Positions 1 to 64,000 of a DNA stretch of 64,000 bases are shown here, piece after piece; the first letter of the stretch is position 1; each line of letters starts with the position of its first letter. The translations under genes were made by a program, and so were the position numbers. Source of the DNA: Candidatus Latescibacterota bacterium (GTDB taxonomy: Bacteria; Latescibacterota; UBA2968; GCA-2709665). Below the pieces are notes generated by a model that worked only from the letters and a program-made list of their open reading frames with translations, was not told the DNA's origin and ran no database searches. The stretch spans positions 672,001-736,000 of the forward strand of contig OZ241917.1 in the NCBI GenBank assembly GCA_965203805.1, in the 5' to 3' direction.

Positions 1-27
1 TCGGCCGATCACCCTCGAAGCGCGCCC

Positions 28-1356
28 ATGCGGGCGATGATTATCGGTCTGGATGGTACGCCATGCAGTCTGATCCACCGGCTGGTCTCCGACGGTCTGA
101 TGCCGAATTTCGCGGACCTGCTGCAGGCCGGAACCCTGGCGGATATGGAGTCCGTATTGCCTACGGTTTCGTCGGTGGCCTGGGCGTCGCTGGTCACCGG
201 ATGCAATCCGGGCAAGCACAATATCTATGGCTTCATCGACCGTGTGCCGCAGACCCATGAAATGTACATCCCGACGTCCGGAACGATGCGAGCGAGGCCC
301 TGGACGGAAATTTTCAGCGGGATGGGCAGGCGTGTCTTTTCCATGGGCGTGCCGACGACCTACCCCCCAAAGCCGGTGAACGGCATTCAGATTTCAGGTT
401 TTCTGGCGCCGGATCTGAACCGGGCGACCTATCCCCCCGAAGTGGCGCGCCGGCTGTCCGAAATGGGATACCGGATCGACATCGACGCGTGGCTTGCCCG
501 CCGTGACACGGAGAAATTTCTGGATGATGTCTTCCAGGCTATGGAACGGCGGTTCGACGCGATGTTCGAGTTTCTGGACCAGGAGCCATGGGACCTGTTT
601 GTCGCGCATGTTCTGGAAACGGACAGATTGCACCATTTTTTATGGGGCCTTGTTGAAGACGGCAGCGAGGCCTATCTGCCCTGGTTCAACCGGTTTTATG
701 CCAGGGTTGACCGTGCCATCGGTGAAGTCGCGAACCGCTTTGACGACGACGTGCTGATGATGATTGTTTCCGACCATGGATTCTGCAAATTGAAGTATGA
801 AGTGCATCTGAATTACTGGTTGCGCCAGGCCGGTTATCTGCGTTTCCCCGGAAAGACGGCAAATGGACTGCGCGACCTTGGACCTGACACGCGATGTTAT
901 TCGCTATTGCCCGGGCGCATCTACCTGTCTTTGCGGGGCCGCGAACGCGGGGGATGCGTTGCGCCCGGTGCGGAGTACGAGTCGTTGAGACAGGACATCG
1001 CCGACGGACTCATGGAACTCCGTAACCCGGTAACGGGTGAACGTGTGATCCGGAGGATCTTCCGGCGTGAGGAACTCTACACCGGCGATGCCTCTGACCT
1101 GGCGCCGGATCTGGTGGCCATGCCGGTGGAGGGCTACGATTTGAAGGGCGGTTTCGATAAGGAGGAATTGATGGCGCGCGGTCCGGTCAACGGCACCCAT
1201 ACCTTCTCGGACGCGATGTTCTTCCTTAATCGCAAGGTGGATGTATTGCAGGACGTTCGCGTGATCGATGTGTTGCCCACACTCTTCGATGCAATTGGAC
1301 TGGAAATCCCCCGCGGTGTCGACGGGCGGTCCGTCGTTGCCGGCCCAGTGAACTGA
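28..1356 (+). CDS. Alkaline phosphatase superfamily protein (type I phosphodiesterase/nucleotide pyrophosphatase-like)
   Basis: 442-aa ORF with IIGLDG metal-ligand motif, PTVSSVAWASLVTG nucleophile region, DRLHH, SDHGF and GTH motifs. Confidence 0.85.
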   Translation: MRAMIIGLDGTPCSLIHRLVSDGLMPNFADLLQAGTLADMESVLPTVSSVAWASLVTGCNPGKHNIYGFIDRVPQTHEMYIPTSGTMRARPWTEIFSGMGRRVFSMGVPTTYPPKPVNGIQISGFLAPDLNRATYPPEVARRLSEMGYRIDIDAWLARRDTEKFLDDVFQAMERRFDAMFEFLDQEPWDLFVAHVLETDRLHHFLWGLVEDGSEAYLPWFNRFYARVDRAIGEVANRFDDDVLMMIVSDHGFCKLKYEVHLNYWLRQAGYLRFPGKTANGLRDLGPDTRCYSLLPGRIYLSLRGRERGGCVAPGAEYESLRQDIADGLMELRNPVTGERVIRRIFRREELYTGDASDLAPDLVAMPVEGYDLKGGFDKEELMARGPVNGTHTFSDAMFFLNRKVDVLQDVRVIDVLPTLFDAIGLEIPRGVDGRSVVAGPVN

Positions 1357-1395
1357 ACCTCAAGCGAAAATCCGGAAGATACATAGGGAGGACAT

Positions 1396-1995
1396 GTGAC
1401 GAAACTGGTCCTGCTCGCGATTGCAATGGGTGTTTCGGCGGCTGTCGGCCACGCCGACAGGGAACACGTGCTGGATACCAGCGAGGAGAACATGGAGCGG
1501 ATCGCCAGGTCACTCGGGGTGCGATGCACGCATTGCCACACCGCACGGAGACCGGATGGAAGACCTGACTTCACGGCGCCTTCCCTGTTCAAGCGGACAA
1601 CTGTCCATATGAAGGTTCACTTTGTGGACGGCCTGCAAACCGCGGATGGGAAGTCGCTGGATTGCATGTCCTGCCACCAGGGCAACGCCCGGTTTGTTCC
1701 TCGGGACCTCAAAGACGCCAAACCGTCCAACATGTCCGAGCGATTACCCCGGCGGGAGATCTTTCGGAAGATGAAGGCCATTGAGAAGGCGCTGGGGGTA
1801 AACTGCGAATACTGCCACGTCAGGCGCGAAGACGGGCGCCTCGCTCCGGAGCAGCCGACGAAACGCAAGCTGGTGGCCAAGTATATGATGGACCATTTCG
1901 AGGGCGCGTTGATCACGTCAGGCGGAAAGCCGGCCACCTGCGGAACCTGCCATGCGGGTACGGCGGCATTCTTGCCGCGCTCGACCGGTGAGTGA
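1396..1995 (+). CDS. Secreted tetraheme c-type cytochrome (photosynthetic reaction-centre cytochrome c subunit-like family)
   Basis: Signal peptide; four CxxCH motifs (CTHCH, CMSCH, CEYCH, CGTCH); twice-repeated M..I...LGV.C..CH module; GGAGG RBS before the GTG start. Confidence 0.8.
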   Translation: MTKLVLLAIAMGVSAAVGHADREHVLDTSEENMERIARSLGVRCTHCHTARRPDGRPDFTAPSLFKRTTVHMKVHFVDGLQTADGKSLDCMSCHQGNARFVPRDLKDAKPSNMSERLPRREIFRKMKAIEKALGVNCEYCHVRREDGRLAPEQPTKRKLVAKYMMDHFEGALITSGGKPATCGTCHAGTAAFLPRSTGE

Positions 1996-2008
1996 GAGTT
2001 TGAGGCCG

Positions 2009-2053
2009 AAAAAAGAAGGGCCGAACAGAAAACTGTCCGGCCCTTTTTCCTTT
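2009..2053. terminator. Bidirectional rho-independent terminator
   Basis: AAGGGCCGAACAG-aaaa-CTGTCCGGCCCTT stem flanked by an A-run and a T-run, between the convergent cytochrome and nrdJ genes. Confidence 0.8.
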
Positions 2054-2065
2054 ATTTGGCTCGTG

Positions 2066-5000
2066 TTACGAACAGCCAACCGAATTCCCGCAATTCAGGC
2101 ATCGATAACAGGATCCGTTACGTACTGTGATGTGTCCGCACGTGTCGCAAAAAGGCGCATCCCCCATCATCCGCGAGAGTTGATCGTCGAGGACCACTGA
2201 TTGAGGATGTAGGTGCGCTTCCGCGTAGGATGACGACCCGTTGGAAGGGGCGTGCGTTGAACCTGCGCCCGTGGCGCCATTGGTGGCGGGGTCGGCTTTC
2301 GGTGTGGGCGCCGCCGGCGGTGAAATGTCGGGCGCTTCGGCCCGCTCATCGGGAGACACGGGACTCTGCGCTGAGAGTGAAATCATCTCGGTTTCCAGAT
2401 CGTTGTGGTCGTTGATGTCCGGAGCGATATCTTCGGGCTTGACTTGCAGAAAGTCCGTCCGGCCAAGGTATTCATAGCCGAGGACACGGAAGATATAATC
2501 GATGACGGAGGTTGCGAATTTTATGTTGGGGTGATCGACGGATCCCCAGGGTTCGAAACGCGTAAAAGTGAGGCGGTCCACGAACTCTTCGAGGGGTACG
2601 CCGTGTTGCAGACCCTTGGAAATGGCGATCGCGAAGCAGTCCAGCATGGCGCGGAACGGCGCACCCTCTTTGCTCATGTCGATGAAGATTTCGCCGAGAG
2701 TACCGTCTTCGTATTCACCCGTGCGCAAGAAGACCTTTTGATTGGCCACACGCGCTTCCTGGGTGAATCCATGCCGTTTTTGGGGGAGGCGTCTTCTTGT
2801 GGGCCGCGTCGCCGACGGAACAGGCGCCGGCGTTGTCTTTCCGGATGCGCCAGCCACGGACTCATCGCGCGACGCTTCCGCGGTTTCCTCTTCAGCGTCG
2901 GATTTGGTAGCCGTACTCAACGGCTGCGAGAGTTTGGAGCCGTCTCGATAGATGGCGACGGCCTTCAGGCCCAGATTCCAACCCTTGATGTAAAGGTCTT
3001 CAATCTCTGTGGCGGTGGTTTCGCCGGGGACGTTTACGGTCTTGGAAATGGCGCCGCAAATAAACTCCTGGGCGGCGGACATCATGCCCAGGTGCGCCAT
3101 CGGTGCGATAAAGCGTTTGCCATGCCTGCCGCACTTGTTAGCGCAGTCGAATATGGGCAGGTGCTCGTCTTTGAGGTGAGGCGCACCCTCAACCGTCATT
3201 CGGCCGCAGACGTATTCGCCGGCTTCGTTGATTTGTGTTTCGTTGAATCCGAGTTCAGCGAGCAGATTGAACCCGGGAGCGTTGTACTGTTCCGGGGCGT
3301 AGCCCAGGCGTTGCATCAGTGCTTCGCCGAGAATCCAGGGTGTGAAGGCGAATTCCAGTTCAAGCACACCGGGCAGCGCGCCTTCCGCCTTTTTCAGATC
3401 TCCTGGACCGAAGCCCTTCGCCATTAACGATTCGACGTTCACATGCGGCGCGTCTTTCAGTGAGAGCCTGCCGCAGAGGTAGGCCAGAATGTCGGCGATT
3501 TCTCCCTCGGAATAACCGAGGTGCTCCAGGGCCTTCGGCACAGCGTGGTTGACAATTTTAAAATAGCCGCCGCCCGCGAGTTTTTTGAATTTGACCAGAG
3601 CGAAATCGGGCTCGATTCCGGTCGTGTCACAATCCATCAGCAGACCGATGGTTCCGGTCGGTGCGATGACTGTGGCCTGAGCGTTGCGATAGCCGTATTT
3701 TTCACCAAGTTCAACCGCAAGGTCCCAATCCTCCCTCGCGGCGCGCAGCAGATCGTGCGGACACGCGTGGGCGTCGATATTGTAAGCGGCATCGCGGTGC
3801 ATGTTCATGACATTGAGCATCGGACCGCGGTTCTTCTCGAAGCCAGGAAACGGACCCTTGTCGGCTGCCATGCGGGCCGAGGTCGCGTAGGCCTGACCGC
3901 ACATAATTGCGGTGATGGCAGCGCAGATGGCCCGTGCGCCGTCGCTGTCGTAGGGCAATCCCTGTACCATCAGAAGCGTTCCCAGGTTGGCATAGCCGAG
4001 GCCAAGGGGGCGGTAATCGTGGCTGTTCTGCGCGATTTTCCCCGTGGGATAGGATGCGAAGTCAACCAGAATTTCCTGGGCAATGAAAAAGATCCGGCAG
4101 GCATGACGAAAACCGTCGATGTCGAATGTGCCATCGTTGTTGAGGAACTTCATGAGATTGATCGAAGCGAGATTGCACGCCGTATCGTCGAGGAACATAA
4201 ATTCCGAACACGGGTTGGATCCGTAAATGCGGTCCGTGTTGGCGCATGTGTGCCAGTGGTTGATGGTGGTGTCGTACTGCATGCCGGGATCTGCGCATGA
4301 CCAGGCGGCCTCGCCGATCTGACGCATGAGATCGCGGGCCTTGTGCGTTTCGTAGACTTCGCCGGTCGTGCGAAGCCGGGTGTGCCACTCGCCGTCGTCT
4401 TTGCAGGCCTGCATAAATGCATCGGTGACGCGGACCGAGTTGTTAGAGTTCTGGCCGGAGACCGTCTGGTAGGCCTCGCCGTTGAAGTCGGAACTGTAGC
4501 CGGCGGCCATAAGCGCCGCGACCTTCTTTTCTTCTTTCACCTTCCAATTGATGAAATCGAGAATTTCAGGGTGATCCATGTCCAGGCAGACCATTTTGGC
4601 GGCACGCCGCGTCGTCCCGCCGGATTTGATGGCGCCGGCGCCTTTGTCGAGGACCTCCAGAAAGGACATCAGGCCGGATGAGACGCCTCCTCCGGAGAGC
4701 TTTTCCATTTTTCCGCGAATTCTGGAGAAGTTGGTACCCGTGCCGGATCCGTATTTAAAGAGCCGAACTTCGCTCTTCAACAATTCGAAAATATCCATCG
4801 TGTCGTCCCGGACGGACTGAATGTAACAGGCGGAGCATTGCGGATGAGAATACGAGTCTTCGGTTTCCGATACGGAATCCCGGTCCGGGTTCCAGTGCCA
4901 GTTGCCGCCGCTGCCATGAATCCCGTATTCGTGGTACAGTCCACAGTTGAACCAGACCGGCGAGTTGAAAGCGCCCTTTTGATGTACCAGATGGTACGCA

Positions 5001-5326
5001 AGTTCCGCCTCGAAGGTATCCGCATCTTCGGTTGAGTCAAAGTATCCGCCCTGATCCTCGCCGGCCCTGCGAATGGTATGCGCCACGCGGTGCATCACCT
5101 GGCGGACGGACGTTTCGTGTCCGGTTTCCGGCACGCCCCGTTTTCTGAAATATTTCGATACGACGATGTCCGTTGCCAACTGCGACCACTCAGCCGGAAC
5201 TTCCGCGTGGTCCATTCGAAAGACTTCGGACCCGTCGGGGTTGGTGATAACGGACGTTTTCTGTACATAGTCGACCTGGTCCAATGGATCCTGGCCCGGT
5301 ATCGTATGCCTGCGTTCAAGCTTCAT
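2066..5326 (-). CDS. nrdJ: Adenosylcobalamin-dependent (class II) ribonucleotide reductase with C-terminal TSCPD domain and Zn ribbon
   Basis: FNSPVWFN, QCSACYI, GGTTRRAAKM, SNPCSE catalytic loop, CNLASINL, IAPTGTI; C-terminal CDTCG...CYRCLNCG; directly downstream of nrdR. Confidence 0.95.
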   Translation of the reverse strand: MKLERRHTIPGQDPLDQVDYVQKTSVITNPDGSEVFRMDHAEVPAEWSQLATDIVVSKYFRKRGVPETGHETSVRQVMHRVAHTIRRAGEDQGGYFDSTEDADTFEAELAYHLVHQKGAFNSPVWFNCGLYHEYGIHGSGGNWHWNPDRDSVSETEDSYSHPQCSACYIQSVRDDTMDIFELLKSEVRLFKYGSGTGTNFSRIRGKMEKLSGGGVSSGLMSFLEVLDKGAGAIKSGGTTRRAAKMVCLDMDHPEILDFINWKVKEEKKVAALMAAGYSSDFNGEAYQTVSGQNSNNSVRVTDAFMQACKDDGEWHTRLRTTGEVYETHKARDLMRQIGEAAWSCADPGMQYDTTINHWHTCANTDRIYGSNPCSEFMFLDDTACNLASINLMKFLNNDGTFDIDGFRHACRIFFIAQEILVDFASYPTGKIAQNSHDYRPLGLGYANLGTLLMVQGLPYDSDGARAICAAITAIMCGQAYATSARMAADKGPFPGFEKNRGPMLNVMNMHRDAAYNIDAHACPHDLLRAAREDWDLAVELGEKYGYRNAQATVIAPTGTIGLLMDCDTTGIEPDFALVKFKKLAGGGYFKIVNHAVPKALEHLGYSEGEIADILAYLCGRLSLKDAPHVNVESLMAKGFGPGDLKKAEGALPGVLELEFAFTPWILGEALMQRLGYAPEQYNAPGFNLLAELGFNETQINEAGEYVCGRMTVEGAPHLKDEHLPIFDCANKCGRHGKRFIAPMAHLGMMSAAQEFICGAISKTVNVPGETTATEIEDLYIKGWNLGLKAVAIYRDGSKLSQPLSTATKSDAEEETAEASRDESVAGASGKTTPAPVPSATRPTRRRLPQKRHGFTQEARVANQKVFLRTGEYEDGTLGEIFIDMSKEGAPFRAMLDCFAIAISKGLQHGVPLEEFVDRLTFTRFEPWGSVDHPNIKFATSVIDYIFRVLGYEYLGRTDFLQVKPEDIAPDINDHNDLETEMISLSAQSPVSPDERAEAPDISPPAAPTPKADPATNGATGAGSTHAPSNGSSSYAEAHLHPQSVVLDDQLSRMMGDAPFCDTCGHITVRNGSCYRCLNCGNSVGCS

Positions 5327-5393
5327 AGGGGTACTTCCTCCGAGTATCTGGGATCGTTTTGAAACGGCGAAACAATAAAGAAACCCGCCTGGG

Positions 5394-5577
5394 CAGTGTC
5401 CTGTCCCGGAAACAGATCGCCACAGTTCGGCGGCCGGGCCGCTCGGTCGGCAACGTCAGTGAACGAAGGCACGTCGACAGGCCACTTCGGCAAGCGTGGT
5501 GCAAGCAGCGCAAGCGACACAGCAAGACGGGATGAATCGGCGGACGAGTGGTAACCTCTTTGGGGGACCGGACACTG
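5394..5577. ncRNA. Candidate structured RNA (rod-like ~184-nt hairpin) in the nrdR-nrdJ spacer
   Basis: CAGTGTCC-T-GTCCC (5394-5407) pairs with GGGAC-C-GGACACTG (5564-5577), and interrupted pairing continues inward. Family not identified. Confidence 0.4.
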
Positions 5578-5717
5578 GATCTACGTTGCGTTTACAGCCG
5601 TATTTTTCCTTCCCGGCCGTTACATTGATGCCGCAGGCAAATAAAACGAATATTGAAGACGCATCTGAAGGGGAATGGCGCGTCCGCGTTACGTGGGACA
5701 AGGGGAGGAAATCTGCT

Positions 5718-6182
5718 TCAGTCGCCTGCTTGAGGGGAAGCGAGTTGCCGGAGTTCCTTTTCGAAGTCGCTCAGGTCTTTGAACTGTCTGTAGACCGATG
5801 CAAAACGGACATAGGCGACCTGGTCCAGTTCTTTGAGTTCGTTAATGACCAGCTCGCCGATATCGTTGGCCGCCACCTCCCGTTCGCCGGTGCCGCTCAG
5901 CCTGGCTTCGATCCGGTCTGCGATCTCTTCGAGCCGGTCCGTAGAGATGGGCCGTTTGTTGCAGGCGAGATGCAACTTGGAAAAGAGCTTTTCTTTATTG
6001 AAAGTTTCGCGTCGACCGTCGGATTTGACAACCATTAGCGGCGTGTCTTCGATGGATTCGTAGGTTGTAAACCGTCGGCCGCAACTCAGACACTCCCTGC
6101 GTCTGCGGATGGCCGTTGCCTCCTTGCTGGACCTGGAGTCCACGACCTTGTCCTCCACCGTTCCACAGTAGGGACACCTCAT
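5718..6182 (-). CDS. nrdR: Transcriptional repressor NrdR
   Basis: MRCPYC Zn ribbon, IRRRRECLSCGRRFTTYE, ATP-cone, AYVRFASVYRQF. Confidence 0.97.
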   Translation of the reverse strand: MRCPYCGTVEDKVVDSRSSKEATAIRRRRECLSCGRRFTTYESIEDTPLMVVKSDGRRETFNKEKLFSKLHLACNKRPISTDRLEEIADRIEARLSGTGEREVAANDIGELVINELKELDQVAYVRFASVYRQFKDLSDFEKELRQLASPQAGD

Positions 6183-6248
6183 GGGAAATCTCCCGATACT
6201 TCACCGAGAGTGGAGATAGGGACAGACATAGGGTCCTCGGGTTGAAGG

Positions 6249-6299
6249 ACCCTATATTGTGGGGTGTTGTTATTATAATACAAAATATTGAGTTGTCAA
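6249..6299 (-). promoter_or_regulatory. Sigma70 promoter of nrdR-nrdJ with two NrdR boxes
   Basis: Minus-strand TTGACA (6299-6294)-N16-TATAAT (6277-6272); NrdR-box-like palindromes ATACAAAATATTGAGT (6278-6293) and ACCCTATATTGTGGGG (6249-6264) versus consensus acaCwAtATaTwGtgt. Confidence 0.85.
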
Positions 6300-6668
6300 G
6301 GGAAAACATGCAGGTCTCCATCGATGGTTTACCGAGTTGCCGCGTGCTGACTCTCGCAGCATGGATGGTCAATATCGGCTGTATCCGGGACCGGTTCAGT
6401 ACGGTCCGGCGCAGATACCGTCAACCGGTTCAGCACCAACGAATTCTATCCATTGGCGAGGTCCATTCGGCCCGATCCGGGGCGCATCCGGGACCCTGCG
6501 GCCCGAGGCGGATCGCAGGGTCCCGGGGTTCGGACAAAAGCACGACATCCTGATCCGAAACCGGGTGTCACGTTAAGAAAATACCGGCCTGTACGCGAGT
6601 CGGCACTCCAGAAGGCGACGTTCCTCGACTGTTGTTCGAACACGGGCCGCCTCACGGCGAGTTGCGGC

Positions 6669-9070
6669 TCAAGGCGACAACATCTCGAGGCTTCGATCCC
6701 TGAAATTCAACCTCGTGCCGGAAACGGCCGCGTGTGAGAGGTAGGCGCCGTCCGAGCCGGTCCTGATGACAGCGCAAATCGCATCCGTGCCAACGTCGCC
6801 CGCGCCGAACGTGCGGTAGGACCCGTCGGAAATGATGATGTGGTCCACAACGCCACCGTGTTCCACGACCAGGTACGCGGTTCCCCCCGGCCCGTCGTTC
6901 TCACCGCGACGGACATTCACCCTGGGCAGCGGCATGCTATCGAAGGGATAGAGAACCACGGCAAGGTCGTCCACCCGGCCGCTGCCGGTGGTCTTCAGGT
7001 CCAGCGATGCCCACCGGATGGGCTGCCGGGCGGGCCGAAGGTCCGTGATGCCGCCGAGATGCGCCATGCCGGTACCCTGGCGCACGGCCGGGGTGTCGGG
7101 CGTAACCACAAGCAGGCCGGGCGCCGAGGCGGAAAACACGGCGGATCCGCCTCGCTGCAGCGGGGTGGGGGAGTGCAGCATGAACGAGGCCGTCCGGGAC
7201 TGCCCGTCGGACGAGAACGCGTCAAACACCAGGAAGTAGGGATTCACGTTCAGATCGGGACCGGTTGGTTTCAGAAATACGAAGTGCCGGCGGTGTACCA
7301 CCCCAAGCTGGCGGTAGCCCTGGTGTTCGGCGGCAAAGTAATCCATACCTTCCTGGCTGCTCCACACCGGCTGCTCTCCCACGGCGACACGACGATCCAG
7401 GTTCCTGTCGTCGATCACGAGCATGTTGTGGGCTTTGGAGGTTATATACCAGGGCCGGTGGAGCGGGTCGTCGTAACTGACGCCAAGCCCGGCGTCGACG
7501 GCCAGCGCCTTGCCGTATGCGAATAGCTCGAAGCTGAGGATGTCATAGTGATAATGCCCCCCCGCCCAGGGACCGTAATTGATGACCATGTACGGACTGG
7601 TCCGCGCCCAGTCCATGCGCATCACGGCGAAACCCGAGGGTCGGAAGTCAACCGACTTGAAGGTTGGCGGCTCGACGGGGTCGTCGATGTCGGCGCCGAG
7701 CAGGTTTCTGGCCACCCAGAGCAGGTCGGGCCGATTGAAAACACGTCCGCCGTCGACAAAGACATCGCGGTCGAACCGAGCCCGACCACCGTCGTTCACA
7801 GCAGGCTGGGTGCCCAATGGGCTGATCAGGTACATCCAGTGGTTCAAGGTACGTTCCAGAGGCGGACGCAGGGCTGACGCCTGGGTGTCGTAACCTCCGA
7901 ACCGGTCCAGCAGGTGGGCGAGATTTCTCGGGTCGCGGTAGGCGACATTGGAATAGCTGGAGGGGCAACGTTCGGAATGGCAGCCGTCCTCGTAGAAATC
8001 TCTTTCGAGATGCTCCTCCATTCGATAGACGCCGAGGGAGACCCAGCGGTCGGCGTCTCTGAACTCGGGGAAGTTCAGGCCCAGTTCGGCCAGGGCGTAG
8101 GTCCCCATCACCTGCCAGTTGCCCGATCGGTATCCCTGCTTTTGCAGCTCGTACAGCCAGCGCGCCGATCCCAGGAAGTTTTTCAGGATCCGTTCGTGTG
8201 TCGTTTGTGAGAGCCTCCCGCGATTAAGACGGTAGAACTCCAGAAACACGCGGTTCCTGCGCGCGCCCAGGCCGAGTTCGTACCAGATCGGATCCTTGTC
8301 CTCGTATGCCCCCACGACGTCGTCACGCTGCTCGTACCACTGATTGAAGAGTTCGTCGAAGGCATCCAGGTACTTTGTTTGCCTCGTTCCCAGATACGCC
8401 CAAAGAAGGGGCTGGGACCATTCCCAGTAGTGAAACCCGTATTTTCCGCCCCTGCCGTAATCCGCGTTGAAATCCACGACAGGACCGTGCTGGATGTTGA
8501 CACCACCCCATCCCGTGATATTATGGGCGGCCACGCGGTCCGCCGCCGCCGTATAGTTCTCGTGCTGAAGTAATGGAACGCCTCTTCAATCGTGTAGTAA
8601 GGGACGCCGATGTTGATATAGGCGAACCCGGGACGAGCGTCCCAGTAAGACCCCCACGCCTTATAGGCGGCGGCGAAATCTCCCTGTTCAACCGCGTGTT
8701 TCACATCCTCGAGTCCGGCCCGGCTCAGGTCCATCGCGGCGAAGAGATCGGGATCGCTGATGTGCTTGATCTGCTGATCAAGATAGACCGGATCTTCGCG
8801 GAGATCGGCTCTGGCCGCACCAAAGGCCTCTGCAAAGAGAATGAAGTCACGGAAGCCGACCTGCCCGTCGAGGTCCAAATCGAAACGGTCGTCGAAGGTG
8901 TCGTCGGACCGGGACGTACCATAGTTCCGGGCAAAGGCGACGAAGTCCGCAAAGCCCACGAGACCGTCGCCGTCGAAGTCTCCGGACAAACCGGACCAGG
9001 CTGCAACGTGCATCAGCAGGACAGCCGCGAGCGAGGTCAGGCGGTTCCAACGCGAGATTCTGCTGGTCAT
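6669..9070 (-). pseudogene. Heparinase II/III-like polysaccharide lyase with N-terminal EF-hand/dockerin-like pair (copy A; frameshifted or sequencing error)
   Basis: ORFs 8183..9070 and 6669..8534 together align to the intact paralog at 9223..11625. Copy A reads GTATAGTTCTCG (TT at 8557-8558) where copy B reads GTATAGTTTCTCG, a 1-bp deletion. Confidence 0.8.
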
Positions 9071-9222
9071 TCAGTATTCCGCTGTTCGCGGCCTTTTGGC
9101 GTGGACGGCCGTGCGAACGGATGGATCGGATGACTCGGTCCGAGGCGCTCCCAAGACCCATGCCGGACCGATTGACCGTCGTGGTCTCAATTTCGTACGG
9201 TGGAAACTGGCGGATTACGCCT

Positions 9223-11625
9223 TCAGGGCGACGACACGTCGAGACTTACATCCCTGAACGTCAGCCTCGTGCCGGAAACGGCCGCGTGAGAGAGGTAAGC
9301 GCCGTCCGAGCCGGTCCTGATGACAGCGCAAATCGCATCCGTGCCAACGTCGCCCGCGCCGAACGTGCGGTAGGACCCGTCGGAAATGATGATGTGGTCC
9401 ACAACGCCACCGTGTTCCACGATCAGGTACGCGGTTCCCCCCGGCCCCTCGTTCTCGCCGCGGCGAACGCCCACTTTGGGCAGCGGCATTTGCCGGAAGG
9501 GATAGAGGACCACCACGAGGCCGTCCACATGGCCGTCGCCGGAGGTCGTCACGTCGAGTGCGGCCCACCGGATGGGCCGCCGGGCGGGGCGCTGGTTCGG
9601 AATGCCGCCCAGATGCGCCATTCCGGTGCCAAGTCGAATGGCAGGGGCATCGGGCGTGGCCACGTACAGACCGGGCGCTCCGGTCGAATACACGGCGGTT
9701 CCGCCTCGCTGCAGCGAGGTGGGGGAGTGCAGCACGAAAGATGCCTTTCGACGTTGGGGGTCTGAGGAGAACGCATCGAATATCAGGAAGTACGGATCCG
9801 CCTCCCGCGCGGGCGCCCCGGGTTTCACGAACAGGAAATGCCGTCGATGGCGGACACCCAGTGATCGGTAACCCTGGTGTTCAGCGGCAAAGTAGTCGAT
9901 ACCTTCCTGGTGGCTCCAGACGGGTTTCTCGCCGACGGCAATCCTGCGATCCAGGTTCGCGTCGTCAATCACGAGCATATTGTGCGCCATGGACGTCTTG
10001 TACCAGGGGCGGTGGAGCGGGTCGTCGTAGCTGACACCGATCCCGGCGTCGACGGCCAGCGCGCTGCCGTACGCGAAGAGTTCGAAACTGAGGACGTCCG
10101 GATGGGAATGGCCGCCGCCATACTCCCCGTAGTTGATGACCAGATAAGGACTCTCCGGCGTCCAATCCTTGCGCATCACGGCGAAGCCCGACGGCCTGAA
10201 ATCCATCGACGTTTCGGCGGGCGGCTCGACGGGGTCGTCGATGTCGGCGCCGAGAAGATTCCTGGCCACCCACAGCATGTCAGGCCGATCGAAGGCGCGT
10301 CCGCCATCGATAAGGATGTTCCGGTCGAACCGGCCCCTGCCGCCGTCGTTGACGGCAGGCTGAGTGCCGAGGGGGCTGATCAGGTACATCCAGTGGTTCA
10401 GCGTGCGTTCCAGCGGCGGACGCAGGGCGGCCGCGCGGTCTTCATGGCCGCCGAACTGCTCAAGGAGGTAGGCCAGGTTTCGCGGGTCTCGGTAGACGAT
10501 TGTGGAATAGCTGGACGGGCAACGCTCGGAATGGCAACCGTCTTCATAGAAGTCTTTCTGAAGGTGCTCTTCGATCCGGTACACGCCCTGCGAGGTCCAC
10601 CGTTGCGACTCCCTGAACTCCGGCAGGTTGAGGCCCAGCTCCGCCAGGGCGTACGAGCCCATTACCTGCCAGTTGCCCGAACGATACCCCTGCTTTTCCA
10701 GTTCGTACAGCCAGCGTGCGGACCCGAGGAAGTTTTTCAGAATCCGCTCGTGAGTCCGTACCGAAAGCCGTCCGCGGTTAAGGCGGTAGAATTCCAGGAA
10801 TACGCGGTTCCGCCGTGACCCGAGGCCGAGTTCATACCAGATGGGGTCCAGGTGCGTGTATGCGCCCTCAACGTCGTCCCGCTGCTCGTACCACTGATTG
10901 AAGAGTTTGTCGAAGGCATCCAGGTACTTCGTGTCCCGCGTGCCCAAGTACGCCCACAGGAGCGGACCCGACCAACCCCAATAGTGAAATCCGTATTTTC
11001 CGCTTCTGCCGTAATCCGCGTTGAAATCCACGACAGGGCCATGCTGGATCGTGACGCCGCCCCAACCCGTGATGTTGTGCGCGGCCACGCGGTCCGCCGC
11101 CGCCGTATAGTTTCTCGTGCTGAAGTACTGGAACGCCTCTTCAATCGTGTAGTAAGGGACGCCGATGTTGATATAGGCGAACCCGGGTCGGGTGTCCCAA
11201 TAGGTTCCCCAAGCCTTGTAGGCGGCGGCGTAGTCCCCCCGGTCGACGGCGCGTCTCACGTCCTCGAGTCCGGCGCGCGTCAGATCCATCGCGGCGAAGA
11301 GATCGGGATCGCTGATGTGCTTGATCTGCTGATCAAGATAGACCGGATCTTCGCGGAGATCGGCTCTGGCCGCACCAAAGGCCTCTGCAAAGAGAATGAA
11401 GTCACGGAAGCCGACCTGCCCGTCGAGGTTCAAATCGAAACGGTCGTCGAAGGTGTCGTCGGACCGGGACGTACCATAATTCCGGGCAAAGGCGACGAAA
11501 TCCGCGAAGCCCACGAGACCGTCGCCGTCGAAGTCTCCGGACAAACCGGGCCAGGCGGTGGAGAACACCAGTGCGACGACAAGAAATGGTACAAAACACT
11601 TCTTGATCAGGTTTCCAGGGATCAT
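9223..11625 (-). CDS. Secreted heparinase II/III-like polysaccharide lyase with N-terminal EF-hand/dockerin-like pair (copy B)
   Basis: Signal peptide, GDFDGDGLVGFADF / DLNLDGQVGFRDF Ca-binding pair, GNWQ, DGCHSE, GGHSHPD, AHNMLVID motifs. Start placed at ATG 11625 (the ORF is open to 11775). Confidence 0.8.
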   Translation of the reverse strand: MIPGNLIKKCFVPFLVVALVFSTAWPGLSGDFDGDGLVGFADFVAFARNYGTSRSDDTFDDRFDLNLDGQVGFRDFILFAEAFGAARADLREDPVYLDQQIKHISDPDLFAAMDLTRAGLEDVRRAVDRGDYAAAYKAWGTYWDTRPGFAYINIGVPYYTIEEAFQYFSTRNYTAAADRVAAHNITGWGGVTIQHGPVVDFNADYGRSGKYGFHYWGWSGPLLWAYLGTRDTKYLDAFDKLFNQWYEQRDDVEGAYTHLDPIWYELGLGSRRNRVFLEFYRLNRGRLSVRTHERILKNFLGSARWLYELEKQGYRSGNWQVMGSYALAELGLNLPEFRESQRWTSQGVYRIEEHLQKDFYEDGCHSERCPSSYSTIVYRDPRNLAYLLEQFGGHEDRAAALRPPLERTLNHWMYLISPLGTQPAVNDGGRGRFDRNILIDGGRAFDRPDMLWVARNLLGADIDDPVEPPAETSMDFRPSGFAVMRKDWTPESPYLVINYGEYGGGHSHPDVLSFELFAYGSALAVDAGIGVSYDDPLHRPWYKTSMAHNMLVIDDANLDRRIAVGEKPVWSHQEGIDYFAAEHQGYRSLGVRHRRHFLFVKPGAPAREADPYFLIFDAFSSDPQRRKASFVLHSPTSLQRGGTAVYSTGAPGLYVATPDAPAIRLGTGMAHLGGIPNQRPARRPIRWAALDVTTSGDGHVDGLVVVLYPFRQMPLPKVGVRRGENEGPGGTAYLIVEHGGVVDHIIISDGSYRTFGAGDVGTDAICAVIRTGSDGAYLSHAAVSGTRLTFRDVSLDVSSP

Positions 11626-11919
11626 CGCGTACTCGATATGATTGGCTGTCCGGTTCAAAACCACGGAGGCAGTCGTCGCAAGGTAGGGAAAGTGCGATGT
11701 GCTCATGCAAAGCGACCCGCAAAATCGAATTAAGGTTTGCCAGCGAGACATTCTCCAGACGCAGTCGGTTTGCAAAGCGCTCCAAGACTTAGCTCGATAC
11801 GAGAAATCGCTGGCGTATCGCTGTTAAGGGTTGATTGGACGATAATTAGCGTCTATGACCGCGGAGTTCAGTCCCACCAGTCGTGCAGGGATATTGGTGC
11901 AATAGTACCCGATTATTTC

Positions 11920-13305
11920 TCAATTATCCTCCTCTGCCTGATGGTTGTGGTATGAACACAATGACCCAGAGCCCCACCCACCAGTCTCGACACCAGAGGA
12001 CTCAATGGCAGCTTCGATTCGCTCGTGGGCGTCGTCAATTTCGGCCTCTGAGACGTCATAGTGTTGCACTGCGTTCTCTGCGAATGAGTAAGAGTCAACT
12101 ATGGTGTCACCACATATTGCGCAATAATTCACTGCGCCAAGGGCGAATGCCCATTCTTCAATGTGGTTGATGCCAGATGAGGACTCTATCCGCTCGATGA
12201 GATCTTCAATTCCGGACGGAAGTGACGAAAGCATTTCTCGCTTAGCGAATTGCTCAATCTTCTCAAGCGAGCGATGCGCCTCCTTTCTTACCCACATGAT
12301 TGCCTTTTCATCGCCTCTTGCGACGGCGTAAAGTGATGCTAGAAACACATCCTCGTTATCAATGCCAATTCCCAATACAGATCCATGGGCTTCTTCCGCT
12401 CTTTCACGAAAACTCTGACGATCAAGAACATCCCGAAGCTTCTCAAGCGTGGTAATATTGAGGTTCCTGCAGAGATTGAGAGCCATCCTAACCGTGTAGT
12501 CCGATGGGCTTCTTCCAAAGACCTCCCGGAATACAAACGCCAATCCTTGTAGCGAAACACGTCCCAAGTCCCGCGTGGTTTCGCTGTACCCGGTTTTCCG
12601 TTTCACCCGAATACGGATGGCGCTAGCAATCTTATCGGCAGCAGCCAATAACTCAGCAAGGTCGGTGACACGTGCACGTAGGTCTTCGGGTAGATTCGGC
12701 TGTTTATAGATGTCATTGTGAGAGAGGTGTGCCCAAGCGTGCTGCAGACACGATTGAATTTGTACTTCACACGGTACGAATGTACGAATGTGCGTGCCAA
12801 GGGCTAACCGAAAGTTCACGTGAAGTGCCCTATAGCCCGTGGCTTGGGGCTCCGTGACGTAATCTTGGACACTATAACCAACACCTTGAAATAGGTCCAT
12901 AGGAATACACTCCTTAAGCAGTTCCGAGAAACGGTAGACGTCTTCTATATTGTTGCAGACTACTCTGCCGCCTATGATGTCACCGCAGCACGTGAGCGCT
13001 TGATCCGAGTCCCATCCCATTTTCACAGCTTTCTGCTTTAGGCTAGCGAGTTCTTTTATTCGGATTGGGCGAACTTCCGCACGGACGAGGGTCTTGTCTT
13101 CAATCATTTTGACAGCCGACTCAAGAATATTCTGCATGCGCTTTGCCGCGGAACTAAAGAGTCGAGCCCTTGCCGTATATTTTTCGTGCAGATCGTGCAG
13201 GCACTTTGACATTGGCAAATCCCCGGAAATCTTGGTCGTATATAACTCAACGTTACATAACTTCCGTTTCTCAACTTCTGGTGTAAATCTGGGTATGTCC
13301 CACAT
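11920..13305 (-). CDS. RelA/SpoT-family (p)ppGpp/(p)ppApp synthetase domain protein with uncharacterised C-terminal region
   Basis: RIKELASLKQK, DIIGGRVVC, GYRALH, EVQIQSCLQHAWAHLSHNDIYK synthetase motifs; no HD hydrolase domain; C-terminal CAIC...CSYH. Start uncertain (13305 or ~13212). Confidence 0.85.
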   Translation of the reverse strand: MWDIPRFTPEVEKRKLCNVELYTTKISGDLPMSKCLHDLHEKYTARARLFSSAAKRMQNILESAVKMIEDKTLVRAEVRPIRIKELASLKQKAVKMGWDSDQALTCCGDIIGGRVVCNNIEDVYRFSELLKECIPMDLFQGVGYSVQDYVTEPQATGYRALHVNFRLALGTHIRTFVPCEVQIQSCLQHAWAHLSHNDIYKQPNLPEDLRARVTDLAELLAAADKIASAIRIRVKRKTGYSETTRDLGRVSLQGLAFVFREVFGRSPSDYTVRMALNLCRNLNITTLEKLRDVLDRQSFRERAEEAHGSVLGIGIDNEDVFLASLYAVARGDEKAIMWVRKEAHRSLEKIEQFAKREMLSSLPSGIEDLIERIESSSGINHIEEWAFALGAVNYCAICGDTIVDSYSFAENAVQHYDVSEAEIDDAHERIEAAIESSGVETGGWGSGSLCSYHNHQAEEDN

Positions 13306-13420
13306 CGACTCCCGTTATCGATATATCGGTCGGTCGCACCCTGAGGAGCCGATGCCTAACGAGTATCAGGCTTGTTCTATTCGGTTATCCTTGAGGTTCC
13401 TTCATACGACGCTTGTTCGG

Positions 13421-13756
13421 TTATTCAAAGACCGGCTTCGAGACGTAGGCGACCCGCTTTCGGCCAGCGTAGTACTTCGTCCAGTCCGGTACATGAACCG
13501 TCATCAATGCCTTGAACAGTTTCCCGTGATTTGGGACGCGCAGATGTAACAACTCGTGTGCAATGACGAAGTCCTGGAATCCCTGTTCCTGATCTGCCAG
13601 ATCCACCGCTAGAGTCACGATGCCCGACGTCGAACAGGAACCCCATTTCCTTGTCATTCGCTGTACGCGGACAATTCTTGGCCGGACACCCAGTTTGTGG
13701 ACCCAGCAATCCACCCGACTGCGAATGGAACGACGACTTTCCTCAATAGAGCTCAT
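13421..13756 (-). CDS. Short YgjP/DUF45-like (M48 family) zinc metallopeptidase
   Basis: KWGSCS and HELLHL...H motifs; overlaps the hsdR stop, the usual position for this family. Confidence 0.8.
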
Positions 13757-16688
13757 CTGTGCCAAGTAGAATCCCAATTGCCGTTTCTACAATCCGGGTA
13801 CGTTCATCTCCATCTACTCCGAGTAGCGGACGATAGAGGGCAGCCCGAAATCTTCGTTGCTCGTCGACATTGATTGCGGCATTCGGAAAACGTTCGAGCA
13901 GGGTCTCTGCCTCACGAGCCAGGTTTTCGGCGGTTATTCCAGCAGCCGCTAGAGATTCGTCCTTCCTGAGCGTCCAGAACAACCCGAATGCACGAGTCGA
14001 AAAACCACTGTCTTTCGCGGCTCTTTCCGCCTCTTCTTTTTCTCTTGCCATCGCTGCCAGCTGCTCCATCGCCGCAAAGCTGGACGCATTCCGGTTCTGA
14101 AGATCCTCAAGGATGTGTTCGGCACGATCCTTGAGTGGTCGAAGAATCGGCGCCTTTTCAGGATCACCGTTGATTTCGTCTTGCAGGCCCCGCACCAGGT
14201 TGAACACCTTGGCCTCATCGGCGCCCGACTCATGTCGAAGCGCCTCGACGGTCGATGCATCAAAAGTTACCTCTTTAATCACATCTTCTAAACCTCCCTG
14301 GGTAACGCTGTCCTGCACCAGGCTTACGGTCTTCAGGCCGAGAGGCGCGTCATAGGTGACGTTTGTCTTATAGGCATTCACGAGTACCGTATACAATTGT
14401 GCAAGCTGCTTATAGGTACCAATGTGGTCGCGAAGTTCACGGGATGGGGACAAGATCTCCCACAACGCTTCGATCTCCTTGTAAACTTGAAAGTACGCCT
14501 TGCGCGACTCGGGATCCAGGAAACGACCGTAGACGACTTCCTCAAGCCGCTCATCCGCGCTCCCACTGTCTGGCTCACGAAGATATTCGGTTTTCGCCCA
14601 CTCGATCTTGTTTAGACAGTCCTCGATAAGGAGATCGAGATCCTCAATTACTCCGCTGACGTCGGTCGAGTCGAACCGGAGTGCTTTCTTCAGTTCCCGC
14701 AATACGCCCACGAAGTCAACGACGAGGCCAATTCCCTTGCCGACACCGATTGCGTCAACGTGTGGGCGATTGACGCGCGCGATTGCTTGCAGAAGTACAT
14801 GGTCTCGCATTGGTTTGTCGAGGTACATGCAATAGAGAAGGGACGCATCGTAGCCTGTGAGTAGCTTGTCGGTTACAATCAGGATCTTTGGATTCTCATC
14901 CGCCTTCTTGAATAAGAGGCGTACGTTCTCCTCGTGTTCCGTCGATAGCTGCAACTGTGCGACGAGCGGACGTTCTATGGCGTCGGCCGGGTTTTCGGTG
15001 TACACCGCCTCCGACCACTCGGACGGCAGGTGCTTGTCCAGTGCGCGCTTATATTTCGCGCAAGCCTCGCGGTTTACGCCCACAAGAAACGCCTTGTAAC
15101 CAAGCGGTAACACGTTTTCCTTAAAGTGCTTGGCGACGAACGCAGCAACCTTCTCGATTCTGACGTCAGCCGTGAGGAAAGTACGCAGGCCGACAGCTCG
15201 ATCAAGAACCTTGTTTAGTTCCACGACATCGGTAACGCCTTCCGACTCTGCCAATTCGAAGAATTCCTTGTCAAGTCGGTCGACCGGTACGGTCATTTCA
15301 CTCGGCGCCATCGTATGGCGGAGTGGAAGCGTGGTTTCATCTTCAATCGACTCGGCGATGGAGTACTTGTCGAGATAACCCAACTCGTCGTCGACACCGA
15401 AGATCTTGAAGGTGCCTTCGCCCTGGTCAGTCTTCGCGATCGGTGTGCCGGTGAATCCGATGATGGTTGCATTCGGAATTGCTGCCATCATGTACGTGCC
15501 GAGATCCCTGGCGACCGACCGATGGGCTTCGTCGATGAACACGTAGATGTTGTCGCGTGTGTTCGTGTTTTTGTCGATCCCCTCGAATTTGTGGATCATC
15601 GATATGATCAGGCCCCGTTTGTCGGCTTCCAGTAATTCCTGTACTTGCTTCTTCGAACTTGACCGCCAGACGGCAATGTCCTGCTTCTGCATCTCGCCCA
15701 ACAACCGATCGACCCAGCCCTTGAGCTGTCCTTCGATTTCCGTTCGGTCGACAACCGCGACCACTGTCGGTGTGCGAAACCGGTCCTTGCGTTCCAAAAT
15801 CAATCTCGCTGCGGTGAGCAGCGTAAAGGTTTTGCCCGAACCCTGGGTATGCCAGATAAGCCCGCGGCGTTTCACAGACTCGGAACAGCGCTCGACAATG
15901 CGATCGATCGCACGCCGTTGATGCTGGCGCAGCACCGATTTGCGTGTTTCACCGTCTTCTACGTAAAAAAGGATCCAATCCCGTAGCGTGCGGAGGAAAT
16001 CCGTCGGTTCAAAGAACGACTGGACTGCGAATCGGTAGCTCTCCTCTGGCCGTTCCTTCCAGCGCGCCATGAAACGCCTGTTGGCGTTCCAGGTCACGCC
16101 ATACCAGTAATCCAGGAGATGCGTCACGTTGAAGAGTTGCGCCGCGCCGATCAGTTCGGGCGTCTCCGCCTCGTAACGTTTGAGTTGGGTGATCCCGCGC
16201 TCAATAGCGTTGCTGTCTTTCGGATTCTTGTGTTCAACGATGGCAACCGGAACGCCATTGACGACGAACATCACATCTGCCCGGTTGCTCTTTCGGGCAG
16301 GCGGTTTAAGCCGCCATTCCCATGTGACGTGGCGGACGTTTTCGCCGGGTTGATCGAAGTCGATGATTTGTACGCGACGGTTCCGACGCTCAACCTCGTC
16401 GTAAAACTGACGCTCCCCGCGTAGCCAGGAAAGCATCTCGCGGTTGCCCTCAATCGTCGACGGTACCGCCTCAAACCGCTCGACCACGGAGCGAATGGCC
16501 TCGTCCGTCATCCAGGGGTTGAACCGCCGCAGTGCGCCCTCCAAGTCGTCCTTGAACAACACCCCGGTCTCGCCGCTCCGCTTGCGCAGAGCCTCCTTGG
16601 GGGAGATGGGTTTCCACCCGACCTCGGACGCGTGACGGACCATCGGGAACTGGACGGCATCTGCTTCAGTTACGTTGAACTCGGTCAT
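13743..16688 (-). CDS. hsdR: Type I restriction endonuclease subunit R
   Basis: [18 protein letters not shown] nuclease motif, HTQGSGKT Walker [26 protein letters not shown]. Start placed at ATG 16688. Confidence 0.95.
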
Positions 16689-16939
16689 AGTCGTAAGACA
16701 CCTATAAGAACAATAACGCCCGTATCGCGCCTCCATCGCGTCAGCGGTCCGCGATTCGAGGGGAAAACCAGTCCTTTGTCTCTCAACTCTTCCAGCGCCC
16801 TTCGCACTTGACGCTCACTGACTCCGGAACCCAGACGAGCGTGAATCTCACGGTGCGGGCGCGTCTCAGTCGTGGTCCTGCACTCCAGTGTCTCAGATTC
16901 GCCGGAGGCGACAATGGCTGCGATCTCATCGGGCGTCAT
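16685..16939 (-). pseudogene. Internally deleted AlbA_2/Schlafen-like DNA-binding protein remnant (N-terminal stub joined to C-terminal wHTH)
   Basis: MTPDEIAAIVASGESETLEC resembles the AlbA_2 start (GEsetlEFK) and runs directly into [18 protein letters not shown]...TRW, a wHTH-like tail. Stop overlaps the hsdR ATG. Confidence 0.6.
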
Positions 16940-16946
16940 GATGTAA

Positions 16947-17216
16947 CTAAACCCGCTTGAGGAGCCTGTCGTATTCGTCGTGCGAACCGATCCAGAACCA
17001 TACAATATCTCCCTGGTCCATGACCCCAACGGCACGGTAGTCGATGCTTACTCGAACTGAGTAGACAGGACGCCGCCTGCTCACCCGCTTGAAGTCCAGG
17101 CTGGGGTGATTGGGATTCGATGCAAAGAAGCGGTGGGACTCCCGGGCCTGCCGCTGCACGTGATCTGGAAGGCGTCGATAGGCTTCCCAGAAAGTGTTGT
17201 GCGTAAACGAACGCAC
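16947..17216 (-). CDS. ParE/RelE-superfamily type II toxin
   Basis: 89 aa; FWEAYRRLP, HPSLDFKRV, YSVRVSIDYRAVG, WFWIGSHDEYDRLL. Confidence 0.8.
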   Translation of the reverse strand: MRSFTHNTFWEAYRRLPDHVQRQARESHRFFASNPNHPSLDFKRVSRRRPVYSVRVSIDYRAVGVMDQGDIVWFWIGSHDEYDRLLKRV

Positions 17217-17218
17217 GC

Positions 17219-17443
17219 CTACAGCTCTTCCATAGAGAGAGGTCGAGTCCGCCCTGCATGGTGTTCCGACAAGGCCTCATCGGCCAAGCGTTCCAGTAGG
17301 TTCTCCGACTCAGGCCGGGCAAACAGTTCAATCCATTGCCGCTCTGATTCCAGTTCAGCCAAGACGAAGCGAGCGAATTTATCCTGTTCCGTCTCCGGGA
17401 GTTCGGAAGCTCTCTCAAAGGCTTGCTGAAGAAGCTTGGTCAT
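17219..17443 (-). CDS. Cognate type II antitoxin
   Basis: 74-aa acidic helical protein (MTKLLQQAF...LADEALSEHHAGRTRPL) ending 2 bp upstream of the toxin; GGAG RBS. Confidence 0.75.
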   Translation of the reverse strand: MTKLLQQAFERASELPETEQDKFARFVLAELESERQWIELFARPESENLLERLADEALSEHHAGRTRPLSMEEL

Positions 17444-17605
17444 TTCGTTTTCTCCCTTCTCATCGAACTCGCTTGCCGTCCAATCAAAACACCGTACAAT
17501 GTTACTCCAAACCGCATCGACACCGCAAGAAGCAGCACCCCGCCACGCGCAAACGACACGGCCTCGCGCGCCGATTCAATCAGGTGGTGTAAGCGGATTT
17601 CGTCA

Positions 17606-18396
17606 GTGCGCCGTGAAAAGGCGCGGATCTTCAGTGGGTGAAAGTCCCAACCCGACAAGGGTTGCTTCAGCCTGCCTGCGCCGGATGCTCGGCAGGCAGG
17701 TCGGTAGCAATCGGAGCAGGGACGTAGGCAACGAAATCTCTGAAGCCTCCGGTGTAGAGGGTCGCAAGGCGACTCGGCGAGTATGCGGGCCGAAACGTGA
17801 GTGAACGCTGAGCAGGCCTGGAAAGAGACAGCAACGCGAGCATCCAGCGGTCCCGCCTGCCTGTCCGAGGGACGCAGGCAGGCCGGGGAAATGGCGGAGG
17901 CACGTATACAAGGAGATCCGACGCAACACCTGCCTGCGCCGAGTCCTGCTCGGCAGGCAGGCGGGAAGCCCCAGCGGTGGTGCAGGGACACCAACCGGAC
18001 GCCCGTGAGGGACAGGCCGGGCCGCATGGGGTGGCGGACAGGCTCGTAGTACCCGTGAAGCCGGGTAACGCCGGTGGAGGGAAGGGGCCTGACTTCGGAT
18101 GTGCTTGTGAAGGGGACAACGGTCGGGAGAGTGGCGCAAGCCTATAACCTCCTCCAAAAGTAGACGAGGCGACTCCAGAACAAGCTTGGGCTTCAGGTGA
18201 AGCTGTCCGGGCAGCGCGGTCAGCGTGTGTCTGAAGGCGACGTCCGTCGGAGAGCCGGATGCGGGAAAACCGCACGTCCGGTTCGACGAGCGGGATGTGG
18301 AAACGGGGCACGGAGGGGCTATTGAGGCACCGCCAGACGAAAGGGGCGGAAACGGATAGGCCACTCCTAAACTACCGCGCCACATCCCGACTCTAC
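17606..18396 (+). mobile_element. ORF-less group II intron (791 nt), antisense to the host operon
   Basis: 5' GTGCG at 17606; domain V GAGCCGGATGCGGGAAAACCGCACGTCCGGTTC (18252-18284); long domain VI ending CGACTCTAC at 18396; DIII-like GTAGTACCCGTGAAGCCGGGTAACGCCGGTGGAGGGAAGGG; no RT ORF; removal restores the hepT frame. Confidence 0.9.
17671..17961. repeat. Three REP-like palindromes CCTGCCTG-N(11-17)-CAGGCAGG
   Basis: Copies at 17671-17700, 17856-17882 and 17929-17961 with identical 8-bp inverted arms and variable interiors. Confidence 0.85.
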
Positions 18397-18699
18397 TTAT
18401 TGATCATATTGCACTTCTTCTGTGGCCAGAACGTCTTGCCGAAAATAGGGGCTCAGATCCTCGGGTGCTCGCAGATCCACTTTGCGTCCTGTGAATAATT
18501 CGGATAATTCCAATTCCATGCCGGCAATACCTGGCAGTCCAGGAATGCGATCCGGTTCAAACTACACGAGCACATCTATGGCGCTCTCCGGTCCGAAATT
18601 CTCCCGCAGTACAGAACGAATGACAGAGAGCCGTTTGATGCCGTGCTCCTAGCAGAACAACGTCAGCGCAGTCTCTGATACAGATACCTGTAGGTTCAT
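18397..18699 (-). pseudogene. MNT minimal nucleotidyltransferase (MntA-like antitoxin) pseudogene
   Basis: Translates as MNLQVSVSETALTLFC*EHGIKRLSVIRSVLRENFGPESAIDVLV*FEP...GRKVDL...[13 protein letters not shown] stops at 18651-18649 and 18564-18562; GS/DxD motif decayed. Absent from the ORF track. Confidence 0.8.
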
Positions 18700-18824
18700 T
18701 GCTTTTGCTCTATCATTCCTCCGGCGTTTTCCTTAATGAGGCACTTTCATCATTCGGTCACCCGACGGTTCTAATCGGTCTTTTTGTGTTTATCTTCAGA
18801 CTCCTACGCTGGGGTTGGATCCCA

Positions 18825-21800
18825 TCAATTTTTCATACGGCGACGGTCCCGTTTTCGGCTCAGGGCCTTTCTAACTGGCGGGTCGGCCACTCCATCTGGA
18901 ATGATGGGATCGTCATCCTCACGCAAGATGACAAGGTCGGGATCGTTTTCACCTATCTGCCATGCCTCACGGATCTCCAATTGGCGTTTGGCAATTGCAA
19001 ATTGGCGCGACGGCAAATTGGAGATTTCGTTTCTTGGGTTTAACTGAACCGGTGCAAGGAAGAATCGCCCTGCATTATTGTATGCCTCGACGAATTTCTC
19101 GAGATTCTTCAAAGAGTTTGGCGACATTCGCTGCATTCTCGATACGAAAAGAATGAACTTCCCTTGGCCCCCTGAGAATTGCTGAAAACTCGGTCCAAGA
19201 ATGACGCCATATTCAGCGGGGTTTTGTTTCGAAACGCCTTTGATTATTGCCAGCCTCAATGCATCGTCCGCATCGCCGTTTCCCCATCGATCCTTCCAGG
19301 CACGAAAAATCGCATTGCCCGCCTTTCCATCTTTAAATGCTATCGACAGAATCGGTGGCTCGTCGGCGAAAATGATAAATGCGGTTCCTTGCCACTTGGC
19401 CTTATCCCACAATGGAATATCGATAGGTGAAAGAACCCGGCGGTCCGAATGGCGTATCTTCTGTCTATCATTTGGGGCGTCAGGCGGCGGGCCGGTACCA
19501 AACTCAGGTGGTCCGGTCTCAATCGACGAGGCAGAACTCTTCGATGTGCGCCAAGAATTGTTGCGAATTGCTTGATATTTATGGTCATCTTTGTCGATCC
19601 AGTCTAGCAGCCGAATCCTAGGCGTCTTGCCAAAGACGTTTCTATTCAGTGTAAGCGAATCATTGTGATTCAAGGCTCGTGACAATCCGTGTTCCTCCCC
19701 TATTACCCGATTCAACCATGCCTTCACGTCACGTATCATCAGGAACCTACACGAAATCTTCAACAGGCATTCTTGAAGCCAATCCGAATGTTCTTGTCCG
19801 GTGGCGATACTTGCGACTCCATAGTCGACGGGGTGGGTTATCTTAACTTTGGTACTATCGTCTTCGATGAAGTGGACCTGTGGAGTTCCCTCTTTCTGAT
19901 CTGATGTCTTGACGTTGAAAGATACGTGTTCGCGATACGGGAATACGTGCCGCTCGTCACTAGTTGAGAGGAATGCCTCCAAAGCACCTAAAAGCGATTC
20001 CACGACGCCAAACGACGCCGAGTTATTGGGCGTCTCGACGGCAAGTTCTATTCCCAGAATCGTCGACCTCAAGACGCTAGTTTCCCCAACGACCAAAACT
20101 GGTCGCGAGGAAATGTCTTCTGCGGCAGGTTGGTCTTGCCATTGTTCAAAGAAAGTCTGCACTCTTTCAGCATCTTCGTCGGCAGGGATGCAACCTTCTT
20201 CACGCAAGACCTGCTCATGTCCGAAAGCGAACAGCAAAGCCATTCGAGCAGAGTCGAGTCCTAAGCGCTTTAGTGAGCTTGGCAGGGATGCAACCTCTGG
20301 CAGTGCTTCCAGCGGTAGGTTCAATAGATGAATGCCAAGGACCCACTCCTGCATCTGCAGTTCTTCGGTATAGGCTATTCGATGATCCTCGGATAAATCT
20401 AGATGTGCGGCGATCGAATTCGCAAGTGTGATCGCATCCAAGATGTGAGGAATGCGTCCCAGTCTAAGTTCGATCCACACAATCCGATTGAGGGCAATTA
20501 ACGCTTCAGAGATTACCTGTCCTTCTTCAATAAACGTGGCCAATGAACGTTCGACGGCCGCCAATGCCTTATTTCTGGCCGCCCAGGGAAGTCCGGCGCA
20601 CTCATATGCGTAGCTTGCGCCGATTAGAGTCGTTACCAGTTGTTCTCTATACTCTTCCTTCATCAATAACTCCTCAGCGCGGCCGAACCATTGGATTGCT
20701 TCATATTGCCTGTTGTGTTTCATCTTCTGTTGCGCTCGTTTTACGTAGGCGATGCCTGCTGCGCCATCGCTACGCCGTTTCCTCATTACGTCTGCTAATT
20801 TATCGTACAGGGCATCAAATGCAGGACTATCGAAATATTCGCCGAGTTCCCCAACAAGATCGAATAGATGTTCGACTGAATACGCGCCCAAATTGTCTGA
20901 CTTTTCAACGACTTCTGTTAATTCCTGCCACGCCTTGTTTTCTTCATTGGAATTCCGATCGTGTAAAGCACGGGTTGTTCGCATCAAGATTAAGCTTGTG
21001 CGTGCCTGAAGTGCATTGTTAGGCCGTGTAGAGTCCGCAGCTAAAGTCTCCAGCACATTGGCCAAGCTCCGCGAACGACAACTGATCTTGGACACTCGGC
21101 CGTCGATTAGTTCTGCATTTACCGATGTGAGCAGAAGCATCCAGAGATTCACAAGTAGACCGACATCTTGGGACTGAACGGAAGTCAGCGCGTATTGTTC
21201 GGCTTTTTCGTAGTAATGGTTGAATTCGGTATAGTCCTCGTACCACCAATAGGCTGTCCAAGCGCGATTATACGCAATGCGCAATCGTTGTTGGAAGTAG
21301 TCCACTTCTTGGGCTATTCGATCTGCAATTGCGAAGCGACGATCCACCTCGTTGCGCGGTCGCTCAAGACTCCTGGCCAAGATTGCACTACGTAGACAGT
21401 CCTCGACCAGCTGATATCGAGCATTTTGGTAATTTGACGGATCGGAGACCTGCTTATCCAGTTTATCGAGTTCCTCGAGTCTTGCGGTGTCACGAGGACC
21501 CCTTCGGGCCGTCTTTTCTCTCCGTACATCTTCAACGCCCAAAGCTGCAAAGTAAGCCTCAATATGCCGATTGTCGGATTCGTAGACTTTCTCCACTATC
21601 CAAGCACGATCGATGATGTGTACGGGAATCTCCACTTCTTTACTAAGTATGTCTTCATTTGTCGACCGCTCTTTGTCGCTGACGAATTGATTGGTAAAAA
21701 AGTAGATTAGCTTGTAGTCACGACCCGTGGATAGGATATTCTTCACGTCGGCCTTAACCTTGGGCTTCCAATCCTTCTTGGCGCTGAACGCAAACGCCCA

Positions 21801-22211
21801 ACGCTCTGCCCCGGCAGAAGGTGAACCGATCCACCATCGTTCCGTGATTCTTCCCGCGACCGGATAGGTCTCAGTGTCAACCTTGCTGTCTCCGCCACCT
21901 GTGGGGCCGGTCTGAACACGTAGATTCGGGCAGATTTCCCTTTCTGCTAATTTCCGGCAAAAGTGTTCGAACTGGTACTCCTGCTTTCGACTGGTTAACG
22001 TTTCCAAATGGTATTCGAACATTTGCTTTGGCAGCCAATGCGTGCTATCTACTAGCGTATCAAAGAAGAGGTCTGGATGTCGATACCGCATCAGATCTCT
22101 AGGATTATATGCGTTTCGGCGGGATGCAACCTGATCGCAATTCTCTGGTTTACGACCACGATTGTCACGTTTCGGCTTTTTATCCTTGTCATCGTTCATA
22201 TTACATACCAT
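18825..22211 (-). CDS. Large putative defence protein: N-terminal Mrr-like restriction-endonuclease-fold domain, TPR-like helical repeats, unknown C-terminal domain
   Basis: FEHFCRKLA...GGGDSKVD...AFSAKKDWKPKVKADV...FFTNQ resembles Mrr-like PD-(D/E)xK domains; long helical region (AYNRAWTAYWW, YEAIQWFGRAE); no Walker A motif seen. Confidence 0.6.
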   Translation of the reverse strand: MVCNMNDDKDKKPKRDNRGRKPENCDQVASRRNAYNPRDLMRYRHPDLFFDTLVDSTHWLPKQMFEYHLETLTSRKQEYQFEHFCRKLAEREICPNLRVQTGPTGGGDSKVDTETYPVAGRITERWWIGSPSAGAERWAFAFSAKKDWKPKVKADVKNILSTGRDYKLIYFFTNQFVSDKERSTNEDILSKEVEIPVHIIDRAWIVEKVYESDNRHIEAYFAALGVEDVRREKTARRGPRDTARLEELDKLDKQVSDPSNYQNARYQLVEDCLRSAILARSLERPRNEVDRRFAIADRIAQEVDYFQQRLRIAYNRAWTAYWWYEDYTEFNHYYEKAEQYALTSVQSQDVGLLVNLWMLLLTSVNAELIDGRVSKISCRSRSLANVLETLAADSTRPNNALQARTSLILMRTTRALHDRNSNEENKAWQELTEVVEKSDNLGAYSVEHLFDLVGELGEYFDSPAFDALYDKLADVMRKRRSDGAAGIAYVKRAQQKMKHNRQYEAIQWFGRAEELLMKEEYREQLVTTLIGASYAYECAGLPWAARNKALAAVERSLATFIEEGQVISEALIALNRIVWIELRLGRIPHILDAITLANSIAAHLDLSEDHRIAYTEELQMQEWVLGIHLLNLPLEALPEVASLPSSLKRLGLDSARMALLFAFGHEQVLREEGCIPADEDAERVQTFFEQWQDQPAAEDISSRPVLVVGETSVLRSTILGIELAVETPNNSASFGVVESLLGALEAFLSTSDERHVFPYREHVSFNVKTSDQKEGTPQVHFIEDDSTKVKITHPVDYGVASIATGQEHSDWLQECLLKISCRFLMIRDVKAWLNRVIGEEHGLSRALNHNDSLTLNRNVFGKTPRIRLLDWIDKDDHKYQAIRNNSWRTSKSSASSIETGPPEFGTGPPPDAPNDRQKIRHSDRRVLSPIDIPLWDKAKWQGTAFIIFADEPPILSIAFKDGKAGNAIFRAWKDRWGNGDADDALRLAIIKGVSKQNPAEYGVILGPSFQQFSGGQGKFILFVSRMQRMSPNSLKNLEKFVEAYNNAGRFFLAPVQLNPRNEISNLPSRQFAIAKRQLEIREAWQIGENDPDLVILREDDDPIIPDGVADPPVRKALSRKRDRRRMKN

Positions 22212-22314
22212 GACAACATATCGTGTGTAAGTGTATCTAATGGGCCATCATCAAGGATAGTTGATAGACACATATCCTAGAGGGTAGCGAGCGGTTAGTA
22301 ACTACCAAGCGAGA

Positions 22315-22920
22315 TCATGAGTTGTACCGTCTCATTCGTCGGCTTAAGTCATATTCACAACGACCGCGATCGTCGAATGTCGCGTCAACCAAGAATCGGA
22401 GCTTTGCGACGTCATTTTCGATTCTATTCCACGGCGTCACGGAGATTTTGGCCTCAGGTTTGAGAAGATTATCAATGATCCGATCTGGCATATATGGATA
22501 CCGACGTTCATATTCACGTCTCGTGTCGACCGTTATCCATGATGTGACTTCTGGATATACGCGGCTCTTCTCTCCATCTCCGTGTGAAGCAGTGAAATTA
22601 TCAGATGTTCCAGGTAAATTAACGACCAGAACGCCCGATTTCTTATTGACGGTTCCATCAAACATGCTTGAGTAAATCTCCCAGTCAACGTGCTTTCTAC
22701 GTTCCGTCTCTACTCCGACCAGAACAATCGTCACCGTCGAATCTCTCAAGTATTCGTCTCGGATAATCTCACGTATCCTCTCGTCGCTAAGGTTTTCGGA
22801 AACATCCCCGGTATCCACGGACTTATCTATAAAAATCGAATGTTGCCATCCCAATTCCACCAGACGTTCCTTGTACCATTGGTCGTTCTCGTGGTGGTAA
22901 CTAATAAAGACCTTATGCAT
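22315..22920 (-). CDS. thsB: Thoeris ThsB-like TIR protein (DUF1863)
   Basis: HKVFISYHH.NDQ.YK, IRDEYLRDSTVTIVLVG, VDWEI with the catalytic Glu; 8-bp overlap with the upstream SLOG gene. Confidence 0.85.
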   Translation of the reverse strand: MHKVFISYHHENDQWYKERLVELGWQHSIFIDKSVDTGDVSENLSDERIREIIRDEYLRDSTVTIVLVGVETERRKHVDWEIYSSMFDGTVNKKSGVLVVNLPGTSDNFTASHGDGEKSRVYPEVTSWITVDTRREYERRYPYMPDRIIDNLLKPEAKISVTPWNRIENDVAKLRFLVDATFDDRGRCEYDLSRRMRRYNS

Positions 22921-23758
22921 CGTTTCCTCCCGCGCATTCTAGGTTCAATTCATCGCGTATCCGTCTAAGACCCCGCGATACGAGCGTTACCGCCTGATGT
23001 ATATGCGGCGTCCGGGCAAGAATAGCGTTGTCTTCGTCAGAGAGTCCGTTTTGCAGATCACCCGGTGAGTAACTCTCAAAGCACGAGCGACCCTCCCAGT
23101 TCGAACGTAAATTTGCCCAAGGCTCTACCAGCCCAATAGTCTCCGCAATGTCGCGGGTACAGCCGCCGAAGCCGCCGAGCAGAAATATTGGCTGATGCGA
23201 CTGAAGAGACAGAAGCGTTTCCTCGGCGATGCCCGGCATGCATCCCCTGTATCCATCTACTCTTCCACCGAGCACAATACGCGCCTGAGTTTCTTCTCGC
23301 ATGACAACCCGCATCGTCGTCAGCCCTTCGGCCCACTCGTCGTCACCCGGCTCATATTCTGGAAGTTCCAGCCGTTGTTCCCACTCCAGGCGACTGCCAT
23401 CCCGTGCAAGAAAGATGACGTGCGCGGACTCCTCGTGCCCGGCGGTGAAGGCAGCCAAATCGTCCACCGTCATCCGAATGTGCACGGGCCACGCCAGGTA
23501 GTCGGTAACAGTGATCTTTCCGATATGGCGCGGATGATCCCGGTACCGCACAATCAGTTCGAACAACAACTCGGTAAAGCCGTGAACGCGTAGATCGCCA
23601 CCGTACGCCAGACTCGTTCCCGAAGCGAGTAGATGCAACGCAATCTCGGCCATTGCATCCTGCAGGTGCCCCTCACTCAGTCCGAGCAGGGCCATGTCAG
23701 GGCTTTCTGATGTCGAAATCGCCACAGTCGGTGTCGGCCTGGTCTTCTGAAGTGTCAT
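22913..23758 (-). CDS. Stand-alone SLOG-superfamily nucleotide-binding protein (cluster 2-like)
   Basis: VAISTSES, LAYGGDLR, LTTMR, ARIVLGG, PGIAEE, PIFLLGGFGG motifs; ATGA overlap with the upstream TIR gene at 23755-23758. Confidence 0.8.
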   Translation of the reverse strand: MTLQKTRPTPTVAISTSESPDMALLGLSEGHLQDAMAEIALHLLASGTSLAYGGDLRVHGFTELLFELIVRYRDHPRHIGKITVTDYLAWPVHIRMTVDDLAAFTAGHEESAHVIFLARDGSRLEWEQRLELPEYEPGDDEWAEGLTTMRVVMREETQARIVLGGRVDGYRGCMPGIAEETLLSLQSHQPIFLLGGFGGCTRDIAETIGLVEPWANLRSNWEGRSCFESYSPGDLQNGLSDEDNAILARTPHIHQAVTLVSRGLRRIRDELNLECAGGNDA

Positions 23759-24921
23759 GAGGTTTCCTCCATCCACTCTGTAAGCGTCAATGTTCGCACA
23801 TTCGGTGCGATCTCTGAGAATAACCGGGCCTCATCAGTACCCAATCGTGGTTCAGGATACACGATCGCAGAACCAGCCTCACTTTCGTTAGCCGGTAGCG
23901 TCGCCAATGAGATTAACTCAGGTGGCCGTGCCGTGAACAGCACGTTGGAGTATGCCTCTCGAAACGGCTCAACGCGGCAACGCCATAGGTAGGTTCGGAA
24001 GACTTCGTCGAGCAGGCGTCCAATCGTCGAAGGAATCCTATCCTGTTCGCCCACGCCCATCCGCACGATTGGCACATTGCCCATGTATGGTATACTCCGC
24101 TGATCAAAATCGCGCAGACAATCGACGACAACCATCGGTACATGGCGTCGCTTGGCCTCAATTACCTCTCGCCGGCACCACTCGCGGGATGAATAGGAGT
24201 CCGTGTGCAACGCCACGACAGCACTGGTTTCGATCTGATGCAACAGAACCTCCCGGAAAGACAATCCGGCCGGGATGTCGTGGACATCAAAGAAACTCGA
24301 CAAAGCACTGTTTTCGTGTAACCAGTCACGGATGCTTCGCGCGACGGGTTCACCGTCATCGTCGTGCTTCGAGTGGCTGATAAATACCTGGATTTTCTCC
24401 AGGTAATCCCCAAGAGACGCCTCCGTTGATGCCGGACTGCGAAGCCGATGCCTAAGCATTCGAATGAATTCACCGGTGAGATCGCTGATGAGGCGCTCCT
24501 CGCGGACCGCTTTCGATCCTTCCCAACGATCCCACCGCAGTGCGTGCTCGTCAAGTTGAAGTTCACGATCTCCAGATTCCATTACTACAGGAAAGAGGCG
24601 AGCGGACAGTCCTCTTGTCTGTGTGTTCCGGGAAAGCTCGCGAACAAAATTCGACCATGCCGTGTCGTCGGCCAGTGCCGAGTCCATCAAAACGACGACG
24701 GCCGTCGCATCTGCTTCGTCCCAGTCGACTGATAGCGGCACAAGTTCACCCGGTGCTATCTCATGACGATAGAGAACGCTCAACCCAGGATCTCCGGCGA
24801 TGTTTCGATGGCGGTCTCGGCTAAAATGCATGCGAAGCACATCTGCTACCTCGACACCGTTCTCATTCGAGGGATGCCAGACGACATAAAGAGCGAAAAG
24901 TGGGCGAGTCGTGTTTACCAT
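23755..24921 (-). CDS. TIR-domain protein (N-terminal degenerate TIR-like module + TIR + short C-terminal module)
   Basis: VFISHSKHD, FFDVHDIPAG, DSYSSREWCRRE (catalytic Glu). Start placed at ATG 24921 (the ORF is open to 24987). Confidence 0.85.
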   Translation of the reverse strand: MVNTTRPLFALYVVWHPSNENGVEVADVLRMHFSRDRHRNIAGDPGLSVLYRHEIAPGELVPLSVDWDEADATAVVVLMDSALADDTAWSNFVRELSRNTQTRGLSARLFPVVMESGDRELQLDEHALRWDRWEGSKAVREERLISDLTGEFIRMLRHRLRSPASTEASLGDYLEKIQVFISHSKHDDDGEPVARSIRDWLHENSALSSFFDVHDIPAGLSFREVLLHQIETSAVVALHTDSYSSREWCRREVIEAKRRHVPMVVVDCLRDFDQRSIPYMGNVPIVRMGVGEQDRIPSTIGRLLDEVFRTYLWRCRVEPFREAYSNVLFTARPPELISLATLPANESEAGSAIVYPEPRLGTDEARLFSEIAPNVRTLTLTEWMEETS

Positions 24922-25084
24922 TTCACGATCCGTCGTAACCTTTGTAGGTATGGTGCGTAGGATTGACCATGGTCCGTGATTGGGCATTCTAAGCTATCGA
25001 TTCGACAAATCGACGATTCTACGGACAATTCGATTTCTTTTTTCTCGATGTCGTACCCCTCACCACTGCGCTGCACGCCGGCAA

Positions 25085-26056
25085 TCAGGCTTTATCTTCA
25101 TTTAATTCCTTCGATGCAGTTGCGCTAGCTAGTTGCGAAAAATCAAGTCGTTCGAGAAATTCCGCGCCATGCTCTTCGCAGTAGTCCTCTGTTGCCCCTA
25201 GAATCATTTCGTTGGCAACCAGCAGTGCAGGGAACAGCCCTTCGTCACTAAGATCAAACCAATTTAGATAAAAAAGGTAACAATCTCCCAATCTCTCGTG
25301 TGACTCGCACGCTTCGTCCTCGGTACTTCTGCGTATGGAACATTCGAATCCCAAAGATCTGACGTCACCCAGAAGGCGCTTCAGCCTAGCCAACGACTTG
25401 CCAGTGCATCTACGCAATAGATCTGCGTCGATGTGGATGTTTTCGGGTAAATCCGCTGGACAACCAAATCGAATGAGGCTGATGACCGCGTCCCTTTCAT
25501 CGCAGTTCATCCGCTTAAGCACATGGAAGAATGACCATGCCTGCGAGTAAACATGGGGCTGGATCTCATAGTCATCGTCAATGCCAAGTCGTTCGAACAA
25601 ACGATCCAAGGTCGGCGGCAGGTAGTTCCGCCGTACATCTTTTCCAAGCTTTTTCACTATCAGGTCACAAAAACCAGACGGCGATGTTTGTCTCAAATCG
25701 ACGTAATGCACGGTGTTGAGTAACCCCGGAACTCGTGTATCATCAAATCTAGCAGGCAGGATATACTCTTGGTTCTGCTCCATCGCACGGGCTTGTGCAC
25801 TTTGCCTCTCCCTGGTAGGCCAGACTTTGGCTGCATAGTCTTTAGAAACAAAGATTACGCAAAACCTGCACAAATGCTCATAAATCTCGCTCAAGTGGGC
25901 GTAAAGGTCCTTTCCCCACATAGTTTCCTGTGCGTAATCGTCAAAAAACACGCGGATGCCGCGGGATGTGAGTGTATCGGCAACTCTCCTCACGTACTCC
26001 CGCTGTTCGCCAGCGAACGACAATCCGATATCATATTCAAAGATTTTTTCACCCAC
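25085..26056 (-). CDS. TIR-domain protein with uncharacterised C-terminal domain
   Basis: YDIGLSFAGEQREYV, VFFDD, VIFVSKDYAAKVWPTRE, YILPARFDD. Confidence 0.85.
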   Translation of the reverse strand: MGEKIFEYDIGLSFAGEQREYVRRVADTLTSRGIRVFFDDYAQETMWGKDLYAHLSEIYEHLCRFCVIFVSKDYAAKVWPTRERQSAQARAMEQNQEYILPARFDDTRVPGLLNTVHYVDLRQTSPSGFCDLIVKKLGKDVRRNYLPPTLDRLFERLGIDDDYEIQPHVYSQAWSFFHVLKRMNCDERDAVISLIRFGCPADLPENIHIDADLLRRCTGKSLARLKRLLGDVRSLGFECSIRRSTEDEACESHERLGDCYLFYLNWFDLSDEGLFPALLVANEMILGATEDYCEEHGAEFLERLDFSQLASATASKELNEDKA

Positions 26057-26129
26057 ATGTCACTCCTTCGCATTTCCCGTCTTTGTGGTTGCAGATGACT
26101 CCTGTCAAGCTAGACAATTCAGAAGCCAA

Positions 26130-27329
26130 CTATTCCGCACGTATACCACCTGTCATCAGTTCTTTTAAAAGCGTCTTGAATAACTCACACAGCACCCTGC
26201 CTTTTCTGCGGTGAAGGTCAATTTTGCGGCCAATGGCGTCGAGTATGGCCACGATCTCGTGCTGCTCTTCCAAATTAGCCGGATGCGCTACTGGAAGATT
26301 GCGTACGGTATCCAAATTCAGATTCTGTTGTTGGCCACCATGTGCCATGCGACGAATAGCGCGATAGCGAAAGGAAAGAAAGTGATATAGGTATCTGGTG
26401 CCGACCAAACCATCGTCACGAGGTCTAATTGCCGCACACGCTTGATTACATGCCGCCTCGGTCCCCAGAATTGCAACCCTGCCTCGCGTCACGCCCTGCC
26501 CATACATCGCCAGCAGCAGTGTTTCCGGTGGGAGCAGCTGTGCGGCTGACTGATCAAGGCCATCTTGTGTGATGTGTTCTTCGGTCTCGCAAATAACGCG
26601 ATAGTCAATTTCCGTGGTTTTAACCCATGGGATCGTTCCACCTGTCCAAAACGCTGGTGTTCTTCGAGACGGAGTTCCACCGGATACGACCGAGAAGTGA
26701 TCGTTGATTGGTTCAATAACCCAATTTTCCGGCACATGCCCGATTTCGGTTTCTTTCTGCGCCTTGCCACGAAGGCCGCGAGTAAACAGCGATTGCATCG
26801 CGGCCCGTTTCAGGTCTTGACCCTCTTCAATTAACTTCCCTGATATTTCGATTGCCTCATGCACAAGCCAAAGGAAATCGGCAATCCGCTTCTGTTCATC
26901 GAATGTGAACGCAGGCACCTCAAATCCGCCTATATGCGCCCATGATGTCCTTGGATGCTGGACGCCTGTCGTTCCCGCAACCGCATACTCGAGGAATCCA
27001 CGAGAATGAAGAACTACAGCGAGGAATCGGGGGTCTACGTTGGCCTTAGCCCGGAGTACGAGCAATTCCGTCGTGCAGACACCCGTCTCGTCAGCCAAAA
27101 TTGCCTTGTCGAGATACGGACGGAGTTTTCCGTACAGCACGTCATCGGCTTGAAACGCGGATGTGGTGCTTCGCATCTCTGACGCCCGACCACCGCCAAT
27201 TCGAACAAGCCGCCCCGAAGCCAGATGCTCGAGACCAAGATAGAGCGCGGCCGGCCGGGCGCCGGGTCTCACAGGCTCTCCCATCAGGTCGCACAGGTCC
27301 GCAAGGCGGGTTGTGTTCCTTTTCATCAC
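26130..27329 (-). CDS. hsdS: Type I restriction-modification specificity subunit S
   Basis: Two TRDs (DVLYGKLRPYLDK; SGGTPSR...NQACAAI) with conserved EQKRIA / EEQHEIVAIL helices and KELMTG end. Confidence 0.92.
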   Translation of the reverse strand: MMKRNTTRLADLCDLMGEPVRPGARPAALYLGLEHLASGRLVRIGGGRASEMRSTTSAFQADDVLYGKLRPYLDKAILADETGVCTTELLVLRAKANVDPRFLAVVLHSRGFLEYAVAGTTGVQHPRTSWAHIGGFEVPAFTFDEQKRIADFLWLVHEAIEISGKLIEEGQDLKRAAMQSLFTRGLRGKAQKETEIGHVPENWVIEPINDHFSVVSGGTPSRRTPAFWTGGTIPWVKTTEIDYRVICETEEHITQDGLDQSAAQLLPPETLLLAMYGQGVTRGRVAILGTEAACNQACAAIRPRDDGLVGTRYLYHFLSFRYRAIRRMAHGGQQQNLNLDTVRNLPVAHPANLEEQHEIVAILDAIGRKIDLHRRKGRVLCELFKTLLKELMTGGIRAE

Positions 27330-27697
27330 CCCAACCCCTTAAGCCGCACGGCCGGCAGCCGCTTCAGCCGTTGGTTCGCCGGATCTACTTCAATGCCAAC
27401 GGACTCCAACGCTGTCAGGCCCAGCAACGGCTCCGTGTCAGCCTCGCCGAATATGACCGTCCCACCGACGATCTCTCCCATGAATTCAATCTCTGCAACG
27501 GTAACATCGACAACCAGTTCGCTCCCATCGGCGAGTTCGTATACCCTTCGCCCCTTAGGCTCCAGACCAATCGCCTCCAGATGCGGCCGGGGTACCAGAG
27601 AATCAGTCGCACCTGTATCAACCAGAAACAGACCTTCCCAGAACCTGTCGGGATCGGCGGGGTTCGTAATCCTGACCGTTACGTGCGTCGCTCCCAT
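27326..27697 (-). CDS. Clan AA (retropepsin-like) aspartic protease
   Basis: FLVDTGATDSLVP catalytic DTG and PLLGLTALE motifs; GGAGG RBS; stop overlaps the hsdS start. Confidence 0.85.
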   Translation of the reverse strand: MGATHVTVRITNPADPDRFWEGLFLVDTGATDSLVPRPHLEAIGLEPKGRRVYELADGSELVVDVTVAEIEFMGEIVGGTVIFGEADTEPLLGLTALESVGIEVDPANQRLKRLPAVRLKGLG

Positions 27698-27730
27698 TTC
27701 TCTACCTCCTTCGCCTCTCAGTATCCACGC

Positions 27731-29575
<1,845 letters not shown>

Positions 29576-29581
29576 ATATAG

Positions 29582-29649
29582 AATATAATAAACTTGGGCG
29601 TCTTGTCAAATACGAATCAGTCTCGCCTCATTTTGGGCAGAATGAGGTG
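29582..29649 (-). promoter_or_regulatory. Putative leaderless promoter of the hsdM operon plus an upstream palindrome
   Basis: Minus-strand TTGACA (29609-29604)-N16-TATATT (29587-29582) ends 6 nt before ATG 29575 with no SD; inverted repeat CGCCTCATTTTG-GG-CAGAATGAGGTG at 29624-29649. Confidence 0.6.
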
Positions 29650-29776
29650 TTTACATTGAGAGATTCAAGGTCAGGATACGGCCAGGGGATGGAATTGCCA
29701 AGCGTGAAGGAGGGGATAATCGCCTGAATCGTATACACGGACAAAACGCGGGGCAGGGGAGTGTATAGGATCGCCG

Positions 29777-31009
29777 TCAGGACGGCAGAGCGGTCTTCTT
29801 TTGGAATACCGCGTTCCAGTCAATGCGGCCGGTGAACTGCATGGCCGCGAACAGGGTGGCGACGCACAGAATGGTAATGGCGAGGCCGGTATAGCCGGAG
29901 AAGAAAAACGAGTAGGAGAAGAGCACGAGATAGATGAACTGGCCCGCGGCGGTCTCGACGAACGCGAGGCGCGTGCCCACAACGAGGCGCATGTACGACG
30001 TCACGAGCAAAATCGAAACCGCGGAGGCCAGGACGAAGGCATAGTGAATCAGCATGTGGTCGACCAGGTAGGCCAGCAACAGATGGAAGCTGAAGAAGGC
30101 GGCACCGATGAAAAAGTAGTGCATAGGGTGCAGGTCGACGCCCCGCACCGTGGCGAAGATAAAGAGCAGAAAGAAGAACAGAAAGAGGGATACGGGCGCC
30201 GCGAAGACGACCTGCTGAACCCAGGGCCCGGGGTTGAGGCGGGCGGGGAAGATCAGGCCCAGATCGACGCCGGTGAGTAGATGTTCGTAGCGCCAGGTCA
30301 GGCGCCATCCCTCGTCTGCCCGGGTTTTCGACACGGGCGACACGCTGTCTTCCGGAAAGTCGATCTCGTCGAAGTCGGTCCGCATCACCAGATTGAAGTC
30401 CGACACCTGGTTGACGTCATCGCCGAAACTGTACCGCCATTGGTCCATGCCCTGCGAACGGTAGGATACGTGGACAGGAAGTTCCTGACCTGGCGCGAGA
30501 TGGAGGCGCTGGACCAGATGGCCGGATCGGACGGGCACCTCGGCGATGGCTCGACCGTCGACACTCAGGATAATATCGTCGTACACGGCGCGGCGCGCGG
30601 GCAAAGGCAGGTCGAAGTAAAGATTCAGGATCCGGTTTGTGGGGTTGGCCAGCGTGTACGTGGCGGCGAATCTGACCCGATACGTGGAATACCATAACAG
30701 GCCCTTTCGCCGGTGCTTGAGGGAAAGGTCGACTTCAATGCGGCTGGCGTTGAGGCTCAGAAAGTACTTTTCGTCCACCGTGCGCGTGACGGACTCGCCC
30801 TCCGGGCCGGGTTCGACCCGGGTGACGCGGTCCAGCCAGTACACCTGCGGGGCCTGCTGTGTCTGGGCCGTGCCCCAGAGTTGGCCCACAGAGTCTTTGA
30901 GTTTGTTGTCCTGTCGCAACGTGCGCTGGTGAATGGTCTGGCCCAGGATGAGCCACGCGACCGAAATGCATAAAAAAATGAAACCGATGGCGGCGATGCG
31001 CTGGATCAT
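29777..31009 (-). CDS. creD: Inner membrane CreD-family protein
   Basis: N-terminal TM, periplasmic domain (RRKGLLWY), about six C-terminal TMs, LHPMHY, FHLLLAYL motifs. Confidence 0.7.
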   Translation of the reverse strand: MIQRIAAIGFIFLCISVAWLILGQTIHQRTLRQDNKLKDSVGQLWGTAQTQQAPQVYWLDRVTRVEPGPEGESVTRTVDEKYFLSLNASRIEVDLSLKHRRKGLLWYSTYRVRFAATYTLANPTNRILNLYFDLPLPARRAVYDDIILSVDGRAIAEVPVRSGHLVQRLHLAPGQELPVHVSYRSQGMDQWRYSFGDDVNQVSDFNLVMRTDFDEIDFPEDSVSPVSKTRADEGWRLTWRYEHLLTGVDLGLIFPARLNPGPWVQQVVFAAPVSLFLFFFLLFIFATVRGVDLHPMHYFFIGAAFFSFHLLLAYLVDHMLIHYAFVLASAVSILLVTSYMRLVVGTRLAFVETAAGQFIYLVLFSYSFFFSGYTGLAITILCVATLFAAMQFTGRIDWNAVFQKKTALPS

Positions 31010-31158
31010 TAGAACTCCCGGGCTTCGAGACGAGAAGTGGTTTTAGTTTGAACGCGTCGTCTGAAACGGAGTTCCATCGATGCCCGACAGGAGCATTCCG
31101 CGCACGTTGCAACGTATCCGGGAAACTGACCCGAAGCTCACGGAGCGATGCACGAAGT

Positions 31159-34014
31159 CTAAAGATAATGCGATAGACGTACGTAAAGATATCTGCCCAT
31201 GAAGTCGTAGGTGCTGGAATCCGATGTGCCAAGGAAACCGTTGAATATTACCGCCGGCCGCTGATCGAAGATATTGTTGATGCCGACCGTTAAAACGGAT
31301 GCGCCCATCCGGGTCCCGAGTCTGTAGGTTCCGTACAGGCCGAAGGTGCTATTCGCGCTGACGTCGCGACTTACAGGCGTTTCCGACACGTCCTCGCGAT
31401 ACAGGCCCTTGCAGTCGTCGTCCTCGCACTCCAGGAACCCACCGACGTACTTCCAGTTCAGGCCGACAGAGACGCGCGGCTGACTCAGACCCGACGTAAG
31501 CGCATGCCGCCACCTGGGAAATACACCCAGATCGTAATAACCCCTTCCCTTCACCAGTTCCAGGCCGTCTGGCGCAGGCACAAGCTGTTCGTATTTGAAA
31601 AGCAGATTGCTCTCCGTGCGGGTCGTTAGAATTCCCAGCGGCGTGTCGACCGTGTAATCCAGTTCGACGTCCAGTCCGCTGGTCTCGGTTTCGCCTACGT
31701 TGGCGCCCTGGGAAAAGATGGTCGTAATCAGCTTCGTATTCGGGTCCCGTACGATCTGATCGCAGTAGGACGGCGTTTCCTGCGAATAGCAGTTGCTCAG
31801 AATAAGCCCTGCGGGAAGCGCCCCGATCACATCCTCTATCTTATTCGTATAGTAGCTGATAGCAATATCCAGGTTTTCGGCGTATTCAGGTTGGTAAACC
31901 AGCCCGGCCGTTATCATGGCAGCGGTTTCCGGATCCAGGTCGGTTGACCCGCCGACTTTTGCCCGCAACTGCGCGCGTGAGTCCTCAAAGTCGGGCGGGA
32001 CGCCGGCAGCCGCGCAATTCCTCCGTTGCTCGGCCGTGAGTGTCCGGGTGCTGCCGGCTTCGTCCACCACGCTGCAGGGATCGCTCACAAGCGGGAAGGC
32101 ATCGCTCTGGCCGAGGAACATCTCCGCGATGCCGGGCGCGCGAAACGCATTGGATATCGTCGCCCGGAGCGTCAGTCCCCGGGGAAGCACGCAACGGGCG
32201 CCAGCCTCATACGTGAAGCCGCTCCCGAAGGTGTCGTAATCGAATGCCCTGCCTGCCGCGGTCAGATCCAGTCCAGCGGCATCGGTCCGATATACCGGCA
32301 CGGAGGCCTCCCCATACAGGGCCCTTACCGAATAGGCGCCTTCGGTCGATTCCTGCTTGCTGCCGGTCGTATTTCCCGATTTCGTCACCGGATCCGGGAT
32401 ATACGCGCCGGCTTCCCACCGTGAAGACACCCCCGCGGCCACGCCCAGCGGACCGGCCGGCAGTTCGGCGATCTGCCCGGTCAGGTTCAGCTGGAGGATC
32501 TTCTGCCTGGTGTAGCCCGTCGCGATTCCGGTATACTGGATGTAGTCCAGCATTTCCTGCGTGATGGTACCGGCGCCGTGCAGCAGATCAAGCGGCACGC
32601 ATCCGCCGGTGGCGGCGCATTCCTCCGCGGGTCCCAGCGCATAGGCCAGATTGCTGAGGACGAATCGTCCCTCATTGATATTGGTTCCCTCGCTGCGGCC
32701 GTACGCATACGACAGATCGGCGTCAATCCCCCGATGCGAGTATTCGGCGCCCAGCACGATGCGGTAGGTGTTGATGTCCTGGAGGAAATTTCGATTGCCC
32801 GCCTCTACGAACCGGCGTCGGACGTCGTAGAAGTCGCGTCCGTATTCATTGTATCTGTTCGTGGCCGATACGGAGAGGCCCTCGCTGATGATGAAAAGGG
32901 GGGTCGGCGCGAGCTTCTGGTCGGACCGCCGATTCGTGTAGGAAACCTCGAAAAAGCCCTTCGCCTCCTGCGCGAATTCATAGCTGCCGCTGAGAAAGGT
33001 GGTGTATCGGGTTTGGGGCGTGTAGAGGTAATTTTCCGGCTGATAATTGTACAGGTCGCCGCTGCCGTCCGAAGAGTTTCCCGCCCAGTTGAACGGGCGC
33101 CATCCACCGTTGGGGTCGCGGTGGTAGTCGCCGGCGTTCTCGCCGGCAGCCGTTACCACAGCCTGCCACGCCGCATTGCCGGGGTTGCCGGTCCGGTCGA
33201 TGATGTGTCCTTCCGGCGTCGCCGAACTACCGCTTGTGGCGTAGGTGCCGTCGTTTTTTTCCCAGTCGTAGGACTTGTCCTCTGTGCTGAAGGGCCGGTC
33301 GCCGGTCCACACGGGGCCCTGATTGTGGTAGCCGGCCGAAAACAGGACGCTGCCTTTTTCGCTCTTCAGGCCGGCTGTCACGCTGACATCCAGCGTCTCG
33401 CCGTCGCCCTCGCCCGCGACACCCTGGTAGATTTCAAACTCGAGCCCCTCGGTCTCGGCCCTCGTGATGACGTTTACGACGCCGCCGACCGCGTCGGATC
33501 CGTACACGGCGGAAGCGCCGTCTTTCAGCACCTCCACACGCTCTACGGCCGAGGCGGGAATGGCGTTCAGGTCCACGGAGGAATTGGCGCCCGTGCCGCC
33601 CGGAACGAAGCGGCGGCCGTTGAGCAGCACCAGGGTTCGATGTGCGCCCAACCCCCGGAGACTGATGCGGGTAGAGCCGTCTCCGCCGTTGTTGGCCTGA
33701 GTGTTGATGGCATTGGACTGAACGGTGAGGGTCTGCAGGACGTCTCCTATCGACGCCAGGCCCCGTACCTTGATTTCATCCCGAGACATGACAATGACCG
33801 GCGCCGGCGTGAGGTCGTCCTGACTCTTGATCCGTGAGCCGGTTACGGTGATGGCCTCCAGTTCGTAGACCACTATTTCATCGTCGTCTGCCTCTTCAAC
33901 TTCCTCAACGTCTTCGACGTCTCCGGCATCTTCTCCGGACGCCGGGACCACGCACACCTCACTGGCGAAAAACACAGCCAGCGCGAACCACAAGACCTCG
34001 TATCGGCTTCGCAT
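31159..34014 (-). CDS. TonB-dependent outer membrane receptor
   Basis: Signal peptide, ITVTGSRI TonB box, LRGLG...RTLVLLNGRR, VEVLKDGASAVYGSDAVGGVVN plug; C-terminal GINNIFD...GRYLYVRL. Start at ATG 34014 after AGAGGGGAG. Confidence 0.92.
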   Translation of the reverse strand: MRSRYEVLWFALAVFFASEVCVVPASGEDAGDVEDVEEVEEADDDEIVVYELEAITVTGSRIKSQDDLTPAPVIVMSRDEIKVRGLASIGDVLQTLTVQSNAINTQANNGGDGSTRISLRGLGAHRTLVLLNGRRFVPGGTGANSSVDLNAIPASAVERVEVLKDGASAVYGSDAVGGVVNVITRAETEGLEFEIYQGVAGEGDGETLDVSVTAGLKSEKGSVLFSAGYHNQGPVWTGDRPFSTEDKSYDWEKNDGTYATSGSSATPEGHIIDRTGNPGNAAWQAVVTAAGENAGDYHRDPNGGWRPFNWAGNSSDGSGDLYNYQPENYLYTPQTRYTTFLSGSYEFAQEAKGFFEVSYTNRRSDQKLAPTPLFIISEGLSVSATNRYNEYGRDFYDVRRRFVEAGNRNFLQDINTYRIVLGAEYSHRGIDADLSYAYGRSEGTNINEGRFVLSNLAYALGPAEECAATGGCVPLDLLHGAGTITQEMLDYIQYTGIATGYTRQKILQLNLTGQIAELPAGPLGVAAGVSSRWEAGAYIPDPVTKSGNTTGSKQESTEGAYSVRALYGEASVPVYRTDAAGLDLTAAGRAFDYDTFGSGFTYEAGARCVLPRGLTLRATISNAFRAPGIAEMFLGQSDAFPLVSDPCSVVDEAGSTRTLTAEQRRNCAAAGVPPDFEDSRAQLRAKVGGSTDLDPETAAMITAGLVYQPEYAENLDIAISYYTNKIEDVIGALPAGLILSNCYSQETPSYCDQIVRDPNTKLITTIFSQGANVGETETSGLDVELDYTVDTPLGILTTRTESNLLFKYEQLVPAPDGLELVKGRGYYDLGVFPRWRHALTSGLSQPRVSVGLNWKYVGGFLECEDDDCKGLYREDVSETPVSRDVSANSTFGLYGTYRLGTRMGASVLTVGINNIFDQRPAVIFNGFLGTSDSSTYDFMGRYLYVRLSHYL

Positions 34015-34330
34015 AAGAGGACTCCCCTCTGGTAAGGCGCCATTCAGTACCTGCAATCGGTGGCGCGTCCGTGTTCAGTTGGCGTTGAGCTTTTTCAGTC
34101 GACCACTCGCGCGCCGGGGGAAGGTACGCAGGGACACGACCGGGAACAGGACCGTGTATAGGGTGGGGGAGTTGGGGCGGGATCTCCCTGCATCGACGCC
34201 CCATGCGGAGACGTCGCAGGGTTGTCCCGCAAGCGGTTTACCTAAAATATAACGCCTACGGCGAACGCCGCAAGGTGTTCATTCGTCAATATTCCGAATT
34301 GTTATCGTCTCCGGTTTTCGTATTGGACAT

Positions 34331-34359
34331 AAAAAAGGAGGCCGAATGATCGGCCTCCT
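34331..34359 (-). terminator. Rho-independent terminator of the tRNA
   Basis: Minus strand AGGAGGCCGA-tcat-TCGGCCTCCT followed by a T-run. Confidence 0.85.
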
Positions 34360-34371
34360 CTGTTGTTTATT

Positions 34372-34448
<77 letters not shown>

Positions 34449-34493
34449 ACCACAAATCCTGTATAGGGAAATCTATCAATCCGAGTCGTTTTG

Positions 34494-35783
34494 TCAAGCG
34501 ATTTCTTGTGTTTTGCCCTGTTTGTTCCGATCGGGTTCCTGTTTGACGATCCGGACTGTGGTAATGCGTTGACCGACCACTTCCTCGACCCACAGGGTGA
34601 GGTTTTCGAATACAAAGGTCTCTTCGGGACCCGGAACCCGGCCCAGGTGGTTGTAGATGAATCCGCCGAGGGTTTCGTATCCTTCACGCGGAAGCTCGAT
34701 ATTGAGGATCAGATTGAGGTCGTCTATATCCAGTCTCGCATCGGCAACCAGCACGTGTCCGTCTTCGTCCCAGTGAAACAGTTGCTCTTCCTCGTCGTAT
34801 TCGTCGTGAATTTCGCCGACGATCTCTTCGATCAGGTCCTCGAGCGTGACCAGTCCGGAAGTGCCTCCGAATTCATTGATGACAATGGCCATGTGCACCT
34901 TGTTGGCCTTGAATTCACGCATCAACTCCGCGATTTTCTTGTTTTCAGGCGCAAAATACGGCTTGCGCATAGCGCCTTCCGGCGTCCAGTCCTCACCTGT
35001 GCCTAAAAGCTCGAGCAGATCCTTGGCGTAAACCACGCCTTCTATATGGTCCACGCGTTCCCGGTAGATCGGAATGCGGGAGTGGCGTCGCTGCTGGATC
35101 AACGACAGGATATCCGCCGGTTTGGAGGAGATTTCGGCGCACACCATATCAATACGCGGGATCATCACCTCCTTCACGGTGGTTTCGCCGAACTCGAATA
35201 TGCCGGCGATCATGTCCCGCTCTTCCTCTTCGATGGTCCCTTCCTCGGTCTCGGTTTCCACAATCTGACGCAGTTCCTCCTCCTTGATGGCCCTTGTATC
35301 GGTTTCGCTGACAAACAGGCTCTGAGTCTTATGCAGGAGCATCGTTGGCGCGAGCAGCAGCATATAGAGTGGATAGTATATGGCGATCAGATGCGGCAGC
35401 GGACGATCGGATCCCTCTTCCCGCCTGTAGAACGAGACGGCATTGCCAATCAGCAGCGAAATCAGCACGAACACGGTGATGCTCAGCAGATCGCGCAGAA
35501 GCGGCCAGGCGAAGTCGCCCAGTCCGAATCTGACGAGGGATGCGAACGCAAGTCCGCCCAGGGTGATGGACAGCGATTGACCAAGCGTGACCGTCAGGCC
35601 CAAAGCGTATCTCGGCCGGTACATCGACAGCAGGAGGTTCGCGCGGGGAACGGCTTCATCTCGGAGGCGCTCAAGTGTCGCCCTCGATATCGTGCTTCCG
35701 ATCGCGCCTGCGCGTGCGATCAGCGCGGTGACGACCAGAGATCCGCCTGCGACAAGTGCTGCCAACCATTCGGAGTCGTCCAA
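34494..35783 (-). CDS. Hemolysin/CNNM-family CBS-domain protein (HlyC/CorC)
   Basis: N-terminal TMs, EVMIPR, HSRIPIY, GLVTLEDLIEEIVGEIHDEYD, ETLGGF. Confidence 0.9.
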   Translation of the reverse strand: MDDSEWLAALVAGGSLVVTALIARAGAIGSTISRATLERLRDEAVPRANLLLSMYRPRYALGLTVTLGQSLSITLGGLAFASLVRFGLGDFAWPLLRDLLSITVFVLISLLIGNAVSFYRREEGSDRPLPHLIAIYYPLYMLLLAPTMLLHKTQSLFVSETDTRAIKEEELRQIVETETEEGTIEEEERDMIAGIFEFGETTVKEVMIPRIDMVCAEISSKPADILSLIQQRRHSRIPIYRERVDHIEGVVYAKDLLELLGTGEDWTPEGAMRKPYFAPENKKIAELMREFKANKVHMAIVINEFGGTSGLVTLEDLIEEIVGEIHDEYDEEEQLFHWDEDGHVLVADARLDIDDLNLILNIELPREGYETLGGFIYNHLGRVPGPEETFVFENLTLWVEEVVGQRITTVRIVKQEPDRNKQGKTQEIA

Positions 35784-35790
35784 AATGGAT

Positions 35791-36243
35791 TCACACTCCT
35801 TTCAGAGGTTTGCCTGCTTGAAGCCGCGCCATATACTCTTGTTCCTTGCGTCGCATGGACGCACTGGATCCAGGTTCGTCGTGCCGGTACCCGAGCAGAT
35901 GCAGGGTACCATGAATGGCAAGACACGTGATTTCGTCGGACAGGCCGCGGGATGTTTCCCGTGCCTGCGCTTCGGCCCGATCCACGGAAATGTAGATTTC
36001 ACCGAAATCGCCGCCGTCGGGATGGATCGGGTCCGACAGGTCGAAGGATAAGACATCGGTAGGCCCGGATGCGCCCTTGAACTCGCGGTTCAGACGACAA
36101 AGCGTCACGTCGTCGGCCAGTATCAGGGTGACGGTACCGACCGCATCGTGATCCTCGAGCACGCGGTCGAGCAGGAAGTCGAGGTTCGCCAGATCGAAGG
36201 GTTCGGGAAACTGCGCTGCCTGCTCGATGCGGACCCGGGTCAC
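35791..36243 (-). CDS. ybeY: rRNA maturation endoribonuclease YbeY
   Basis: LNREFK, PTDVLSF, GEIYIS, HGTLHLLGYRH; GTG start overlapping the upstream stop. Confidence 0.92.
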   Translation of the reverse strand: MTRVRIEQAAQFPEPFDLANLDFLLDRVLEDHDAVGTVTLILADDVTLCRLNREFKGASGPTDVLSFDLSDPIHPDGGDFGEIYISVDRAEAQARETSRGLSDEITCLAIHGTLHLLGYRHDEPGSSASMRRKEQEYMARLQAGKPLKGV

Positions 36244-38552
36244 AAGACTTCCTTTCCGCGCCTGGATTGAACCCGTTTCTGTTCCTGCTGCCACGGATAG
36301 GCAACGCGGCTGTGCCATGTGCCCTCGAGAATGGGCAGAAACGCTTCCTGAATCCGGGTCAGGTCTCGGAGCGTCAGGTCGCATTCGTCCAGTTCACCGG
36401 CGGTAAACCGTCCCTTTACGAGTCTCTGAACCATGTCGCGGGTGTCTTCGGGGGAAATTGCGTTGAGGCTGCGTATAGCCGATTCCACCGCGTCGGCAAG
36501 GCTGACGATACCCGCCTCACGTGTTTGTGGCCGCGGACCCGGATATCGGAAATCGGCGTCGCGCACCTCGTCGGGGGCGCTGCTTTCCAGGGCGCTCTTC
36601 TTGAATCCCGCGATTTCGCTGGTCCCGTGATGCTGGGAGATCATGTCGATAATAACCCGGGGCAAACCTTCCTCTTCCGCCATTCTGACCCCGTCCTTCA
36701 CATGGGAGATGAGAATCAGGGCGCTCAGGCGGGGCTGGAGTTCATCGTGCGGGTTCACGCCTTTCTGGTTCTCGATAAAATAGTGGGGTCGTGTCATCTT
36801 GCCGATGTCATGGTAATAACAGCCTACCCGCGCCAGCAGGCCGTTGGCGCCAACGACTTCAGCGGCGGCCTCCGAAAGCCTGGCCATGATGATGCTGTGA
36901 CTGTACGTCCCCGGCGCCCGAATGGCCAGGTTGCGCAGCAGCGGCCGGTTCAGGTCCGAGAGCTCCAGCAGCGTGTAGGTCGTGACCACGCTGAATGCGC
37001 TTTCGAAGATCGGCAGCAGGCCGATCGTCAGAACGGAGGATGCGCAGGCCGTGAAGGTGCCCAGAACCAGGTCCCACCTGACCTTCTGGATGAACTCTCC
37101 GAAACTCGCATAGCTGAACAAAAGGGTGGCGGTTGCGAAGGTAGAAAGCACGTAGGCGCAGACCAGGAAGGCGATGGACCGGTAAAAGAAGTCGCTGCGC
37201 CGGTTCACCGGACGTACGGAGTATGCCCCGGCAGCCCCGGTAATCAGATAAATCAGTCCGAACGAAAGGCTTCCCACGATACTCGCGCACAACGTGGCGC
37301 ACACGAACGAGACAACCAGGCCGACTTCCGTGTCGAATAGCACGGTCGCCAGCATCACCGAAAGGGCAACCGGCACCAGCAAGGGCGTTATCGACGACAC
37401 GGTTGCCGCATACGACGCGACGAGGCACGGCATGGTGACCAGGATGCCGAACAGGACGAGGTTGGAGGTCGACGCGAAGATCGCAGGCCGCGACACCTGA
37501 AGAAATACGAACAAAATCGCAACCAGCAAGGCGCTGACGGCGGCCTGTGCGCCGACTTGCAGATGATAGAGGTACGGTACCCGGTCGATCGCCCGGTTCA
37601 TGTGCACGGCGAGAGAACGCAACTGGTCCATGTGTTCCGAGGTCACGCGGTCGTGTTTGTCGACGATGCGCTCGCCTCCCAGAAAACTACCCTTGTAGGG
37701 CGAGACCCTTGCTGCGGCCTCCTCCCTGCGCCGTCCGGTCTCTTCGGCGCTGTAGGTGAGATTGGGCGTCAGAAAGACGACGACAAGCTCGTATACGGCC
37801 TTGATCTCCGCGGGAGTACCCTGCGGGAATTGCGTGTCGATCTCATCCTGCAAGCTTCGCTCATACCATTCCAGGCCCCGGATAGGCGCCGCCGAAACGC
37901 GTCGTTCGCCGTCAGCCTGGACGAGAAGCACCTCTACAGTATCGTCGCCAAGGACTTCGGAGTCCTGGTTCAATACGCCGTCCGTATAACTGGATATCAG
38001 CAGATCGCGGACAGTGGTGCGGAGCTTTTCGAATCCGGCGGGGTAATTGGCCGCCTGATCGATGAGAAATCGCAGGCTGGCCTGAGATACGGAACCGATT
38101 TCAGAATGTGCCTGCTGGAGGTGATGTACGGCCGAATCCGGAGCGACGGCAGTACTCCTCCGACTCAGATCCTCGAAGAATCCGTCAAGTGCCTGTTGCC
38201 GATCCGCAGCTATCCCCGCGTTCAGGATCAATACCGGAAGAACGTCTTCGCGGGCTGCTTCCACTTCGCGGCCGTACTCGGTTTCGTTCTTGAACACTTT
38301 GAAGTTTTCCGGCGCGATCACTTCGTAGGGTGCGATGGTTCCCTCGCTGAATGCACTGTGTTCGTAGTTCGTTCTGGCAATCGGGAAGAAATACGTCAGC
38401 AGGGCAACCAGCGTGAAGAGGATGCCCCCCCGAAACAGAACCCTCAAGCGCGAACGCAACTTGCGACGGGCCAATGCAAGGCGGTCATCGCCACCGGTAT
38501 CCGATCCCAAAAATCCTGTATCCAGGAGCATCTGTCGGAGACTGCGCATCAT
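36240..38552 (-). CDS. 7TM-HD family phosphohydrolase (PgpH-like cyclic-dinucleotide phosphodiesterase)
   Basis: Extracellular domain, 7TM region, APGTYSHS, YYHDIGK, QHHGT, LADAVE; in the conserved phoH-HD-ybeY context. Confidence 0.88.
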   Translation of the reverse strand: MMRSLRQMLLDTGFLGSDTGGDDRLALARRKLRSRLRVLFRGGILFTLVALLTYFFPIARTNYEHSAFSEGTIAPYEVIAPENFKVFKNETEYGREVEAAREDVLPVLILNAGIAADRQQALDGFFEDLSRRSTAVAPDSAVHHLQQAHSEIGSVSQASLRFLIDQAANYPAGFEKLRTTVRDLLISSYTDGVLNQDSEVLGDDTVEVLLVQADGERRVSAAPIRGLEWYERSLQDEIDTQFPQGTPAEIKAVYELVVVFLTPNLTYSAEETGRRREEAAARVSPYKGSFLGGERIVDKHDRVTSEHMDQLRSLAVHMNRAIDRVPYLYHLQVGAQAAVSALLVAILFVFLQVSRPAIFASTSNLVLFGILVTMPCLVASYAATVSSITPLLVPVALSVMLATVLFDTEVGLVVSFVCATLCASIVGSLSFGLIYLITGAAGAYSVRPVNRRSDFFYRSIAFLVCAYVLSTFATATLLFSYASFGEFIQKVRWDLVLGTFTACASSVLTIGLLPIFESAFSVVTTYTLLELSDLNRPLLRNLAIRAPGTYSHSIIMARLSEAAAEVVGANGLLARVGCYYHDIGKMTRPHYFIENQKGVNPHDELQPRLSALILISHVKDGVRMAEEEGLPRVIIDMISQHHGTSEIAGFKKSALESSAPDEVRDADFRYPGPRPQTREAGIVSLADAVESAIRSLNAISPEDTRDMVQRLVKGRFTAGELDECDLTLRDLTRIQEAFLPILEGTWHSRVAYPWQQEQKRVQSRRGKEVL

Positions 38553-38564
38553 CGCTCGGGCACC

Positions 38565-39566
38565 TTACACTGTCTGTTGACCCGCGCCGTCGTTCGGGCC
38601 GGGTTCATCGGTTGCCTGAAGCTTTTTTTCCGCTTCATAACGATCGTAAGCCGAGATGATCCTCCGCACCAGAGCGTGGCGTACGACGTCCCTCTCAGTA
38701 AAGCTGACGAACCGGACGGCCTCAATATGCGAGAGGATCTGCTGAACGTGAACGAGCCCGGACACGTCGTCCGGCAGCAGGTCGATCTGCGTGACATCAC
38801 CGTTGACAACGGCCTTTGAGTTGGCCCCCAATCGCGTGAGGAACATCTTCATCTGGCTGATGGTGGTGTTCTGAGCCTCATCCAGGATGACGAAGGCGTT
38901 GTTGAGCGTCCGCCCTCGCATAAATGCCAGGGGAGCGATTTCCAATGTCCGGTTCTCTAGCAGGTGTTGTATATGCTCACCGGGAATCATGTCCCGCAGT
39001 GCGTCATATAACGGCCGCAGATAGGGATCGACCTTATCCTGAATGTCGCCCGGCAGGAAACCAAGACTTTCTCCGGCTTCGACCGCCGGGCGGGTCAGGA
39101 TGATCCTGGAGACTTCCTTGCGCTTCAAGGCGGCGGCGGCGCAGGCGACAGCGAGATAGGTCTTTCCGGTCCCGGCGGGGCCGATGCCGAAGACGATATC
39201 GAATTTCTCGATTCCGATCACATATTGTTGCTGGGCGGCGGAACGAGGCCGAATTACGCATTTCTGGGTGACAAGAACGGTTTTCTCGGTGTCGGACGGG
39301 CCGTTGTCGACGGTCACGGCGCCCGATTCGTCCGACCGTTCGGGGATGTCGCCGCGCCGCAGGCAGGAGACCATCTCTTCCAGAAGACCGGAAACGTGTC
39401 GAACCTTGTACGCGGGCCCTGAGATCGTGACGGTTTCGCCTCGGGCCGTTACGTGAACGCCGTATCGGGCTTCGAGCGCCAGGAGGTTGACGTCGTTGTG
39501 ACCGTACAACGTCAGGGGATCGACGCCCTGGATGGATAGCTGATGAGATAAGGTTCTATTTCTCAA
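38565..39566 (-). CDS. phoH: PhoH-family ATPase (YbeZ-like)
   Basis: GPAGTGKT, RPAVEAGE, APLAFMRGRT, ILDEAQN, GDVTQID. Start approximate, placed downstream of the terminator at 39589-39632. Confidence 0.92.
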   Translation of the reverse strand: MRNRTLSHQLSIQGVDPLTLYGHNDVNLLALEARYGVHVTARGETVTISGPAYKVRHVSGLLEEMVSCLRRGDIPERSDESGAVTVDNGPSDTEKTVLVTQKCVIRPRSAAQQQYVIGIEKFDIVFGIGPAGTGKTYLAVACAAAALKRKEVSRIILTRPAVEAGESLGFLPGDIQDKVDPYLRPLYDALRDMIPGEHIQHLLENRTLEIAPLAFMRGRTLNNAFVILDEAQNTTISQMKMFLTRLGANSKAVVNGDVTQIDLLPDDVSGLVHVQQILSHIEAVRFVSFTERDVVRHALVRRIISAYDRYEAEKKLQATDEPGPNDGAGQQTV

Positions 39567-39588
39567 CCGGTCAGGTCTTTTCAGAAAT

Positions 39589-39632
39589 AAAAAAGCCCTC
39601 GTTCCGGCCAGACTCCGGGAACGAGAGCTTTT
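39589..39632 (-). terminator. Rho-independent terminator after the LysM gene
   Basis: Minus strand AAAAGCTCTCGTTCC...GGAACGAGGGCTTTTTT. Confidence 0.75.
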
Positions 39633-39719
39633 CATATGACTTATTCGTGGTGTGAGTCACTTTCCATTTTGTGAGGGCGCAATTCTCCGTCGCTCGGAGC
39701 CAGGGAGTCCGGTGACCGT

Positions 39720-40568
39720 TCAGTCTTCCGGAACGTCGATGACCTGCGCCGGAAAGACCAGGTTCGGATCCCGGATCTGAGACTTGTTCGCCCGATAAAT
39801 GCGGTGCCACTTCGTCGGGTCGTTGTAAACCATGCTGGCGATGCTCGTCAGCGTATGCCCCTGAAGGATCAGGTGTTGGCCCCTATCCACGCCGAAGGGA
39901 ATCTGCAGAACCCAATCGGGGTAGATCAGATCCGGATCCTTGATCTTGTCGCGATTTTCGAGATAAATCCTCGGCCAGAGGTAGGCGTTGTCGTAGATTT
40001 CCTCGCTCCTGGCGATCTTCCAGAGGTTATCGTTGCGGAGCACCGTGTAGTCTTTGATTTTCTTCGCGGGCATCCGGGCGGCGATACTCTCGATCAGCTG
40101 CACGATCGTCTTCAGTTTCATCCGCGCTTTGGGGAGATGGCGGATCTTGTTCTGCTTCAAGCCCTCGACCTCTTCGGAAATCGCATCGAAATGGTCACGC
40201 TGGTCGAAAAGATCGGCGTCGGGAAGATTCATCAGGGCCCTGAGCTGACCCTCGATGCGATCCAGTGCGGCCAGATAGGCGTCAATGCAGGCCTGATCGG
40301 GACACCCGACCAGATCCAGGACTTCCTGCAATGTACTTGCAATCTGCGCATCCAGCTCGGCGATCTGCTGCGAGACCCTGTCGCCGGCCTCTTTGCAATC
40401 CTGCACTTTCTGCTTCGTTTCCTGGATCTCCCGCTGCACGCTTGCAAGCTGCATTTCGTACTCTTCGTAGGTCATACCGTCGGACTGGGCAAAAGCAGCC
40501 ACCGGGACCAGAGCCATTGCCAGCGCAGTGCAGACGAGCGAAAACCCGATGTGTTTACGATTCTTCAC
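39720..40568 (-). CDS. Secreted coiled-coil protein with two LysM peptidoglycan-binding domains
   Basis: Signal peptide; YTVLRNDNLWKIA...PDLIYP and GHTLTSIA...PNLVFP. Confidence 0.85.
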   Translation of the reverse strand: MKNRKHIGFSLVCTALAMALVPVAAFAQSDGMTYEEYEMQLASVQREIQETKQKVQDCKEAGDRVSQQIAELDAQIASTLQEVLDLVGCPDQACIDAYLAALDRIEGQLRALMNLPDADLFDQRDHFDAISEEVEGLKQNKIRHLPKARMKLKTIVQLIESIAARMPAKKIKDYTVLRNDNLWKIARSEEIYDNAYLWPRIYLENRDKIKDPDLIYPDWVLQIPFGVDRGQHLILQGHTLTSIASMVYNDPTKWHRIYRANKSQIRDPNLVFPAQVIDVPED

Positions 40569-40584
40569 AGGAATCTCCTTTCCA

Positions 40585-40860
40585 TTACGGATTCAGGGCG
40601 TTCTGCACGGCGTCCCGATCGGCGGTCAGTCTTTGAAGTTCTTGTTTCTTATCGGCCAGCGTACGTTCCAGTTCGGCCCGCTTCTGCCGGCACGCAGCCA
40701 GGTCCGCTTCTGCCGCCCGGGCATTGTTCCTTGCCTCTTCCAGCATCTGGAGATCTTCGTCCGAGGCCATTGCAATGCAGCCCGACAGAAGGGGAAGCAG
40801 GAACAGCGCCAGGACGACGCCGAATCCCGTGAAACGATCCATCAATTTGCGCTTAGCCAT
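40585..40860 (-). CDS. Small coiled-coil lipoprotein
   Basis: Lipobox LLSGC, helical tail, GGAG RBS, co-oriented with the LysM gene. Confidence 0.7.
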   Translation of the reverse strand: MAKRKLMDRFTGFGVVLALFLLPLLSGCIAMASDEDLQMLEEARNNARAAEADLAACRQKRAELERTLADKKQELQRLTADRDAVQNALNP

Positions 40861-41066
40861 CGATGTCTCCTTGGGGACACGTGTTCATACGTTGAAGGAA
40901 CGTTGAATTGACAGACTGACGACGTCGAATGACGTGGAGCTGATAAAAATGGCTCGAAATCACCGTCTGATCAGGTTACAATTAGTGCCTCAAAATACTA
41001 CAAGAACCCGTCAAAGTCAAGAAAAAAATCACCATGAACCCGCCTGGCACAGCGCACGCCTGAGGC

Positions 41067-42863
41067 TCAGGGAGGGACCGATTCGCCGCCCAGCAAGCGG
41101 ATACCGAGTTCTCTCAATTGGCCCGTATCGACCGCCGACGGAGCGCCGTCCATCAGGGAGGCCGCATTATTGGTTTTGGGAAAGGCGATCACGTCGCGGA
41201 TGTAATCCCGGCCCGCCATGAGGGCGACCAGGCGGTCGTACCCGAAAGCGATGCCGCCGTGCGGGGGCGCGCCATACCGGAACGCGTCCATAAGAAAGCC
41301 GAATTTCTCTTCCGCCTCACCGGGAGAAATATCCAGCAGATCAAACATCTTTTCCTGTATTTCGCGACGGTGGATACGAATGCTGCCGCCTGCTATTTCA
41401 TTCCCGTTCAGCACGAGGTCGTACGCGCGCGCCCGCACGCCGGACGGATCGGAAGCCATTTTTTCGATGTCTTCATCCAGCGGCGACGTGAACGGGTGGT
41501 GGCACGCCGTATACCGCTTCTCGACGGGGTCCCATTCCACCAGGGGGAAATGGGTCACCCACAGAAAGCTGAACTGATTGCGGTCCAGCAGGTTCAGCTG
41601 ATCCCCCAGCCTCAGGCGCAAATTGCCGAGTACGTCGGCCACAACGGCCGGCCGGTCAGCCGCAAACAGCAGAAGATCGCCCGGCTCGGCCTGCATGGCC
41701 TCCCGCAGCAGAGCCTGCGCCCGTTCGGGGAAGAATTTGACAATAGCCGATTCCATGCCGCCGTCCGTTACCCTTATCCAGGCCAGTCCCTTTGCGCCGA
41801 AACCGCTCACGAAGACGCCGAGGTCGTCAATCTGCTTGCGCGAAAACGTGCCGCAACCTCTGGCATTGATGCCGCGAACCTGTCCCCCTTCGGCCAGCAC
41901 GCGCTTGAACACCTGAAACCCGGAGGCTTCGGCGGCCGCGGCCAGATCCACGATTTCCAATCCGAATCGGGTGTCCGGCTTGTCGGACCCGTAGGTGTCG
42001 AGCGCCTCCTTGTGGGTGAGACTGGGAAAGGGCCTGGGCAGGTCGATATCCAGAATATCCTTGAAGAGGCCGGCGGTAAGCCGCTCCGCCGCGTCCATGA
42101 CGTCCTCTTCATTGACAAATGACATCTCAATGTCGATTTGCGTGAATTCCGGTTGCCGGTCTCCCCGCAGATCTTCATCTCTGAAACAGCGCACGATCTG
42201 AAAGTAACGGTCGAACCCGGCCACCATGATAAGCTGCTTGTAGGTCTGCGGGGACTGCGGCAGGGCGTAGAAGTGACCCGGATTGATCCGGCTCGGCACC
42301 AGATAATCGCGCGCGCCCTCCGGCGTACTCTTCATCAGAAACGGCGTTTCGACCTCGATAAAGCCGTCGTCTGAAAGGCGTCGTCGGGTGGCTTGCGATA
42401 TGCGGTGCCGCAGCAGAATGTCTGCTTGAACGTCCGGGCGGCGCAGGTCGAGGTAACGGTGGCGGAGCCGGATTTCTTCATTGGCATCCGACCCGGCGTC
42501 TATAAGAAATGGCGGGGTTTCCGATTCGTTCAGAATTTTCAGTTCGGATGCCTCGACGTCGATTTCGCCCGTAGACAGGTTCGGATTCGCCATCCCTTCC
42601 GGTCGGGACTCCACCCTGCCTTTGACCGCCAGCACGAATTCGTTCCGGATGGCTTCGGCGTTCCTGTGAATCTCAGGACTCAGATCGGGGCGAAAGACGA
42701 CCTGCGTGAGCCCGTCCCGGTCGCGCAGGTCGGCGAAGATCACGCCGCCGTGATCTCTGCGTTTGGCGACCCAGCCCATCAGGGTGACCTGCCTGCCGAT
42801 GTCCCGGGCGCGAAGGTCGCCGCAGGAGTGCGTGCGTTTCCAGTCGCCGAGGGATTCCGCCAT
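41067..42863 (-). CDS. aspS: Aspartate-tRNA ligase (probably non-discriminating Asp/Asn)
   Basis: RTHSCG, RRDHGG (His typical of ND-AspRS), TPEGARDY, PQSPQ, FRDED, GAPPHGGIAFG. Start at ATG 42863. Confidence 0.97.
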   Translation of the reverse strand: MAESLGDWKRTHSCGDLRARDIGRQVTLMGWVAKRRDHGGVIFADLRDRDGLTQVVFRPDLSPEIHRNAEAIRNEFVLAVKGRVESRPEGMANPNLSTGEIDVEASELKILNESETPPFLIDAGSDANEEIRLRHRYLDLRRPDVQADILLRHRISQATRRRLSDDGFIEVETPFLMKSTPEGARDYLVPSRINPGHFYALPQSPQTYKQLIMVAGFDRYFQIVRCFRDEDLRGDRQPEFTQIDIEMSFVNEEDVMDAAERLTAGLFKDILDIDLPRPFPSLTHKEALDTYGSDKPDTRFGLEIVDLAAAAEASGFQVFKRVLAEGGQVRGINARGCGTFSRKQIDDLGVFVSGFGAKGLAWIRVTDGGMESAIVKFFPERAQALLREAMQAEPGDLLLFAADRPAVVADVLGNLRLRLGDQLNLLDRNQFSFLWVTHFPLVEWDPVEKRYTACHHPFTSPLDEDIEKMASDPSGVRARAYDLVLNGNEIAGGSIRIHRREIQEKMFDLLDISPGEAEEKFGFLMDAFRYGAPPHGGIAFGYDRLVALMAGRDYIRDVIAFPKTNNAASLMDGAPSAVDTGQLRELGIRLLGGESVPP

Positions 42864-43135
42864 ATCGTAGGCTCCGGTATAGGGACGAATTGGTTCGCGG
42901 TGGCGCCGCCAGGGCGTTTCCGCGCATTGTGTCCTTGGCGTTAACTTTGATTCGTCATTTTTCGGGGACGTTAATTCGAAAATGTGCAAGTGAATAGAGG
43001 CGATTTAACTGCCGATTTCTATGATGCTTCAGGTCACCGGACGTGAACGGAAAAAATGTCCTTCCGGACGACCTTTTCGGCCCAATTCGAAAGGCTTTGT
43101 CGCGACGCCGCGTTGCTGATTTTGTCACATTAAGG

Positions 43136-44419
43136 TTAATGTGTCGTTTTTGTGAGTTCTGCGAGTTTGCTGATATCGTCGGACGGCAGAATGGTCTGCG
43201 CGCCTGTTGCCAGGATCTTCAACACAACGGTATTCGACCGCAATTCGTCGGGTCCGATGATGGCAACGAACGGAATGCCCTTGCGGTGGGCGTATTTCAG
43301 CTGCCGGTCGAGTCGTTGACCGGGTTGGAGGCCGAGTTCAACGGCGAGCCCCCGGGATCTGGCCCGTCTCGCGTATTCCGCGGCGGGTCCGGCCACGTCT
43401 TCGGAAAAGACCGTGACGAGCAGGTCGGGAACCCCGGCGGCGACGCCGGAAATCAGATCCGATTCCTTCAGCAGTTCGGTGATTGCCATGTCGCCAACCG
43501 CAAAGCCAACGCCGGGAACCGGCCTCCTGCCGCCGACCTGCAAGGTCAGATTGTCGTACCGGCCGCCGCCAAACAGGGCGCGCTTCAATGAATTCCTCGC
43601 CCAGGCTTCAAAGACAATGCCGGTGTAATAGTCGAAGCCGCGAACGATCTTCGGGTCCGTTTCAACGTACTCCGAGACGTTGTTCTTTTCGAGAAGCCGG
43701 ATGACCCGTTGGAGCCGCGGCGAGAACCCCGGGGATTTGCTGTCCAGAGTTTTCACAAGTCCGTCGATCTGCTCCGGACCCAGGCCGAGGTCTTCCAGCC
43801 CGGCGCTGAATTTCTCGAAGGGGATCCTGTCGATCCGGTCAACGATGGCGAAGAGTGGCCGAATCTGAGGAGGAAGCAGGCCAAGGGAGCGGATGAGATG
43901 GCATTCGAGGCCCTGTCGATCGTTGAGCCTCACCGCCACCTGATCGGAAGACAGTCCGAAGACCTTGAAGAGTTCGCAGGCGATCGTGACGATTTCGACG
44001 TCGGCGTAGAGTGTATCGCTTCCCAGCAGGTCGATGTTCCATTGAAAGAAAGACCTTCCTCTGCCGCGCTGAGGACGTTCGTACCGGTAGAAACGTCCGT
44101 ACGATTGCCAGCGCAGGGGAAAGACAAGCCGGTCTTCCTCCTGGGCTACCATGCGGGCGAGAGTCGGCGTAAGTTCCGGCCGAAGAACGAGGGTCTTCTC
44201 GTCGCGGCCGGACAACGAGAATGTCTGCCGGCCCACAATCTCTTCGCTGGTCTTACCCAGGTAGAGGTCCATGTATTCGACGATGGGCCCCTCATACTCT
44301 TGATAGCCGTATCCGGCGCCAAGCGAGAGGCACGTTTCACCGAGCCACTTCTGAAGGGCCCAGTCTTCAGGATAGAAGTCCCGGACTCCTTTAACGCGGG
44401 GGATGCGTTCAGCTGCCAT
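43136..44419 (-). CDS. hisS: Histidine-tRNA ligase
   Basis: KGVRDF, LRPELT, RYERPQRGR, RGFDYYTG, GGGRYD. Confidence 0.96.
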   Translation of the reverse strand: MAAERIPRVKGVRDFYPEDWALQKWLGETCLSLGAGYGYQEYEGPIVEYMDLYLGKTSEEIVGRQTFSLSGRDEKTLVLRPELTPTLARMVAQEEDRLVFPLRWQSYGRFYRYERPQRGRGRSFFQWNIDLLGSDTLYADVEIVTIACELFKVFGLSSDQVAVRLNDRQGLECHLIRSLGLLPPQIRPLFAIVDRIDRIPFEKFSAGLEDLGLGPEQIDGLVKTLDSKSPGFSPRLQRVIRLLEKNNVSEYVETDPKIVRGFDYYTGIVFEAWARNSLKRALFGGGRYDNLTLQVGGRRPVPGVGFAVGDMAITELLKESDLISGVAAGVPDLLVTVFSEDVAGPAAEYARRARSRGLAVELGLQPGQRLDRQLKYAHRKGIPFVAIIGPDELRSNTVVLKILATGAQTILPSDDISKLAELTKTTH

Positions 44420-44504
44420 GATCTTCATATTCCAGGTGGGTAAGCCCTTGATTTTCAGCCAAATCGACAAAGATACACACAAGTCTGTTCATTGTCAAGA
44501 CATA

Positions 44505-45707
44505 TCAGGATTCCGGCCGAAATGCGGCTTCGAGGTGCCGAATCCGGGGCGTATCTTCCACGAAGCAAACGGCAATCACGTCGAAGCGCGGGGCGAAACC
44601 GGGGTCAGGGTGACGCTGGAGATACGCCCTCGCGACCCGTATGATCTGACGTTGCTTGTCGAGAGTCACGCGGGTTTCAGGCGGTCCGAATCCGGGTGCG
44701 GTTGCGGTTTTTACTTCGACAAACGCGAGGGTTCGTCCCCTGGTTGCGATAAGATCGACTTCTCCTCCCGCCGCCCGGTAGTTTCGTCTGAGTATCCGGT
44801 AGCCCGCTTTCACGAGCATTACGGCGGCCGCGTTCTCCCCCCGCCTGCCCGCCCATGGCAGACGCGTTTGTCCGCGTCCGATGCGGCTGGCAGGTTCATC
44901 CCGGCCCGTCTTCGTGGATGCGTCGGCCGCAGGGTTGGCCGGCTGCACGCCGTTGAAGGACAGCCGGTGGATCCGACAGGGACCGTGTCTTCGGAGCGCG
45001 CGCCGGTGATTGGCGCTCCCGTATCCCTTGTGGTCGGCAAACCCGTATTCGGGGAATTCGCGATGGAACGCCGCCATTCTTCGGTCCCTGCTAACTTTGG
45101 CGAGCACGGAAGCGGCTGCAATGGAGAGGGAAGCCGCGTCGCCGTCGATTACGGCGGATTCCGGAAACGGGCCGCCGGGGACCCCTGCGCCATCCACAAG
45201 TACACGGTCGGGTGGTACGCCGAGCCGTTTAATGGCGCGTCGCATGGCCAGATAAGTGGCCTGCAGGATATTCATGCGGTCGATTTCTTCCGCCGAAGCC
45301 TCGCCGGTGGCATGGGCGACGGCGATTTCTCTGATCCGGTCGTAAAGCCTCTCCCGTTTCAGAGGCGTGAGTACTTTGGAGTCGTTCAGTCCGTGGATCA
45401 GGGCATCCGGGGGCAAAATCACAGCGGCAGCGACGACCGGTCCGGCCAGGGGCCCTCTTCCCGCTTCGTCGACGCCCGCGATACGGCGGAGTCCCCTCGC
45501 GTGCAGCCGCATCTCCAGGACCCGCATTTTTTCCAGACGCGCGCGTTCAGCCGACACGGATCTGCGGCGTCGACGCTCCTTGAACGCCAGGCGGCGCACG
45601 CCGGCGCGCGGGTCGGCATCCAGGACATCCAGCAGGGCAGTGTCGATTACGTCCGATTCACGCAGGAGGTCTCGGACCTGGGAAACGGTGAGACTGGATA
45701 GGTCCAT
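44505..45707 (-). CDS. rnhB: Ribonuclease HII fused to a C-terminal YraN (UPF0102) nuclease-fold domain
   Basis: [35 protein letters not shown], then a linker and GRRGE...RNYR...GEVDLIA...FVEVKT...RFDV in one frame. Confidence 0.9.
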
Positions 45708-45974
45708 GGGAACATGGGTCCGGCAGGTGTCAGAGGCGCATAACGGTCCGTTGAATTATGGTCGAATGCGCGTGAACATGCAAGAAAAAGCGCCCCGCCC
45801 GGTACCGCCAGGGCCAGGCACGCGGACGGCGCCGGGTGCTCCCGCGCCGCTGAATGTTGAATTCGGGAATTTTTGGACTATATTTGTATACGTCAACAAC
45901 GTTTCTCAGGCAGGACTTGCGGGACACCTGCTCCCGTCTCATCGGCGAGTCATTGACTCATAACGGAGACGACG

Positions 45975-47741
45975 GTGGAAACGCGTTCGAGAACCGAGAA
46001 CTTCCGAAAGCTGCTGCAATTCGTCCGGCCGCATGCCGCCAGGCTTGCCGGCGCGCTGGGTCTGACCGTGCTGCTGGCGACTCTGGGTATGGCGCCGCCA
46101 TTGATCGTCATGTACATCGTCGACGAGGTGATCGTGGCGGGCCGCTGGGACATGCTGGAACTTGCGGTCACGGTACTGGTAGCCGTGCCGGTCCTCACGG
46201 CCGGTCTGCGCGTGGCAAACGCGTTTACGCTCTCTTACGTCTCGCATCGGTTGATCATGAATGTTCGACTGTCGATGTACGAGCACGTGTTCCGGCTGGC
46301 CCTGAGGTTTCATGACGAGATGGGTACGGGAAAGGTGATGTCCCGGATGATGGGGGACGTCGCAACGGTTCGGCAGATGGTAACGATGCAGATGTTGCGC
46401 ATCGTGACGGATCTGATATCGATCGTCGCGGCGCTGGGTATCTGTTACGGACTGAACTGGAAACTCGCGCTGCTGATGACGATACTGATGCCGCCGTACG
46501 TCGTCAACTACCGGATCTTTATAGGTCCGATACGCACGTCCAGACGCCGGTGGCGGGAGAAAATGGACGACGTGTCGGTCGGGCTTCAGGAGCGCCTGAG
46601 CGGAGCGAAACTGGTGAAGGCCTATGGCCGTGAAAAACGAGAAAACAGGGCATTCGCCGAGGAAACCCGATCGGGCCTGGACTTCGCCATGGAGACGGAG
46701 ACACATCGCGCGTCGGCGCGTTCCGGCTTCTGGGTGGTGTCCGGCGTCCGCAACACGCTGATTTTCTGCCTGGGGTGCTATTTCGTCATCCAGGGTGACA
46801 TGACCTATGGCGGCGTGATGGCTTTTCTGGCGTACGCGATGCGGGTCTTCGAGCCGGTATTGAACCTGATGAACGTGGGCATTCAAATCGAGGACATGCT
46901 GGTTTCGGTAGATCGGATCTACGAGATTCTGGACCATCCGGTTGAAATCCGGGATGCTCCCGACGCGGCGGACCTTTCAGGAATTCAAGGGCGGGTCGTG
47001 TTCGACAACGTGGGATTCGAATACAAAGCAGGGGAGCCCGTGCTGAAGAATATCTGTCTTGACGTCCAGCCGGGGCAGATGGTGGCGCTGGTCGGTCACA
47101 CCGGGTGCGGCAAGACAACGCTGACCAGCCTTCTCATGCGATACTATGACGTCACTGAAGGCGCGATTCGCGTTGATGGACACGATATCCGGCAGGTGAC
47201 GATCAGATCCCTCAGGAAACAGGTGGGACAGGTGCTGCAGGACTCCGTGCTTTTCGACACGACACTCAGGGAAAACCTCTGTTACGGCAAGCCGGACGCG
47301 CCCGAAACGGAGTTGATCGAAGCGGCGCGCGTCAGTGAAATTCACGAATTCATGATGCGAACGCGGGACGGATACGATACCCGGATCGGAGACGATGGCA
47401 TCAAGCTTTCCGTGGGAGAGAAGCAGAGGCTGTCGATTGCGAGGGCGGTGCTGACCCATCCGGCGATCCTGATTCTGGATGAGGCGACTTCATCTCTGGA
47501 TTCGCTCTCGGAAGCCCTGATTCAGAAGGCGATGGCCGCCGTTCTGAAGGATCGTACGTCGTTCGTCATCGCCCACAGGCTGTCTACCGTATTAACGGCC
47601 GACCTGATCATCGTCATGGACCGCGGGGAGATCGTTGAACGGGGTACACATGACGTACTGATGCAAATACCCGATGGAAATTACCGGCGCCTCGTACAGC
47701 AGCAGTTTGCAGAAGTCGATTCCGGGGCCGCCGCAGTCTGA
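45975..47741 (+). CDS. ABC exporter TMD-NBD subunit 1
   Basis: 6-TM domain, GHTGCGKT, degenerate LSVGE signature, ILILDEAT, IAHRL. Confidence 0.9.
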   Translation: METRSRTENFRKLLQFVRPHAARLAGALGLTVLLATLGMAPPLIVMYIVDEVIVAGRWDMLELAVTVLVAVPVLTAGLRVANAFTLSYVSHRLIMNVRLSMYEHVFRLALRFHDEMGTGKVMSRMMGDVATVRQMVTMQMLRIVTDLISIVAALGICYGLNWKLALLMTILMPPYVVNYRIFIGPIRTSRRRWREKMDDVSVGLQERLSGAKLVKAYGREKRENRAFAEETRSGLDFAMETETHRASARSGFWVVSGVRNTLIFCLGCYFVIQGDMTYGGVMAFLAYAMRVFEPVLNLMNVGIQIEDMLVSVDRIYEILDHPVEIRDAPDAADLSGIQGRVVFDNVGFEYKAGEPVLKNICLDVQPGQMVALVGHTGCGKTTLTSLLMRYYDVTEGAIRVDGHDIRQVTIRSLRKQVGQVLQDSVLFDTTLRENLCYGKPDAPETELIEAARVSEIHEFMMRTRDGYDTRIGDDGIKLSVGEKQRLSIARAVLTHPAILILDEATSSLDSLSEALIQKAMAAVLKDRTSFVIAHRLSTVLTADLIIVMDRGEIVERGTHDVLMQIPDGNYRRLVQQQFAEVDSGAAAV

Positions 47742-47787
47742 CACCCTCACGCACCTCGGTTTCCATAAGCGCGTTTTCTCATCCGGC

Positions 47788-49695
47788 ATGAACCCGTATC
47801 TCAAACGATTCATAAGGATTTATATCCGGCCGTTCTGGCTCCGGGTCGCCCTGGTGATGGGACTGGCGGGTATAACGGGATCCTATTTCTACATCCTGGG
47901 TTTCATCACCAAGACAACGGTGGATGACGTGCTTCAGATCCGGTCGGAGTCGGACGCAGAAGAGGTTGCTGACACCCCGGCCCCTGCACATGTGCGGCCC
48001 ATGAACGCCACAAAGGATCACCGAATCGATCGGGATCCGCAGCGGGTGTTGCCGCACGGCTGGGACACCGATCGTCCGAAGCCCGTCAAGACCCGTTCTG
48101 AGAAGATCAGGTGGCTCTGGGTCGTGTTCGGCGTCTATCTGGCCGTGCGCTTTCTGTTTTCAGGGATGAACTGGTTTTTCAATTACAATATCGCGTTTGT
48201 GGGCAATCGGATCGTCTACCGCGTACGTCTGGACTTGCACCAGAAGGTCCAGAAGCTGCAGATGGCCTTTTTCGACCGCAAACAGGTCGGCAAGATCATG
48301 TCGCGCATTCTGGACGATGTGCAACTGTTGCAAAGCGAGGTGACGACGACGTTCGTGGAGACAATAGGGCACCTGGCGAAGATCGTGATTGGCGTTGTGG
48401 TTCTGCTGCTGATAAACGTGAAACTCGCTGCCTTCGCGCTGCTGGCGCTCCCGCTTTACGTGCTCGCTTACAGGACGTTCCAGCGCCCGATCTCGGAGAC
48501 ATTCGCACGGATGAGAGAAGCCTACGCCGACACCTACGGCGCCCTGGAAGAACGGGTTCGGGGGATTCGGGTGGTGTATTCCTTTACGAATGAACGCACG
48601 GAACGAAGGTTGTTCTTCAGACGGCTGGCATCCATTTTCAGGCTTTCAGTGAAGAATTCGATGCTGAATGCCAGCCTGCGCGCGGTCTGTGCGGCCATCG
48701 GGGCCGCGGCGGGCGCGCTGATGCTCTATTGGGGAGCGCTGATGGTTCGGGACGGAAGCATGACGGTGGGCGAGTTGATATATTTCAATATGTCCCTCTC
48801 CAATTTGTTCATGCCTCTGGTGGCGCTCACCAACGTAAACGTGGTCATCAGGCAGATGATTGTCGTGATATCCCGGGTTTTCGAAGTGCTGGACGAGGAG
48901 ATATTGATAAAGGACCGCCCGGGCGCGGTCACGTTGAAACGCGTGCGGGGACGGGTGGTGTTCCGGAACGTCTGGTTCCAATACAATGCGCTCGCTGACG
49001 CCGTGATAAAGGACCTGAGTTTTTCGGTAAGGCCAGGTATGTCCGTGTCGGTCGTGGGTCCTTCCGGCGCCGGCAAAAGCACGCTCCTCAGCCTGTTGCT
49101 GAGGCTCTATGAGCCGACGCGCGGCAGCATCCTGCTGGATGACTACAATCTTCATGACCTCCGGCTTGCCAGCATCCGGAGGCACGTCAGCATGGTACCA
49201 CAGGAACCCGTTCTGTTTTCGGGAACCATTTCACAAAACATCGTCTACGGCAGAGACGGCGCGACGCCCGGCCAGATCATGGAAGCCGCCAGGCGCGCTG
49301 AATTGCATGACTTCATAATGGGCCAGCCCGAGAAATATGAGTCCAGGGTCGAAGAGGGCGGCGGCAACCTGTCCGGAGGCCAGAAGCAGCGGCTGGCCCT
49401 GGCGATGGCGATTCTGACCGATCCCGCCATACTTATCCTCGACGATACGACGTCGGCCCTGGACGCGGGTACGGAAGCCAGGATTCAGAAAACTCTGGAT
49501 CGGGTTATGGCTGGACGCACGACCTTTGTGATCACCCATCGGATTTCTACGGCCGCCCGTGCGGACCGGATTCTGGTACTTGATAACGGGCAGATGGCGG
49601 GGTGGGGGTCCCACGTGGAATTGCTGTCTCAGGGCGGGGTATACGGCCAACTCTACGAAGAGCAACAGAAGCCGGCGCCTGGAATTGCAGGATAA
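47788..49695 (+). CDS. ABC exporter TMD-NBD subunit 2
   Basis: GPSGAGKS, LSGGQ, degenerate Walker B ILILDDTT, ITHRI. Start at ATG 47788. Confidence 0.9.
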   Translation: MNPYLKRFIRIYIRPFWLRVALVMGLAGITGSYFYILGFITKTTVDDVLQIRSESDAEEVADTPAPAHVRPMNATKDHRIDRDPQRVLPHGWDTDRPKPVKTRSEKIRWLWVVFGVYLAVRFLFSGMNWFFNYNIAFVGNRIVYRVRLDLHQKVQKLQMAFFDRKQVGKIMSRILDDVQLLQSEVTTTFVETIGHLAKIVIGVVVLLLINVKLAAFALLALPLYVLAYRTFQRPISETFARMREAYADTYGALEERVRGIRVVYSFTNERTERRLFFRRLASIFRLSVKNSMLNASLRAVCAAIGAAAGALMLYWGALMVRDGSMTVGELIYFNMSLSNLFMPLVALTNVNVVIRQMIVVISRVFEVLDEEILIKDRPGAVTLKRVRGRVVFRNVWFQYNALADAVIKDLSFSVRPGMSVSVVGPSGAGKSTLLSLLLRLYEPTRGSILLDDYNLHDLRLASIRRHVSMVPQEPVLFSGTISQNIVYGRDGATPGQIMEAARRAELHDFIMGQPEKYESRVEEGGGNLSGGQKQRLALAMAILTDPAILILDDTTSALDAGTEARIQKTLDRVMAGRTTFVITHRISTAARADRILVLDNGQMAGWGSHVELLSQGGVYGQLYEEQQKPAPGIAG

Positions 49696-49807
49696 ACGAA
49701 GTGCGGCGCCGCGGGGTGCGATCCGGTAGAAGACGAATCGAGGGAGTGGGCAGGAGAATCAGTCGGAATCCCCCGCGAAGTGGACAGGCCCGATACACGG
49801 CCCCGTC

Positions 49808-50581
49808 TCATTGGTTGACCGGCGCCAGTTGACTCAGCAGCGTTTCGTCATCGCCGCTGAACTTCTTGATGCACAGGTCACAATCCGGACAGGGACGGTT
49901 GTAGCAGTTTTTGTGCACCCGGATCGGGTATTGATGCTGAAACGCCTTGGAGCAGTGTCTTGAACAGAAGACGTAACGGTCCTGATAACTGCCGAACGCG
50001 GCGTAGACAACGATGGATTCCTCTTCGGCCAGCGTCAGGTTCTTCTCGCACCAGCTGCAGATACCGGCCTGTTCCCTTGCCCGGGCCGAACGCTTTTTTT
50101 CAATTTCTTCATCGGACCAGACGTATTCTATATGCTGGACGTTGTCTTTGGTGACTTTCGCGCGCACCACGCCGTCCGTAATCCCGAGAATATAATCTCC
50201 CTGGGTGTCGAACGTGGTGCCGCACTCGATGTTGCGCCCGGTTTTCAGATGGATGACGGACTTGCCCTCTTCGGGCGAGATGAACGAAAACCACCCGCAA
50301 CTGGCGCAGACGCTGGTAAAGAGAAACTGCTGCGTCTTTTGGCCGCATGCCGGGCAACGGCCTTCCTCCATCATACGGATGTCCTGCAGTGTGGTCTTGG
50401 CGGCCTTCCTCACTGCAGCGTCGATCTCTTCCATCGTTTCGTCGAGGTCGTTCGAATCTCTCTCGGTAAGCAGATTCATGGCTTCTTCTACTTCTTCTGC
50501 CTGTCCCTCGATTACGATCTGCTTCTCACGCGCCGAAGCCGAATGATCTTCCTCGTCGCGCTTGAATATGCCCTTCAGCAT
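49808..50581 (-). CDS. Cysteine-rich hypothetical protein (multiple Zn-binding knuckles)
   Basis: CPAC/CASC, CSWC/FCSRHC, HKNC...CPDCDLC; GAGG RBS. Confidence 0.65.
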   Translation of the reverse strand: MLKGIFKRDEEDHSASAREKQIVIEGQAEEVEEAMNLLTERDSNDLDETMEEIDAAVRKAAKTTLQDIRMMEEGRCPACGQKTQQFLFTSVCASCGWFSFISPEEGKSVIHLKTGRNIECGTTFDTQGDYILGITDGVVRAKVTKDNVQHIEYVWSDEEIEKKRSARAREQAGICSWCEKNLTLAEEESIVVYAAFGSYQDRYVFCSRHCSKAFQHQYPIRVHKNCYNRPCPDCDLCIKKFSGDDETLLSQLAPVNQ

Positions 50582-50776
50582 AAGGCGTCACCTCGTTCCC
50601 GGGCCTGACCCGACACACTGCCGATTGCGCGGCCGCCGGCCCGAAAATCAGAGAATTTTTCTCCTTCTGTGGTCCTTCAGTCGTAAATCGAAGGACGCGG
50701 ATATTCGTTGATTGAATATAAACATCGATTGTCGTAAAGTCAATCATGGGGGGTGCGAACCGGCCTGTTTTCATTT

Positions 50777-51547
50777 TCAGAGGCGCCGCAGATGGAAACC
50801 GCCGTCGACGGGAATCGCCGCGCCGGTCGTAAAGTCGAAGTACCCCAGGGCGACGGCGGCAACGGCTTTCCCAACGTCATCCGGTATGCCCCAGCGCCGG
50901 ATGGGCGTAAGCCCTTCCGCGATCCGGCGATCATAAGTTTCCCTGACCGGGCCCGTCATGTCTGTTTTGATAATGCCCGGTCGGATTTCATTGACGGTGA
51001 TTCCGTGCTCAGCCAATCTGACGGCGAACAGGGCGGTCATCATGCTGAGACCGGCCTTGGAGACGCAATATTCACCCCTTGATGTGGAGCTTGCAAAGGC
51101 TGAAATCGACGTGACGTTGACGATTCTGGCCTTCGCGACGACGCCGTTCCTGGTGAGACGGATCATGTGGTTGGCCGCCAACTGGGTCAGGAAATAGGGC
51201 CCCCTGAGGTTGGTGTTCAGGACTTCGTCGTAACTCTCGGGTGTGGCTTCGAGAATGTCCGCGCGGGTCCGCGGGGCGATCCCGGCGTTGTTTACGAGCA
51301 GGTCGATCCGGCCGAACGCGTCCAGGGTGCACTCAACCAGGCGCCTGCTTTCCTCCGCAACCGCAACCGACGCCCTGCAGACGCGCGGCCGCCGTTTTCT
51401 CTTCCGGACCTCGTCGGCCGTCTGCTCCGCGGCGTCCCGGTTGCTGTTATAGTTGACAACGATGTCATAACCGACGTCGGCCAGACAACAGGCAATAGCC
51501 CGGCCTATACCCCGGCTCGAACCCGTAACGAGTGCGACTGGCGCCAT
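50777..51547 (-). CDS. Short-chain dehydrogenase/reductase (3-ketoacyl-ACP reductase-like)
   Basis: TGSSRGIG, NNAG, YCVSK, VDGG. Confidence 0.88.
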   Translation of the reverse strand: MAPVALVTGSSRGIGRAIACCLADVGYDIVVNYNSNRDAAEQTADEVRKRKRRPRVCRASVAVAEESRRLVECTLDAFGRIDLLVNNAGIAPRTRADILEATPESYDEVLNTNLRGPYFLTQLAANHMIRLTRNGVVAKARIVNVTSISAFASSTSRGEYCVSKAGLSMMTALFAVRLAEHGITVNEIRPGIIKTDMTGPVRETYDRRIAEGLTPIRRWGIPDDVGKAVAAVALGYFDFTTGAAIPVDGGFHLRRL

Positions 51548-51804
51548 GGTCTTTCCTGACCTGATGTTGACGGTGTCCCGCAACGGACCTGGAGGAGACC
51601 CGTAGCGGCCCGCTTCACCGCTGCTGCTAAACCTGCAGGCTCAACGGAAGAATCGCGACATCTCACAGGCTTATGGTTCCAACACCGTGACGGAGCCGCA
51701 ATCAACGTCTGTCTCACCAAAGATATGAATTTCTCCGCTGCGGTGTGCATTTTTTTGGAGAACGGCCGTCGAAGTCTAACTGTAAAAATCCAAGGAGGTT
51801 TGCT

Positions 51805-52575
51805 TTGGGAGAGAACAAATCGAGGAGGATCGCGGGGCAGGTGGCCATCGTAACCGGGGCATCGTCGGGAATCGGCGAGGCAACGGCGATTCTGCTGGCC
51901 GCCGAAGGCGCTCGCGTCGCCGTGGCCGACGTGGACGAGGAGGGCGGACGACGCACGGTGGACAGGATCGCGGACGCCGGCGGAGAGGCTGTCTTCATCG
52001 AAGCCGACGTTAGCGAGGACGGGCCGGTGCAACAGATGGTCGCGCTGACGATGGAAGCATTCGGCAGACTGGATATTCTGCACAACAACGCGATCTGGTA
52101 TCGCAATGCGCCGGCCACCGAGATGGAGGAATCCGTGTGGGACAGGACGTTGAACACGGGGCTGAAAGCAATCTATCTGGCCGCCAGGTACGCCATACCT
52201 GTAATGAAGAGGACCGGCGGCGGATCAATCGTCAACACGGGTTCGGTGCACTCCCTGGTGGGGTTTGAGACCAACACGGCTTATGACGCCGCCAAAGCCG
52301 GAGTGCTGGGCATTACACGGGTCCTGGCGCTGGATTACGGGCCGGAAATCCGTGTGAACGCCGTACTGCCGGGTGCGATTCAGACGCCGCTCTGGGATCG
52401 GGTCGACGTCCCCGCCGATGAACGGCGCAGATTGGCGGAAATGGTTCCGGCCAAACGGGTCGGCACCCCGGACGACATCGCGTCCGCCGTGCTTTTCCTG
52501 GTTTCCGCCGAGGCGTCGTTCATTACAGGAACGTCGCTCGTGGTGGACGGGGGCCTGCTGGCGCGAACGATGTGA
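51805..52575 (+). CDS. Short-chain dehydrogenase/reductase
   Basis: TGASSGIG, HNNA, YDAAK, VDGG; TTG start after AAGGAGG. Confidence 0.88.
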   Translation: MGENKSRRIAGQVAIVTGASSGIGEATAILLAAEGARVAVADVDEEGGRRTVDRIADAGGEAVFIEADVSEDGPVQQMVALTMEAFGRLDILHNNAIWYRNAPATEMEESVWDRTLNTGLKAIYLAARYAIPVMKRTGGGSIVNTGSVHSLVGFETNTAYDAAKAGVLGITRVLALDYGPEIRVNAVLPGAIQTPLWDRVDVPADERRRLAEMVPAKRVGTPDDIASAVLFLVSAEASFITGTSLVVDGGLLARTM

Positions 52576-52723
52576 GGCGCACTGCCGATGCGCACGTCTT
52601 CTCTCCGGTCCCGGATCGCCGGATGAGGACGCGGCAGCGAACGCCGCCGTCATACGCAGAAGGCATCGCGGGCACGAGTACGGGGTCGCCGGAATTATCG
52701 CCAGGCGCATGGCGCCGTCCGGA

Positions 52724-54460
52724 TTACGTGTGGAAATCCCCGGCCGAATCCCTGAGTCGCGCCGTTGCCGGACCGTTCACTTCGAGCGCGTCCGGTTTGA
52801 CGACAACGCCGTATTCGGTTTCAGCGGCCTCCCTTTGCAAATACCCGCGCTTCACGTCTTCCAGCACCGCCTTCGCCGGACGCAGGTGCGGGGCGCCGTA
52901 CCCGCCGCCTCCCGGGGTTTCAAGGCGGAGGCAATCGCCTTCGACCATATGTACGCCCTCGTCCTTTGTGATATGCGGTGGACGGTACGCTTCCCCGCGA
53001 AGGGTGAAGGTGTGTTCCGCCGGCATTCCAGGTTTCCCGCCGTGCACGCCGAAGGGTCGAAACCGTCCCCGGTCTCCCAGAAGAGAAGCGCTGGCCTCAC
53101 CGCGCCGAAGAAGGAATTCGAACACCACGCCGAATCCACCCCGCCGGCAGCCGGGTCCTCCGGAGTCCTCGCGCAGGGCGTAGGTTTTGAAGAGAACCGG
53201 ATACCTGGATTCGAAAATCTCGAGAGCCTGCGTGCGCGCGACGGCGATCGTGGGGTTGCCGTTGGTGAGCCCGTCTGTCAGGTAATTGCCGCCATAGCCC
53301 CCGCCAATGAAGGAGTAGAAGACGAAATACCCTGTTTCGGGATCGTCTCCGCCGACGGAGAGATTCGTGACGGTTCCCATGGGTCCCGCGTAACAGCGGT
53401 CCGGCACGGCCTGGCTCATTGCGCCGAGCACGGCGTCGATCATCCGCTGACAGACTTCCGCCGCGCAACCCGAGACCGGACGCGGCGGAAGGGCGTGGAG
53501 AAAGGTGGTGGACGGGACATTGAAGGAAAACGGCTTGAAACAGCCCTTGTTGATGGGCACGTCCGGGAAAAAATGCTTGAAGGCGATGTATACGCCGGCC
53601 ATGGTCGTACTCAGCACGCTGTTGAGCGGTCCTCGACAGGGCGGGCTGCTGTCCGCGAGGTCGACGTGGACGCTGTCGCCGTCAACGGTCATTTCGAGAT
53701 GAATGTGCAGCGGTTTCCAATCCACGCCGTCGCTGTCCATGTGCTCGTCGAAGCAGTACCTCCCGTCGGGAATGGTCGAGATGTGTTTCCGCATCAGCCG
53801 TTCGGAACGAAGCTCCAATTCGCTGACGGCTTCGAACACGGTCGCTTCGCCGTATCGATCCAGCAGGGCCGCCAGACGATCCGCGCCGAGGTTCAGGGAT
53901 GCCACCTGCGCGATGATGTCTCCCTGGCGTTCTTCGGGCACGCGCACGTTGTGCAGAATGACGTCGACCACGTCCCGATTAAGCCTGCCTTCGTCCAGAA
54001 GCCTGAGCGGAGGCAGCCGCAAACCTTCCTGGAATACTTCCGTGGCTTTCGTGGAAAAACCGCCGGGAACGCGTCCTCCGATGTCCGGCCAGTGTCCGCT
54101 GTTGGCCAGATAGAAGGCAAGTTTGTTCCGGTAGAAGAAAGGTTTGATCAGTTTAACGTCCATCAGATGGGTGCCGCCGAGGTAGGGGTCATTGACAATG
54201 TAGACGTCGCCATCGGCGGGCTCGGTAAAGTGGGCGATCGTAGAGCGCACCGTGTGTTGCATCACGCAGATGAAATTCGGCAGGCCGCGCGGCCCCTGCA
54301 CGATGACCGAGCCGTCGCCGGCGGCATAAATGCCGCTGGCCCGGTCGAAACCGTCTGAAATCACCGGTGAGAACGCCATGCGTTCCAGCGTGGCATCCAT
54401 TTCATCGGCGATTTGTTCCAGGCTGCCGCGGATGACAGCCAGCGTGATCGGATCCATCAC
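52724..54460 (-). CDS. Hydantoinase B/oxoprolinase-family subunit
   Basis: AFSPVI, NDPYLGGTHLMD, HWPDIGG, DSGGPG, ETPGGGGYG. Confidence 0.92.
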   Translation of the reverse strand: MMDPITLAVIRGSLEQIADEMDATLERMAFSPVISDGFDRASGIYAAGDGSVIVQGPRGLPNFICVMQHTVRSTIAHFTEPADGDVYIVNDPYLGGTHLMDVKLIKPFFYRNKLAFYLANSGHWPDIGGRVPGGFSTKATEVFQEGLRLPPLRLLDEGRLNRDVVDVILHNVRVPEERQGDIIAQVASLNLGADRLAALLDRYGEATVFEAVSELELRSERLMRKHISTIPDGRYCFDEHMDSDGVDWKPLHIHLEMTVDGDSVHVDLADSSPPCRGPLNSVLSTTMAGVYIAFKHFFPDVPINKGCFKPFSFNVPSTTFLHALPPRPVSGCAAEVCQRMIDAVLGAMSQAVPDRCYAGPMGTVTNLSVGGDDPETGYFVFYSFIGGGYGGNYLTDGLTNGNPTIAVARTQALEIFESRYPVLFKTYALREDSGGPGCRRGGFGVVFEFLLRRGEASASLLGDRGRFRPFGVHGGKPGMPAEHTFTLRGEAYRPPHITKDEGVHMVEGDCLRLETPGGGGYGAPHLRPAKAVLEDVKRGYLQREAAETEYGVVVKPDALEVNGPATARLRDSAGDFHT

Positions 54461-54517
54461 AGGGTTGCTCCCGATTGCGGTACGACAGGCGGACGCGATC
54501 GTGTTCGCGACCGTCGC

Positions 54518-56614
54518 CTACGCCGGAGCGCGGCGTCGGTCCGCCTGTCGGATGGTCTCGATGAGAAAGCTGCCGCCGTCCAACACGCTGGCGCGACTGG
54601 AGGGATCCAGCCAGACGGTGGTGTCGGATTGTTCGATCACCGCCGGACCGGTAAATTCGGAACCCCAGGGTATCCTGGAACGCTCGTACGTGGGACACCC
54701 GACGAAAGCGTCGTCGATCCAGACGTCGCGGCTGCCCTTGTACGCCTGATTCAGCGTTGTCGTCGGCGGGGTCAGCAGCGAGCCAAGCGCACGGTGTTTC
54801 CTCACACCGATTACGGAGGTCCGCAGGTTCAGCAGTCGGACGGGGATGCCGTCCAGCAGAGCCTCCAGACGGTCAAACCCGCTGTGCGCACTTCCGTAAC
54901 GCTGAAGGTACGACGCCCTGAAGCGCATCGCGATGCGATCGGGGTTTGTTTCGCCGTCTGGCAAAGGGGTGCGGATCACGTGGGTCTGGCCTTCGTATGC
55001 AATGTCGGCTTCACGAAGCAGTTGAATGCGGCTCAGGGGGCGGTTTACCTGTTTGAGGAATGCACTCCCGCGCGCCAGGTCATCTTCGAAGATACGTCGG
55101 ATTTCGCTGGCATCCACGTCGTCGAGACGGCGGTTGACCATCGTTACGTAGTCGCGCTTCACGTCCGCGATAGCGCAGCCCCATGCGGATGCGAGGCCAG
55201 GGTGAAAGGGGACGAGCCCGCGTGGGATGCCGAGTTCCTCCATCAGAAAGCCGACCATCAGGGGACCGCTTCCGCCAAAGGCGAAAAGGGCGAAGTCTCT
55301 AGGATCCCGGCCGCGATCGATGGAGATTCGCCGGAGGCTGCCGGCGATGCGGTTGTTGGTTACGGCGACGACAGCCCGAGCAGCCGCCTCGGCCGAGAGG
55401 CCGAGAGGACCGGCGACGTGGGCTTCCAGCGCCGCCCTTGCTTTCGGCAGATCGAAGGAAAAACCCGTTTGGCCGGCGATGGGGTATTCCGGATTGATGC
55501 GGCCCAGCACCAGGTTCGCATCGGTTAACGTCGGCAGACGGCCGCCTCGTCCGTAACCGGCCGGCCCGGGATCCGCGCCCGCGCTCTCCGGGCCGACCCG
55601 AAGGATGCCGCCCTCGTCGATGCGAGCAATGCTGCCCCCGCCCGCGCCGACGGTCTGGATATCGACCATGGAAAGCAGGATCGGAACGCCGAAATCCAGT
55701 TCGGCTCCGTGAGCCTGCGCCGGAATGCCGTCCGCGACCAGCGAGACGTCCAGGCTGGTGCCGCCCATATCGTAGGCGATCAGATCGCGGATTTTGCTTT
55801 CCGCGGCGATGGCCGTCGCGGCGATGACGCCGGCCGCCGGCCCCGAAAGCACGGTCTGAACCGCATATCGTCCGGCTTCATCGGCAGGCACCATGCCACC
55901 GTTGGATTGCATGACGAGCAGATCGGTACGATAGCCCCTGCGCTTCAGGCTTCGTTCCAGATTCGCCAGATAGCGGCTTACAACGGGTTGGACGTACGCG
56001 TTCACGACGGCCGTGCTGGTGCGTTCGAATTCCCGAATCAGCGGCAGGATATCCGCGGATGCGACCACGTACAGATCCGGATAACGATTCTCAATGAGCG
56101 TTTTCGCCCGCCGCTCGTGGATCGGGTTGGCGTACGAGTTCATAAACGAAATGACGATCGCCTCGACGTTTTCCGCCGCAAGTTCCGCCGCGCAGGATAT
56201 GACCGCATCCTCGTCGAGCGGGACCAGCACGTCGCCCTCAGCAGAAATACGCTCCGTCACCTCCAGCCGGCGGTCGCGGGGAATGAGAGGTTCATAGGTC
56301 CCGGTAAGACCGTAGAGATGGGGCCGGTCCCGCCGACGGAGTTCCAGAATATCGCGGAAACCCTCAGTGGCGATCAGGCCGCAAAACCCGCCCTTGCGTT
56401 CGAGGACCGCGTTCGTGGCCACCGTGGTTCCGTGAATGACGAGATCGGTTTCGCCGTCGGCGGCGCCGAGGGCATCCAGCCCTTCTATCAATCCTTGAGA
56501 CGGATCTTCCGAAGTCGTCGGGATTTTTCCCACGATCAGGGACGGCCCGGCGTCATCCAGAATCAGGATGTCCGTAAACGTTCCGCCGATATCGACGCCG
56601 ACAATCCGTGACAT
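54518..56614 (-). CDS. Hydantoinase A/oxoprolinase-family subunit
   Basis: VDIGGTFTD, HGTTVATNA, SGPAAG, DMGGTSLD, GAGGGS, SAGADPGP. Confidence 0.92.
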   Translation of the reverse strand: MSRIVGVDIGGTFTDILILDDAGPSLIVGKIPTTSEDPSQGLIEGLDALGAADGETDLVIHGTTVATNAVLERKGGFCGLIATEGFRDILELRRRDRPHLYGLTGTYEPLIPRDRRLEVTERISAEGDVLVPLDEDAVISCAAELAAENVEAIVISFMNSYANPIHERRAKTLIENRYPDLYVVASADILPLIREFERTSTAVVNAYVQPVVSRYLANLERSLKRRGYRTDLLVMQSNGGMVPADEAGRYAVQTVLSGPAAGVIAATAIAAESKIRDLIAYDMGGTSLDVSLVADGIPAQAHGAELDFGVPILLSMVDIQTVGAGGGSIARIDEGGILRVGPESAGADPGPAGYGRGGRLPTLTDANLVLGRINPEYPIAGQTGFSFDLPKARAALEAHVAGPLGLSAEAAARAVVAVTNNRIAGSLRRISIDRGRDPRDFALFAFGGSGPLMVGFLMEELGIPRGLVPFHPGLASAWGCAIADVKRDYVTMVNRRLDDVDASEIRRIFEDDLARGSAFLKQVNRPLSRIQLLREADIAYEGQTHVIRTPLPDGETNPDRIAMRFRASYLQRYGSAHSGFDRLEALLDGIPVRLLNLRTSVIGVRKHRALGSLLTPPTTTLNQAYKGSRDVWIDDAFVGCPTYERSRIPWGSEFTGPAVIEQSDTTVWLDPSSRASVLDGGSFLIETIRQADRRRAPA

Positions 56615-56948
56615 GACGTTACCCCTGCCGGGTGGCTGGCGTTCAGTCCGGAAATCCTCTTGAATGAATCCGGGTGACCCGTCGGGAGCGTGGCGGGCTT
56701 TTTGCGAGACAGGTTACAAACGTTGGTGTGATGAACGACAGCCAGAACTTAGACGTTCCGCCGATGCGCGTCAACCCAAAAACGCGCATCGGCGATGAAT
56801 CAGGCTTCCGGCCGGTATTCAGGACCAGGCGGCCGGCGAAGTGCCCGTCTCCCCCTTTTCAGTTTGACCGGGTCGGGTACTTCCTTTAGATTTGAGTGGT
56901 TCTGTCCCGGAACAGACGCGATCCTTATGCGTGCCGAGGGAATTCCGT

Positions 56949-57689
56949 ATGCCAAGAGGCCGTTGCCATTTCGCGTTGCTGGCGGATCTGCACGATCGGT
57001 TTCGTTCGGAATGCCCTGGTGCGGCTGCACTTGCGGATGCGTTTACGCCGGACATGCTTGCAGGCGCGTGTGCGCCGGACGGACTGCGTCTTGTCGGCAA
57101 CCAGGGCAAATTCGCCACCCATTTTTACACGGACCGCCGAAAGGAGACGTGGGGACGGTCGGTTGCAGGACTGTTCGCAGCCCATCCGGACCTCGGCGAT
57201 CCGGGCCGCCTTTCCGACGCGGATGTGGCGGTGATGATCGGGTATATCTCCCATCTGACGGTGGACGAGGCATTTCGGGATGAAGTCACGGTGCACGTCT
57301 ATGGCGTCGATAACTGGCGTCCAGTGATCATGGGGCTATGGTCGATGGTGGACGAGTTTTCGATCGACAATGACACGTACAAGACCGAAGTTCATCGGTT
57401 CATGCGCCGAGACAACGTCGGGTTCATCGATTGCGGGGTCGTGAGCCGGTACCTGGACATGGTGAAGCCGTGGGCGATCGTCGAAGACCCCTGGGAGGTC
57501 GAACGGATCTTTCTGAATCTGAGGCGCAGTGAACTGCAGGAAGCGGAAGCGCGCGGCGTCTGGGAACATAACCTGAGGTTGGCGGCGCCGTTTATGGATG
57601 GCGAACGTCGGACGCTTTTTCGCAGATCGGCCGTGAACGAGGGGATGGCGGAAACCATACGATATCTCGAAGGCGTTTATGCGCCGTAA
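56949..57689 (+). CDS. Zinc-dependent phospholipase C/P1 nuclease-fold protein
   Basis: N-terminal MP...H, GACAPD, THFY, GYISHLTVD metal ligands. Confidence 0.65.
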   Translation: MPRGRCHFALLADLHDRFRSECPGAAALADAFTPDMLAGACAPDGLRLVGNQGKFATHFYTDRRKETWGRSVAGLFAAHPDLGDPGRLSDADVAVMIGYISHLTVDEAFRDEVTVHVYGVDNWRPVIMGLWSMVDEFSIDNDTYKTEVHRFMRRDNVGFIDCGVVSRYLDMVKPWAIVEDPWEVERIFLNLRRSELQEAEARGVWEHNLRLAAPFMDGERRTLFRRSAVNEGMAETIRYLEGVYAP

Positions 57690-57703
57690 CAAGGGAGTTC
57701 TTT

Positions 57704-58726
57704 ATGGCAGCGTACCGTGTGGGTGTGATTGGTTGCCGCGGGATTGGCGTTGAACATGCATCCGGCCTGGTCGGCCTGACCAATGTGACGCTGGCGGCCG
57801 CGTGCGACCTGGACGAGACGACGCTTGCGGCTTTCGGAGACCGGTGGCGATCCGATTGGCCCGATCTCAATCTATACACCGATCACCGTGAAATGATGGA
57901 GAGGGAGGGGCTCGATATCGTCACCGTGGCGACGTCCGACCACCGGCACGCCGAACTCGTCGTTGACGCGGCCGACGCGGGCGCGAAGGGGATCTTCTGC
58001 GAAAAACCCCTCGCGACCAATCTGGCGGATGCCGACAGGATGGTGTACGCCGCTGAACGCAACGGCGCGATCCTTTCCGTCGATCACACGAGACGCTTTC
58101 AACCGCTATGGCGCCACGTCAAGGAACAGATCGTGGATGGCGGAGAGGTCGGTCCGGTACAGTACATCGTGGGGGCGCTGAACGGACCGCGATCGATGTT
58201 GTTCCGAAACGGCACACACCTCGTGGATTCGATATGCTATTTCGCAGATTCGGAGCCGGATTGGGTGTTCGCGGAACTGGAATCCGGATATGAGGATTAC
58301 ACGGAGTACAGGGGCGACGGCGGCCACGATCCGGCAACAGAGCCGTCGGCCAGCGGCTATATCCACTTCGCCAACGGCGTGCGGGGATTCTTCGCCGGTG
58401 GTTCGAAAGTCTCCGCGGCTCCGAAGTTCAGGTGCGAGATCGTGGGGACAACCGGATGCGTCGATGTCGGCCGCAGCGACGCCGTGCTGATTCGCGGTGA
58501 CGAACGGGAAGAGATCCGGGCGCCCGAGTGGCCCGTAAGCGGCATTCGCGCAGGCGTACAGGAATTGGTGCGCGTGGTCGCTGAGGGCGGGCGGCCGGTC
58601 TCACCGGCAAAGGACGCACACCGGGTCGTGGAGATCATGATCGGTTTTCTCGAGTCGCAACGGTTGGGTAACGTACGGGTGGATCTGCCCATTCCACTCG
58701 ATCGAAGGGGTAAACGGCAGACATAA
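57704..58726 (+). CDS. Gfo/Idh/MocA-family oxidoreductase
   Basis: GVIGCRGIG, CEKPLA, NGTHLVD. Confidence 0.9.
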   Translation: MAAYRVGVIGCRGIGVEHASGLVGLTNVTLAAACDLDETTLAAFGDRWRSDWPDLNLYTDHREMMEREGLDIVTVATSDHRHAELVVDAADAGAKGIFCEKPLATNLADADRMVYAAERNGAILSVDHTRRFQPLWRHVKEQIVDGGEVGPVQYIVGALNGPRSMLFRNGTHLVDSICYFADSEPDWVFAELESGYEDYTEYRGDGGHDPATEPSASGYIHFANGVRGFFAGGSKVSAAPKFRCEIVGTTGCVDVGRSDAVLIRGDEREEIRAPEWPVSGIRAGVQELVRVVAEGGRPVSPAKDAHRVVEIMIGFLESQRLGNVRVDLPIPLDRRGKRQT

Positions 58727-58913
58727 ACACGGGAAATCGGCGATAAAGCTTGCCCGGTGCATCAAAAGAACCTATTATAATCCTTCTCGATCAGATCCGG
58801 GCGGGTGTGCTCTCCCGGTCCGGTCACTCTATCAGGCAGGTTTGCGTGCGCCAGAGTCCCATTGCGCATCGCCTTCCAGGAGCAGCGCATCGACAGGAGA
58901 GGAGAACGGGGTG

Positions 58914-59303
58914 ATGTTTAACTTTGAACATACGGCATTTCTGGTTGAAGATGCGAGGGCCGTATCGGATTGGTGGTGCAGACACCTGGGCATGGACGTG
59001 GTGCGGTACGGAGGTCCCCCGTCGCACATGACCTTTCTGAGAGACGCCTCCGGAAAAACCATGTTCGAGATCTATGAGAAGGACTCGCTGGATACGCCCG
59101 ACTACGCATCGATGCATGTCTCGATTCTCCACTTCGCTTTCTATACTGACGATATCGAACGGGAACGGGAACGGCTGCTTGCCGCGGGGGCGTCAATCGT
59201 GGACGACGTGTATACAACGGACGTCGGCGATCAGCTGGCGATGCTTCGCGACCCCTGGGGGGTGGCGATTCAGGTCCTCAAGCGGAAGGATCCCATGGGT
59301 TGA
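58914..59303 (+). CDS. VOC/glyoxalase-family protein
   Basis: EHTAFLVED, FEIY, LHFAF, LRDPWGVAIQ; GAGGAG RBS. Confidence 0.85.
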   Translation: MFNFEHTAFLVEDARAVSDWWCRHLGMDVVRYGGPPSHMTFLRDASGKTMFEIYEKDSLDTPDYASMHVSILHFAFYTDDIERERERLLAAGASIVDDVYTTDVGDQLAMLRDPWGVAIQVLKRKDPMG

Positions 59304-59359
59304 GGACAATCCGCCTGCAAATGACGGGCGGGTAGCCGCAATCGCCGCGGCTCGGAGGG

Positions 59360-60418
59360 ATGATGCCGATCATCGACGTTGAGTCGTTGGAACAGATTTG
59401 CGCAGAGGTCATGACGGGTGCGGGTGTGTCCGTCGCTGAGGCGCGCCGGATTTCTCATTCGCTTGTTCTCGCGAATCTGATGGGCCATGATTCCCATGGC
59501 GTGATCAGGCTTCCGCAGTACGTGCAGGCACTCGAGGACGGTATTGTAAAGGCGGGGCGTGACATTCGCGTTACCCGGGAGGCCGACGCATCGGCGGTGG
59601 TTGACGGGCAGTGGGGCTTCGGGCAGACGGTTTGCGCTCAGGCCATGGAACTGGCGCTGAAAAAAGCCCGCGAGAGATCCGTCGCTGCGGTCGAGTTGTT
59701 CAACAGCAGCCATATCGGACGCCTCGGGGAATACGTGGAACAGGCCGCGGAAAGCGGGCTCATCGGTATTGTTATGTGCAACAACCACGGCGGCGGCCGG
59801 CTGCTTTCGCCATTCGGCGGCATCGACGCCCGGATGTCACCGAATCCCGTTGCCGTCGGCGTTCCGACGGGAGGCGATTTTCCGATCGTCGTGGATATGA
59901 CGACCAGCGTGGTTGCTGAAGGAAAGATACGCGTGAAGCGTAACCGGGACGAACCCCTGCCGCAGGGTTGGGCGATTGACGCGGAGGGCAGTCCCGCGGA
60001 ACGGCCGGACGACTTCTACGGTCCGCCGCGGGGGGCGATTCTGCCATTCGGAGGGAATTCCGCGCACAAGGGATACGCGCTGGCCGTGGTCATAGACATT
60101 CTCTCAGGCGCCCTGGGCGGTGGCGGGTGCAGCCGCGACGGGGCGCCGTCCGGCGGAAACGGTGTATTTCTGATGGCGATCGACATCCGGGCATTTGCCC
60201 CGCCGGAACGGTTCCGTGAGGAAGTGGACGGCTTCGTCGGCTATTTGAAGAGTTCGAGGCTGCTGCCGGGATTCGACCGGATTCACCTGCCCGGTGAAAT
60301 CGAGTATCGTCATCGCCGTGAGCGTGAAACCGCGGGCGTTTTTCTGGATGACGAGACCTGGCGACAGATCCGCGAGACGGGCGACAGCCTAGGCGCCGGT
60401 GTTTCCATAAGTTCTTGA
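59360..60418 (+). CDS. Ldh_2-family (malate/L-lactate/ureidoglycolate-type) dehydrogenase
   Basis: GHDSHG, SHIGRLG, NPVA, DMTTS, HKGYAL, LPGE. Confidence 0.9.
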   Translation: MMPIIDVESLEQICAEVMTGAGVSVAEARRISHSLVLANLMGHDSHGVIRLPQYVQALEDGIVKAGRDIRVTREADASAVVDGQWGFGQTVCAQAMELALKKARERSVAAVELFNSSHIGRLGEYVEQAAESGLIGIVMCNNHGGGRLLSPFGGIDARMSPNPVAVGVPTGGDFPIVVDMTTSVVAEGKIRVKRNRDEPLPQGWAIDAEGSPAERPDDFYGPPRGAILPFGGNSAHKGYALAVVIDILSGALGGGGCSRDGAPSGGNGVFLMAIDIRAFAPPERFREEVDGFVGYLKSSRLLPGFDRIHLPGEIEYRHRRERETAGVFLDDETWRQIRETGDSLGAGVSISS

Positions 60419-60610
60419 GATTCAGTCGAATCAGATCGTCCGTTAAATCTGTGCTTTAGCGTTGTCAGCCTGGAACGCGGTTCGTGCGATGAGTGAGGAA
60501 CGTCGCAACGGAAGGGTACGGGCCGGCATTGGGGAATGCCGCGGTGTGACCGCAGTAATCGTTCTAGAAAATGTATCCGGCGTCTCGAATATGCGAATGG
60601 GAGGTCACCA

Positions 60611-61381
60611 ATGGCAACAATCAGGATCACGCTTCTGGGTCACGCGTCGTTCCGCCTGGAACCCGATACGGGCGAGGTGGTTTATTTCGACCCTTGGCTG
60701 AATAACAACCCAACGACCGGATTGAGTGTGGCTGACATTGCGCAGGCCGACGTGGTGATTGCGACGCACGGACACGACGACCACGTTGGCGACTCCTTTG
60801 CAATCTGCAAGCAGACGGGAGCCGTATTCGCGGGCAACTACGAACTTTGCCTGACCGCCGAGAAGAACGGGCTGACTCTGGGAGAACAGGCGCGTCCGAT
60901 GAATCCGGGCGGCACCATCGACGTGAACGGGGTGCGCATCACCGCGACCCAGGCGTTCCACTCGCAGTCCATGTCGCCAAACCAGTCCCTGGGCGAGGCG
61001 CCGGACGACGAGTACTTCAGGCCGGACGGCGGCGTTTGCGGAATCGTGATGCAGTTTTCGAATGGGATTTCCGTTTACGATACGGCGGATACGGCGCTGT
61101 TCAGCGATATGCAGTTGATCAGCCAGATGTACGGCCCTCAAGTGGCCATCGTTCCGGTTGGCGGGCTGTTTACGATGGGTATCCGGGAGGCGGCCCGGGC
61201 CGCGAGTCTGATTCGCCCGGACATCGTCATTCCGTGCCACTACGGAGACGCGGTGGGTCAGCCCGCGGATATCGATGCCTTCTCTGAAATGGTCGGATTT
61301 CTGTCGCCCAACACGAGGGTTGTCAAGCTCGACCCCGGGCAGGCTGTGACCTATGCGTCCGCCAGCTACAGCGTTTCCTGA
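60611..61381 (+). CDS. Metallo-beta-lactamase-fold metal-dependent hydrolase (UPF0173-like)
   Basis: LGHASF, THGHDDH, ADT, IPCHY. Confidence 0.88.
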   Translation: MATIRITLLGHASFRLEPDTGEVVYFDPWLNNNPTTGLSVADIAQADVVIATHGHDDHVGDSFAICKQTGAVFAGNYELCLTAEKNGLTLGEQARPMNPGGTIDVNGVRITATQAFHSQSMSPNQSLGEAPDDEYFRPDGGVCGIVMQFSNGISVYDTADTALFSDMQLISQMYGPQVAIVPVGGLFTMGIREAARAASLIRPDIVIPCHYGDAVGQPADIDAFSEMVGFLSPNTRVVKLDPGQAVTYASASYSVS

Positions 61382-61405
61382 AACCGGAAAGACAGGGAGG
61401 TCCGC

Positions 61406-62221
61406 GTGGCGAAGGAGCTGACCAACGCCATTGTATCACAAAAAATCGAACTTGCGCCCGAGTTGATCATCCTGCAGGTGAAGGCGGACGGCTGGGATCT
61501 TCCGGAGTTCGAACCCGGGCAGTTCGCGGTTCTCGGCCTTCCGGGCATGGCCCCGAGAAGCGAACAATCCGACCCGGAAGAGGAGACGCCCGATGCGAAC
61601 AGGCTGATCCGTCGGGCGTATTCGATCGCATCCTCTTCCAGGTCGCGCGACCACATGGAATTCTACATCAACGTGGTACGGTCTGGCGCACTGACGCCCA
61701 GGCTGTTCGCCCTGGAACGGGGCGACCGCGTCTGGCTTGGGTCCAAGGTTTCAGGCGCGTTTACGCTGGATAAGGCTCCGCGTACCGCAGACGTCGTGCT
61801 CGTTGCGACCGGAACGGGCCTCGCGCCTTATATGAGCATGATGCGTACCCGCCTGCCGGAAGACAACGGTCGGCGATTTGCGGTATTGCACGGAGCGAGG
61901 CAATCCTGGGATCTCGGATACCGGTCGGAACTCAGTATGATGCAGCAACTCTGCGGTAATCTCACGTATCTGTCACTGATCAGCCGCCCGGCCAACGAGC
62001 CCGTGCCCTGGAGCGGCATGACCGGATACGTGCAGGACCTCTGGGCGGGAGGCTGCCTGGACAGAGCATGGGGAAAACACCCGAATCCTGAAAGTACGCA
62101 GGTTTTCCTGTGCGGAAACCCGAAAATGTGCGAGGATATGCTCGCCCTTCTCGAAGCCGAAGGATTCAGTGAGCATACCCGAAAGACAGCGGGACAGGTG
62201 CATATCGAGCGGTACTGGTAG
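61406..62221 (+). CDS. fpr: Ferredoxin/flavodoxin-NADP reductase
   Basis: RRAYSIAS, ATGTGLAPY, CGNPKM, ERYW terminus. Confidence 0.88.
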   Translation: MAKELTNAIVSQKIELAPELIILQVKADGWDLPEFEPGQFAVLGLPGMAPRSEQSDPEEETPDANRLIRRAYSIASSSRSRDHMEFYINVVRSGALTPRLFALERGDRVWLGSKVSGAFTLDKAPRTADVVLVATGTGLAPYMSMMRTRLPEDNGRRFAVLHGARQSWDLGYRSELSMMQQLCGNLTYLSLISRPANEPVPWSGMTGYVQDLWAGGCLDRAWGKHPNPESTQVFLCGNPKMCEDMLALLEAEGFSEHTRKTAGQVHIERYW

Positions 62222-62309
62222 CGGAAGGCGGTCGCCTGCATACGGGATCGGGGAAGGACGGCGATCGGATCAACGGTTCCCGCGGAGCGCGCAATGGGCA
62301 GCACAATCC

Positions 62310-63911
62310 ATGATTTACGACGGCATCATTATCGGCGCCGGGCATAACAGCCTGATTCTCCAGGCGTATCTCGGACGTGCGGGGTTACGGGTGCTGTGTA
62401 TCGAGGCGCGGAACGAGGCGGGCGGCGGCCTCACCACGGTACAGGACGCGCGGCATCCCGGCTTTCTGCACAATACCCATTCGTTCTACCACCGGGCGTT
62501 GAACCGGATGCCGTGGTACCGCGACCTGCGCCTCGAACGCCACGGCGCGGTATACCTCGAACCGGCATTGAACGTCGCACTGCTGTTGAAAGACGGCGGG
62601 GCGCTCGAATGGTGGACGGATTTCGAGAAGACGGTTGACTCCTTTGCGCGGTTCAGCAGCACGGACGCGGCGACGTTGAGGCGGTGGCGCGACGCGTTCC
62701 TTCCCATCGTCGAACGGATTCTCGTTCCGGAGTCCCAGGCGCCGCCGCTCGAACCAACCCGGCGGAGGGCGTTGCTGGAGAAAAGCAGGGAGGGCCGGCT
62801 GCTGCTGGAAGTCAGCCGACTGTCGCCCCTCGAGTTCATCCGAAGGGAATTCAGGAATCCGGTGATTCAGGCCGGATTGCTTTTTTTTAACGGGTTGCGT
62901 GAGGTGGACCTTCGCTGCCCGGGATTCGGTCACCATATTGCCGCGCTCCTGGCCAGTTCGGGAAAAGCCCAGATGTGCCGGGGGGGGTCGATCTCTCTTG
63001 CGAGGGCGCTTAAGGCCGCGGTCGCCGAGAGCGGCGGCGAACTGCGCCTTCAAACGGAACCCGGGCGGATTCTTCAGGACGGCGAGCGGGTCGCAGGGGT
63101 TGAAACCGCGGCCGGCGAGCGGTTGGGCGCCCGGTACTTTGTCGCCTCGGGCCTGAACCCGCACCAGACTTTTCTGGACCTCCTGGACGAGAATGCGCTG
63201 CCTGGAAAATGGCGCGACCGCGCGCAGGCGTTCAGGTATAATCTCATCGCCCCGCTGTTTGCCCTGAATCTCAATCTGGATGAGCCGCCGCGCTACAGCG
63301 CCGCCGAAGACCATCCCCATCTGGAAAAGGCGTTCATGGTGATTCTGGGGCTGGACCACGTGGACCGTTACCTGGAGATGGTAGCGTGCCATCGGCGCGG
63401 ACGAAACCCACCCAACATTATGTGGGGCAGTTGCCCCACGCTGTTCGATCCCTCTCAGGCGCCGGCAGGAAAGCATACCGCGTTTATGTGGGAAAAGGCG
63501 CCTTACAGATTGAACGGAGATCCAAAGCGCTGGGACTCGGAGAGAGACCGTCTTGGCGAAGAAATGCTGGACGCGTGGTGCCGGTACGCGCCCAACCTGA
63601 AACAGAACCTGATTTCGCGGTTCACGCGCAGTCCGCTCGACGTGGAACGCACGTTCCCCAACATGCGGGAGGGTGATCTTCTGGTCGGCGCCTTTACGCA
63701 CGGTCAGATCGGCTACAACCGTCCGTTTCCCGGAGCCGGACATTACAGGGCGCACCTTCACGGCCTTTATCTTTGCGGATCGAGCTGCCATCCCGGCGGT
63801 AATATCACCGGTCTTCCGGGATACAACTGCGCACAGGTCATTCTGCGGGACCTCGGCATCGATGCGGACTGGGCGCCCGAGCCGATTGACACCCAGCTGA
63901 AACGGTTATGA
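62310..63911 (+). CDS. Phytoene dehydrogenase-like FAD-dependent oxidoreductase
   Basis: IIIGAGHNSL, GG motif, LYLCGSSCHPGGNITGLPGYN. Start at ATG 62310. Confidence 0.85.
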   Translation: MIYDGIIIGAGHNSLILQAYLGRAGLRVLCIEARNEAGGGLTTVQDARHPGFLHNTHSFYHRALNRMPWYRDLRLERHGAVYLEPALNVALLLKDGGALEWWTDFEKTVDSFARFSSTDAATLRRWRDAFLPIVERILVPESQAPPLEPTRRRALLEKSREGRLLLEVSRLSPLEFIRREFRNPVIQAGLLFFNGLREVDLRCPGFGHHIAALLASSGKAQMCRGGSISLARALKAAVAESGGELRLQTEPGRILQDGERVAGVETAAGERLGARYFVASGLNPHQTFLDLLDENALPGKWRDRAQAFRYNLIAPLFALNLNLDEPPRYSAAEDHPHLEKAFMVILGLDHVDRYLEMVACHRRGRNPPNIMWGSCPTLFDPSQAPAGKHTAFMWEKAPYRLNGDPKRWDSERDRLGEEMLDAWCRYAPNLKQNLISRFTRSPLDVERTFPNMREGDLLVGAFTHGQIGYNRPFPGAGHYRAHLHGLYLCGSSCHPGGNITGLPGYNCAQVILRDLGIDADWAPEPIDTQLKRL

Positions 63912-64000
63912 TTCCACCGACCATTACCTACCTGACCGACGTCTACTTCGGATCCGGCGCCTCGGCCATTCTGCCGGATCTGCTATCCGAGCTCGGGGTT
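63908..64000 (+). CDS. 5' fragment of a probable iron-containing alcohol dehydrogenase (runs off the window)
   Basis: ATGA overlap with the previous stop; MIPPTITYLTDVYFGSGASAILPDLLSELG resembles Fe-ADH N-termini. Confidence 0.55.
   Translation, partial: MIPPTITYLTDVYFGSGASAILPDLLSELGV

Follow-up and report, generated by a model that had tools for sequence, protein, structure and literature searches.

A putative Thoeris-like TIR-SLOG-ThsB cassette among separate cargo genes in a type I restriction-modification operon of a Latescibacterota bacterium

The window (the whole stretch of 64,000 nucleotides of Candidatus Latescibacterota DNA that was analysed) carries a type I restriction-modification (R-M) operon in which five minus-strand ORFs are placed between hsdS and hsdR (Table 1). 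A preliminary description made from the sequence alone had already located the five ORFs inside this operon, and both their coordinates and their nesting were confirmed by ORF, Pfam and PADLOC analyses. The same description had presented these genes as AT-richer. The GC content across 18.5-26.5 kb (0.46-0.57) was indeed lower than that of the flanks (0.60-0.63), but the reduction affects the whole island from ~11.5 kb, hsdR included, and the genes for TIR410 and SLOG, with values of 0.55-0.57, are the least AT-rich portion of the 18.5-26.5 kb segment. In agreement with the initial annotation, Pfam detected neither a SIR2 nor a Macro nor a caspase domain in any of the five proteins.

Table 1. 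Genes and other features of the R-M operon and of its hsdS-hsdR interval (positions in the window)
Feature	Position	Strand	Basis
hsdR	13743-16736	-	Pfam HSDR_N, SWI2_SNF2, ResIII; PADLOC REase_I
ParE-like toxin, 89 aa	16947-17216	-	PF24732 ParE_like, 46.5 bits (cut-off 24.4)
Putative antitoxin, 74 aa	17219-17443	-	ORF, TA pair
ORF-less group II intron	17600-18400	+	Rfam RF02003 and RF00029
Broken MNT-like nucleotidyltransferase	18400-18702	-	Translation with two in-frame stops
1128-aa protein	18825-22211	-	ORF; AF2 model
ThsB201	22315-22920	-	Pfam PF08937 ThsB_TIR, 79 bits
Stand-alone SLOG, LD_cluster2	22913-23776	-	Pfam PF18163, 242 bits
TIR410	23755-24987	-	Pfam TIR_2, residues 201-290, 50.5 bits
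TIR323	25085-26056	-	Pfam TIR_2, residues 12-125, 67.7 bits
hsdS	26130-27329	-	Pfam Methylase_S; PADLOC Specificity_I, 352 bits
hsdM, with N-terminal HTH_3 domain	27731-29575	-	Pfam N6_Mtase, HsdM_N, HTH_3; PADLOC MTase_I

The three middle genes, encoding TIR410, SLOG and ThsB201, overlap at their stop and start codons, as previously noted. Most SLOG homologues begin at the position matching the ATG at 23758, which is likely the true start of the gene; with this start, the TIR410 stop and the SLOG start share the sequence ATGA, and SLOG and ThsB201 have 8 nt (ATGCATAA) in common at their stop/start junction. A GGAGGA-like stretch was found 5' of the start of each of these genes. Alignments of the three TIR families revealed an invariant Glu after a conserved Trp in each of them (E83 in 29/29 rows for TIR323, E274 in 25/25 for TIR410 and E81 in 28/28 for ThsB201), which bears out the conserved Glu reported earlier for all three TIRs; we take this residue to be the catalytic Glu of TIR enzymes. 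ThsB201 also matched PADLOC ThsB models and PDC-M50B, and it is predicted to act as phage sensor and signal-making enzyme.

TIR410 consists of an N-terminal alpha/beta domain (residues ~30-190), a TIR domain (~196-334) and a small C-terminal alpha/beta subdomain. In the AF2 model (pLDDT 79.8, pTM 0.83) the TIR region resembled the SARM1 TIR (Z 10.7) among generic flavodoxin-like folds, and the best Foldseek matches corresponded to proteins with tandem alpha/beta domains. The protein had been described as a double-module TIR: a second flavodoxin-like domain at the N-terminus is plausible according to the model, but a second TIR is not supported, Pfam recognising a single one and hhalign finding no relationship between the profiles of the N-terminal and TIR domains (probability 0.2%).

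In other organisms, TIR410 and SLOG occur as a single polypeptide. Residues 1-389 of a fused protein of 657 aa (P0241) are collinear with residues 23-410 of TIR410 (44% identity, E 2e-122), and this part is followed by a SLOG with 55% identity to that of the window. A plasmid-encoded protein of Priestia megaterium, of 686 aa, is built in the same way (TIR410-like part 1-371, SLOG 402-684), and the same TIR-SLOG fusion was found on plasmids of Gloeothece and Aureispira, with ThsB_TIR or other TIR genes adjoining. Among 120 listed proteins that hold this SLOG and are 504 aa or longer, a TIR Pfam domain was present in 109 and a patatin domain in two, and a nuclease or TPR Pfam domain in none; in one protein (P0243), an N-terminal SLOG precedes a patatin part. 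The swap of effectors on one sensor is a pattern of known signalling defences. As judged from these alignments, TIR410 and SLOG correspond to a TIR-SLOG protein divided into two polypeptides, with TIR410 as the predicted effector half and SLOG as the predicted ligand-sensing half. Since the two parts are fused elsewhere, the effector of the cassette is probably not missing, and TIR410 would stand for the SIR2 half of ThsA.

The conservation of the cassette was surveyed in 60 loci from many phyla encoding a SLOG homologue with 51-87% identity. TIR410 homologues adjoin SLOG in 47/60 loci, and ThsB homologues likewise in 47/60. All three genes were stop-free and covered to at least 85% in 19 loci, whereas at least one intact member was missing in 41, SLOG being alone in eight and an IS separating TIR410 from SLOG in one locus; fewer than half of the retrieved loci keep all three genes intact. 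Clustering of flanking ORFs in the 60 loci showed that the next family consists of R-M genes, in at most 14 loci. Plasmids of Klebsiella and Pseudomonas veronii also carry the split form together with a ThsB_TIR gene, and there it is accompanied by neither R-M nor the 1128-aa gene. The five genes had been interpreted as one system containing a three-TIR module. On the contrary, neither the 1128-aa family nor TIR323 was found in any of the 60 SLOG loci and, reciprocally, SLOG was found in 0/14 loci of the 1128-aa family (as were TIR410, ThsB and TIR323) and in 0/43 loci of the TIR323 family. The conserved unit is TIR410-SLOG-ThsB and not the five genes.

The preliminary description had regarded the locus as a Thoeris-like module that lacks a ThsA of the SIR2-SLOG type and in which SLOG is a separate subunit, and this part of it is supported. 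We hold with moderate confidence that TIR410, SLOG and ThsB201 form a self-contained Thoeris-like signalling module, TIR323 and the 1128-aa protein being separate cargo. ThsB201 would sense infection and turn NAD+ into an ADP-ribose-derived signal, and this signal would be bound by the stand-alone LD_cluster2 SLOG. SLOG would be bound to TIR410, to which it is translationally coupled here and fused in other organisms, and in its ligand-loaded state it would activate the TIR of TIR410, which would degrade NAD+ as the effector; oligomerisation driven by the ligand is the probable switch. The infected cell would no longer support the phage. The roles of signal maker and executioner are assigned to the two TIRs by family membership, and we infer what the signal is, that NAD+ is depleted and that the cassette acts against phages.

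An unlikely alternative is that these roles are swapped or shared, TIR410-SLOG sensing and signalling with SLOG as a regulatory nucleotide-binding part and ThsB201 acting as the NADase, or both TIRs belonging to one hetero-oligomeric enzyme. The invariant Glu is kept in both proteins, the extra domains of TIR410 could sense phage components, and type III Thoeris signalling is called uncharacterised in the Introduction of the Yirmiya et al. preprint. The same Introduction, on the other hand, presents ThsB_TIR as the signal maker of type I Thoeris, and ThsB_TIR-family proteins in general as the signal makers of the characterised Thoeris systems. In addition, the patatin fusions join SLOG to an effector and not to a sensor, and the small TIR genes vary in number and type between loci with TIR-SLOG remaining constant, which fits interchangeable sensors.

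It is less likely still that SLOG is a LOG-like nucleotide-processing enzyme, either degrading nucleotides as the effector or forming the active signal from the TIR product. Its glycine-rich motifs were invariant in an alignment of 30 homologues, and the strictly invariant polar and glycine-rich motifs include AWPVHIRM, MPGIAEE and GGFGGC, the second of which presumably resembles the LOG motif. Furthermore, the SLOG superfamily includes nucleotide-modifying enzymes and its members may be enzymes rather than sensors, according to the discussion of Ka et al. (2020). Against an enzymatic role speak the sensor-like fusion of this SLOG to the known effector domains TIR and patatin and the comparison of its profile with the PDB, which returned two chance-level matches and no solved LOG enzyme.

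The cassette lies beside this R-M lineage in 10/60 SLOG loci, in two arrangements (hsdM 68-81% and hsdR 65-74% identity), and PrrC provides a precedent for a guard of an R-M complex. A PrrC-like role, in which inactivation of the R-M complex by a phage anti-restriction protein would trigger the cassette, is nevertheless improbable: this R-M lineage is absent from 50/60 SLOG loci and from 5/5 plasmid loci examined, the copies nested in R-M fall into two distinct groups on the SLOG tree, consistent with the spread of the two associations by transfer, and in other genomes the same hsdS-hsdR slot is occupied by unrelated cargo (pAgo with SIR2, AIPR, DUF3800, Fic, or TIR323 alone). This slot was seen for one R-M lineage across several phyla, and the hsdS-hsdR gap of the lineage is a recurrent cargo slot. 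Cargo inside type I R-M loci is known from PrrC in EcoprrI and from the Campylobacter 'R-M-linked ORFs', where unrelated defence or toxin genes lie between hsdS and hsdR as they do here; the present slot differs in spanning several phyla and in its Thoeris-like, pAgo, AIPR, DUF3800, Fic and TA cargo.

In the window, the separate cargo of the slot comprises TIR323, the 1128-aa gene, the ParE-like TA pair, the broken nucleotidyltransferase and the intron. TIR323, a PADLOC single-gene candidate (PDC-S66, 52 bits) with a conserved 190-aa tail after the TIR domain and 900 homologues, had no conserved neighbour in the 43 loci of its family, and it is an independent cargo outside the conserved cassette. 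The group II intron, on the strand opposite to the R-M operon, was recognised by RF02003 at 17632-17800 (88.5 bits, gathering score 49) and by RF00029 at 18250-18396 (45.8 bits, gathering score 40), and more copies with 89-100% identity exist in the same genome. The broken nucleotidyltransferase is 74% identical over 101 aa to the product of L099:8301-8612, which bears Pfam NTP_transf_2.

The 1128-aa protein, with more than 1166 homologues, had no sequence match in Pfam, PADLOC, NCBIfam or the PDB. Its AF2 model (pLDDT 81) comprises a nuclease-fold domain (~37-236), a TPR-like array (239-700) and two C-terminal alpha/beta domains; an invariant GGGDSKVDxE segment sits in a low-confidence loop. 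Residues 59-228 superpose on the N-terminal part of Avs4 (AVAST type 4; 8dgf_A 1-176, Z 9.7, rmsd 3.4, 142 aligned residues, 14% identity), and the array matched TPR structures up to Z ~12 (VIA), so that modelling lends structural support to its earlier characterisation as Mrr-like/TPR-like. A long TPR-like array follows the N-terminal domain, but a STAND NTPase was not detected by Pfam, NCBIfam or PADLOC, and the two C-terminal domains are additional with respect to Avs4. The family is found alone in defence islands, with no conserved neighbour in its 14 loci, and the protein is a candidate stand-alone defence protein carried as single-gene cargo. The earlier hypothesis that the free SLOG relays the TIR signal to this protein in trans, as a TIR-signal-to-DNase pathway, could appeal to the same-strand position beside ThsB201 (103-nt gap) and to the Avs4-like head, but it is very improbable, since the 1128-aa family and SLOG do not co-occur in the 60 SLOG loci and the 14 loci of the family, the finding that the hypothesis itself had named as its refutation, and since SLOG lacks nuclease or TPR fusion partners among the listed proteins and the closest syntenic operon (L003) carries the cassette between hsdS and hsdR with the 1128-aa gene absent. 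By its sequence and distribution, the 1128-aa protein appears to be a separate passenger and not the missing effector of the cassette.

Among known systems, type III Thoeris, which was reportedly first described by van den Berg et al. in Cell Host Microbe in 2024, has a similar layout of several TIRs and a SLOG protein, a match at the architecture level only. It is composed of ThcA and ThcB proteins, its effector being named ThsD (Yirmiya et al. 2025). A full match to this type, which the preliminary description had named as another ground for refutation, holds for the architecture and not for the NCBIfam ThcA and ThcB4 models, with all scores far under their cut-offs (110 and 220, respectively). 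ThcB4 was the best NCBIfam match of TIR410 and its relatives (33-56 bits), and weak ThcA matches (16-23 bits) were obtained in the SLOG part of 3/5 relatives tested; the window SLOG itself had no match in PADLOC v2 or NCBIfam, ThcA included even at E up to 10. The ThcA model has 184 positions vs 264 for the LD_cluster2 SLOG, and the name ThcB4 implies a larger TIR set than the two TIRs of this cassette.

In type I Thoeris, as here, a PF08937 ThsB_TIR protein lies beside a SLOG-bearing partner, and the predicted logic is common to both: a SLOG reads the TIR-made signal and controls an NADase. ThsA is, however, a SIR2-SLOG protein, SIR2 being absent here, and its SLOG is of the STALD type (Ka et al. 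2020), whereas the present one is LD_cluster2. A fused relative scored 23.6 bits with STALD vs 278 bits with LD_cluster2. In addition, the predicted NADase of the cassette is a TIR located on a separate polypeptide. Ligand-activated TIR effectors are known from CBASS as TIR-SAVED and TIR-STING, in which a nucleotide-sensing domain is combined with a TIR NADase and ligand-driven oligomerisation is expected, as proposed here; their signal is made by a CD-NTase, whereas in the cassette the sensor is SLOG and the signal is presumably TIR-made. Under the reading that we prefer, a self-contained TIR410-SLOG-ThsB201 module, TIR410 and SLOG together would correspond to ThsA, a TIR replacing SIR2.

Analysis of the gene layout confirmed the placement of five minus-strand genes between hsdS and hsdR (ORF coordinates, Pfam and PADLOC), in a type I R-M operon with the complete set of HsdM, HsdS and HsdR, each matched by both Pfam and PADLOC. 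The stop/start overlaps claimed in the preliminary description were also borne out: the stop codon of TIR410 and the start codon of the SLOG gene form an ATGA, provided that the SLOG gene begins at the ATG at 23758, which is the start position in most SLOG homologues, and the junction sequence between the SLOG gene and ThsB201 revealed an overlap of 8 nt. A Glu is kept in all three TIRs, as had been noticed, and corresponds to the invariant residues E83 (TIR323), E274 (TIR410) and E81 (ThsB201); in the alignments of each TIR family it lies four residues past a conserved Trp, and we take this position to be that of the catalytic Glu. The five genes had been singled out as AT-richer, and their GC content (0.46-0.57) is indeed below that of the flanks (0.60-0.63), but lower GC is common to the whole island from ~11.5 kb. 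On the other hand, the description of TIR410 as a double-module TIR did not hold, as one TIR was detectable and comparison of the N-terminal alpha/beta domain with TIR gave an hhalign probability of 0.2%. The structural model and tandem-domain Foldseek matches are compatible with this N-terminal domain being a second flavodoxin-like domain; the wide structure search (VIA) of TIR410 covered residues 196-334 only. Promoter and terminator scans gave counts no higher than shuffle level. The retropepsin-like ORF was found in the same position in two other loci (L008 and L084, 87-91% identity).

Features of the R-M operon and of the surrounding island, with positions in the window
Feature	Position	Strand	Evidence and remarks
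hsdM	27731-29575	minus	N-terminal HTH; Pfam and PADLOC
Retropepsin-like ORF, 123 aa	27326-27697	minus	gag-asp_proteas, 33.7 bits; between hsdM and hsdS
hsdS	26130-27329	minus	Pfam and PADLOC
TIR323 (323-aa TIR)	25085-26056	minus	between hsdS and hsdR
TIR410	23755-24987	minus	between hsdS and hsdR
Stand-alone SLOG	22913-23776	minus	PF18163 LD_cluster2, 242 bits
ThsB201 (ThsB-family TIR)	22315-22920	minus	PF08937, 79 bits; PADLOC ThsB models
1128-aa ORF	18825-22211	minus	no Pfam, PADLOC or NCBIfam match
Broken MNT-like nucleotidyltransferase gene	18400-18702	minus	two in-frame stops
ORF-less group II intron	17600-18400	plus	Rfam RF02003 88.5 bits and RF00029 45.8 bits, both above gathering scores
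Toxin-antitoxin pair	16947-17443	minus	74-aa putative antitoxin and 89-aa ParE-like toxin, PF24732 46.5 bits
hsdR	13743-16736	minus	Pfam and PADLOC; YgjP-like peptidase gene next in operon
RelA/SpoT-domain protein, 461 aa	11920-13305	minus	PADLOC single-gene candidate PDC-S33, 61.9 bits

A survey restricted to one genome per species yielded 60 loci with a SLOG homologue (51-87% identity), distributed over Acidobacteriota, Binatota, Latescibacterota, Tectimicrobiota, Gemmatimonadota, Chloroflexota, Pseudomonadota and others. Homologues of TIR410 were located directly upstream of the SLOG gene in 47 of these loci, and ThsB homologues were present in 47, mostly directly downstream and in four cases on the opposite strand. 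The three-gene cassette formed by TIR410, SLOG and ThsB201 was intact in 19 loci (all three genes at least 85% covered and stop-free); among the partial loci, eight carried the SLOG gene alone and one had an IS splitting TIR410 from SLOG. The 1128-aa protein and TIR323 were found in none of the 60 loci (tblastn, E <=1e-5), and among the other families defined by clustering of the flanking ORFs, the commonest was present in 14 loci and corresponded to R-M genes. The reciprocal analyses gave the same picture. TIR410, SLOG, ThsB and TIR323 were all absent from the 14 loci examined for the 1128-aa family, and no neighbour was common to these loci, the best being one cluster present in two loci; their contexts were defence or mobile islands with RES, KAP NTPase, type III R-M, integrase and Fic genes. 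For TIR323, an alignment-based scan (a single-sequence scan gave none) returned 80 loci, and in the 43 full-length ones examined SLOG, ThsB and the 1128-aa family were absent (0/43), with no neighbour family in more than four. The preliminary description had proposed that the SLOG acts in trans, most plausibly on the adjacent 1128-aa nuclease, linking a TIR signal to a DNase, and had named lack of co-occurrence in other genomes as its refutation; the survey of gene neighbourhoods returned this very outcome (0/60 and 0/14), and the proposal is thus refuted by comparative genomics. These data indicate that the finding is real but composite: the five genes are not one system, and a link of the 1128-aa protein to the SLOG is not supported. 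Sharing a defence island, or even an operon, does not make genes partners, and it is this tempting error that the survey corrects.

The cassette resembles type I Thoeris in its ThsB-family TIR and differs from it in the sensor, since ThsA combines SIR2 with a STALD-type SLOG whereas the SLOG found here belongs to LD_cluster2. Pfam revealed no SIR2 match in any of the five proteins, and no ThsA was reported by PADLOC. Within the cassette PADLOC v2 recognises the TIRs only, and the RefSeq label of the plasmid SLOGs is hypothetical; searching PDB sequences with the SLOG family profile gave two chance-level ferritin matches only. Type III Thoeris is presented by Rousset et al. 2024 as a recently suggested operon architecture, and the Yirmiya preprint defines it with a SLOG protein as the non-ThsB component. 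The likeness to this type lies in the presence of several TIRs in one operon (TIR410 and ThsB201 in the cassette, with TIR323 beside it) and in a non-ThsB component that is a SLOG-domain protein. A full match to type III Thoeris, contemplated in the preliminary description, was observed for the layout, but not for either of the two curated NCBIfam models, ThcA (NF058525, 184 positions, cut-off 110 bits) and ThcB4 (NF058526, 375 positions, cut-off 220 bits). ThcA did not match the SLOG of the window at E <=10, nor anything else in the genome at E <=0.01; it was also absent from G001, a genome that carries the cassette, from 401 genomes of the class of G001 and from 14 control genomes. When run on five relatives, three matched in their SLOG part with 16-23 bits. 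The ThcB4 match of TIR410 scored 45 bits and was confined to the TIR domain, and a literature search on this model returned unrelated papers only. Altogether, the layout of the cassette is that of type III, its proteins are related to the type III ones remotely at best, and by the curated models it falls outside the type.

Examination of longer SLOG-bearing proteins revealed that TIR410 and SLOG also occur as a single polypeptide. In a 657-aa protein (P0241), the first 389 residues align with residues 23-410 of TIR410 (44% identity, E 2e-122) and the C-terminal end is a SLOG (55% identity). Likewise, a 686-aa plasmid protein of Priestia megaterium, with Pfam domains TIR_2 and LD_cluster2, is TIR410-like over residues 1-371 (29% identity, E 2e-47) and SLOG-like over residues 402-684 (34% identity, E 3e-38). 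Gloeothece PCC 7424 and Aureispira also have the fusion on plasmids, with further TIR genes adjoining it (three ThsB_TIR genes in Aureispira), and in Klebsiella pneumoniae and Pseudomonas veronii the split TIR410/SLOG form is plasmid-borne together with a ThsB_TIR gene. A total of 148 proteins holding this SLOG were counted at E <=1e-5, and 120 proteins of at least 504 aa were among the matches listed; a TIR Pfam domain was present in 109 of these 120, the other partners being patatin (two), EF-G domains (two) and AAA (one), and the six listed proteins devoid of an effector-type domain contained LD_cluster2 alone (five) or also the STALD SLOG family (one). In the two patatin proteins (P0243 and P0245, ~1130 aa) the SLOG, an LD_cluster2 domain with 51-53% identity to that of the window, is N-terminal to the patatin, which, judging from sequence, appears to provide this sensor with a different effector. 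Constancy of the SLOG combined with an exchange of its partner, TIR in some proteins and patatin in others, is what marks a ligand-gated effector, and TIR410 and SLOG can therefore be read as a putative split counterpart of ThsA in which a TIR replaces SIR2. A SLOG homologue from a SAR202 genome (L059) carries, at alignment columns ~80-106, an insert with a FISHS-like motif reminiscent of the beginning of a TIR domain; it could be an artefact of gene calling or recombination.

Close homologues of the R-M lineage (hsdM 68-81% and hsdR 65-74% identity) were located beside the cassette in 10 of the 60 SLOG loci. Six of these share the arrangement of the window, with the cassette between hsdS and hsdR, and in the other four, all from Longimicrobiales genomes, the cassette is upstream of hsdM. 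In the SLOG tree the R-M-nested copies formed two separate groups, one (support 91/93) including a row without R-M and the other with support 100/96, and the biggest clade (17 rows) contained no R-M. Elsewhere the hsdS-hsdR gap holds TIR323 directly after hsdS (two genomes, L084 and L099), short pAgo (Piwi) genes (L084, 9545-12552; L005, 6047-8095), one of them followed by SIR2_2, DUF3800 genes directly upstream of hsdR (five loci), a broken copy of the 1128-aa gene in this latter position (L066), and AIPR, Fic, Nmad2/MazG_C/UDG and Schlafen-like ATPase genes. The varied contents of the gap and the two tree groups therefore point to a cargo slot travelling with the R-M genes rather than to functional wiring, and the evidence argues that, in a single type I R-M lineage, unrelated defence cargo collects between hsdS and hsdR in several phyla.

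More than 1166 unannotated proteins of ~1100 aa make up the family of the 1128-aa protein. At the sequence level nothing was obtained from Pfam (E <=10), NCBIfam or PADLOC, and neither PDB searches (phmmer and profile) nor Pfam on 38 relatives led to an identification. The AF2 model (pLDDT 81) shows four parts, namely an N-terminal alpha/beta region, a TPR-like array, a second alpha/beta region (711-850) and a C-terminal domain (924-1100). Foldseek on the whole model returned TPR proteins only; helical repeats run from residue 239 on, the TPR matches over 239-664 have Z values of 10-12, and the array reaches Z ~12 with LGN/Pins and Rap proteins. Avs4 was the sole non-TPR match among the 50 matches listed: residues 59-228 superpose on Avs4 1-176 (Z 9.7, rmsd 3.4, 142 aligned, 14% identity), a region that we take to be the Mrr-like nuclease head. 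A feature shared with Avs is a TPR-like array of the kind that forms its C-terminal sensor. With regard to a STAND or P-loop domain, Pfam gave no match in the 1128-aa protein and nSTAND6 in two of 38 relatives only (E 0.033). Two segments, GGGDSKVDxE and FSAK, are invariant in the family and could form a PD-(D/E)xK-type site, the former lying in a low-confidence loop of the model. D108, D112 and K145 are invariant residues of the protein. A role as a stand-alone nuclease sensor is plausible from the model, and one possibility is a single-protein, Avs-like nuclease sensor of a new kind that dispenses with the NTPase. The family occurs alone in defence or mobile islands (L061-L074) and can reasonably be put forward as a candidate single-gene defence of a new kind.

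Other elements were identified in the island. The group II intron is antisense to the operon and has at least five further copies in the same genome (89-100% identity); the 260-aa and 195-aa minus-strand ORFs inside its region are spurious. Its 3' end abuts the broken MNT-like gene; an intact counterpart of the latter (NTP_transf_2, 74% identity) occupies the same R-M slot at another locus (L099). The toxin-antitoxin pair is located just upstream of hsdR. At the end of the R-M operon, the RelA/SpoT gene adjoins the YgjP-like gene; it may encode a defence protein or toxin of the alarmone-synthetase type.

After rejection of the DNase model, the finding reduces to a divergent cassette of type III-like Thoeris that rides as cargo within a type I R-M operon and for which a candidate mechanism can be proposed. 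ThsB201 would be the signal-making sensor, and TIR410 with SLOG, the putative split counterpart of ThsA with a TIR in place of SIR2, would respond to it. The course of events between production of the signal and loss of NAD+ would follow by analogy with TIR-SAVED and TIR-STING biology and with characterised Thoeris systems. For the latter, it draws on the Yirmiya et al. 2025 preprint. We give slightly less than an even chance to the cassette being a widespread branch of Thoeris that employs TIRs both as alarm-maker (ThsB201) and as executioner (TIR410), under the control of an LD_cluster2 SLOG that can be a subunit of its own, form one polypeptide with the TIR, or be linked to patatin in its place. 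If this reading is right, the apparently effector-less Thoeris-like operon would be explained, with a TIR domain as the effector and a SLOG that can be detached as its controlling sensor, and a TIR product not yet described might be in use. Type III-like Thoeris would also gain the mechanism that it has lacked, in concrete terms for the systems combining multiple TIRs with a SLOG, whose signalling has been described as uncharacterised.
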